The position numbers and the translations under genes were made by a program. Under the pieces are notes generated by a model. The model ran no database searches and was not told where the DNA came from. It was given only the letters and a program-made list of their open reading frames with translations. A stretch of DNA of 58,476 bases, counting the filler, from Trichosphaerium sp. ATCC 40318 (lineage: Eukaryota > Protista > Tubulinea), in assembly GCA_038496445.1 (NCBI GenBank). It is 2 parts of 2 records of this genome, joined end to end, with 100 filler letters (N's around TTAATTAATTAA, not from the genome) between each part and the next. Parts side by side here need not be neighbours in the genome. Positions count along the whole stretch, not along the records: positions 27,717 to 58,476 come from JALMLS010000357.1; 1 more part is not named here. One strand, given 5' to 3'. Below are positions 1-58,476 of the stretch, piece by piece. The stretch's first letter is position 1. Each line of letters begins with the position of its first letter.

Positions 1-2687
<2,687 letters not shown>

Positions 2688-4367
2688 TGTGAACTAAAGG
2701 GTCGTACTATATGCTGAAAATGAGCCACTTTGACCAATTAATACTAAAATCACTTGAAAGTCGTTTTTGTATTGAAACGGTAGTTTTATGGCTTTTTAGC
2801 AGTAATACAGAGAAAGCAAAACCAATGTTGTCTTCTTCAGACTTCCAAGGTGGCGATGAAGTCAACCTGATGTAAAAAAAATAGAAAAAAATAAGAACAA
2901 GATGACATTTATCTCAGGCGCTAGCCATTTTGTACCTACGAATCAGTTGGCTACGATTACTATAATTTGCATCGTTACTACTATTATAAATTACAAGAAC
3001 TTGTTAGCGCCTTTGATCAGTGTAAGTTCGTGGTTGCGTTTAGAAGCGAAAACTGGACAGTGACAGAAGACAGATTGAACTGGGACGTGATTGGCGATAA
3101 AATGCACACGCAATGTCAGCCTCACTAGAGCCGCCAAAAGAAAGAAAGGCTCAACGAGCTAGAAAAGAAGCACTTTATTTTTGTAGTGAGTGGATTGCTT
3201 AAGCAAGTATCTTTGACACATATCAAGCCAGTATTTACACTAATTTACATGTATTGTGATCACTGAAGGGCAGAAACAAGATTATATGCACAAGCACTTC
3301 CAATGGTACAGTATCGTTTACCTTGATTTAATGGGTTTATTTTGTGTCAGAATAAAATAAGAATGTATTGAGTACACATGATATATTTGTGTTTGGTGAA
3401 ACTACTTGCTTCCTCTTTGCAGATGGTTGCTGAACCTCACTAGATACTGACACGTGTTGGGTTTCCTCTGTAATGTTCATTCTCTAATCTTGGTTTAATA
3501 TATACGAGACTAAAGCGGATACATGATAAAAAAGGCGTTCAATGAACTTTTTGCGTAGTTTACGCGAAATAAAAAGTTGATTGATTTGTAAAACTGAAAA
3601 AGAGGCGTTATGTGTACTGGAGCTATGCGAAAGACTAGTGTTTGCTTTGAATAAAGGGTATTCCGTAGTTTAGAGATTTCTTGAAGGAATAATCGCCGTA
3701 AATCTAGTTTTGACGTCAGGTAGCGCTCTTTAATGATATTTGAGTGCGTACCAGCGTTGATAGACATTGTAGTTTTAATTCGTGTACTATTTAACGACAT
3801 CAATTGTTTTCCGTCTAAATTCAACTCTCTGGTAGCGATTTAGTACTTTTGTGTTGAAATAAACGTACTTCGCTTGTGTTGACACTTCCCCAAGACCCAC
3901 GCTTTCTAACCACCCGCACACCTCATCTACTGTCCAGTACCTGTCCATGTGGGCTTTATGATTACCTTTAAGCTATTAGAAGTAGCTCAATTAAGCCAAT
4001 ACAGTTTTGTTGCAAGTACAATTATTTTGTAATTCAGTGAAGCCTTTTGGTCCTTACGGGCTGGAGATAGACGTTAAGAGTAGGTGGACAGTGATTGGCA
4101 GCAAAAAATTTTATCACTTAATCATGTGAGGTTGTTCAAGCTTCTGCGTTTACTCGAGTCAACATAAACAGTAACATTTCCTTTGAACCAGTACTTTTGA
4201 CTACACCAGAAAAAGACGGCATCTACGCCCTTACAAGCAATTCAAGAGTGCTTTTTCACTAATCCTGTGTGGAAAGAGTACACCAAGAGAGTAAAGTTAA
4301 TTTTAAAACGTGATTAAGATATTGATAGTATTCCGTTTACACTAATGATTTACAAAAGGTATTCAGA

Positions 4368-4936
4368 CTATTCTAAATGGCCTTGGAATAATGCTGTACG
4401 CTTTGATACACTACTACGTTGAACCGGTACACACGCATCTGGATCAATTGGATCAATTGGATCAGGTGGATTAGGAAAGGTGATGACAGCATTAAATTCT
4501 GGAGTTGCAATAACAGGTAAGTTCACCCTTGAAAAACCTATTAGCAAAAACACAATGTTTCAAATAAAAAAACAAGCACGTACGTAATTGTGGTCGTAGT
4601 AAAACTAAGGGATACAGTACCATCATCTGGAGATACAAGTGTTGCTCCTAGGGAATAATAGAGTTAGTAAAATAGAGCTTTCCTTTTGTTTTAACACGTG
4701 ATTATTGTACCATCTACGACTGGATTGTCAAAAGTACAAGTTAAAATCGTAGCTAAAAGCCCAGTATTGACAGAAACGACCTTAATATTAATGCCTGTGG
4801 AATCTATATCAACTGAACTTGAGCGCTGATCGGAAGTGCCGTCAAAATAACCAATAAGAGTAGAGTTACGAGATGCATCTCTGTTGTTGTTGTCAGAAAA
4901 AAAGATTTTGTACACATAACAAAACCGCCTTTCCAC
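4368..4936 (-). CDS. Small hypothetical multi-exon protein, Ser/Thr/Val-rich with a PNPPDPIDPIDPD tract; start uncertain
   Basis: ORF pieces 4691-4936, about 4585-4650 and 4368-4553 are separated by GT..AG intron-like gaps. No recognisable family. Confidence 0.45.
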
Positions 4937-5485
4937 GTGTGAACTCGACTTAATTTACCAACGCTGTTTTGTTTACATTAAACAGTAAACAAGCCAAAGA
5001 TTATATAGGAGCTCGGAAAAACTTGAATGTTGCCAACAAAATTTCTGAACTTATTTTAAATGCTGTTCAGAACCCTTGAAAACAACCGCTGAGTAGAAGG
5101 TGTTAAGGGAGCGAAAGCTCGTGTACGAAGTATTAAAATCCCTTTCTGCTATAACTCCACAAACGACCTCTAGGTCCGCTTTTCTACGCGTAAATAAGCG
5201 GATGCCACATTAACAAGATGTTAGAAATTTTGAACCCATTTGAGTCGCTGACGGGAAGTGTAGTCAAAATACAATAAAAGTAGAGGGTAAGTACAAGTGT
5301 ATTATTCGTTTGTTGTTTGTAATTAAAAAATAAGAGATTGTTCACAAAACACAAAGAGCTTTTTTTACAACAACGTAGTTCTTTCTTTCTTTCTACGCGG
5401 ACATGGAACTGTGTACTCGCTACCACCAATATAGTAACACGTGTTTCTAAATATTTTTTTGGTTTACTTGCTTCATTGTATTTTA

Positions 5486-8400
5486 TTACTCCACAGGTGG
5501 CCACATATTTGATAGTATTGAATGGTATTCTTTGTTTATCCACAATGCTAAAGCACCAAGTAAAAATTTCGGATTTTCCTCCCTGTAAGACAGTAAGCCA
5601 AATTTTGACGAAATGAAACTGTTAACTGTACCATTGTTCAAGTAACTTAGCTTTTGAGTCAATTTTATGCTTTACAAGCGTTTGTACAAGTGCTGTTGTC
5701 TTTCTAGACGCCCAATCTTGAGTCACAATTATCGGTTGAGTTGTATAGTAACCCTAAAAGATCAGTAAGCATGATTGGAAAAATAACCAGTTGACATTTA
5801 GCCAGAAATAGTTCGTACAGTGAGTGTCTTCATCTTTGGTACAATAGAACCATTAAGAAGAAAGTAGGCAAACCATTTATACTTTTCAACACGTTCTGGG
5901 AAAGGTACTTGCTATTAAAGACGAAGCGTGAGTGGAGATAAGATGTGGCATGCGAGAAAAGTTGTAGGTAAAAAAACTGTACCTGCAAAGGTAGTTCCCA
6001 TGATTTAGGTCCAAATGTTGGTCGAACAAAGCACGTCAACATATCATCAACAGCGACATACTTTGGAGGTGGATCAAATAGTACTTTATCAAAACGGACC
6101 ATAGGTTTACCAAACTCTACAAGCCAATTCGATTGAGCAATGGATACACCTAAACGTTTAGTTAGAAATCTGACCTAAAATCAAGGTTTTCTCTACCTTT
6201 GATGTATCCACGTGATGTAAAAAAGAACTCTTGGAAACAGACAAAGTCAGGCCATTCACCATAAAGGTAAGATGAAGGATGCACATCACATCTTTCTCCT
6301 GTAAGCGTCATATATTGCATCTTCCCAGTTTCAGGTTCACCTTTTTTCTATAAGCAATTGGCTCATAAGGTGAGATGTTATTACCTTCTTCTTGTTTAAC
6401 AGGTACTTTCATGGCTATTCTATCAATAAAACCAGCGCATAGAACCTGTCGTAATAATATTCTCTTGATACGGAATCGTTAGAGGGTAAACAGAAGCAAC
6501 CATTGAAGAATGGAAAAGGATCAAATGTAGTTACCTGTTTTTTACTTGGTGGTTCCATGTAAGCATCAAACTCTATGTCATCGTCGTCCCAGTATTTTCG
6601 CAATATTGTAGTAAGCTGACGTCGAAGCAAGTTTATCTCACGGATATTTTTAATGTGTAAAGCGTGTTTTGTACAAAAGGACTCGCTCTTTCCAGCAAAC
6701 TCATAAGCGCCTATTGATTGAAAAAAAGGTTAGATAAATCCATTAAATATCGCTTGCGTACCAATAGCATTCAACCAACTGAGTTGGTCTGAAGTTTTAT
6801 TACACCATCGGCCATGCGTACGACGCATTTCTTCTCGTCGTAGTTTTTGTTGTTCTAAAATTTAGTTACTTCAAAGAACAGTTATTTCCAATTGAATGCT
6901 TGCCTTTCTTTTTTCGTTTTTCTTCCATGAGTAACTCTGTTGGTGTAAAGTTTCTTGCACCTCTACGACCTTTTTCTTCCCATTCTTTCAAGAAATCGTC
7001 TTTTTCTAGACTCTCAAGCTCACGGAAAGATGTACGATACAATGGATCACCAACAGAAAGTGCAGCAACAATTGCAATTGCAAAATGAAGACATCCACCT
7101 TGCTTAGCCAAAAGAAGCCTTATTAATAAATCAGTACTCTCTTAAACACCACCTTATAACCACAATACAAAACGCACATTTTACCATATCGAGGCATAAC
7201 TGGAAAGTTGACCAGTCGACTTCCTAGGCTTGTGACTTTGTTTGGTTTTTCTTGTTCTATTGCGCCAATGTTCACTAGTGTCTAACAGATTGTTAGCGTT
7301 TCAGCAATCAATGACAACATGTTAGCTGAACAACATAAAAACTAAAGCGTACAGAAGTTGCTGCTTTCAACGAATCTTCGTCTGGCGGTGTTGGAAGCGG
7401 GAATGACTGAAGCTTTGAAATACCCATATTCTTTAATTGAAGTACTACGTCTTCAATTGGTGTTTCTAATATTTCTGGTGCGTCAAATTGGCTCATATGA
7501 TTAGCAAGTACTGCAGTAGAGAAAACCCTATAACAGTGACCTGGTCCATTACGACCTGCACGACCAGCTCTCTACAGAATATGTCAGAAAACTCGTTGTT
7601 CAACGACAAAATCTCATGACTTCTGTGGGTTATTAAACTCAGTTGTATTATACCTGATCAGCAGACGCTCTTGAACACCAAACAATATCATAATAAGACA
7701 TGCCACTAGCCTTTTCATATCGTTTCTAGCAAATAAAATAAGTAAAAACAAATAACTCGAAGACTTTGAAAGGCTAGCTTACTTTCTTGACTTTTCCAGA
7801 ATCTATTACGTATCGAATTCCAGGTATAGTAATCGAAGTCTCTGCAATATTTGTTGCTACAATAACAAGACGCGAACCTTCTCTTGGCTACACATAAATA
7901 AGCTATCATGTAACACAGCGTAAATAGCAATGAAAAAGTCGCACCTTTTCAAAAACTTTCATTTGTTCACTTGGAGGTAAGTCACTGTACAGAGGTAAGA
8001 CCAATAAGTCCAAATCCACCATTTGTTGGTCTGCTGAAGGTGTTTGATCTTCAGTCATTGGTTGTAGTGGTCCAATGAGAGTTTCTGGTGAAGGTTTCTA
8101 CAAAAAAAGTAAACAGAAAACAATGAGTGCAAAGAACTTACAACTCGCTCATCTCTGAATTGTTTTGGTCGCTTTGTTCCGTCTCTTTAAGTCAGAAATA
8201 TAAGTACAAGAAGGTGACGTTCACATGGTAAGAGTAACGTACTCTCCAAATCTTCTCTTAATCTTTGAGCAAAGTTTCTTTACTTCTTCTTGACCTGTGA
8301 CAAAAACAAGAACATCGCCAGGTGGGAGTCTATAGTGAACTTTGATAAGCTTTTTATAACAAGCCTCAATGTAATCTGGATCTGTTTTTTTGTTGTAGTG

Positions 8401-10802
8401 GGTTGTAACATCGAACTGACGTGTAGCTATCGAACCATTAGATTAATCTTTTTTTTTTTTAATTCAATTTTGTACCAATCTTAATGACAGGGGGTGGCTT
8501 TGGAAACATTTTACTGTTCTCTGTAAAATCAGAAACACGAAGTGTTGCACTCATGATTATAAGCTTTAATGGAGATGCAACGACTTCATCAGGACCAAGA
8601 AGCCCTTCCTTCTAAGCAGGTATAAGCTTCGTAAAAATCTTTTCCAAAAAACTACATACAGATTCCTGGTATCGTTTCGCTCTTAGAGGAACAATCCGCG
8701 AGAGCAGTCCAAGAAGAACATCAGTACCTATGGTCCTAAAGACGATAGCGTAAGTATGGTATATTCAAATGTCAGTATACCTCTCATGCGCCTCATCAAT
8801 AATAAGACAACTGTATTGAGATAGTAGAAAATCGCTTTGAAGCTCTCGTAAAAGAATCCCATCAGTCATAAACTTCATTTGTGTATTTGGTCCAACACGT
8901 GAATCGTATCGGATTTGATGCGCTACTACGCTTTCTGAAACATTTAATTCTTCTCTTAGACGTCTTGCCATTGCTGTAGCAGCAACTCGTCTTGGTTCTG
9001 TGATACCAATCTTACCAGGAAAGTGACTAGCAGTCAAACGTTAAAATAAGGCTTATCTAACTAGTTTCTTTGAGACTTGAATACGTACCTTCCTTTGTGA
9101 CTGAAACCCGCTTCGTATAGAAACTGTGGAACCTGTGTTGTTTTACCTATGTTAAAGTTAGAGAAAGAGGTTCATCAAAAGAACAGTTAAGTAACATACC
9201 TGAACCTGTTTCACCACAAATAACAATTACATTATTTTCATATATTTTCTCCATTATATTGTGTTCTTCAGCAATAATAGGCAGTTGTCTACGGCGCTCA
9301 TCAATGTCAGGAATTCTGTGAACATCAACATGAAACGCCTAAAGGCACGTGTTAACGTAAATGTAACAATCTCCAGCAACACCAAAACGAATTTTCTTTC
9401 GTATTCATTTTGGTCGATGTTCTCGTACGTACTTTGTACAGGGTATTAAAATTGCGTTTTGGGTTTGTTGACTGCTTAACTGTTGGTGCTTTTTTGGCTT
9501 TCTTTTTTGAGTCTACTTTGCTCTTTGTTGCCAAATCAACGTCCTTTTGATTGGTGCTATCATTGTTTAATTTCATTGGTTCTTCTGAAATATCCATTGG
9601 ATCATGCTCCTTTATTGGTTCTTTTGATTGTTTAGCTTTAGCTAAAGCAGCTCTAGCGTCTTCTTCATCGTCTTCACTATCCTCATCCATGTCATCTTCC
9701 TCACTCTCACTTGAAGATTCATCGTATGTCAAAAAACTCTTTTTAATTTGTCGTAATTTTGGTTCTTTTACTATCTTACGCTTCTTTTGAGGCTACATAA
9801 TAAATAAATACTACTAAAACAATCGAGCATGTTCCATACAGTACGTCAAGTAACAACAGATTTCAAAAAAATTCAAAAAAACAAAATGTCATGTTCAACC
9901 ATCACGTGGTATTGTCTACTGACGTTTGAACCAGAAATTTTGATCACGTACAGTAGGTTCAATTTCGGGTAAGTTATAAGATGTAGCCATTCTAGCGAAA
10001 TCTTGAAAATCTGTGATGTCATTTTTTACTTCTACTTCTTGAAAAACCTCAACGTCATCATATGTATTAGGAACGCCTGCTTTCATTTCTCTAAATGTTC
10101 TCTTCAATCTTTGTTTCTTTGTTTCTTTCTATATGGCCATCAATAAGCCATAGCAGTAGACGACAAAGAGCACAAAAAATAGCACGAAAAAACAATGACA
10201 TTTGACGTTTTCGAATGTGTCTTTAATCAACGTTAATGTAAAAAACATACCCTTCCTATCAAATTACTGCTAAGCAATAAAGGTTGTATAGTTTGGACTG
10301 CATCTCGATGTTTTCTGGAGAAGTCAAGGATTATTGGGTACAGAAAAAATTAAAAATGGGCGTATGGCGTTTAAGGATACGCAAGCTCTGCGAATAGACC
10401 TTTTCTAGCTTTTTCTTTTTTTCTTTTAGCCTATGTGATTGTTAAAAATCCGAATTATGCTTATATTTAAAAATTCTTGGCGTATGGGGTAGGTTTTAAC
10501 ATACTTTTAAAGTTGTAACTCGTCGTTTTTCTTCTTTTCTTATTTTTCTGTGACGCATTTCTTCCATAGCTAGAGCATCTTTGTGGTATCTCGACTGCTT
10601 CAGTATTGGTTGTGAAGGCTAAACATGTGTTTTTACAGTAATTCGTTACTTTTTGACGTACGCCTGTTTTTTTCTTCCTTGGCGCAGCAAGTACTATGTC
10701 AGTGTCGCTGAAAAAGGTCAGATTACAAAAATTATAGCATACATACGCGTAAGCGCTGCTGTCAACCACATTTGCGTCTAAAACGCTTGGTAGGTACGCC
10801 AT
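5486..10802 (-). CDS. DHX37: DEAH-box RNA helicase DHX37/Dhr1 (SSU processome), multi-exon
   Basis: [95 protein letters not shown], acidic N-terminal tract, C-terminal [19 protein letters not shown] (stop 5486-5488). Confidence 0.92.
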
Positions 10803-11015
10803 GGGTGGTTATTGGTCGTTTCCGTAGGTCAGGAAATTTACTTTAATTTTCAACACTCGCAGGTAGTTGTATGCGCGTCTTTGCTGCCGTTGCTATAATA
10901 AATTCGCGAATCAAACGAAATTGAGGCAATAAACTTAACGTTTCCTGAAAGTCAAAATCAAAGCAACTTAAGTACTCCAGCGTTCATGTCGTTGTATACG
11001 TAGTATAACGTTGGT
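10803..11015. promoter_or_regulatory. Probable compact bidirectional promoter between DHX37 and the kinase
   Basis: Divergent start codons only 213 bp apart; TATAATAA-like word near 10894. Confidence 0.45.
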
Positions 11016-13414
11016 ATGACCGACACAACCGATACGCCCGATATTCCAACAGATAATGTTAAAAGGAACGATTTGGCAACGTCACTAGATTCAGAGGGCT
11101 ATGAATGGGTCTTGAGTGATGCCAATGAAAAGGCGTCAAGCTATCTTATGTATTGCACGCCAATGTTGCGTCAACAGCCCACCAGTACGATGCCCGAGCT
11201 AACGAACGTCGAATTTGCTGCTGGCATAAATAAATTGCTGTCAGAGATCCAACATAGCTCTACAGTTGAGTTTAGTGATCTTAAGATCGACCACAAGTTA
11301 GGAAATGGTACGTTTTAATCTTGTAAACGAAAACGCGCTCAGAAAGTCTAACTACGCTTCAGGAGTATTTGGCGAAGTCTGGAAAGCAAAAATATGGCGT
11401 TTAGACGTTGCAGTTAAGGTAATTTAACTACATAATTTTTAACGGCCGTAACACTAAGTAGATGCTCACTGCTAAGGTATCACCTACGAATACTGCTGAT
11501 TTCCAGAAAGAAATAGCAATCTTGAAGTGAGCGAAAAGCAAGTTTTTTATTTTGTTGAATAACACACTTTTCAGGACATTACGGCATCCAAATTGTGTTT
11601 TATTATTAGGTTATTGTGGGCCACCAACTCTTTCTATTGTAACAGAACTAATGGACATGGGTACAACCACGTGACTGATATTGCACACTAGAAATTGACT
11701 TTGAAAAAAAAACAGGTGATTTGCGCACCATTTTGGACTCTAATGCTAGAATGATGGGTGCTCATATCTTGCATATTGTAACATCTGTAGCACAAGGTAC
11801 GAACCAGTCTATTTTGAAGAAACTAAACTGTTTTTTTAAGGCATGAATTATCTACACAAACATCAACCTCTTGTTTTGCATCGTGACTTAAAAAGTTCTA
11901 ACATTTTGGTACTTTAAATACTGCTATATGTTTACTACTACAATACCATTTTTATTTCTAATGTATGTTTGTAGCTTGCAAATGACTATAAAATAGTTAA
12001 GGCAAGATGATCAAAACTATTTGTTTATCCGTCTTATGTTTTAAAAGGTGGCTGATTTTGGTATCAGCACGCTTAAAACAAGCAATGGGCAAGATCCCTC
12101 AACACCCTTTAATTGCACTGTACCCTGGAGAGCTCCAGAAGTACGTACTCTTCCACAATTACCAGCGTCTGATGTATACAGTTACGGTATGTCTTCATCT
12201 ATTTTTGTCATTTCGTATTCTAAAGTTTCCAATGTAGGTATTGTACTGTGGGAATTGATGACTAGGAAGTATCCTTGGAAGGATGTTCGTATTATAGACA
12301 TTTTAAGAAGGGTAGGAAGTACGTTCAGTTTGACCTTTTTATAGTATAAAATACACTCTAATATTTTTTAATTAAATACTTTGTTAAGATGGAGAGCGAC
12401 CTCCTTTGCCTTCAAGTTATCCAGTTATATATACGGACCTGGTAAAGAAGTGTTGGAGCCAAGATCCAAATGATAGACCAACATTTGAACAAGTCATTGA
12501 AATACTTGACCCTCTAAAGAAATCCGACCCAGTACGACTTTTTTTTTATTCCACCTTTTTACTATAGTCTTATGCTTATTAGATGATGCTCATTTTGTCC
12601 CTACCAAGAAACGTGAACCATGAGTATCCGTCATACTTTTCACGTATATGGGAAATGGTATTTTTAGACGAAAAAGCAGAGGCGGAAGGTCTTGGTACTG
12701 CCAAAAATCTTGTTTTCGCAACATGTGTTTTTTCTAACACCAAAAAAAAAATAGAGTATTTGAACAATTATGTAATGCCAGAGATCTGTAAGTATTCAGA
12801 TGGGTTTTATTTTGCTACTGATGATTTTGGAAAGATGTTTACTATTGTGTGCTATAATAATGATGAGAATGTAGCCCGTGTTGATAGAGTACGACCTGAC
12901 TTTTAAATTGTTATTCCTGATTTCTTTTCAACAGGTTATTTCCGAAAGACCTCGGTTCTGGAATACCTTACTACGTGTTGCAACTGTTCATAAGCATTAT
13001 GCACTTGAAAGCGTTCAACTGGGTGTTAGACCTGGAGCTCAGTATGCTGTTGTATCACGTGTTCTCCTAAAACCTGGTACTCAACCAAAAGCTGCAGCGC
13101 TGTTTAGAGGTTAGTTTTTTTATGATACCTTCAAACAATTTACAAACTTTTTAGCGCTGGTAGTCCCTTCTATGAGTAAAAAGATACCACAATGGCGTGG
13201 AACTGTTATTAGTACTAGTTTCCATAGAGGACAGGTTATAATGTTCTTTCTACTGACAGGAAAAGATGGTATTGAACAGATTAAAAAAACGAGAATAATG
13301 CAAAAAACAATTGGTCAATTCAATACATTCCTTGATGCTGTACCAACAATAGAAGTTTATAAATTACATAGATACCAGCCAGCAAAAGAATTTAACCCAA
13401 ATACCACCAAGTAA
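11016..13414 (+). CDS. Tyrosine-kinase-like (TKL) Ser/Thr kinase with a C-terminal extra domain, multi-exon
   Basis: LGNG/VFGEVWKA, VAVK, LRHPNCVLLLG, LHRDLKSSNIL, VADFGIS, TVPWRAPE, SDVYSYG, LWELMT, CWSQDPNDRPTF. About 230 further residues follow the kinase domain. Confidence 0.92.
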
Positions 13415-13838
13415 TAATTGTAAGAATAGAACATGTACACTAAAAAACCCGTCGTTGCTTTCGCCAACAATACTGATAACAAAAAAAGTTTGATGTTCGG
13501 TTTGCCTGAAAGGTAAAACACGTAGGTTTTCAATTCTCTTTTGCTGCACTGTAACTTAACGTTGTAAATTTTTTGTAAGTACGAAAATAATAACTGAATG
13601 CTCATCAGCTAAAATCAATGGTACAAATCAGCAAATTTATTGAACAGCTCGATACTAAGGAGCATTAGTTGACTTAATAACAATTGTTTCAAGGACCAAA
13701 CTTGAAGAGCGCTAAACTCCTGTTACAACAAATAAGTACGTGGTAAGCCGATTGTAGATGAAGACCAGAAAACAAGTTGTGTGCACGAGAATTTGGTTGG
13801 ACTATTTATTGTTCCGCTCTGTCCATTTATAACACGTG

Positions 13839-15845
13839 ATGCTCTACGAAACAATTTTCCTTCTATTCTCAGTATACGCTTCATGCAATATAATAATACA
13901 TAGTGGGATACCTACGGAACAAATAATAGAGTCTTCACCTTTAGTTTTCGGTGGTAACTCTTTATTCTTTACAACAATACATAATACCACTGTTAGAAGG
14001 ATATATGATGCGATCCCAGGTTAGTATTTCTTTTTGTTTCTTTTATCTCATTGTCTAAACGCTATCGGACTATCAATAGGTGATGCTGTGTTTCTTACGC
14101 ATGGTGAAATTTCGAGTAGTAATCTTCTAAAAGCGATGGACATAGGAGCTTCGGTTATTATTATTTCGTACAATAGTAGGTTTGTTTCGCCTGGATGTGC
14201 AATGTATTTCGTGTATGGTAAGTATTGTCAACGTTTAACCACGTGCCATATTTGATCGAATCGCCAAAAACACATACTTTTAGCGTGGGCCTACTTTAGG
14301 GAGTGATAAGAACAAAGATGTAGCCCTAGTTTTTTTTTCGTCAAGAACTTCTTCATTTGTTTCTGATGTGGTGCTAGATAGGAGCTTGAAAAGACTTTCT
14401 ATACCCATTGTGGAGGTAAACGATGACGATTTAGAAGGTATAGTTCCAAATGGAACGATTACAGCTACAATCACATCAAGTAAGGATGACGTGTCTAAAT
14501 CTTTGTTTTCGGCTCAAACTAATTTTTATTATTTCAGCGCACAACGGGTGCCATAGTTTTTTTAGTGGGGCCGGGTTCGCTATAATGCAAGCTATACTAG
14601 CATTAGTTTGTTTTGCCGCTTTGGTATTATGTGTTGTGAGGTAAGATACAGGGCAAGAGATGTTCCGGACCACCTGTCAAAAAAAACCCAGCGAAAATAG
14701 GACTTTCGTTTTAAAGAAGCTAACTGTCTTTTAAGGGCTTATCAATACTACAAGCTTGGAGACCTTTTCGAAATATCTCTACCTGTGGTTGCTATCGCAA
14801 TAGAAACTGTAGGAAATACACGTGCGTAAGAGATGTTCTTAGGTGTCACTAAACTGCGTTGTAGTGAAGTTCATTTACATACTTAATTTTTTTGGATCAA
14901 GGCAATTGTATGCGTATCAGTTTGATGAGTTTATGCTTTCAATCAGCTTCCCACTTTCTACAATCACTAATGTTCTCATTACTATGTTCTGGCATGTATT
15001 AAAAAGTTATTATTACATTGATAACTTACATGGGGACTAGGCACGAAACACTTGTTGCAAAGGGAGTTCAAATCCATGTCTTCCTCAAAACAAAAAGATT
15101 TCGAATATGCTTCATAGCCTTGAGCGCTTTCTTAATCATCACTGATATCGTTGCCGCTATACTAAGAGCTGCTACAACAGAAACACCAACTGCAATACTA
15201 TACATACCATTCATCCTAAACTTCTTTACAAACTTTACGGTATTGATATACAGCGTTGTAATTTTAACAAGGGTACTGTCCAAGAAAACGAAATTCTGAT
15301 TTTAACTTACGTTTATTTCAAGGTCTACAAACGTGCTGGTGGGTTTGAATCTAAAAAATCGAAGCTACTGACAAAGGTAAAGGACAATTTGTTTTGATAT
15401 TAACTTTTTTTACTACACGTGACTAACACGTGTAATAAGATTTTGAGACGATTGACGCTAAATTCAATTCTTATTGTTATATTGCTTTTCAGCGTAATCG
15501 TTATGGCTATTCCTGCAAAGCAAAATATAGCAACAAGAAAAACAGTGTATTCTCTTGGCTTCTTTTACTGTTCTCAAATGGCACTTTCAATCCTTCAAGT
15601 AATTGTTGATCACGTTAGAGTTGAATGCTTATTTGTTCTTAGGTTTACTCTTTCCAACCTGTCGGCCCATTAAAGACTTCTACGGGCAGCAAGAATTCAA
15701 AAACATCTAGTAGTACTAGCAAGAACGATATACACATTGATAAGCAAAGTGTAGCACAAATGTACGTTTTCTTTTTTTTTTGATCTACGTTGTAATCTAA
15801 TTGTTTCAAAGCAAAACTGTATCAAAACCGAAGTACGAAGTTTAA
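13839..15845 (+). CDS. Signal peptide + PA-like extracellular region + about 7 TM helices (GPCR-like membrane protein), multi-exon
   Basis: Hydrophobic N-terminus; AMDIGASVIII and SIPIVEV motifs resemble a PA domain; a run of hydrophobic exons from 14570 to 15650; Ser/Lys-rich tail. Confidence 0.6.
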
Positions 15846-16016
15846 AGAACTCCCTTCCCTATGTACAATAACCAAAGAAATTTCATGTGTTATAGGTAAA
15901 TAATTAGCCACCTAATGTTAGAAAGGTGACACCGAAGTCAAGAAAAAAAACCCCACGTGATTGTAAACTGTTTAATTGTTGCTGTGAGTACATTGAATAA
16001 TAGACGCGTTTAGCAT

Positions 16017-16536
16017 TTAAGCACCATGAGTTTTGATGTCACGTAATGACGCAATTTTCCTCGTTTTTGTTATGTATTCAACTACAACTTGGCGTTGGTC
16101 ACCTTATTGCGGTCAGTAAAAAAACCACGAAAAAGTAAAAACAAAGTCAGTACCTTGCAGCTGAAGTACAGGCGCTTCATCAGTTCCTTGAATACTGACA
16201 GTACAATGGCATAACTAAACGCAATCAGTAAACATAAAAATACAGCGAGTATTATCGATAAGAACAACGTACCTTACGAAGCTCTTTTTGTACTTTTAAA
16301 ATTAACTTCTTTAAATTCACCTTGAGCTTCGTAGTTTCAAGTCCTTCAACAATAGTCCAGCCTTTCCTGGTATTGCGCTTATGGTACCTGGTACAGTTAG
16401 ATTGAAAGCGAATACACTAGTCCTACCATATGTGGATGCTAATGGTGTTCTCCTGTTCAAATGCCCAGTCGTTTGGATAGTGTATTGGTATATTCTGGTT
16501 AGCTATGTCATTATTGCTGCGTGGGTTTGGTTGCAT
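16017..16536 (-). CDS. eIF1/SUI1-like translation initiation factor (divergent), 4 exons; not recovered as such by the ORF track
   Basis: Spliced by eye: ISIHIW/YHKRNTRKGWTIVEGLETTKLKVNLKKLILKVQKELRK/LCHCTVSIQGTDEAPVLQLQG/DQRQVVVEYITKTRKIASLRDIKTHGA*. This follows the SUI1 pattern HIR.QQRNGRK.LT.VQG ... IQLQGDQR ... KVHG. Confidence 0.85.
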
Positions 16537-16862
16537 GTATACGTTGGCGTAATTAATAATTTGTTTATGGCACAATTCGCAATGAAGATTTGTAGCGACA
16601 TTTAAAACACTGGCGTCTGTAATCACAAAAATTTCTCAATGTCAATTATTGTTTTTTTTGAAGTGTTAACAATAAAGTAAGCTTCAACAAGTAAGTGCCT
16701 GACTTTGGCGTCTTTTCACAAGATAATTTCACTGAAATAGACCGTTGACCAAGCAAGAATACGCTTCAATCTCAACTAAAAAATTTTGACATTTCCAAAA
16801 TTCGAAAAAACGCTTCCACAGGCCAAAATAAAAAGTGTCAGCAGTGCCAGGGCAAGCAAAAC

Positions 16863-16934
16863 AGTCCCCGACGGGACTTGAACCCGCAATCCCCAGATCC
16901 GAAGACTGGTGCCATACCATTAGGCCACGAAGAC
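16863..16934 (-). tRNA. tRNA-Arg (anticodon UCG), intact
   Basis: GTCTTCG TGGCCTAATGGTATGGC A CCAGT CT-TCG-GA TCTGG GGATT GCGGG TTCAAGT CCCGT CGGGGAC T. Cloverleaf, A box and B box present; TTTT follows closely. Confidence 0.93.
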
Positions 16935-17587
16935 TTTTACGTTGTGAAGAAAGTTTGAGTGTATTGAACTGATCTGTTGTGATATTTTGACCATCAAAGA
17001 CCAACGCTAATACTATCTATCCCCTTTATAGCGTTAGTATTAACCTGTTGATACTCTTATACTGTTTGGGGGAATACAAAAGTGATTTCTCAGTTTTTAC
17101 CACCCTTTTCTTTGTTTTGAATAAATATAAAATTAGTATTGTTGGATGTTACGTTGTTTTATAAGAAGTGAACTACCTATTTCATCGTTACGCGGCTAAT
17201 ATTGTGGTTATTTGGATTCGGCATTTTTGCCAAACGCTCAAAATGCGCCAGTAGCGCTTGATAATAACATCCATGGCGTATATTGCTACCTTTTATCACT
17301 TTGGCGTATAGTTACGTATATTTACGTTTAGGAGCGCCTAATAGTTACGAATATGGTCTTTGTTACAATATAAGACGTCCACGAAGATTTATGTCCTATC
17401 TACTTCTTTCCTTTATCGCATTTACAAAAATAACATTTCTTGCGAGTTTTCCACTCACTTAACATTTGATAGAACTTTACAATCAAAGACTCTTTCACCG
17501 TCCCATGGTAGAGGAAGTCACTTGCAGCAGAAGTTATTTTGCCTTTTCTACACGTAACTAACCATCTGACCTACATAATCGTTAATA

Positions 17588-17725
17588 TTGTCCGTATCAT
17601 TCAAGTTTGCTACTCTTGCAAGAACTAGCAGAACTTACAAGATCTATCAGTTTTGTTAGTTGTTGCAAGATCTTATACTTTGATACTTATGCCAAACCTG
17701 TCGCAAACTTGAATGATACGGACAA
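17588..17725. mobile_element. About 140-bp MITE with perfect TIRs and probable TA target duplication
   Basis: (ATA)TTGTCCGTATCATTCAAGTTTGC ... GCAAACTTGAATGATACGGACAA(TAT). Interior is made of short CAAGA/AGAAC-like repeats. Confidence 0.8.
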
Positions 17726-18520
17726 TATATAGCAGAGAAACAAGCTGGCGAAACTGATTCAATCACACATACATGAAATTACAGGCAACAATGTAAATGT
17801 CATGTAGTTAATCACAAACCAAAGACTTAATGAAAAAAAAAAACAAACAAAAGCACTGGAGAAATAAAATCCACGTGTACTCCACACAATAGTAAAATAC
17901 TGCAATCACCTTGTTAGATGTGACTTGGTACTTTTCGGCTTAGTGTACAAGGATGGCAAGCAAGGTGCATTGTCATGAGTTATAGAATGTCATGTATTCA
18001 CATTGCACGGGTTCCACCAAGTTGCTATCAAACCTGTCAGTTTTTACAAGAACTAACAAAATCTGATAGAACTAATGATACAGTATACAACCTATAACAT
18101 ATCTAACTTACACATACCTCTTGTTGTATTCTCGTTACAACAAGGGCGGATCAAACGTGAGATTTGCAAGTTCTGTCAGAAACAAATCGTCAGATCTTAC
18201 AGATCCGGCAGAATCTATATTGTTTGGCTGTCTCAACACTTGAATGAGACAGATAATACTACACATAGCTAAAATGCCAGTACGTTTTGGTATGTTGCCT
18301 TGGCTAGAAAAGGTAGTCACTTGAATGTTGTCATGGGAAAATGAATGAATACACCGTGTTTACATGTAAAGTATCTTAGAGTAATTATTATTATAGTATT
18401 ACAACATCTAGCCTAGATGGAATCATCACTGTGTAACACTGAGAACATCGTGAAGTGTTTGTGGACAAAATATCACAACAGATCAGTTCAATACACTCAA
18501 ACTTTCTTCACAACGTAAAA

Positions 18521-18573
18521 GTCTTCGTGGCCTAATGGTATGGCACCAGTCTTCGGATCTGGGGATTGCGGGT
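18521..18573 (+). pseudogene. 5' 53 nt of tRNA-Arg(UCG), truncated at the T-loop
   Basis: Identical to the first 53 nt of the intact gene plus 55 nt of its 5' flank (18466-18573 is the reverse complement of 16882-16989). TCAAGT is replaced by ATGTGC; no 3' acceptor strand. Confidence 0.9.
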
Positions 18574-18824
18574 ATGTGCAAAAACCGCACACATACTTTT
18601 CTTGTACACTGGTAAGACACTAGCACCTCAACACATTGAACAGCTTACTATTTATTAACTGCGTTCAAGTGCTGGTTCACTTTTACCAATTTCATTCCTA
18701 TGAATTGGTACTGAAGTGTTTAAACATTGAGCCAAGTTACACAAACGTAAGTACAATTTATATTAATCGTTAAACAACAAAAATTTACTAAACTTTGTAC
18801 AATGCCTCTGAACTAGTCCAAATG

Positions 18825-20127
18825 TCATTTCAGCTTTCTTCGCTTAGCTCTTTTTTTAGCTGTTGCTGCTATCTTGGCCTCTTGCTCCTTCAGGTAATGC
18901 TCATGATACTCAAGAGTTGTCATCCCCGAACTATAAACAGTTGTACCTGATGAATTCCAGAGGATTTCACAACTTTCGCGAATAGATTTTGATACACCTG
19001 AACCAACAGCATTGAAAAAATTACAAGTTTTTTCGAGAACGTCAGTTTTAGCTGAAAATCTTTGAATCCAGCGCTTCTGTTTTTTTTCAATTGTGATGAA
19101 TCCACTATTAAGCTTACCTCGATTAGAAACATCAGCGGTTTGAAGCTCTGTCAGAATATTGATACTGGTTTTCATACGCTCTTGATATGCCTTTTCAAGA
19201 CGGCAATCTTTTTGCAGCACATCCCTTTCAAACTCCATCACGTTTTGTTGTCTTCTTTTTTTGTCGATTTTCGTTTGTAATATATCACCAGCTTGAAAGG
19301 CATATGCTTCTGATGAGTGGTCTCTAACTGATACAAAAAGGCATGGAATCGCGTGTGTACAAGTTTGATGTTGATTAAAACAAATTTCGCGGTTCTGATT
19401 TACAAAGCTTGTTTCAATTATAAGGTGGATAGAACGCCAACAAAACCCGTTTGCACACAAATGCGACACGTGTACTTGTGAGCGAAGAAGCCCTGGAGCA
19501 TATACCCAACACCCATTTTCATCTTGGTCATAAATTGTTGTACCCTTTGCAGCCCACAGCGCAAGGTGTGTAACTGAGTAGTTCTTGCCCGCTACACGAA
19601 TATAAGGCCTATCATATTTGTAGTACTTTTCTTTGTTGAATACTCGACATGGATATTGTACAGTTTCTAAGAGGTAGTTAGAGTTGAATACAAAATATCA
19701 AACAACGCAAACAAAATATCAAAACAGTTAAAAATAAACCATGGAAAATGTCTTTTTTCAGAATTTTTATCAACTCTTTTGCAACGTGGCGAGGAAAGCA
19801 TTTAATATTGTAAGCAATTGAGCGTGCGCCTTCAGCGGTATTTTTTGCTTTAGCTTCATCATATGGTTTCTTTATACTTTCTAGCTCGCGATGATGCCGT
19901 ACAACTGCTGCCAGTGAATGCTCTTTAGGGCCGCCTTCGTAAAGGGAAAATTTACAATTAAACCACAGTGAAATGGGCCTTACGAAAATAGGAGATTCTG
20001 TTTTTGGACGTGGAAACAGTAATGGTGGGGCAAAAGGAACAGGGTTTTCAGCAGGTCCCTTAAACCACTGAGAAATGAGCCTTGGAACAGGAGTGTTTTT
20101 ACGAGGTGTTGTTGGTGTTGGGTCCAT
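18825..20127 (-). CDS. His-Cys box (I-PpoI-like, His-Me finger) endonuclease, copy 1, 2 exons (20127-19740, 19666-18825), about 409 aa
   Basis: A 73-nt GT..CTAAC..AG intron at 19739-19667 joins the two ORFs in frame. Motif YPCRVF ... VHVSHLCANGFCWRSIHLIIETSFVNQNREICFNQHQTCTHAIPC; C-terminal basic NLS-like KKRAKRRKLK. Confidence 0.85.
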
Positions 20128-21237
20128 TTTATATTGTGAAATAGTAAGTTTTAGTTCACGGTAAGTAACTCCATTTACTGCAGAAGTTCTTTGTGTCACA
20201 CAGTGATATGGTTCAACTACAAAAAACAAGAAGAACATATCTAAATACAAGATGTTTACAGGGGAAGATTGTGCCAATCACAAGTTTACCTCTGATAACT
20301 ACATTGAGTTATTTGTAAGTAACTCCGTTTACTGCAAAAGTTATTTTTGTCACATAGTGACATGTTCAAGTACAAAAAAGTGAGACAATGTTTAATGATA
20401 AATAAGGTGTCTTAATGATAGTCAAGATGGTGTAAACAAAATTGACATAATGTATGACATCTTTTTTTAATTCTACAATACTGTAATGAAAAAACAAGCA
20501 AAGACCTGTGAACGTGAAGTTAGACGTTTTAAAAAACTGCATTAGAGGTACGATGTATAAATACATTGAATACGCCGTAAATAATATTACAAAGTCACCA
20601 GAGAAGCTTAAACCATCAAATCTAGATACCAGCATATTTTTTGAATGTAGATTTATCTCGGATCGAAATGTCCGAAGCAGTTTTCCATGACTCACACTTT
20701 CTACATGCTGTACATGCCAACCAGACTATAAAACAAACACCAACAGATCAAACAAAATAATATGGTGATATTTTTAAACATGTTCACGTGTAACAAAACC
20801 TATTTTAGGCATACCCATACACACCATACATTTTTTTTGTACTTCAGTGCTGACGTTTTATGTCAATTCTTCTGGTTAGAACAAAAAAAAGAACTACGGG
20901 CAAGAGAGGCCTAGTTGATGCTTTCAATTCTTTTATTAACCATATTTACGTTTTACTGTGGTGAAGAAAACAACAGTTTTCAAGAGCATCGGGCAAGATC
21001 TTGGCTCTATGTTCTGTAAACGTCTCTTATCATTAAACATCTTTGCACTTGTTGGTACTTGTAAACATCTTGTATTTAGATATGTTCTTCTTGTTTTTTG
21101 TAGTTGAACCATATCACTGTGTGACACAAAGAACTTCTGCAGTAAATGGAGTTACTTACCGTGAACTAAAACTTACTATTTCACAATATAAAATGGACCC
21201 AACACCAACAACACCTCCTAAAAACACTCCTGTTCCA
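20083..21237. repeat. 178-bp near-perfect inverted repeat (20083-20260 / 21060-21237) covering the upstream region and first codons of nuclease copies 1 and 2
   Basis: Arms read as reverse complements with about one mismatch; about 800-bp spacer. Confidence 0.9.
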
Positions 21238-22314
21238 GGCCCAACTATAGAACCTCGTCGTTGTATAAGAACAGCTGTGTGGCATAAACATAAATTTTCC
21301 CTTTACGAAGGCGGTCTTAAAGAGCATTCACTGGCAGCAGTTGTACGGCATCATTACAAACTAGTACAAAAGCCACGTGAGAAGGCTATAAAAGAGGCAA
21401 ATTATGCACGAGGCCTTCCTTACAATATTAAATGCTTTCCTCACCACGTTGCAAAAGAGTTGATTGAAATTCTGAAAAAAGATGCTTTGGAAGGTACGCT
21501 TTACGCTATTTTATTTGCGTTGATTGATATTTTGTATTCAACTCTAACTGCCTCTTCAGAAACTAAAAAATACCCGTGTCGAGTATTCGGCAAAGGAAAA
21601 TACTACAAAGGTGAAAGGCCTAAAATTCGTGTACACGACAAGAGTTACTCAATTACAAGCATCGCACTATGGGCTGGATCGCGTAAAACAATTTATGACC
21701 AAGATGAAAATGGGTGTTGGGTATATTTTCCAGGTCTTCTCCGCTCACAAGTACACGTGTCGCATTTGTGTGCAAACTCACATTGTTGGGGTTTTTTCCA
21801 CCTTGTAATTGAACCACACGTTGTAAATCAGAACCGTGAAACTTGCTTCAAAAACAAAACTTGTACACACGTGATTCCATGCCTTTTCGTTGCGTTCAGA
21901 CGTCGTTCGACAGAAAATAAGCAGCAAGCCGACCGTTTAAAGGCCCAATACAAAACAGTTAGTGCCCAACTTAAGGGGACCACACAGGCGGTTAAGGCGC
22001 AGCGGGAAAAGTTTGCCAAAGAACAGGCAGAAAGTGCTCAGTTAGAAGAACAGCTTAAAATTTTACTAGCTCAACACGAACGTACAAAAGGTAATTGCCC
22101 GCACCTTAACAATACTTCCAAATGTATTGCAACCATACAGAGCTTGGAGCAAGAGAGAAGAGAATTAAGTAAAAAACGAGACGCTGTTCTAAATGCTCGT
22201 GCAGTTTACAAGGCTGTTTGTTCAGGTGACATGGCAACAGCGTACAACGCTGAAGGCGAAATCAGGGATTTTCACGAAATACTTGATGAAATTGATAACG
22301 ACCCAGAAGATTGA
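21193..22314 (+). CDS. His-Cys box (I-PpoI-like) endonuclease, copy 2, with coiled-coil tail; 2 exons (21193-21493, 21560-22314), about 351 aa
   Basis: VHVSHLCANSHCWGFFHLVIEPHVVNQNRETCFKNKTCTHVIPC. A 66-nt in-frame intron (21494-21559) lies at the same position as in copy 1. AATAAA about 30 nt after the stop. Confidence 0.88.
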   Translation: MDPTPTTPPKNTPVPGPTIEPRRCIRTAVWHKHKFSLYEGGLKEHSLAAVVRHHYKLVQKPREKAIKEANYARGLPYNIKCFPHHVAKELIEILKKDALEGTLYAILFALIDILYSTLTASSETKKYPCRVFGKGKYYKGERPKIRVHDKSYSITSIALWAGSRKTIYDQDENGCWVYFPGLLRSQVHVSHLCANSHCWGFFHLVIEPHVVNQNRETCFKNKTCTHVIPCLFVAFRRRSTENKQQADRLKAQYKTVSAQLKGTTQAVKAQREKFAKEQAESAQLEEQLKILLAQHERTKGNCPHLNNTSKCIATIQSLEQERRELSKKRDAVLNARAVYKAVCSGDMATAYNAEGEIRDFHEILDEIDNDPED

Positions 22315-23680
22315 GAACATTGTATCGCTTTTCTAGTTCGTTTAATAAAGTACAGTTGTTTGTTTTTGCTTTGTTAAGGCTCCTCAATGTCCTACCAATT
22401 GTTGAAGTGATTATGTTCTTTCTCTGCTGTGACTATTTTTGATTGCTTATAATTTACTGACAAGGAAAAAATCTCATTGTAACAGATGGCTCAGGATAGC
22501 GAAAACATTAATTGTGACACGTGATTGTTTAACCATCTAAAAACTCAAAACTTGAGCATAAATCTTTTAGCCTACATCTCTTTAGCAGTTCGACAGTGTC
22601 AAATGTACGATAGTAGCATGTTCCATCCGGCATGCGTTAGTGTAGATCGAAAATGGTAATGTGTAGGCGCAAAAAAATATTTCTTGTGAGTTTTCTACGC
22701 TCATTTGCCAGACTTACACAATCAAAGACTCTTTCAGTGTCTTCGGTCAATCAAAATTCGCAGCGGAACCTATGTTTTCACCTTTTGTACAGTAAGTATC
22801 TAGGCTTACCTGAGCCACATAATCCGGTAACGATAAGCATATTTACAAGTGTCGTATAAGGTTCCACCATACTCCAGAGTGAGAGTGTTAATACATTTTG
22901 TATAGCGTAGTGGTTAGTACGACACAAGTTGGTAAAAACGCAAGCATCGTCAGACCTGAAATTATCAGCTACAATGCATCTTGAATTCTATGCACAGTGG
23001 TGGTTCAGCATTGGCACTATCAATGAGTGTAAGCGCTATCTAGGAATAATCAACAAGCAAGCACAAAAAGATTACATCCAAGAAGTGTTGGTAGGAGCTG
23101 TTAGTGATTGTTTTCTTATGGGCTTGGCTAGGGATTAAACAACGAAGAAATTTGCAACAAAAAAAGCTATTTGGGCCACACGTTTGGCTTATTGTTCCAT
23201 TTGGCCTCATTCATTAGTTAAGTTGGTAGCTGCTAGATTTACCAACAGGAATAATTACATATTTACCGTATGGATATTTCTTATCGATAATGTTCTCAAA
23301 CCTGTAAACGATTGCGTGACCTTTCATCAGGGTTCGATCAACTTTGTAACGGTATCAATGGGAGCTACTGTATGAGAAGTTGCAAGCGCATATACAATCA
23401 TATTAGCAAATACAAATGCAACAGATGACTGGCTAACTCGCTTTTAGGTATCAAAATATTTTTACATTTGCCATGAGCTTACAATAGCAGCCAAACATCA
23501 ATGGCACTCAGCATGCATTGTCACTGTTGGCATTTGTATCTTGTAGCCGTCTCCTAGAATACATTACTGTTCAAGTATTGCCAAAGCCTTGATTCACCCT
23601 TAAACATTCTAAAGTGTTTGTGAAAACAAATATCACAACAGATCACTTCAGCACACTCCAACTTTCTTCACAACGTAAAA

Positions 23681-23733
23681 GTCTTCGTGGCCTAATGGTA
23701 TGGCACCAGTCTTCGGATCTGGGGATTGCAGGT
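23681..23733 (+). pseudogene. Second 5' 53-nt tRNA-Arg(UCG) fragment, truncated at the same T-loop position
   Basis: 52/53 identical to the intact gene, followed by ATGTTTAACAACCCGC. Shares downstream GTACACTGGTAAGACAC with the 18521 copy. Confidence 0.9.
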
Positions 23734-24768
23734 ATGTTTAACAACCCGCACATGTCACCTAATGCATTTATAGTACACTGGTAAGACACCTTAACAAGAC
23801 GCTGATCAATATACAATTTATTAACTGAACTATAATAGCAACACAATGTTGTACATGCTTAATCCACTCAGAAGAGCCATGAGTTCCAAGCACGTATGTT
23901 TTATATTGCCGGTTTTGATTGTGTTTGTAAAAATATTATTTTACAGTTTCTATAGATAGGGTAGTCAGAGATACACAATATCAAACTTCTAACAATTCTT
24001 GTTTTAGAACAAAAACCCTGTTCCAAAATCGTTTACAAAAGGAAATGTCACCCAATTTTATTTTGTAACGTTTTATCTGTTGGTGTTTGTTTGTAGTCTG
24101 GTTGGGTTATTCAGCATGTAGAAAGTGTGAATCAACGGTATACTTCTAAAAACTGCTTCGGCCTTTTGTTAGCAGTCCGATCACGTGCATCCATACAAAT
24201 CTGCGTTCATCTTCCGTATCAACGAATGTTGGATCAAATAACGTCTATCTGTTACAGTTACTGGTTTAAGCTTCTGTGGTACCTTTGTAATATTATTTTA
24301 GGCGTATTCAAGGTATTTATGGCGTTGTACCTCTTCTCCTATTTGTTGCTGTTCTTGAAGTCTTTTTTTTACAACCAACTTCACGCTCACTTGTCTCTTC
24401 ATCATTTCAGAATAGCAAAGGCTTTCCATACATTATGACAATTTTGTTTCACCATTGACATAAAAGGATACAACACTATCTCGACTGTCATTAATACATC
24501 GTATTAGACATATCTTCTCGGTTTTTTATACTTGGACATGTCACTGTGTGACACAGATAACTTGTGCAACTAACGGAGTTTCAAATAGCTCATGTAGTTT
24601 ATTAGATATCTTCGCATGTAAACCTCTTATTGAGACATCTTCTTCTCATGTTTTATACTTGAACATGTCACTGTGTGACACAGATAACTTCTTGCAGTTA
24701 ATGGAGTTACTTAGCATAGAACTAAAACACTTAAGCGTGTATATGAATCTATTATTTCACAATATAGA

Positions 24769-25209
24769 ATGGACCCAACAACACCTCCTAAAAACACTCC
24801 TGTTTCAGAAAATAAGCGTCGATTAGACTATTTACAAAATCAATACAAAACTGTTTGTGAACAACTTGAGGTGGCCAAACAATCGGCGAAGGAACAGCAG
24901 GAAAAGTATGACGAAGAACAGGCAGAACTTGCTAAGTTAAAAGAACAGGTTAGAATAGCAGTAGAAGAACTCGAACGTACAAAAGGTAACTGCCCCCACC
25001 TTAACAATACTTCCAAAATTATTGCGAGGATACTGAGGTCGATGCAAGAGCTAGACGAATTAGTTATAGAACGACACATCGCTCTAAATGCTCGTGCAGT
25101 TTACAGGGCTGTTTGTTCAGGTGACATGGCAACAGCGTACAACGCTGAAGGCGAAATCAGGGATTTTCACGAAATACTTGATGAAATTGATAGCGATCCA
25201 GAAGATTGA
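24769..25209 (+). CDS. Nuclease-less paralogue (copy 3): N-terminal MDPTTPPKNTPV joined directly to the coiled-coil tail of copy 2, 146 aa
   Basis: Intact ORF sharing ERTKGNCPHLNNTSK and LNARAVY.AVCSGDMATAYNAEGEIRDFHEILDEID.DPED with copy 2. The His-Cys box and the intron are absent. Confidence 0.8.
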   Translation: MDPTTPPKNTPVSENKRRLDYLQNQYKTVCEQLEVAKQSAKEQQEKYDEEQAELAKLKEQVRIAVEELERTKGNCPHLNNTSKIIARILRSMQELDELVIERHIALNARAVYRAVCSGDMATAYNAEGEIRDFHEILDEIDSDPED

Positions 25210-25632
25210 GACCATTGTATCGCTTTTCTAGTTCGTTTAATAAAGTACAGTTGTTTGTTTTTGCTTTGTTAAGGCTCCTCAATGTCCTACCAATTGTTGA
25301 AGTGATTATGTTCTTTCTCTGCTGTGACTATTTTTGATTGCTTATAATTTACTGACAAGGAAAAAATCTCATTGTAACAGATGGCTCATGATAGCGAAAA
25401 CATTAATTGTGACACGTGATTGTTTTGATTGTATAACCATCTAAAAACTCAAAACTTGAGCATAAATCTTTTAGCCTACATCTCTTTAGCAGTTCGACAG
25501 TCAAATGTACGATAGTAGCATGTTCCATCCGGTATGCGTTAGTGTAGATCGAAAATGGTAATTTGCAGTCGTTCTTGAAAAAGTCAATTCAGTTGGTTTT
25601 TCTTTCTTTTTGTAACGCCACCACGCGTAATT

Positions 25633-27616
25633 ATGTCGTCTTCAAGTACGTCTTCCATTAGCAGCTCTGAGACGAGATCTCCATCGAAGGTACATTTTTT
25701 TTGTACATACAGCACGCTTACCAACGATAGACTCAAGATGGCGCAAACCCACGCAAACGCAAGACTAACAAAAGCGGAGAAAACGACGATCAACCTAAAG
25801 AAACTACTACAGCCGAAGTACACAATAATATAGCGCAAAAACGGCGTAAAAAAGCAAAAGCAAAAAAAGACTTGAAAAAAAAGGTCATACCAGACAAATT
25901 CGACTATGATCAAGGTGAGGAATCATCTGGGAGCGAAGACTACGATCAAAACGCGCATCAAATTGATGACAAACAAAATGCGATCTTAAAGGATAAACGA
26001 TACGCTTATAAGGCTGACAAACCTACTCTCGCCCATAAACTACGGTAAAAACCTTTTAACAATTATTTTTCAGACTTGCGGAAAAAAACGAATCAATACC
26101 ACTGCAATCAAAAGCTCACTCCGTCATTAGAATAGATAGAGTAAATCCAGGGTTTTGGATTTTAGCCGTTTTAACGCCAGCAATATTTATTGCTGTTTTG
26201 TTCGCTGTTATACCTCTTGGTAACCCCCACTCTAAGAATATCGGCGAATACTGGGTTGTAGCTTTTATAACCATCCCTGTTGGGTACGTCACGTGCCAAG
26301 ATGCCATTAAACGACTTTCAGCACTGTGTGAGAGACTCCGTAGTGTTTGTATCTCATATTTATTTTGTTCCGTGATCACCTTTTTTGATTTAATTGTTTA
26401 CCATAGGTATGCTGCTGCGTCTTATCTAAATATTGCTATTTTTCTAGCAACTATGGGTGTACAAAGACCTTTTATATCAAATTGGAAAGTAGTTCTTGTT
26501 GTTTTTGTATTAGAACTTATTCTTGCTAATGTCACGTGGCCTTTGGCAGGACGTTATGATCTCAATGGATTTGTAGCGTATAGTGTAGCTTATATTGCAA
26601 CTTTTGTTGGTGCGTCAATAATTAATCATTCCTGCTTTTTTATTAAAAACCAACGCGTCCTATGCTTTCTTACATATAATACCTTCGTTGTAAATTAAAT
26701 GAGCAAGTTTTATTCAAAGGATAGCTAAGTAGCAAAGGGTTAAGAAAGTTGTTTTTTTTTGTTTTTTTTTTTGTTTCATCAATGCTTTATTACCTCTACT
26801 TACACTTCGTTACAGGTATTTTTATCGTTGAGAAGGCTCATTTAAAAGCATTGGGCGCTGATAATTTAGATAAATTCAAGCCGTTTTTTTTCCAGTATCT
26901 CAAAGTAGTTGCTATTATTGGAAGTTTCTACATTGTACTGGTGTTGTACATTTTTGGGTTTAGATTATTGGGTCCAGTCGGTCAATCAGTCTTGCCTTTG
27001 GTTGTTTCTTTCGCATTTGCTTTCTTCTTCCGTAAGGCTATATTGTCTTTTACGGATCCGTTTCCAATTGAGACAGCTCAACTGCTTGCTGGTTTCATTA
27101 TCAACAATATGGAGGATGTAGTACGTTATTTGTTTTTCGAAAATCTAAGTGTCTTTATATTTCTCACTTTCAATTAGTTTACAGTATTGGCTTTCCCTTC
27201 TATTACAGATCCATCAGTTCTTATTGCACTATTTGCAAGATCTTTCTTTGGTGATATTGCCAATGTCTTCTTCTTTACAGACTTATGGATGCACTTCCGG
27301 TTAGTTTAAGCTAAAAACGAAACTTAAAGAAAACTTATCTTTAACAAATTAGTGTTTGGATCAAAGCATGGCTGAAGAGACTCTTCACTTGTAGATATCA
27401 ATGTTGTCCAGTAGAAGCTAAAATTATTTATAAAAATGACCCAGAGGATAGAGGTCATAGTAATAACCATCCAGGGTATTTAAGAAGACAGGTACAAAGA
27501 AATTAGTGAATGATGATTTTTTTTCTAAAAGTTATTTCTCTTAAGGCTCGCTTCTTGCTTTGGAAACTTCTCAGCTCAGTCATGGTACCACCAAAACATT
27601 TCTAATTTCCCCTTTG
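25633..27616 (+). CDS. Multipass membrane protein of unknown family, multi-exon, truncated by the assembly gap
   Basis: Ser-rich start, then a Lys/Asp-rich hydrophilic exon (25731-26044), then many hydrophobic exons with GT-AG introns up to the N run. Confidence 0.7.
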
Positions 27617-27716
27617 NNNNNNNNNNNNNNNNNNNNNNNNNNNNNNNNNNNNNNNNNNNNTTAATTAATTAANNNNNNNNNNNNNNNNNNNNNNNNNNNN
27701 NNNNNNNNNNNNNNNN
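27617..27716. other. Artificial scaffold linker (44 N + TTAATTAATTAA + 44 N)
   Basis: Exactly 100 bp with an all-frame stop spacer. Adjacency across it is not established. Confidence 0.97.
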
Positions 27717-27940
27717 TTATAAGGTCCGATACAGAGGTGAGTTCTGCCGTTAGGGAAAAGCTCTATATAAACTTTGAATAGGCGCTGCATAGCAGCCTAT
27801 GATCGTTCTTTTTGTTGTTGCTCTAATTATGTTATACCTGATTTTATAAGGATTGTTTCAACTGAGTAAGTCATTGAACACTGTTAAAAATGCTATAGCA
27901 TACATATGAACACTTATACAGTGTTTAATTCAGGATACTG

Positions 27941-28040
27941 CTACAAAAACTAGCAGAACTTACAAGATTTGTCAGTTTTGTTAGTTCTTACACTTTGATA
28001 CTTCTGCCAAACCTGTTGCAAACTTGAATGATATGGACAA
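27941..28040 (+). mobile_element. Partial copy of the 17588-17725 MITE (right TIR only)
   Basis: CTAGCAGAACTTACAAGAT...CCAAACCTGTTGCAAACTTGAATGATATGGACAA followed by TA. Confidence 0.75.
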
Positions 28041-28508
28041 TAGTGTTAAAAGATTCTTTATTTTGTCCTTCAACCCCCTAGCTCACAATTTTGGAGATGC
28101 CAATTACTCTTTGCAATTTGATATTTAAATTGGAAACAATAAACCTACATTGCTTGCAACAGAGTGTTGCATTTATGGAGTTCGCTAGCTACAATACCTA
28201 CAAATACTGATCCTCCCAAAACAAAGCCGCCAATAGTAGAACTACAATAGTTCTTCAACCAGGTACACCTAATGCTCTCATCTCAAGAGTCAGCGGGATC
28301 TCAAAGAAGCGGATTTGAGATACAAGACATTGCGAGTGGCTCTTCTTAAATGTACGACCCTGGTTCGTTTTTTAAATCTTTCTTTAGCTTGGTTAGATGC
28401 TTATTTAGTACAATAGCTTGTCAAGTTCTAAAAGAGGCCTTTGGAGTATAGTACTGTGTGAGATGAGATAAAATGGTGGGTACTATGTTCTCTGTAGATT
28501 ACTTTCAG

Positions 28509-28685
28509 AATAGTCCTCAACTTCCCTCTAAAACAAAACAGTTGAGGTATTTACAAGGAGCGTACGCTCTCAAAATCAGTGATATTAGAAAAGTAGACTT
28601 TACAGACTTTAGGACAGTCAATAGAATTGACTTTAGCTTTTGTCACTTACTGACTGATGACCATCTTAAACAACTTTCTGGAGTT
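28509..28685 (+). pseudogene. Duplicated fragment of the F-box/LRR gene spanning the empty insertion site of the 38042-38775 MITE
   Basis: LRYLQGAYALKISDIRKVDFTDFRTVNRIDFSFCHLLTDDHLKQLSGV is contiguous, with a single CTGACTGA at 28650-28657. Confidence 0.88.
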
Positions 28686-28859
28686 TTTTAAAATCTGGTG
28701 TTTGTTGTTTGTAGGAGCCAATGGACGATAGGGATCTAACGGGTTTAAACCGCATGTAGCTTAAAGTGCATAATTTACTACACAAGACGACATAGTTCTG
28801 TTGCCAAAATGATGTGCTCCACCCACTCCTTTCTCTACAAAGGACAAGTGTTAGCTTCA

Positions 28860-29486
28860 ATGTGACACTCACTTGTCATTGATTAATGTAACGTAAGTCT
28901 TGTCATTGAGGGAAAAAAAAAAGAATAATGTAAGAAAAAAATCACGTGCTGCATGCTCAGTCGAAACGAAGAAGAACGTCACTCTGTCACCGTCTTCCTG
29001 TTTTTGTGTAAATGACCATACATACTGGTTTTCAGAACTCATCTTATCCTCAATCTGTACATTTGTAATATCCATCATTGAGAATGTATTTATTGCCCTC
29101 TCATGGTTTATATTCTAGAAAAACAAACTCTTAGTCAAACATTCATATTAGACCCACCTTGTAATAGGACAACGTTTCAATTCCCAAATCAAAATAACGT
29201 GTCTTCCACCGTTTAATCACGTTACCTCGTTTTACAATATACCCTTTCATTGGTACAAGCTTGTAGCGCTAGAAACACTCCGGTTAATACATGAGTTGTG
29301 CCAAATAAGCGTAGTAAGTACTATCAACTACTTAATTCGTGCCTTGTACAGTGAGCTCTTATTTGTGACATCGTAATAGACTGTATTTAACGTCCTCACT
29401 ATTTTCATCATTTTAATTGTCTTAACGTTATCTACAATAAGATATACGAGCTCTGGTGGCAACTGAAGAGCATCCTTACACGACAT
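28860..29486 (-). CDS. Small F-box-like protein gene or pseudogene, multi-exon; 3' end uncertain
   Basis: MSCKDALQLPPELVYLIVDNV ... VRTLNTVYYDV is F-box-like. Downstream exon MMDITNVQIEDKMSSENQYVWSFTQK is duplicated at 39844-39950. Confidence 0.45.
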
Positions 29487-32400
29487 GGTAACTACAATAA
29501 TATAAACCATACGAGTCAATATTATTCAGCAACTAGTAGTGTTAAAAAGATTCTGTGTCCTTCAAACCACCAAGCTAAAACCTACATTGCTTGCAACAAA
29601 GTGTTGCATTTATGGATTTTGCTACCTGCAAACACCTACAAATACTGGACTGATCCTCCTAAAACAACAAGGCCACCAACAGTAGAACTTACAATAGCTT
29701 CTCAACTAGATACACCAAATGCTCTCATCTCAAGATCTCAAAGAAGCGGATTTGAGATACAAGACATTGATAGTGGCTCTTCTTAAATGTACGACCTTTG
29801 TTCGTTTTTTAAATCTATCTTTAGCTTGGTTAGATGCTTATTTAGTACAATAGCTTTTAGTTCCTTGACAGGCCTTGGAGTATGGTGCTGTGCAAAATGA
29901 GATAATATGTTGACTACATATTTTGTAGGTTCTTATCACTGTGGCATAGTACGAGCAACTGAAATTGAGGTTTTGCAAACACTTTTTTGTTTAGTCAAAT
30001 TTGTACGACATTTTATATATCCGCCTTGGCTGTTAACAAGGATAGTGCAGTCAGCCATCTACAAGATTTTTGTAGTAGCCTCACTAGGCCGGAAATAACA
30101 AAACGGCACTTGTTGGAGGTTTTGCACAAGCTTTGAAAACCGTAAAGGCGTATTGAATTCAGACACATAAAGATATTCCAACGTGGAACAGTATTGTAGA
30201 CATTTGAAACGATTAGTACAGCCACCACGTTTTTTACCGAGTTCTTACCAAAATGGCGTTTATCACAAGATTCACTCTTTTTGAACGTGTCAGTGAATTT
30301 TGAGCATACAGACTAATTCATGTTTGTTGTTTACATTGCATACAATTACCGCATCTAGTGGCAACTTCGTAGCATCATTTAGAGCTTTGAATTCTTTGCT
30401 GGTAATTTAGTGATTTTACTTATGTAGTAATTTTACAAGCAACATTGTGCCTGATAATAATATGTGCTACCACTTATTTTAACATAACCTCAAGTTACAC
30501 ACACAAAAGCGAGGTTCATATACAAACCTTATTACTGGTAAGTATTCTGTATCTGTGTAAACAAAAGCTCCATCAATAGCATCAATTGTAACGTTCTGAC
30601 AACTTGTAACATTAATTATTCTGACACCAGTTACTGCCCTAACACCATCATCTGTAATATTACACTTTGCAAGGTTAATTGTATGAACACCAACCAATGC
30701 TTTGACGCCTTCATCTGTAACTTTTGTCTTGCAAAGGTTAATTGTATGAACACCAGCTAGTGCTTTAACACCTTTATCTGTAATGTGTATACAGTATGAT
30801 AAATCAATAGTATGAACACCTGCCAATGCTGTAATACTCTTATCAGAGACATAGTCACAACGCCTTAAATGGATTTCATGAACGCCAGCCAGCGCTTTAA
30901 CACCATCACCTCTAATATCATTATAGCTTAAACTAACAGTATGAGCACCAGCCAATGCTTTAACACCTTTGTTTGTAACATCACAACTGTCCAAATTAAT
31001 TATATGTACACCTGCTAATGCCTTAGCACCTTTATCTGTAACATGTTCACACCCTTCCAAAAAAATGGTATGAACTCCTGCCAAATGTATGATGCCATCA
31101 TCTGTAATATGTACACATTCTGTTAAATCAATAGAATGTACTCCAGCCAACGCTTTCACGCCATCATCTGTTATGTGTTTACATTCTGATAAATTGATTG
31201 TATGCACACCAGCCAATGCTTTAATACCTTCATCTGTGACATGTATACATTCTGATAAATTAATTGTATGAACACCAGCCAATGCTTTCACGCCATCATC
31301 TGAAATTTGTATACATTCTGATAAATCAATAGTATGAACACCTGCCAATGCTCTAACACCTTCGTTGGTAATATCCTCAATTCCTGATAAACGAATTGTA
31401 TGGACACCTGCCAAAGCTTTAAGAACAGCATCATTAGCACCCCATAAATTAATAGTATGAACACCAGCTAAGCAGCTAATATTATCATCAGATACAAGTG
31501 TATGACAAAGATCGATGGTGTGAACGCCAGATAAAGCTCTAATACTGTCATCTATTTTTTCAAGTCCCCACAAATTTATCTCATGAACACCAGCCAGTGC
31601 TTTAATACCTTCATCTGTAAGGACTGTGTTACAAGATATATCAATTGTATGGACACCCTAGCGATGTTCCAAACGAATAGAATACCGAATCTATCGCCAG
31701 AACGTAAAAAGTTGGAAATAGTCGAATATATTCCGATTCGGTTTTCAGAGAAGAGCGACTGTGAAACTGAAAGTTGTTGGCTTTTTTTTTAATCACCAAG
31801 TGCTTTTTGTTCATCCAAACCACTCTCATACGTTTTAAAATGCATATTTCTATACATAGAGTGGTTGAAAGCCCTATATTGAGTGAGTTTAAGATATCTA
31901 CGTTTTAGCGGTAAAACTAAGTCACAGTAAGCCTAACCGACACTTTTGTTGTGTGAAATTGTGCCAGTGGTGACGTTTTTTTGACAATTCGAGCCAATCT
32001 TGAGCCCACCACGTGATCTATTTTTTTGCTGTCTCAAAACCACTTTTTAGTACTTTCCACACGTAGAAATAGCCATCACTTGAGGTAAAACATATCTCTG
32101 TCGACTGAATAGACTGTGATCTACTAATAAACTCTAAAATGCTTTAATAAATACTGCGAGAGTATGTTAAACAACATGTTGGAGTTAGAGCTTGTAACAA
32201 GCTGATTTTGTGTCTTTTTATTTTCTGTAATTGTATTTAGAAAACTCACATTTTTTCACTCATCAACTTCCTCGAACTGCTTCATAGTCACACTATCCAT
32301 ATTTTATGACTGCTGAATATACACAAGGGCAGCTGATAGGTATGTACAAGTCATTAGGTTACTTAGAATCAAAAGTGTTGAAAAATACCGTGTAATACAC

Positions 32401-32675
32401 ATTCTTTGCATCTCATAGTGTTTGAGAGTAGTTTTGAAACACGTGATACATTTTGTAGAGTTTACACTTCAAATCAAGTAAAAGTAGTCACAAACCGTGT
32501 TATACGCACGTTTATTGCAGTTTGTGGTCACTTTGGCTGATAACAAAATCGTTTATCCTTTTTAGTATCACATGTATCAAAACTACTCGGAACTGTGTTG
32601 AACACGTGTTTATTAAACGTTGTGGCCATTTTTAGCCAATTTTAAACTGCTTGTACTGTACTTACTGTTACTTAG

Positions 32676-33760
32676 CTAATTTACCCAAGTGGGATGCTCA
32701 TAGTTGTCCGTGGGATGCTGTTTACATTGCGCTGTGCTCAGTTAATGAAGTTTGTGTATGTAAACATCAAATTATGTGCATTTGTTTTGCTTAGCACAAA
32801 GTTAGGTATTTCCACAACACCCAACTTTGTTAACGGACAACAATACTTCACAAAGTCGAAACAAACTCATAGCTCTCTTTGAAGAACACTGCTACTACAC
32901 TAATCCAAAACAGCAGACATATCTAGCAAAGCAGTTTAGTAAGCAGCGTAATGGGCAGTATGCTTTTGAATGCAGTGTAACAGAAGTACACAGATACGCT
33001 AGAAAAATGTGTACAGCATTTCATTTTATTGAGTGTTACGAAAATAAATGCTCATGTCAAGGTACAACACAATTACTTTTATGGTATTCACACATTTAAA
33101 GACAGTTTCAAATCTCTGGAAAGGCTGTTCATTGATTATGGAGATTTAGAAGAGCGAATATCTACTTGGTTGAATCAAAGATTACAGTCAAACCATTGTA
33201 CAGAATGTACTTCTGGTGGAATAAAAACTGCTATGGTAATTCTATGTCATTATCTACAACTTATCATTGATAGAGCATCACAATACCAGCGCTGATAACA
33301 GTGTGTCCTTCACCTACAGTGGTATCCAACTTTTTTGGGTTGCCTCAACAATTAATTCTACACGGAAGGTACATACAAACACAAGGCTGTGTGTTAATGA
33401 AATTAGAGTGTGGAAAGCAACGTATTTATTAATGTGGCAAAAGAACCCAAAGCACTACACTACATATGTGAATGTAAATGGTATTTGGTGGTTCATTGAC
33501 TGTTACCAACCAGAAAAATCTTGTCGCTCCAATCCTTGTAAGCCATTTTTCTACTACCTATGATTAACGCTTGAAAGGGGATAGCTCTGCATCACATGGC
33601 ACCAACCCTGATTTTTGGCGTGTTTGTGAGGTTGTTTATAAAGGAGAACCACATCAAGTATTTAACACAAAGCCTTACAAACCACCAACTCCGCCCTCCA
33701 TCTATGAAAACTACAGCTCAAACAGTGTCAGGTATTGTGAATTACATTTTGTGGCAAATA
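32676..33760 (+). CDS. USP/C19-like (papain-fold) cysteine protease domain inside the piggyBac-like element, multi-exon; start codon not identified
   Basis: Cys-box-like LPKWDAHSCPWDAVYIAL (Cys codon 32705-32707), CSC and CTEC Zn-ribbon-like motifs, IPALITV, LPQQLILHGRVWKATYLL, His-box-like KHYTTYVNVNGIWWFID. Confidence 0.6.
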
Positions 33761-34179
33761 GTTAACCTAAGTAGTGACGTTGTGTGTATTGAAGATAGTA
33801 GTGATGAATTTAGCCCATATGATGTACATCCAATTGATTCGAATGAATTCAGTGACGAAGATTCATGTAACATTTTAATGGTATCTAATTGTAAGCTACC
33901 TTCCGATAGAATATTGGCAAAGGATGACATTTTGGGTAAAACGGTAACAATACTTAAAGTAACAGACAAACGAACTATCACCAAGAAAGAAAAGAAAGTA
34001 GGACAGCGAAAGTGGGTTGTAGAAGTAGAAATTAGTGTTGATGGTGAAAACAAACATTGTAGGCTATGGGACTGTGATGCAAAAACATTACAAGGATACA
34101 AGACAGCAATTGCACACTGGAAAACACAAAAGTACATTACTGACGGGGTACTTTTCTACCAGTTAATGAAGGCACTAAC

Positions 34180-36580
34180 TTGTTTAGAACTGGGAGCCTG
34201 GTATAAATGCACCACATTTAAAGCATACATCTGCAGATAATGTGCTTGGTATTGATGAAGGAAAACAGTTTGCAATATGGAACCACAAAAAACCACCAAC
34301 AGTTCAAGATGCAATAACAACATGGCTTTCACCTTTGTTTAACATGGTATTAGCGGACTCATCAATAGGTTTGACAGTTTGACAGCTTATGTAGTTTATT
34401 GCAATCAACTCACTCTTTTGTAGGGTTTAAAACGTTGGGTGCTGATTCCAAAAACATCTACAACAAGCTGAAAAAACAAGATATTTTGAAGCACAATTAC
34501 AAAAAGCAACTTGAAGCGTTGAAACTGTATCCAGGTAAAGCCAATACCCTGTATTACATTAAATGGTTTATAGATATTAAAAACACATCTTGGTATCAAA
34601 ATACAGTACCCAAGACAAAACAGCGGCTTGATAAAATAACCCAAAGCTGTGCTTCTGTTTCATATTCTACCTTGCTTTCTAAAATTGATATTCCGGGATA
34701 CATCAAAGCCAAAAAACAAAAAAATCACCATAAATGGACATGTGCCGGTAGTTGGTCAATAGATCTAGTTAGGTACTATTTTGGAGCGCTATTAGGAATG
34801 AAACTAGCGCCACACCATAAGCTACCAAATTATTGGAAAAAGTTCTCATTATATGGAAATGAAGGTACAAATGAGTTCATTTTGTACATTATTTAGTTTG
34901 GTAGCCATTAAAAATAGTTGTACATTGGAGCAATGGGAAGAAATCACCTCTCAGATAGATTACCATCCCTTAAAAGTTCAACGGTATTGTAATTTGGTTT
35001 GATATCTTCTGTGTATTTACAAAAATATTACAGGTTGCTGAATAGTGTTATACAACAGTCGTTTTTACCTGGAAGTATTGGTTGCCTAGATGAATCAGTA
35101 CTACCAGGAGCAAGTATGTCAACACTATCAAGGCATCATTTAAATGGCCATAGAGGTGTGGTTTAGATGTTATTGTTCACGCAAACCTGTAAAGGAAGGA
35201 TTTTGGGTTTTTGAATTCTGTTTTAAAGTACGTTACCTCATAAAGCCTTTTTTAATGATTTAAAAAGAATGGTAAAGATGTTTGGCCATGGATGCTTGAA
35301 GTACGATTTGGAGGAAGCACTTTGCCTCCGTCACACATGGCTCACTTTATTGCTACTACTATATTGAAGAAGTATCCCAACAATAAAATTACCATAGCAA
35401 CTGATTCATACTACACTACACCAGCTATGGCAAAGCAAGCATCTAACAACTTTAAATTTGTTGGAGTTATGAATTCGACTAAAGCAGCGGACATGATTTC
35501 TCATCTGAAAAAAGTACAAAAATTCCATGTCCACATCTAATTGATTGCTAGTTGCTACCCAACAAAAAGGTTGGAACACATGTGTGGGTATATGACGCCA
35601 ACACATTGGAACAAGATTCTCCAGTCTGTGCTGGTATATTCAAAGATGTTAAATCTCATGTCTCTTATCTATCAAACATTGGAGATCCTACTAAATCTGT
35701 TTCTGTGACAGAAACTATCAAGTCAAAACAACAGGTGATACATAAGCCTGAACCCGTGAAGCTGTATTCAGAATTGAAAAATGCTTGTGATGTATTTAAT
35801 AGATTGTACGCATAAGTTGTAGTTATTAATACTGATTTTATACACAGTGTATTGAAGTACAGAAGGATTCATAATACCAAAAACACTCGGTGGACCACAG
35901 CATTGTTGACAGCCTACTTGTAACATATTTTGTTAACACCACAGTTAATGTTGTTTAGTGATTTGTTTATGGCATCCTCTTTTTGTTGGTACACAATGCT
36001 CAACAAACATAGCACAATAACATATGCAAAGTACATGGAAATGGTCGCAACTTCTTTAATGGAATCAAACCACAAACCCATATGTATTCGGCTGAGAAAA
36101 CCCACAACTGCAAAAACTCCTAAACCTCAAGCTTACAATGATAGATGTTTACATACTCGGTCTAAAATGAAACCAATTTCAGACATCCAAAGCAATCAAA
36201 TGAAATCACGCACAAGTGATCACATTCATCAAGCCAAACAATCAAACAAAAGAAAATTAGAAAAACAAAGTGGACAGGCAAAAAAACGTCAGCGAGTAGC
36301 AAAAACTCATAGTTTGCACTCAATTACAAAGTCTCGCTTTTCTGACAAGCTATTAAACTCACAAGTTGCCAAATGCAAGGTTTGCAATCAACGAAAAATA
36401 AGAAGGTACTATGCCGGCTATTTATTAACAGTATTCACCAAGATTAGGTATTGCAAAGGATGTATGATACAGCGTAAACTTGTTTGTGTGAAAAAAACTG
36501 TCTATTCTTTAAGAGTTCCAACGTTTTACTGTGTTGATTGCTTTCTAAACTACCACATGAACACTTCTTTCAACTACTGA
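34180..36580 (+). CDS. piggyBac-family (DDD) transposase with C-terminal cysteine-rich domain, multi-exon; probably continuous with the upstream protease exons
   Basis: YFGALLGMKL..LPNYW; PGSIGCLDES (Asp 35089); FRCYCSRKPVKEGFWVF; IATDSYYT; FVGVM; KPEPVKLYSELKNACDVFNRL; CKVC...YCKGC...YCVDCFLNYH. Confidence 0.88.
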
Positions 36581-38041
36581 ATGGTACCTCTCTCTTTGGT
36601 CATTTGGGATTGACATGGAATATCATATATCTTTTGGCTCTCACTGGGCTAGCTCCAGGCAGTGACCCAGATTATGGAGAAGACGACTTAGTATCAGGTA
36701 AGAAAAAGAGATTTAAAGAGAAAGCTAACAAGGCGTTCAAGGTTGACATTGATACCATATTGGCAATGAAATAGCATTCTGCCTTGTAGTATCTCTTAGA
36801 ACATGCAGTGGATATTGCCTCCTACCAATGCAACAGTGGCACTGACACTGAATGCCATAACTGGTACAAGACGCTTTTACACCTCACTCTATGATATCTA
36901 TCTAATGGTTGTCTTTTGCAATGCGAAATAATTGGTATTTTTAGGTAATTAACTAACAAAGACGGACTGAAAATGATGGCATTTTTTATTTTTTGTTTGT
37001 TTTACAAGATATTGATACCCTTTGTACATGGGTAACAATTTTGGAAAGTGTTTGGACACAGCAGCAATGTCCGAAAATAAACTTCCTCTTTCTGTGAACA
37101 CAAAAAAAGGCTGCGGATGCTGCTCAAATTTGGGCAAAAAATTGTCCAAAATTCCGCCCGCTTGTACTCCTTGTGTGTAGTCGCTTGTGTGGGGGTAGTG
37201 GGTATATGTAAGAAATAACCAGCTACCTATTTGTGTTGTTATTCAGTCGATAGAGATATTTTAACACAATTTTGTAGTTTTATCTATTCACTTGCTCTAT
37301 TAAAAAAAAGTCTCAGACGTGTTCGGATGTAAAAAAATGGGTTCAGGACAGCAATAAGGATGTAATTTGTGCCGTTTTATCTCACCACAAAAAAAGCGAG
37401 AAGAATATATTCGAATAAACCAAGAAAATTTGGTTCAAATACGAATTTTGCAATCTATCCGTTTGGAACATCGCTAGGACACCCGCTAACAATGAAATAC
37501 CTTTATCTGTTACATTATCACAACCCATTATATGAATACTGTGAGCATTAGCCAATTCTTTAATACCTTTGTCAGTAACACCATCACAAGACCTTATTTT
37601 AAGTGTATGAACACCACCTCTTCCAAGGGCTATAATGCAATCATCTCTAACTTTGCACATTCCCACATTAATTGTATGAACACCAGCCAATGCTTTAACA
37701 CCTTCACTTGTGATATCGCAACAACCATATAAATTAATGCTCTTAACACCAGCTAACCACTTGAGTCCTTTATCTGTGACATGGTTACAATAGCTTAAAT
37801 CAATTGTGTGAACACCAGATAATGCTTTGAGAACATCGTCTGTAATACATGGACAATAACTCAAATCAATTTCATGAACGCCTGATAGTGATTTAATACC
37901 TTTTGCTGTAACACGTGTGCAAAAGCTTAAGCCAATCGTGTGAACGCCAATTAATGATTTAATACCTCGATCTGTAACCTTTGTTCCATTTAATATGATT
38001 TTATGAACTCCAGAAAGTTGATTAAGATGGTCATCAGTCAG

Positions 38042-38775
38042 TAGAGGTGGCAAATACCGGTCCGATACCGGTCCGGTTTCAATATATCGGTTTTCGGTCC
38101 GTAACCGGTCCGTGATTTAGAGCAAGAGCAGTATTCATTCAGTGAATAACAATGTAATTGGCTTCTTTTTGAACCACCACTCACTTTATTTTGAATAAAA
38201 GTAGCCTGAAACGCCTTAAAATTGAGAGTTCTACACATAGAGTGGTTGAAAGCCCTCAATCAGCCCGTTTTAACAAAATTAAGTTTAGCGGTAAAACAAG
38301 CTACTTTTTTTGAGTCAAAATGTGCCTGTGGTGACGTTATTTTGACATTTGGACAAAATCACGTGATGTTACATACTTTCATACACTTTCACCCAAACAT
38401 CTTTTTATCACTTTGTGCGCGTAGAGCAACTTATCAAGTGCATTGCTTACGCGAAATAATAGTATCTAAACTATTTTAGGTATGAAAAAAAAAAAGTGGT
38501 GATATTCAAACCTGCCACAAAAAGTGTACAGCCACCTTATGTGCATGCACACAGTGAGTAGGTCAATGGATGGAGGCATCTGAGATTTTGTGATAGAGGA
38601 CCGTTTGGACCGATAAAAATCCAAGGGAGTACCCTTTGACAAAAATTCCCTTTTCGGCTATTTTTCCGATTTTCCAAGGGTACCCCCTTTGACAGCGGAC
38701 CGTTTGGACCGTTTACGGACCGGTCTTTGCGTTTCGGTCCGGAACCGGTTCGGACCGGTATTTCTGCCATCTCTA
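38042..38775. mobile_element. hAT-type MITE B (734 bp)
   Basis: Imperfect TIR TAGAG(G/A)TGGCA..AATACCGGTCCG; 8-bp TSD TCAGTCAG at 38034-38041 and 38776-38783; many subterminal GGACCG/CGGTCC repeats; empty site at 28650. Confidence 0.93.
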
Positions 38776-41434
38776 TCAGTCAGTAAGTGACAAAACCTAA
38801 AGTCAATACTATTGACTGTCCTAAAGTCTGTAAAGTCTACTTTTCTAATATCACGTGTTTTGAGAGCGTACGCTCCTTGTAAATACCTCAAGTGTTTTTG
38901 TTTTAGAGGGAAGTTGAGGACTATTTGAGTTGTCTTGATGAGATGTGGTGATTGTTTGTAAAGTTGTTTCAGTTCTTTTTTCGTTTTAACCAGAGTAGTT
39001 GCCCTGTTGAGTTCATATCCCAAGTACTGTGTTGCTACATTTGATAATATTTTACACGTACATACAACTGAATGCATAGATAACGTTGAAACAAATTGTA
39101 GAACGATAATTATGATTTCTACAGGAATCTCATCAAAGAATGCACTGTTTGAGTTCATTTTACTTTCTAATACTAATAATAGGAGAGGCGAGTAGCCACG
39201 TGTTATTTGTAGTTTTACAAGTGTTCACTTAACGTTTATACGATTTTTGGAAAAATCACGTTTTTTTGGTCTTGCCACAAGTGGCAACCTTGTGTAAGAT
39301 CTTTAGAGAGCTTTAATTAGTACAATAGCTTGTCAAGTTCTAAAAGAGGCCTTTGGAGTATAGTACTGTGTGAAATGAGATAAAATGGTGGGTACTATGT
39401 ACTTTGTAGATTACTTTCATAATAGTTTCAGGGCAGGTGGGATTGAGGAAGGGAGAATGGGAGTATGAAAGGCGAAAGGATTTGACATTACGCACGTCCA
39501 AGTAAATAAGCATCTAACCAAGCTAAAGATAGATTTAAAAAACGAACCGGGTCGTACATTTAAGAAGAGCCACTCGCAATGTCTTGTATCTCAAATCCGC
39601 TTCTTTGAGATCCCGCTGACTCTTGAGATGAGAGTATTCGGTGTATCTAGTTGAGAAGCTATTGTAAGTTCTACTATTGGCGGCCTTGTTGTTTTGGGAG
39701 GATCAGTCCAGTATTTGTAGGTGTTGCAAGACACGTTATTTTGATTTGAAACGTTGTCCTATTACAAGGTGCATTTTTTGTTTGTCTAATATGAATGTTT
39801 GACTAAGAGTTTGTTCTTCTAGGATATAAACCACGAGAGGGCAATGGGTATATTCTCAATGATGGATATTACAAATGTGCAGATTGAGGATAAGATGAGT
39901 TCTGATAACCAGTATGTATGGTCATTTACACAAAAACGGGAAGACGGTGACAGATTGATGTTCTTCTTCGTTTCGACTGAGCATGCAGCACGTGATTTTT
40001 TTTCTTACATTATTCTTTTTTTTTTTCCTCAATGACAAGACTTACGTTACATTAATCAATGACAAGTGAGTGTCACATTGAAGCTAACACTTGTTCTTTG
40101 TAGAGAAAGGAGTGGGTGGAACACATCATTTTGGCAACAGAACTATGTCGTCTTGTGTAGTAAATTATGCACTTTAAAAAAGCTACATGTGGTTTAAGCC
40201 CGTGATAATTTAATGTGCATTCAGCTCCAGAAACGAAGAGCAAGGTAAATAAAAAATGCAAGGTTGGGGTAGTACAGTCGAAATCACTTTTACATAATAA
40301 TACACTTTAAACGCTACATGCGAGTTTGAGAACACCGCCATAAAGCTTATGACCACTGTACACGGAAAGTCTTTCTTTTGCAAGTGAATTAACATGATGA
40401 AGTGTTACCATGGTTTAAAGTACATTTATTATGTACCTCTTTGTCACTAGTTTAGTGCCTATAGCTCTAATAGCTCTTTTTTTATTGTAGGCTTTGTATA
40501 ACGTATGACTCAAATCTAAGGTCCTGGTACTGTATTACCATTTAACACAACTCTTGCAAAGAAAACCTCCTTCAGATTTGTTATGACAGCCCCACAAGGG
40601 GAGCGAACAATAGGTATACTATACAAAATAGTACACTTTTGTGTAGTTCACTGTACTATGCAGCAATCACAGTTACTTTCAAGGTATTCAAGCCACATCG
40701 TGTCAATGTTTTTAACTCTTTATCCTCGTTACATTGATTACTCATACATTGCATCAACAAGAATCAAAGTTTTTCCCAAGTGGAAGCTATCAAGTAACAT
40801 TACGTTACCATCAGTAATACGTACAATTGATAGAGGTAGTAGTCATAACTGATGGTACAACAACGTAATCTGCATGCTACTAATCAACAATTCATCAAGC
40901 GCAACCTCACACATACTCTTTAGGCTATCATTGGATAGAAGCTCTGTATTTACCAAAGAGTCACAAGGAAAAGAAACGCATCAAGCTCAACTTGTTTGGT
41001 ATAATAGTCACCACTGCTTTGCTTCTAAATATAAGTTCACGGATGACGAAAGTTGCAAGGCAATTTTTTTCTTGTTTTGATAGAAGTCACGTGATTATAA
41101 CACGATCCTTAATCAACAATCTGACTATGAAGTGTAGCTAAATATTGTACAATAAAGTGGGTGTTTGAGCCATGTCGTTTACCATTTACGCACTTGATGG
41201 CAAATGTTGTGCTGTACATTTCTTACGCTATCATTAAGTATATTTGTAGACTATGAAGGTCCCTTGCACCAGCCACATCAATTGCTAGCCTGGACCTAAT
41301 TTACATATATGACAAAATTCGGTTACAAGCTCAAACCAAGAGAGGGTGACTTACGGCCAATTAAGCTGAACACAATTATTAAGCGTCAAACTTAACTCTT
41401 ACGCCACAGTGCTATTGCGTAAACAATAAAACAA

Positions 41435-42368
41435 ATGGAACAAAGGCTAAACACATCAATTATACACCAATACGACAATAATAGCATCAATAGTACGTTC
41501 GATCTTACAGCACTACCAGTTGAAGTTATCGTTCATATTATGAACTGCGGCAAGTTTACCCTCCGTTCAGCCCAAACGTGCCATTTCTTGCATGATATTA
41601 TCCATAAACACGTCGGCTATGGCAAAATATGCGTCAAAACTCAAAACGAAATATCTATGCTTTCCGGAAGCCCTCTGCTTAAAAATACAGCAATTCTTTT
41701 CAGGACAACCTTCAAAGACAATGTTACAGACAGTCAACTACACTTACTTCAAGGTGTGAGAACTATCGACTTGCGTCGCTGTAAACAAATAACGTATGAT
41801 GGTGTAAAGGCGTTAGCTGGTGTTCATACAATTGATCTTGGCTACAATCAACTAATAACAGATGAGGGTTCAAGCGTTATGTGGAGTACACACGATTGAT
41901 TTATCATTCACTAATATTACAAACAAGTGTCTGAAAGCTTTAAAAGGAGCTCATACTATCAACCTGGGGTATTGTGAAGGAATAACAGATGATGGTGTCA
42001 AAGAGTTGGCAGGTGTAAAAGATATTGATTTATCAGGTACTAAGATTACAGATGAGTGTTTGCAGGCATTATTTGGTGCAGATAGGGTTATATTGCGACG
42101 CACAAACATCACCGACAAAGGTATGAAGTTATTGAAAGGAGTAAGGATAATTGACATATCATTTTGTGAATATGTAACAGATGAAGGTGTTTCTAACCTT
42201 GATGGTGTTTCAATGCTATTTGTAATGTACTGTCCAAATATTAATGGTGAAGGTTTACTTGGACTTAAGAGTGAGACGTCTGTGTTCTGTAAAGTTGATA
42301 AATTAAACCCAACAGTGGTTGAGACACTTGAAAGTAAGGGTGTAGATGTCTTTGAAATTTATGGATAA
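41435..42368 (+). pseudogene. Intronless F-box/LRR gene with a frameshift near 41866; paralogue of 51958-52944
   Basis: DLTALPVEVIVHIM F-box. GATGAGGGTTCAAG versus GATGAAGGTGTTCAAG in the paralogue is a 2-nt deletion; one LRR unit fewer. Confidence 0.85.
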
Positions 42369-42863
42369 AGAGTAATAAACTAATGGTGTTAGAATGCTTA
42401 TTTTATCACAGAAATCTTGAGTATTCTGAGCGACAGTGCTTGCAAGATAGCAATGAATTACTCCTACAATGCAGTGCCCTTCCTTGACAACAGCTGTACT
42501 AAATAAATTTGATAAACATGCTGTATTTCGGAGGCCATAGTTTTTTCTGAATGTTTTCTTTAAACAAAAATTCGAAAGTGTAGAAAGATGCATAGCTAGG
42601 GCAGTCCACTTAACTAGAAAGCGCCTGGTTCACTTACAGTCGGGTCCTCGCTGTGCTCGGAACTAGAACCCAACCTTCGCTCACATAGTGATCCATTGGT
42701 GGGTATAGGCATTCGGTTTTTGTATCGAATTCTATTTTTTCAAATTTTTTCTTTCGAAAAATTCGGAAAAAACGTGGGTCCGGTATTTCGCGGGTTAAAA
42801 ACAATTAGTCAATGTCCGTCAGAAGCCTTTTTACATTTACAATCTTATTACAGATATCAAGTC

Positions 42864-44078
42864 ATGAATTTCCCTGGTTTATCAGTAGACAACACTCTAA
42901 ATTACTTTCTTGAGTACCACACAGAAGCTTACGGCAAAATAAAAGCAAACCAACACGAACAGTTCCTAAAACAAGTCAGGCGCATCATTAACGTTGTAAA
43001 TGGAAGCTTGGTAAACCAACTGGATGAGCTGCTTCAAAAACAGGTGAACGAAACAACCAACAAGCCTGTGTCTCATGAACTAGACCATAGAGAACTGTAC
43101 GTTCGAAAGAACCTGCCACAGGTGCTCTACTTTTCACATGTTCTATTAAGAAATCACGTGCTTGGCACTCTTTTTAATAAATTTCGTGAAAGTAGCCCAA
43201 ACCCAATAAATGGTTTCTTTTTACTTACTTGTTGCAGCACGCAACTTCACAAAGAATGGAATATTATACTTTTCCCTCCTGAAGTTATTGCGAATATCCT
43301 AGAGTACACTGATCATAAGGACAGGTTTTCTGTTGCTCAGTCATGTCATTTGATGGCTGATATCATTCATCAAGTTGTTGGGTATAAACATGTTTATCTC
43401 AGGCGATATCCAGATATCCTAAAGATAAGACAGTACAACGGCACAATGAATAATAGTATTGTTCAACTGGTGGACACCAAAGATGACTTTACAATGTTTT
43501 CTGCTGGCTGGATGTCGTAAAATCAAAAGGCCAGAAATAGCATTTAGTGTTACTGAAAATGATCTGAAAGAACCAGCAAGTACTTGTCAACTTAGATTCA
43601 TTGATCTTAAAGATTGTACCGACATCACAGATGAAGGCATTAAAGCACTTGCAGGAGTGCATTCAATTTATCTCCATAGGTGTAGCCATGTTACTGATGA
43701 GGGTGTTAAAGCACTTGCAGGAGTTCATACCATTGACCTTGAGGAGTGCAAGTATGTGACAGATGTGGGTGTGAAAGCATTGGCTGGTGTACATACAATT
43801 AATTTATCAAAGTGCACACATGTCACAGATGATGGCGTGAAAGCATTGGCGGTGTACATACAATTAATATTTCATTTTGTAATCAGATTACAAATGAAGG
43901 CGTAAAATCACTCAAACGTGTTCACACGATTCAAGTTGCTAACAATGTGACAAGTGAAGGTATATTAGCATTAGATTATGTTCACACTGTGCTCTTACTT
44001 AGTGACATTGGGTTTACTATCGAAGGTATTGAAAAGATACGAGCAGCATCAATTACACTTGATATCTTTGAATACTGA
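42864..44078 (+). pseudogene. F-box/LRR gene with an N-terminal extension and two frameshifts (about 43500 and 43850)
   Basis: ILFPPEVIANILEY..AQSCHLMADIIHQVVGY followed by GVHTIDLEECKYVTDVGVKALA repeats distributed over three frames. Confidence 0.75.
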
Positions 44079-44129
44079 ACACCAAAGAAGAGGCTTCTTG
44101 TTTGTAATTTAGAAGATTTTATTTAAACT

Positions 44130-46008
44130 TTATCCTTCTACAATGTTTTCTTCTTGTGTTTCCTTAGGTCCTAGTGCAGCGCGCATACTCTTCATTAAAG
44201 TATACTCTGACGTATCCATTGAAGTGTCAAACGCAAAAGCTCCAGCAACATCCATTTCAACAGCATATTTGGCTAGAAGAAAAAAAACATAAGATTTTAG
44301 TTTACACTTCTTTGGTTACCTTTTAGGTCCAATGTTTGTTCGTTATCAAACGTAAACCATATCCCCTCGGATGTGTAACCAATCATAGATTGTGATTTTG
44401 GGTCTTGGAACCTATTGAGGGCGTCAATAATCTTTTTTTTTGAAGACTTTCATCGTACAATTGAGGATTTTGTGCCATTATTTCTGTATACATGAGCGTT
44501 CCACATTGTTTAGAAGACTGACCAGGGGCACCACCATATGTGTCTTTAAACGGACCGAAGCACGCTGTTGAAAAAAAGAGATTAGTACACGGTAAATGAA
44601 CACAAAAGTTGTCGTCCAATGTACCATTTTGTTTTTGGGCTGGAATACCATATTTCTGCCATGCTGTACCGGAAAGACCTGGTACATACCACGAGTGACC
44701 GTAAAGAGCGGTTCCAATCATAATTTGGCTCTTAGGTACTCCAGAAGCGATGTAACCTAATGCAAATTAAGAAAGAAACATGGAAGCATCAGTTAAAAAT
44801 ACCTGTGATTGTTGTGTTTACTGAGTCGAATTGAGCTGGTCCAGACATTGTAGGGTTGTACAATGGGCTGTTAGCACCTGTTATGCTTGCAGAAGCTATA
44901 TCGGAGACACTAAAAAAAACAGTTAACATAAGGACGTTTTTGAGTGAGTAAAACAATAGACGGTAGGTAACATACCTGTAATCGTATGTCATCACGTGCC
45001 ACTTGTCAATATATTGGCTCATTTCTTTCAAGTCAAAGTCAGCGTACTTACTATGATCAGCTTGGCCAGCTACTGTAATAATCTTGTCGCTACCGAGACC
45101 CTGTGTGTACAAGTTAGCCAAAAAGAAGCAGCATTGAATTCTCTTACAGCGCGAAGCTCCTTTACGAATTGTAAAAGATTATCAGAGTCTTGTGGACAAC
45201 GACCACCAGCGTCGTGTATGCTTTTGAAGTAAGTATCTGTTATCTTGACGTAGTTTGTACGCGCAGGAGAGCAAGGGAACTCCCAATCCTAAGTGAACAT
45301 TAAAAAAAAAGGTTAAAACATTCAAAGTCACGTGCGATATCAATGCCATCAAAGCCATGGGTCTGTAAGAACGACTTCGCGGATGATATGAACGCTTGAC
45401 GGTTAGCGCTTGTGCTATAAAAACAGTTAGAAAGAGCAAAAACGAAGTTCCATTTAACGAAAAACTAATCTGTACCTAACCATGTCGCTGAAATAGCGAG
45501 AAGGAAAGTTCCAGCCTCCAATACTGATTATAACCTTGAACCCAGGGTTTTGCTGCTTGAACGCCATAATCTACAAAACTATTAGTAACTGCTATATTAA
45601 GTAGTTCTACGCGCAGTCTGATAGAATTGAGGGTCGTCTTGCTCTACAATTTCGATTTGAAAAGTCGAGTTATCAAATTTTGCGAACGCTAAACCGTTTT
45701 TTAGTTTAATGGCGTTTCGAAACACGTGATATGGATAACGTACCGTAGCATAGGTAGTCTAGCGAAGGAATAATACCTGCTAGTTTGTCTGGTCTATAAG
45801 GGCCATAAGGAGGGCTATGATATTGGGCCCAGTTCGCAAAGTAAGCTGCGAACTGCTTACCATCTATGAAAAGTGTTTGAGAAAAGTTATCAAAGCAAAA
45901 ACTGCGTGGACTTATTTAAGCACGTGTTTTTATTTTCAAGGGATACGTACCAGCTTGGTATGAACATAGTACCACTGTTAAGAGTAATATGGCTAGTGTA
46001 GCTTTCAT
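44130..46008 (-). CDS. Secreted GH18 chitinase, multi-exon
   Basis: Signal peptide MKATLAILLLTVVLCSYQA; AAYFANWAQY; KVIISIGGWNF; FDGIDI/DWEFP; HVMTYDY; IGTALYGHSW; WFTFDN. Confidence 0.92.
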
Positions 46009-49000
46009 TGTGTTGTTGTAAGCGGAATGTGATGTGTACTTTGTTGCTTAAAAAAGAGTGTGACTTATACAACCAAAAAAGGTAGCACTGCTATAATCAC
46101 AGGTCTTGTATCGTTGGTATGATATTGACTACCGAAACTATTTGTGATCCACACAAATTTTTGGTGCACAGTTATTGCATGGTGCAAAAATAATGGTGTA
46201 GAAAAGTGTGTTTTGCCGATGCTGCGAAGTTGGATATGACAAGGGACTTTTCATGGACGAAATTTGAGGCTTGTATCTCTATAGAGAGGAGCGTTGTTTC
46301 AAGTATCTAAGGTGCTAAAGCTTCAGATTAAAAGAAATGACATCACCTTACTTTTTTGCTTCGTGTAGTTTCATTGGTTACCCAACTTTGTTGTTTTGAC
46401 GGTGGTTTGTATTTTATTGCTGACACTACTTTTGGTATCTTGCATCACACATGCCATGTGAACACCATAGCCCATAACTTACGTAAAATTACGACTTCAA
46501 TACGATCATGAAAAGCTGAAACTAATACTTCCAGGTCAATGAGTGAAACCATTCTATGCAGTTGTAAAAAAAACAAAAAATACTAAGACACGTGTCTTAC
46601 AATCATACAAATAAAAAATTGTTTTTAAATGCTGACACAACATAGGTTAAAAAGACCCTTGTCGGGTTAACAGCAATATCATAAGCGTAGCTAGCAAATT
46701 ACCTACCTTCTGTTTAATGCTAGGGGTGTACTTTATAGTTCGTTGGTACTTTAGCTGTGCTTCCGAAAGGAATGTCTTGTCAGTAGGTTGAAGTAGGGAT
46801 AGCCTTGATATTATTTCTTGGACATCTTAACACTGTCCAGGGTTAATGAACGATTCAGTGTTGGAATACTGACCACAATATTACCCCAGGGAATATGTAG
46901 CTCAGTAGGCTGGCTTCTACTACTCTGAGAGTAGGCCCGCTACCGTCCTTGCTTATAAGAATATTCGAACGTTTATGTAATTTGTTGATAATAAATAAAA
47001 AGAATTTCTGGATTTCGATAAATACAATTTCCTTTACTCCATCATGTTGCAATATGGCGCCTATGAAATTTTGTATGTTCGTTTTACATTAGGTAAATTT
47101 GAGGATAGTTTGATGTACGTTGGGGCAAAGGTTTTCTGAGGTGCTACTGTTCCTGGATATGTCTTTGCGCAGTCTGACTTGTATAGATACATGTATTCCA
47201 AGCACTATGACAGAGTTCTATTAAAGAAGTATTCACAGATTAAAGCTTCAAAGTAAATCCTTGTCTGGATCATATTGGTACTTAATGAGTGTGTAGTTTA
47301 TCGTTTGTTGAAGGAAGAGATTAGTATTATCGATGCACTCTTTTATGCATTGAACTTCTTGGAGCTGAAATGACACTATTACAAGCTAGCGCTATTCGTA
47401 GTATGTGAGCACTAGTATCACTGATAGAGTATGCAATGGTCTTGATATGTCATCTTTGAGTACTTTGTGTAACACAAACCCTCTGTTTCTCATTCGTGGT
47501 GGATTGGAGTCCGATGAAAGTTCGATTAAGGATTACTTGGTGATTGTAAGCGCAGAAAAAATTCCCGTAGTGCTTTTGTCTAACATAAATCACGTGGTCT
47601 TCGCAGCAATATTTATATAAATATCAGCGAAACGAGTTCACGTCATACTTACAATATTTAACAAGCAGCTGTAGTTACGTGTTTTATATTAACACTTGAG
47701 CAGCAATTACAAGACTGCTACTCATTGATCCTACATTAGACTTCATGTTTCATCGGGGTGCAAGAAACATAGGTAATCTACTCATTCACAAGACATCCCC
47801 ATCTCCTCCGCACATGTGCATTATCACCACGTTCAAATACAACAACAATATCTCAGCTTAACGTGGATCAATTAATTCAAGTCCTCAAACAACACGAGCG
47901 TGACAAACAGCTGTAATTTTGCGTTATCCCACAATTTAATTCTTGGATACTACACTCGATGTAAAACAGAGCTAATGGAAAGTAATAAGTGAAGTTTCTG
48001 AAAGAAAATAACAAGATGATTTTGACGTTGATGCGGTCTCTCGAAGAATCGTACCTGACACAAAGTCTTTTGAGAAAGTAATTTATTTTTTTTATTGTAC
48101 ATTCAAGTTTTTGTTTACACCTGAGTTAGAGTGTTCAATAAGTTTTTTACGCGCATTAGAATTGCATTTTACGATATTCTTGATACATAGTAATTCTATT
48201 ATCTCAAAATCTAGAAATACATTCGCCTTTTAAAGGTTTAAAACGCATTTATAATCTGAAGAAAAGCAGCCAATTTTTTGATCACCTGAACAGCGAGGCA
48301 ACTTTGAATATACCTTCCGCTTACGTCACTTTGTAGTTGCTATGATTGTTGAGCAAAGTGTTGTAAGAAAATTTTGTGATTAGTCACATCCGTTTACTGC
48401 AGTGGGCGTGTATACAAAGTGAGTGGATGAAAAAAATAGCATTCGCTATTGGCAAATAAGCCTTTAAAGCTAGGTTATGTGGCAATCTCTTGTGATACGT
48501 ACCAAAGAGTTAGTAGTTTCTCTTGCGTAAGAAAATAAACAAACACCCTCTCTTGGTGTACATCAGCGATGAAGAGACATTAGTCCTCATCAAGCTGCAC
48601 ACGCTAGTTGCTAAATCAACAAGTGTTGCACAGCCAGCTAATATCTTGTGACATATTACTGCGGTATTTTCCTATTTCTTACAACCCTCTGTGTACCCGC
48701 GGTAGTCGGTATTGTCAATGAAGGAGAATGTGAGGACAGGAACATGAAAACAGTTTTTGTTGGGAGGAACATTTAAAGTGTCTATCAGGTATGAGAGTGA
48801 CTGTGTTGTTTAGCAAGCACTCTCTTCTGAATCACATGTTTTTATCACTGCTTCATTGTTGTTGTGCGGTATAGCTACTATACAACTACACTTGTTTCTT
48901 TCAAGAGTATGGAAAAAGTATTTTCTTTTAAAACTTCATACTGCAACTTGTGATACTGCAAACAAAAGATCGTTCTTACAGTGAGAGCGACGTCAGGCAG

Positions 49001-49787
49001 TCTTAAAGTATAACTGCAAATACTGCAATGTAACTTGAACATAGCGCAGTTCTTAACGCCAAGGGGATCCTGATACACGGGAGCAGAAAAATCATTATAA
49101 AAAACTTGAGATTTGCGGCAAGAAAGCTGTCGCTGTGGAATTGATAGCGCTGGCAGGTATGAGAGCCTTGTTGTAAATACTGCGATCCTACAAGTGGGAT
49201 ATTTAGTGCACTTGGACTTGGACTGAGGATGGGTACTACAAGAAAAAGTGTGGCGTAGTCACTTTTTGCAATCTTGTTTTTTTTTGGTTTTGAGAAAAAA
49301 GCACTCCCTTTGAGATTGCTATTGTTCTCAAATTTTTGTTACCAACAATTACACAGAGTTCATAGAAGTTATTCGGGTCGGCAGAAGTGCGAAATTATTT
49401 GTAAAATCAATAGTTCACTGAACACATTGAATAGACACTAAAACACGCCAAAAACAACCTCAAAACTCTTCCACGTGTTCATATTTTAATAGTTAACAAT
49501 ATTGAGATATTTTTAATACAGCGTATCACAATACCAATGGACTATTGGGTTTTGTATTTTTTTTCGTTTAAAAACCCGATACAGGTGTTTATTACATAGT
49601 ATTTATTCTCGTTTCTTTTTTTCACTAGCGCGAACATTTAAATAGTTGTTGGGTTTTCTTTTGAGCGAGAATTGTTTGGTTTTTTTTTCTTTCGTGCACA
49701 CGTGCTTTTAAGTCAACAGTGTTGATCATTCACCAATAACCCTCAAACAACAAACAACAGCTCTAGTTTACGCAAGCCCCTCCACTC

Positions 49788-50534
49788 ATGAACTATTCAT
49801 CGATTCTACTCTGTCTCTGCTTTTCATTAGCACTGGCCTTCAACTACAAAGCCATTACTATCAACGCTCACAACACTTGTTCTGGCTGTCGTAAAGACAT
49901 GCATGCCGGTGAATTTGTGTACTGCGATGGTTCTGTTCCCGGATCAACGGTAACACACTGCAGTTGGGTTGGCGGTTCTGGAGAATGTTCCTTCCCTCGA
50001 GATACCTCAGTTACAAAAGCTCAATGTGAACAACTATGTAATGCAGACGACCGCTGTAATTACTACACATCCTACTACGGAAGTGTATGCAACCTATTCT
50101 ACATGACCAGCTGTTCAAACGATTACAGTCAAGCACCCGGAGATACATACGAGAAGGTTACTAGCGAGAACACAATGATAATGACAAAGACAAAGAGCGG
50201 CCAATACCATGGAACAAATGCTCCAATTAAGTACCGATATGCTTACACCGATGGAACCTACTCTCCTTACAGCGCTGCTCTTGAAGATCCCCGAGTCAAC
50301 GAGTTCCAATCAGGCGCTGTTGATGTATTCTACATGGTCGCACCTGCAAAGAACAAAGACAAGACACTTCAAGGTGTTGAGATGAAAATATTCGCTAACG
50401 ATGGCTGGGAGTTCTCAGAAGTTCAAATCTTTAACTCTTTTCATTTCTGTTGGAAAGGCGATGCTGCTATCCACCCTCTTACTACTGCAAGTGTTGTACT
50501 GCCTCTCAACGGCGATTGCAATGCCTGTACCTAA
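49788..50534 (+). CDS. Secreted Cys-rich protein with PAN/apple-like and PLAT/LH2-like domains, intronless, 248 aa
   Basis: Signal peptide; CEQLCNADDRCNYYTSY.GSVCNL (PAN-like); TKSGQYHGTNAPI...FQSGAVDVF...LQGVEMK..NDGWEFSEV (PLAT-like); AATAAA after the stop. Confidence 0.75.
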   Translation: MNYSSILLCLCFSLALAFNYKAITINAHNTCSGCRKDMHAGEFVYCDGSVPGSTVTHCSWVGGSGECSFPRDTSVTKAQCEQLCNADDRCNYYTSYYGSVCNLFYMTSCSNDYSQAPGDTYEKVTSENTMIMTKTKSGQYHGTNAPIKYRYAYTDGTYSPYSAALEDPRVNEFQSGAVDVFYMVAPAKNKDKTLQGVEMKIFANDGWEFSEVQIFNSFHFCWKGDAAIHPLTTASVVLPLNGDCNACT

Positions 50535-51957
50535 GCGCATATATCGCTAAAAGTGCTTTAATAAAGCCCCCTTCACGTTCCATGTTTTTTTTTTCAAATT
50601 AGAATTTTGTGTCAAGCAAAAAATAACTGAAGTCACGTGATTATTTTGAGAATTGACAACAAAGTTAGGTAGATGCATATTTGTCTTTTTAAAAGATGTG
50701 GCAAGTCTGTGTTAGTCTTAATGCGGCTTTTACAATGCATCAAGTTGTAGAGAAGCTGTTAAAAAAAGTTTGTTAGGTGTCTGATATCAACATATCTTTT
50801 CGATGGATTAAATACTCAATCGCCTATCAAACAGTAGATGTTTTGAATATGTTTCAACCATTATTCTTTGAATCGCATATAAATGTTGGATTTGAATTAC
50901 AAATTATTCGTTTCTTAATTAAATGTACTAATAGTCAACATCAAACATCACTTCAGACGTTTTACATTTTGTTCGCTATTTACTGTTCAGTCATCTAAAA
51001 CAACGATCTGGCTCTATCCTCTCTTTCATCCTTATTGTATAGTACACCATGCCTTTACGTTCTTGGTTTATCAGAAAGTTAGTTCCTTGAGGAAACATGC
51101 CAACTCGTATTCATTGACTAGCGTTTATTTTTGGTGTTAAAATTCGTATTTCCGAAACAATAACTGCTAGAATCTTGTACCATAATTCCACTGCTTCAAC
51201 GTCAATGTATCCCGTTAGATAGTGTATCGACGTACACTTACTCTACTCGCAATATTGGCGCTATTCCTTCACTCTGCTCACTTCCAAGTTACAATTGTAC
51301 ATAACTTTTCCTTTAATAATCTTGATGACGAAGCAGGTGACGGGTATGTTAACAACAATCTTCAAACTGATAATGATGCTTTCCTAATCACGTGATAACT
51401 TTTTAACCGTTGGCATACCCCAAAACTACTCTCAAGGATGTCTCCTATTACCTAGTGATGTCAACCCAAATTTAATATTAACCAATCCTGATGCTTCATT
51501 AATTAATGCTCCATACATTGTTTTAATGCAAATAGATGTTGTTTTTCGCTTTGGAGAATACTAGGATGGAATAAAACTATTGCTGAGGGCTTTTACTTCT
51601 TTGGAGAAATCCTGTTGTCCAGAAATACAAACTAGCTCATTTACAATTCTTTTCTCGTATGTCTCATTTATTAGTTTAAACACCGCTAATTGAGTCTTAT
51701 AGTTATGATCCTGTCACTAGACTTTGTACCTTTACAATAGCAAGGGGAAGATGAATACCTATTATCTTTTATAGAACGCAATGGGCTTCCAATTCAGTGC
51801 ACTTTTGTTAAAGTTGTTTACTATAGTATACAATAATAAAATATTATTCAAAGTGAGAAAATGATTGTAAGTACTTTCTCTTTTCTTTTATTTTTAGTTG
51901 TCTTACATTGTTCATATTCACAGACAAAGGATAAGAATGATATAGGCCTCAATTAAT

Positions 51958-52944
51958 TTAGTACATATTTACGCCCTTACTTTCAAGTGCAGTAACAACT
52001 GTCGTCTTTAATCTACTAGCAGTGCTAATCACTTTGGTCAAATTATTAAGCCCAAGCAAACCATCACCATTAATATTTGGACAGGACATCATACATAGCA
52101 TTGAAACATCATCAAGGTTAGAAACACCTTCATCTGTTACATATTTACAAAATGATATGTCAACAATCCTTATTCCTTTCAATAACTTCATACCTTCGTT
52201 GGTGATGTTTGTACGTTGCAATATAACCCTATTTGCACCACATAATGCCTGTAAACATTCATCTGTAATCTTAGTACCTGATAAATCAATATCTTTTACA
52301 CCTGCCAACTCTTTGACACCATCATCTGTTATTCCTTTACAATACCCCAGGTTGATAGTATGAGCTCCTTTTAAAGCTTTCAGACACTTGCTTGTAATAT
52401 TAGTGAATGATAAATCAATTGTGTGTACTCCATATAACGCTTGAACACCTTCATCTGTTATTAGTTTATTGCAACTAAGACCAATTTTATGAACACCAGC
52501 AAATAGCTTTACACATTTATCTGTGACTCCTGTTAATGCCAAATTAATCTCTTGTACACCAACCAACGCCTTTACACCATCATACGTTATTTGTTTACAG
52601 CGACGCAAGTTGATAGTTCTCACACCTTGAAGTAAGTGTAGTTGACTGTCTGTAACATTGTCTTTGAAGGTTGTCCTGAAAAGAATTGCTGTATTTTTAA
52701 GCAGAGGGCTTCCGAAAAGCATAGTTATTTCGTTTTGAGTTTTGACGCATATTTTGCCATAGCCGACGTGTTTATGGATAATATCATGCAAGAAATGGCA
52801 CGTTTGGGCTGAACGGAGGGTAAACTTGCCGCAGTTCATAATATGAACGATAACCTCTACTGGTAGTGCTGTAAGATCGAATATACTACGATTGATGTCA
52901 TTATTGTCGTATTGTATACTTGACGTTTCTAGCCTTTGTTCCAT
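51958..52944 (-). CDS. Intact intronless F-box/LRR protein, 328 aa
   Basis: F-box DLTALPVEVIVHIM plus about nine 21-22-aa LRRs (GVHTIDLSFTNITSKCLKALK type). Confidence 0.9.
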   Translation of the reverse strand: MEQRLETSSIQYDNNDINRSIFDLTALPVEVIVHIMNCGKFTLRSAQTCHFLHDIIHKHVGYGKICVKTQNEITMLFGSPLLKNTAILFRTTFKDNVTDSQLHLLQGVRTINLRRCKQITYDGVKALVGVQEINLALTGVTDKCVKLFAGVHKIGLSCNKLITDEGVQALYGVHTIDLSFTNITSKCLKALKGAHTINLGYCKGITDDGVKELAGVKDIDLSGTKITDECLQALCGANRVILQRTNITNEGMKLLKGIRIVDISFCKYVTDEGVSNLDDVSMLCMMSCPNINGDGLLGLNNLTKVISTASRLKTTVVTALESKGVNMY

Positions 52945-53381
52945 TTGGTTTATTGTTGGTTTGCGTTAGTAACAGCGTTTGACTAGCTTAAAAGCCAGAA
53001 GTTTAACTTAATAGCCACTTAAGTCGCCATTTAAGATCTTGGCAAGTTCCAAAGTAGGTCTTTTGGTTGTAAGTACATAGCTGATTATGGTATCAGAGCA
53101 CTCGTTCATTCGCGTATGGTACTTCAGTTACACAATCGCTTGGCTACAAAAAAAAACAACCAAGATCCTACCAGTATATCACTACATAGTGCGATAATAA
53201 AATTAAAGCTATTAACAGCTACAACTGGCAAGAGATTCAAGTGGAATAAAACCAACTTTTAAATAATTTTTTTACGTTTTATTTTTATAACCGCAAAATG
53301 TGAAGGTAGGAGTATGAGTCCTCAAAAAGGGAAAATATCGAGAACCCAATCTAGTTTTTTTTTTCGCTTGTTGAAGTTTTT

Positions 53382-56300
53382 TTACAAATTACTTGGTGTC
53401 CCTTCCGACTCTTCAAGTAGTTTCTCCTTTTCAGTAGTATGATTCATACTTGTTTCACTATTAGAGTCATCAGATGCTGTTTGAGTTAGATTAAGTTCTC
53501 CCAGTTCAATAAGAGGCTTATTCCTTCCAACACCAAGTCTGTCCGCCTCTTGAAGAATTTGCCAATCAGCAGGGAAGTACTGGCGTTGTACACTAAAAAA
53601 AAAAACATCAGCACACACAACCAAAATACATTGGCACAAAACAAATACCAACCAAAAAAAAATAAATCACGTGTTCATACTTGCACCAAAAAAACAAGAA
53701 AAAGAAAACAGAAAAAAATAAGAAAAAGTTGAACTTCATCAACCACGTACTACATGAAACATAGGTCAATAACAGCCGTTGCTGTAGGTACCCATACAAT
53801 ATAGAAATAGAAAGACCCAGCTGTGAAAGATCTCAAAGTTACCATAAGCAAGCTAGGAACCAGATACGTAAAGTCATTCTCAACCCATAACATAATAACA
53901 TAAATGACAATACTCAAAGCCAAACCAAGCCACACAGGCCATGTCCAGTGCCTTGAAACAAGTAAGAAACTTTAAGAAAAACACGAGGTGTAGTACCGAG
54001 TAATCAGGAACATTTTAGTGTGAACCATAGCAAGACCAGCTGTGATGACATAAACACCAACAACATATAAGCCATTATCAGCTTGTCCGTTCTCTTGTAA
54101 TGAACCAATACCACCAAAGTATATTAGGAAACTACCAAAAAGAACCCATGAATGTACTATAATAGTAATGATCCAAACAGAGAAGGTACGCCAATTAAGA
54201 ATACCTATTGATGAAGTTTAAAAAAAAACCAAGAAAGGCGGGGCTTGTTCTTTCAAAGAACCAGAAAAAAAAATTACAAAATGAGTGGTACCTGCGCGAT
54301 ACTCTCTTGAAGCTTCTGGGTACTTATATATAACCTTTGGTTTAATATCTTGTTCAAATAGAGCATATAGGAAAGGAGAAAGAGACGTGAGAATAACATT
54401 ATACCCAGCAATAATCCAATCTTCATAAAGTGTCTAAAACACAAAAACTTAGTTTAAAAAACGCTTATACCTTCCTTTGACAAGTTAAAGATGATCATAC
54501 CTGTCCGGAGAAGCCACTGAACCAAGCAAAGTAGAGCTGAGCAAGGAAGACTGATAGATTCTTATAAAAACTATACTGGATAAGTCCAGCGTTTCTAAGT
54601 AAACTGTATCGTCCATGTTTCATTACTAGAGGTACTAGATGTCTTTTTCGTAAAGGACGAAACAACATTTAATTAAGCAAAGAATAAAGGGACAAAAAAC
54701 CCGCTTAAAAAGATACTTGAATTCGCGTATAGCGTAGTCAGAAGCACGTGCAGATTGTGTTCCTTCTTTACCAAAGATACCAACACCAATATGGGCTTGC
54801 TAGAGAAAAATACAGTTAGATAAACGCCAGCAGAATAGTTTGTTTTAGAAACTTTTTTTTCTTTCAAAAAATAACGGAGATCGTACTTGAATCATAGCAA
54901 CATCGTTTGCACCATCGCCAACAGCAAGGGTAATAGTTCCCTTAGCTCCTTTACGAATCATTTTAACTACATTCGCTTTTTGCTTAGGCGAAGCACGACA
55001 ACAAATAACAGACTTTGAGCGAAGTCCCAAGTCCCTAAATTCGTCCCTGTACTTAGCCAATGCAAATACCATTGCGTCTCCATCAATAATAAGAGCAATC
55101 TCTCCAAGTTTCTATAGATGCAATAATAAGAACATGACAATAATACTTTTTTGAAATATCACGTACTTTAGCTTGCTTGAGACCTTCTTTGAGTTTGTCT
55201 TGCACTACAAAAAAAGTTAATTTCGAAAAACACTCCAATGAAGGAAGTCCGTACCATCAGACTCTTTTTTGCACTTTGTTACTCTGCAAAGAGCCAATCC
55301 TGAAGGTAGGAGCTTGCATGATGTTCCAATATTAATAGCAGTCTCTTCTTTATCACCTGTAATCATCCAGACCTTCACACCAGCCTACAACAAAATACTT
55401 AGCCAAAAAACAACTTCCGAAATCCTCTTAAAACAACAAGATACTGAAGGCTCTTTCGTTTCGTACCTCTAAAAAGAAGTGTAATGTCTCTGCAACCTTA
55501 TCCTGTAATTTATCTTCAATAGCAGTAGCACCAACAAGCTCAAAGTCCTTCTCTAGAAGTTTCCAAGCCTGTTTTTTGGCTTTTTCACGCCCTTCAAGCA
55601 AAAGAGAAGCGTCCTTATATTGCTTAATATAAGCCTGATACTCTGCCTCGGTCCAACTCTTTTGACAAAGCAATAGCGTACGCAGGCCCTAAACAATACT
55701 AGTTAGATAACAATCCATACGTGAGTACAAGAAATGAGAAAACAGCGTACATTACTGCTGAACATATCAAGGTGATTTTGTGTAACTTGTACAAGCTTGC
55801 CGTCTTTCTGTTTAAGTAATTTCATCATTACAGAGTCTGCTCCCTTTGAATAAACCATAATCTTACCATCAGGATGACGTATAACAACAGTCATACGTGC
55901 ACGTTTCGATGAGAATTTAGCGAGATTCAAAAGCTCAAATTCTTGGTCTACACCTCCAATCGAAATCGTAAGTGTATTGTTGTTACGACCTTTAAAGACA
56001 TATCCGTTAATCTCTGATGCTTCCACAAGAGCAATTTCATCAGGAGATTCACCAGAATACTCAACAGTCTTCTCTACAGGAGAGTGTTAATCCAACGAGT
56101 GTTAATCCAAAAATTGAGAACAAAAAAAAAGGACTTGCCTTGAGTTGCTTCATCAGTGTACTCACTAAGCACAACAGAGTGATTAAGAACAAGGTTCAAG
56201 ATAAAATCGTTGACATCTTTATGTCCCCTCTTTTTATCCTCTACAATGTTACCTAACTGCCCCTTCAATCCTTTTGTGTATACAACACCCTTAATGGAGC

Positions 56301-58476
56301 ATTTATCAAACTTCATCTCATTTCTCGTCAATGTCCCTGTTTTATCGCTAAAAATATACTGCGTCTAAACAGAAGATCATAGTTAGCTCCTGTTCTTATC
56401 ATAGTACAAATAAGATTCTACTTATCAAGGACTCACCCGTATCAACTCGTCATTAAGGTTTGAGTTCTTTGGCGTACAGCCAAGACCCTCTGTAGTCATT
56501 TCAGTGTCCCATACCATCCAAATAGCTTGGAACAATTTTGCTAGCTCTACTGTGACCTTTTGAATAAACATAAGCAGGTGACTAACACTACAAGCTATTC
56601 ACATAGAGTGACACGTACAAAAAGAGAAATCGGAATGAAGTAAGAAAAGATGGCGAAATAACGAAGAAAGACTAATATTCCTTCAATAGCAGGATCTTCA
56701 CCTCCAGCTAAATGAGGAGAATCTCTAACTTCTCTTCCCTAGAATAAAACGGTTAAAGGATATACAAACAGAACAAATAACTCACTTGAAACAAACCACC
56801 AGCAATAGAGACAATAAGCAACATGAGAAGTTTAAAGATAAATACAGCAAGAGCGATCCTAAAACCAAATTGTTAAAGAAAGCGTAAGAAAAAATCAAGA
56901 ACCCTCACTTGTCAAGGAAACGGTCTACTTGAGACCTTTTAGAAGGTGGTGAAGATGCATTACACATAAGCTTTGTGTGCTTTCCAGGATACACCACAAT
57001 ACCATAAATCCAATCTGTGTTGCGCAAACTGCATCCCTAGAGCAAAAAAGTAAGCATAGTGAAATAAAAATGATATTGAATGACATCAATGTTACATACA
57101 CGCATGAGTAGGTTAGATGCATCAAGAGATATATCATGTTGTTCATCATTTGATCCAACAGTAATATTGGTAGTCGCTTTGAACTTACTGAGGAGTGCCC
57201 TCGGCGCTTCAGCTTTTAGAGTTCCCTTCAACAATATTAGACCTTATTTATCTAAAAACAAGCTAGAGAAGAAATGAAAAAAAAAAATCACGTGCCTTAA
57301 TGTTGCATAGCTCATTAACATCAAACTCAGCTGTAACACTAATACTTTGCCTGGATTTTAAGGCTGTTTCACTAAAGAATGAGAGAGTTAAGACGAATTG
57401 TATTGCACAATAATACAATTACATTCAAAAAAAATCAAAATAAAAACTTGCCCATCTAAACTAGACGTTTCTATGTAACAGCGACCACCAGTAGATGATG
57501 AAGATATACATACAAGATCAGCGGGGAAAGCTCCTTTTCTTGAAACCTGTAGGCCTTGTTAACCAAAAAAAACAAGCAAAGAAACACAATAAAAGAAAAA
57601 TTTTTTGAGTAATCAGGCGCCAACTAAGGCCTATAAGCGTTCCCCAATTTGTTACAAATACATAAGCAATGTGAAAATTTTTAAGCGTTAGACTATACAA
57701 TGTATATCCAATCAAAAAAAAAGTATTTCAAGGAATCAAAAAAGAAAAGCAGACCGTCTTCCGGACTTACGGACTTACTCTTATAATATCACCCGTGTGT
57801 ATATCTTTACTCTTTTTAACAACTATAGCCTTACTAACTGGATCATAAACATCAAACTTTCTGTTATTCTCCTTCTCATCTTCTCTCCAACGTTTCTTTT
57901 CGAAAACAAAATAAGCAAATGAAACATAAAAAAAAAAGAAAATACTCGTACATAGTCTTCGTATCCTTCTTTAACCATAGCAACACCCACTACAAATACA
58001 AGAGGGAATATTGAACTGAATGGATTCAATGAAGAGGCCGCAGGAATAAGAGTAATAATAGCAACCAACAAGAAATAAATATTCGCAACTCTAAAAAGAA
58101 AGTCAATAATACTCACTAATCAGCCAACACAATTATTAATGAAGTGCTTATTCTTTTTCCCAAACAACAGGAAACAACAATAAAAAATATTTCACAAAAA
58201 AAAGATGACACGTGAGACACCAAACGAAAAGACTTTACAACATTCAAAAAAGAAATAAAAATCAACCCAAGGTTTTTTTTATGTTTGTTCGCATGACGTA
58301 CCGTCTGAACTGTTCATAAAGTTGTCTTGGAAAAAATGTAAGTGCTGTGTACTTTGTTGTTGTATAAATATTCTTCTTGAACTTCTAAACAGGGTGTCAC
58401 CACAATTAGAAAGAGAACTAAAAATAAAAAAACTCCAAAATAAAATAAAAAATAAATAAATAAAAAATCATACTCA
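53382..58476 (-). CDS. P4-type ATPase (phospholipid flippase), multi-exon, 5' end near or beyond the window edge
   Basis: [91 protein letters not shown]. Confidence 0.95.

Follow-up and report, generated by a model that had tools for sequence, protein, structure and literature searches.

A recently inserted DNA transposon of Trichosphaerium sp. ATCC 40318 with a candidate USP-type domain ahead of a piggyBac-like DDD core

Cysteine proteases of the Ulp1 and OTU types occur in Mutator, CACTA and Ginger1 elements and in Helitrons, where they are often fused to the transposase, and no function has been demonstrated for them (PMC2836005). According to Bao et al. (2010; PMC2836005), the Trichomonas vaginalis protein XP_001314237.1 combines transposase_11 (pfam01609) with Peptidase C19 (cd02657). 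The original prediction for the locus described here knew of no USP-type domain as a standard piggyBac component; for DDE transposases in the wider sense, a C19 domain does have precedent in the Trichomonas protein (PMC2836005). PiggyBac tolerates N-terminal fusions, and the duplication of TTAA is its hallmark (PMC5381638). CSB-PGBD3 and PGBD1 have N-terminal exons spliced onto a piggyBac-type transposase. In the moth piggyBac, the terminus starts with CCCTAG, the first and second Asp have a spacing of 78, and the Cys-rich domain binds the internal repeats of the element. As for Sola, Bao et al. are said to have defined this group in 2009 by two features, a transposase of the DDD type and a duplication of 4 bp.

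The window analyzed here (the whole stretch of 58,476 nucleotides of Trichosphaerium DNA) contains a DNA transposon of 5,822 bp, at 31657-37478, inserted within the coding region of an F-box/LRR gene of the host. On balance, we favor the explanation that the element arrived by a recent cut-and-paste insertion and carries a gene of at least 17 exons, the product of which joins a USP-resembling N-terminus to a piggyBac-resembling DDD core. With elements of the piggyBac superfamily (piggyBac of Trichoplusia ni and its relatives) it would share cut-and-paste movement, a 4-bp duplication, terminal inverted repeats (TIRs) starting with CCTAG, extra inner repeats placed asymmetrically, a candidate DDD triad with a spacing of 78 and a candidate Cys-rich C-terminus, both assigned by eye, and one weak match to DDE_Tnp_1_7. 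It differs from piggyBac in that the duplication is ACAC and not TTAA, the gene has at least 16 introns and encodes about 1,080 aa with an added N-terminal domain of about 230 aa, the fourth conserved Asp position is Asn (N856) in our model, and no significant Pfam or PDB match to piggyBac was obtained. The Trichomonas protein, also from a protist, pairs a DDE transposase of the IS4-like group with a USP-type domain, as is proposed here, but its C19 domain is recognized by a curated profile, whereas the domain of the present element is not and is likened to it by description. The Ulp1- and OTU-bearing transposons similarly encode a ubiquitin-like-specific thiol protease domain, for which the present element has a candidate; however, theirs belong to other protease families (C48, OTU) and other transposon superfamilies, and in Ginger1 the protease is C-terminal. 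In CSB-PGBD3 and PGBD1, a domesticated transposase receives its upstream exons from a host gene that is not part of the element, whereas those of the present gene are enclosed by the terminal repeats of a recently moved element. Sola, as generally understood, also has a DDD transposase and a 4-bp duplication without TTAA, but the weak profile matches of the present element point to the piggyBac/IS4 group only.

The ends of the element and their flanks are as follows:

31653-31656, no strand: left copy of the target site duplication, ACAC; the same 4 bases stand at 37479-37482, and excising 31657-37482 mends the host frame.
31657-31690, + strand: left TIR, the first 19 nt of which, CCTAGCGATGTTCCAAACG, match the right end exactly.
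37445-37478, - strand: right TIR, from the inverted-repeat search and the count of CCTAGCGATGTTCCAAACG.
37479-37482, no strand: right copy of the ACAC duplication, repeating the left copy at 31653-31656.

The terminal bases CCTAGCGATGTTCCAAACG show 19/19 identity between the left and right ends and occur twice in the window, against no occurrence across 100 shuffles. The outer TIR pair spans 34 nt at 85% in the inverted-repeat search and is identical at 24 of 25 positions on terminal comparison. When 31657-37482 is removed in silico, a single host LRR frame of 582 codons results, and the restored junction (...LLAGV/HTID...) retains the 22-aa LRR period. Since the host frame is restored on excision, the insertion is recent. 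The transposon is genuine and probably active. The original prediction had placed the boundaries at 32096-37255, implied a TTAA target and held that the TIRs are retained. These claims had to be revised: the 19/19 terminal repeat and the ACAC duplication delimit the unit as 31657-37478; the unit whose excision mends the host frame has ACAC flanks, with TTAA not flanking the true ends at 31657 and 37478; and the repeats meant as TIRs are an inner inverted repeat and not the element ends.

The left ACAC duplication can slide to ACACC or ACACCC through microhomology. We rejected the idea that two LRR genes in tail-to-tail orientation account for the inverted similarity of the flanks; this similarity is the long terminal repeat of the element itself, and both flanks belong to one LRR gene. 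Database matches to an LRR protein are only 28-35% identical, and an exon of a host P4-ATPase gene has one 60% identical match, on a metagenome contig of 989 bp. The tRNA and Rfam searches of the window gave no matches.

Inside the TIRs lie further repeated regions:

31691-32088, + strand: left subterminal region, with weaker inverted similarity to 37289-37444.
32089-32111, + strand: left arm of the inner inverted repeat (the "TIR" of the original prediction), 23 nt at 91%.
37240-37262, - strand: right arm of the inner inverted repeat, its outer edge overlapped by TTAA at 37261-37264.

The 23-nt inverted repeat at 32089-32111 and 37240-37262 was thus correctly noticed, with 91% complementarity, and its 20-nt core has 2 sites only in the window and none in 100 shuffles. 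TTAA (37261-37264) and its left counterpart GTAA (32085-32088) adjoin these repeats. Moreover, the left arm has 286 nt absent from the right arm, part of which is common to another transposon: 31777-31992 resembles the interior of an element at 38158-38353 (68.7% over 217 nt, E = 3e-18). These observations would suit a nested arrangement: a piggyBac-like element with TTAA-like flanks, at about 32089-37260, would be lodged in a non-autonomous element of about 650 bp that is unrelated to it, the CCTAG ends and the ACAC duplication would belong to another transposase, and the composite would have been moved in trans. We consider this doubtful, as a 2-nt indel and mismatches mar the extreme tips of the inner pair and the presumed duplication differs by one base, TTAA itself adjoining the right inner repeat only, whereas both the outer ends and the duplication beside them match perfectly. 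The outer end, furthermore, starts with CCTAG, near the CCCTAG of the moth piggyBac, and no second copy of the outer ends was found in the window.

Taken as a single 5,822-bp unit, the element carries one long, intact gene; it has at least 17 exons and encodes about 1,080 aa. The spliced model (32676-36580, + strand) comprises 17 exons and 16 GT-AG introns of 38-56 nt in one frame of 1,074 codons. Its parts, with the candidate first exon, are:

32306-32339, + strand: candidate first exon, with a start codon, 11 codons and a GTATGT donor; its phase fits the exon at 32676, across a 336-nt intron.
32676-32749, + strand: Cys-box-like exon, HSCPWDAVYIAL, with the candidate nucleophile C10 at 32705-32707.
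32806-33061, + strand: exon of the spliced model, carrying GQYAFE at aa 74-79 and a first cluster of Cys residues, C101, C106 and C108.
33102-33235, + strand: exon of the spliced model with HCTEC (C142, C145).
33274-33368, + strand: exon of the spliced model with IPALITV and LPQQLILHGR.
33407-33537, + strand: His-box-like exon, KHYTTYVNVNGIWWFID, with H202 at 33453-33455 and D217 at 33498-33500.
33578-33731, + strand: proline-rich linker exon in window frame 1, with no ATG of its own; codon log-odds +13.6, against -6.0 in frame 2.
33772-34147, + strand: exon with an acidic stretch, then a 90-aa segment without a recognized fold; top codon score of the gene, +51.9.
34188-34368, 34424-34864 and 34905-34983, + strand: three exons upstream of the catalytic core, from the spliced model and codon scores.
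35034-35113, 35154-35227, 35268-35513 and 35552-35805, + strand: four catalytic-core exons, with the candidate DDD residues and weak Pfam matches.
35848-35919, 35959-36405 and 36448-36580, + strand: last three exons, with a basic linker and the Cys-rich end; stop codon at 36578-36580.

An alternative 5' start is the ATG at 32572, with a 79-nt intron, and the 42-nt intron at 36406-36447 is in frame and stop-free. All peptides quoted in the original prediction are encoded on the + strand at the places given for them, the Cys codon lies at 32705-32707 as stated, and the proposed GT-AG linkage holds, with introns of 56, 40, 38, 38, 40 and 40 nt leading into the transposase frame. The + strand of 32676-36577 can be traversed with a minimum of 13 introns, each 36-60 nt long, which is impossible for the reverse complement and for 29 of 30 shuffles, the remaining shuffle needing 36 introns. 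For the 862 nt of the USP-like part alone, three introns suffice, and none of 300 shuffles manages with three or fewer. These very short introns match the host splice style. Donors begin with GTA in 13 of the 16 introns and with GTAC in 8, compared with 5% GTAC in pseudo-introns, and GTACG donors occur in three introns of the host P4-ATPase gene. A YTRAY motif stands near the 3' end of 9 of the 16 (21% of pseudo-introns), and the GC content is 31% in introns vs. 37% in exons.

The N-terminal motifs follow one another in the model as C10, QYAFE (74-79), C101/C106/C108, C142/C145, IPALITV (158-164), H202 and D217, with QYAFE 65 aa after C10 and a C10-H202 distance of 192 aa. The order of Cys, zinc ribbon, His and Asp is thus that of USP proteases, with a spacing like that typical of the family, by comparison and not by a statistical test; we take the order and spacing of the five motifs to be USP-like on that basis. 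Locally, the stretch HYTTYV...G.WWF.D resembles the His boxes of USP proteases. At the same time, the Cys box reads HSCPWDAV, with P after the Cys where the USP pattern expects an aromatic residue, and the His box reads KHY and not GHY, the stretch H.G....GHY being absent. Neither PROSITE PS00972 nor PS00973, in the form applied here, matches the 1,074-aa model. Pfam scans of the N-terminal exons taken singly (24-85 aa, as open frames and trimmed) gave no match to UCH (PF00443), UCH_1 (PF13423) or any other peptidase family at E ≤ 10, a scan in which the HMMER filters drop matches above about E 0.1, and PDB searches of these exons matched no USP chain. The USP-type deubiquitinase of the original prediction therefore stands on motif order and spacing and not on exon-wise profiles, structures, signatures or homologues, and we regard a USP identity of this domain as plausible from its motifs. 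The Cys and His boxes could also be read as those of an OTU protease, which the aromatic residue at +2 and the Ala at +4 from the Cys, together with HY following a hydrophobic strand, would suit. This reading appears less likely because of the Cys-His distance of 192 aa, the zinc knuckles and the USP-fitting W..F.D tail.

The same region, with 13 Cys and 8 His in about 230 aa, CxC and CxxC pairs included, could be something other than a protease: a zinc-binding module of the transposase that binds DNA or protein, or a captured, non-functional fragment of a host gene, the USP likeness being a matter of short-motif pattern-matching. The blank exon-wise profile and structure searches, the failing USP signatures and the protein and metagenome searches, which found no N-terminal homologues, would agree with this, as would the weak codon-usage support of the five USP-like exons (about +8 bits over 690 nt). 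In exon 32806-33061 the true frame scores -6.2, and in exon 33274-33368 an alternative frame outscores the true one (+4.3 vs. -3.8). Single-sequence AlphaFold prediction of 32806-33060 alone reached a pLDDT of 40, and that of 34426-34863 likewise 40, which is unusable. We nevertheless hold the non-protease reading to be somewhat unlikely: five motifs stand in USP order with USP-like spacing, the HYTTYV...G.WWF.D run is near USP His boxes, Pfam detected no zinc-finger family in this region either, the frames are open far beyond chance, and a C19 domain on a DDE transposase has precedent (PMC2836005).

Downstream of the candidate USP-type domain, the DDD triad was assigned by eye to D659 (35089-35091), D737 (35403-35405) and D853 (35789-35791), with a D659-D737 spacing of 78. 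All three Asp of the original prediction are thus present in the model, as assigned by eye. Also by eye, a KP.K.G motif follows the first Asp, and the C-terminus contains CKVC..CKGC..C..CVDCFLNYH. Pfam DDE_Tnp_1_7 (PF13843) matched exon 35552-35805 only (scanned as 35552-35812), below threshold (14.3 bits vs. a cut-off of 22.4; E = 0.025) and over profile positions 261-318 of 349, where the exon of the third Asp is expected. There were weak matches of DDE_Tnp_1_4 on 35259-35537 (E = 0.03-0.045) and of RNase_H on the exon of the second Asp. PF13842 was not detected by Pfam, the scan of exon 33772-34147 returned no family, and PDB searches with transposase pieces matched no piggyBac chain. The piggyBac-like label thus keeps its sub-threshold profile match and its by-eye DDD and Cys-rich motifs and loses the TTAA duplication, and these features suggest piggyBac identity weakly. 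A transposase of another DDD superfamily with 4-bp, non-TTAA duplications, such as Sola, seems unlikely to us. The duplication is indeed 4 bp and not TTAA, the triad is by eye and the lone piggyBac profile match sub-threshold, and a Sola core, which has no Pfam model, would be expected to come up blank (PMC5751038); but DDE_Tnp_1_7 and DDE_Tnp_1_4, in collinear positions, are the only transposase families to surface, and, judged by eye, KP.K.G, the 78-residue spacing and the CxxC..CxxC..CF..YH end of the protein fit piggyBac.

The protease-like exons lie inside the element and on the transposase strand, as the boundaries and the spliced model confirm, and the fusion proposed in the original prediction is the better-supported reading of how they relate to the transposase. 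Its argument from GT-AG linkability is weak evidence at this junction, since more than 1,000 alternative GT-AG routes exist there. Joining is favored instead by the codon scores of the linker exon 33578-33731, which indicate coding sequence in frame 1 (+13.6 bits), where there is no ATG, and not in frame 2 (-6.0). Both 40-nt introns flanking the linker exon carry a branch-like TTAAC motif. From these sequence features, the protease-like exons are likely fused to the transposase. That the element instead holds two genes, with a protease-like protein as cargo and a transposase translated apart, is improbable: without splicing at 33538, the frame of the His-box-like exon does end at TGA 33561-33563, 24 nt beyond the proposed donor, ATG 33596 opens a frame of 214 codons and linkability proves little, but that frame of 33578-33731 (frame 2) is non-coding by codon score, and the junction introns belong to the standard 40-nt class of the gene, with donors GTAAGC and GTATTG and TTAAC 10-14 nt before the AG.

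Relatives were not found in the collections searched. A word-indexed protein search with exon 32806-33060 gave no homologue, and HMMER with 35924-36577, a query in which an intron of 14 codons was retained and 12 further codons were non-coding, gave no relative among 1.84 billion representative proteins. Scans of two metagenome, one genome and one viral collection with protein pieces found no relatives, those of genome and viral contigs with the terminal repeats no matches, and exact look-ups of five ORFs of the window none.

Returning to the favored explanation, a recent cut-and-paste insertion, a 4-bp staggered cut in the host F-box/LRR coding sequence would have produced the ACAC duplication. 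The predicted product would consist of an N-terminal Cys/His-rich domain of about 230 aa resembling a minimal thiol protease of the USP type (clan CA), an acidic, proline-rich linker that leads into a segment without a recognized fold, an RNase-H-like DDD core nearest to piggyBac, and a C-terminal Cys-rich module. The DDD core presumably cleaves the element at its CCTAG ends and transfers these to the target DNA, and binding of the inner 23-nt repeats may fall to the Cys-rich end, by analogy with the moth piggyBac. Should the N-terminal domain prove to be a protease, it would be delivered in cis to the site of transposition, where it could strip ubiquitin or a ubiquitin-like tag from the transposase, chromatin or repair factors.

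Tentatively, and with more doubt than confidence, this may be carried further, to a currently active transposon whose piggyBac-clan transposase has been freed from the need for TTAA and has a built-in N-terminal USP-type deubiquitinase. DNA transposons unrelated to one another repeatedly carry thiol proteases that belong to the ubiquitin and SUMO systems, with Ulp1 in Mutator and CACTA elements and OTU in Helitron and Ginger1. The combination of a USP-type domain with a piggyBac-like enzyme would, if true, be another independent acquisition, in a recently moved element, and piggyBac-like integration outside TTAA would interest enzyme engineers; both points draw on one copy and motif-level evidence. 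As piggyBac-type enzymes are easily assayed, the element would offer a tractable system for finding the target of the protease among the transposase, chromatin and repair factors. If the reading is true, an element from a lineage that is almost unsampled would bring its own ubiquitin-removing activity to the site where DNA is broken and rejoined.

According to our analysis, the mobile unit occupies positions 31657–37478 (5,822 bp), and the boundaries originally predicted for it, 32096–37255, were wrong: a better repeat pair lies further out, and removal of the unit that it bounds repairs a host reading frame. The outer ends are CCTAGCGATGTTCCAAACG at 31657–31675 and its inverted copy at 37460–37478 (19/19 identical); this repeat was found at these two places only, is prolonged to 34 nt at 85%, and is followed by weaker inverted similarity on to ~31802 and ~37289. 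These boundaries rest on two observations: ACAC adjoins the outer pair on both sides, and the removal of 31657–37482 turns two flanking minus-strand LRR frames into one unbroken 582-codon frame, with the LRR period of 22 residues preserved across the restored junction (...GISLLAGV/HTIDISC...). As the host frame is still intact, the insertion into coding DNA is recent. The TTAA target implied by the original prediction has to be replaced by a 4-bp duplication, ACAC; microhomology permits a duplication of 5 or 6 bp, but the ends are symmetric with 4 bp only.

A second, non-autonomous transposon of 732 bp was found at 38044–38775 in the same host F-box/LRR gene (38034–38785 with its duplications). 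Its terminal repeats start with GAGGTGGCAAATACCGG, and it is flanked by a perfect 10-bp duplication, TCAGTCAGTA. Its removal likewise restores the host sequence (...FCHLLTDDHLNQLSGV...); two recent insertions therefore interrupt this F-box/LRR gene, which occupies the minus strand from 39158 to 30479. Over 217 nt, the interior of the 732-bp element (38158–38353) is 68.7% identical (E 3e-18) to the left subterminal region of the 5.8-kb element (31777–31992), despite their different ends and duplication lengths.

The surrounding DNA (27717–58476) is eukaryotic, with a GC content of ~36% and abundant F-box/LRR genes. Among these is a paralogous pair, 41435–42368 and 51958–52944; the former has a frame shift relative to its intact 328-codon paralogue, giving two overlapping frames, which may reflect either a sequence error or a pseudogene. 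A host gene for a P4-type ATPase (flippase-like) lies on the minus strand at 53300–58476, and its closest database relative, with 60% identity, comes from a 989-bp metagenome contig. None of five ORFs of the window was present in a collection of 15 billion proteins; the host lineage is barely sampled.

All peptides quoted in the original prediction are encoded on the plus strand at 32.6–33.6 kb, with the proposed nucleophile codon at 32705–32707, and the exons can indeed be joined by short GT-AG introns. Connecting the open stretches by hand through GT-AG sites gave a model of 1,074 codons in a single frame, from 32676 to a stop at 36578–36580, with 17 exons and 16 introns (in order 56, 40, 38, 38, 40, 40, 40, 55, 40, 50, 40, 40, 38, 42, 39, and 42 nt). 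Donors start with GTA in 13 of the 16 introns and with GTAC in 8, whereas GTAC was seen in 5% of pseudo-introns (size-matched GT..AG segments within exons); a YTRAY motif shortly before the AG occurs in 9/16 introns versus 21% of pseudo-introns, and GC is 31% in introns versus 37% in exons. The three introns of the P4-ATPase gene (62, 82, and 87 nt), placed via conserved P-type ATPase motifs, all have a GTACG donor. Together, these features show that the introns of the element gene are real.

As a control, we determined the smallest number of GT-AG introns (36–60 nt) with which the whole 3.9 kb can be read through. Thirteen suffice on the real strand, whereas the reverse complement allows no read-through; 29 of 30 shuffles could not be traversed and the remaining one required 36 introns, and of ten host stretches of the same length eight were not traversable and two needed 28 and 33. 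For the 862 nt spanning the five protease-like exons (32676–33537), three introns suffice on the real strand, while none of 300 shuffles passed with three or fewer and 172 were not traversable. In sum, this is a real transposon with a real multi-exon gene, and probably an active one.

Linkability alone is weak evidence for the predicted fusion of protease-like and transposase parts, because frames 1 and 2 are both open over the linker exon (33578–33731) and more than 1000 GT-AG routes join the two parts. The unspliced protease-like frame stops at 33561–33563, and frame 2 starts from an ATG at 33596. The leave-one-exon-out codon score of the linker is +13.6 bits in frame 1 versus −6.0 in frame 2; frame 1 has no ATG and therefore requires entry from an upstream exon, and both junction introns belong to the standard 40-nt class with branch-like motifs. 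On these sequence features, the protease-like domain is probably fused to the transposase in one gene. At the 5′ end, a candidate first exon from the ATG at 32306 is compatible in phase but implies an intron of 336 nt; an alternative start is the ATG at 32572. The putative first intron contains a 24-nt inverted repeat (32426–32449 / 32565–32588), whose arms are 92% complementary and separated by 115 nt; it may represent a hairpin or a small nested element.

The candidate motifs of the N-terminal domain appear in the predicted, USP-like order (model numbering):

Cys-box-like HSCPWDAVYIAL, C10
GQYAFE, residues 74–79
first Cys cluster, C101, C106, and C108
HCTEC, C142 and C145
IPALITV, residues 158–164
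LPQQLILHGR, residues 177–186
His-box-like KHYTTYVNVNGIWWFID, H202 and D217

The distances from the Cys to the QQD-like box (~65 aa), from the second knuckle to the LP..L strand (~13 aa), and from His to Asp (15 aa) are typical of USP domains, and the HYT.YV...G.W.F.D run resembles the His boxes of many USPs. An exon-by-exon Pfam scan (E up to 10) matched neither UCH nor any other peptidase, and PDB searches with the N-terminal exons returned no USP; these blanks weigh little, because the exons encode just 24–85 aa and filters drop matches above ~E 0.1. The model matches neither USP signature pattern, and codon usage supports the five exons weakly. Single-exon folding gave a pLDDT of 40. We lean towards a USP-like fold for this domain, and a deubiquitinase is plausible from its motifs.

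Of all exons, 33772–34147 has the highest coding signal (+51.9 bits). Its product comprises an acidic stretch and then ~90 residues, which matched no family in a Pfam scan and may form a small chromatin- or DNA-binding module.

Formal evidence for the predicted piggyBac-like transposase is slight. Exon 35552–35805 matches Pfam DDE_Tnp_1_7 below the cut-off (E 0.025; 14.3 bits against 22.4) over profile positions 261–318 of 349, the expected place of the third Asp, and exon 35268–35513 weakly matches DDE_Tnp_1_4 and RNase_H. None of the transposase pieces searched matched a solved piggyBac structure, and a search of 1.84 billion representative proteins with the last 218 codons returned no relative at E 0.001. 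By eye, candidate DDD motifs are LDES (D659), ATDSYY (D737), and ACDVF (D853), with KP.K.G downstream of the first; the D659–D737 spacing of 78 equals that of the first two catalytic Asp of the moth piggyBac enzyme. Without the last intron (36406–36447; 42 nt, in frame, no stop codons), the C-terminus reads CKVC..CKGC..C..CVDCFLNYH; its retention would place 14 further residues between the first and second CxxC pair, which is probably why this Cys-rich end went unrecognised in the unspliced reading. In contrast to canonical piggyBac, which has a fourth conserved Asp three residues past the third catalytic Asp, the element has Asn there (N856, 35798–35800). The Sola superfamily, which has no Pfam model, is defined by a DDD enzyme and a non-TTAA 4-bp duplication, a combination that the element resembles. 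Because of this likeness, and because the duplication is ACAC rather than TTAA, a common feature of the piggyBac superfamily (PMC5381638), we describe the core as piggyBac-like, membership not established, a weakly supported assignment.

The terminal repeats of the original prediction exist (32089–32111 / 37240–37262; 23 nt, 91%) and are not the ends of the mobile unit. We favour their interpretation as a subterminal repeat of one element, such as moth piggyBac has, because the inner ends and their presumed duplication are imperfect, in contrast to those of the outer pair. The inner pair may instead be the ends of an element nested within the outer one, as TTAA adjoins its right arm; GTAA adjoins the left.

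A survey of the piggyBac superfamily describes SCAN, CSB, and other additions and tolerance of N-terminal fusions by the transposases, and never mentions a protease (PMC5381638). Ulp1 and OTU domains occur in several transposon superfamilies, a Trichomonas vaginalis protein combines transposase_11 with Peptidase C19, and the ubiquitin pathway has been suggested to take part in transposition (Bao et al., 2010; PMC2836005). A targeted literature search found no published piggyBac–USP fusion. If real, the fusion would add a new combination to the protease-bearing transposons already known.
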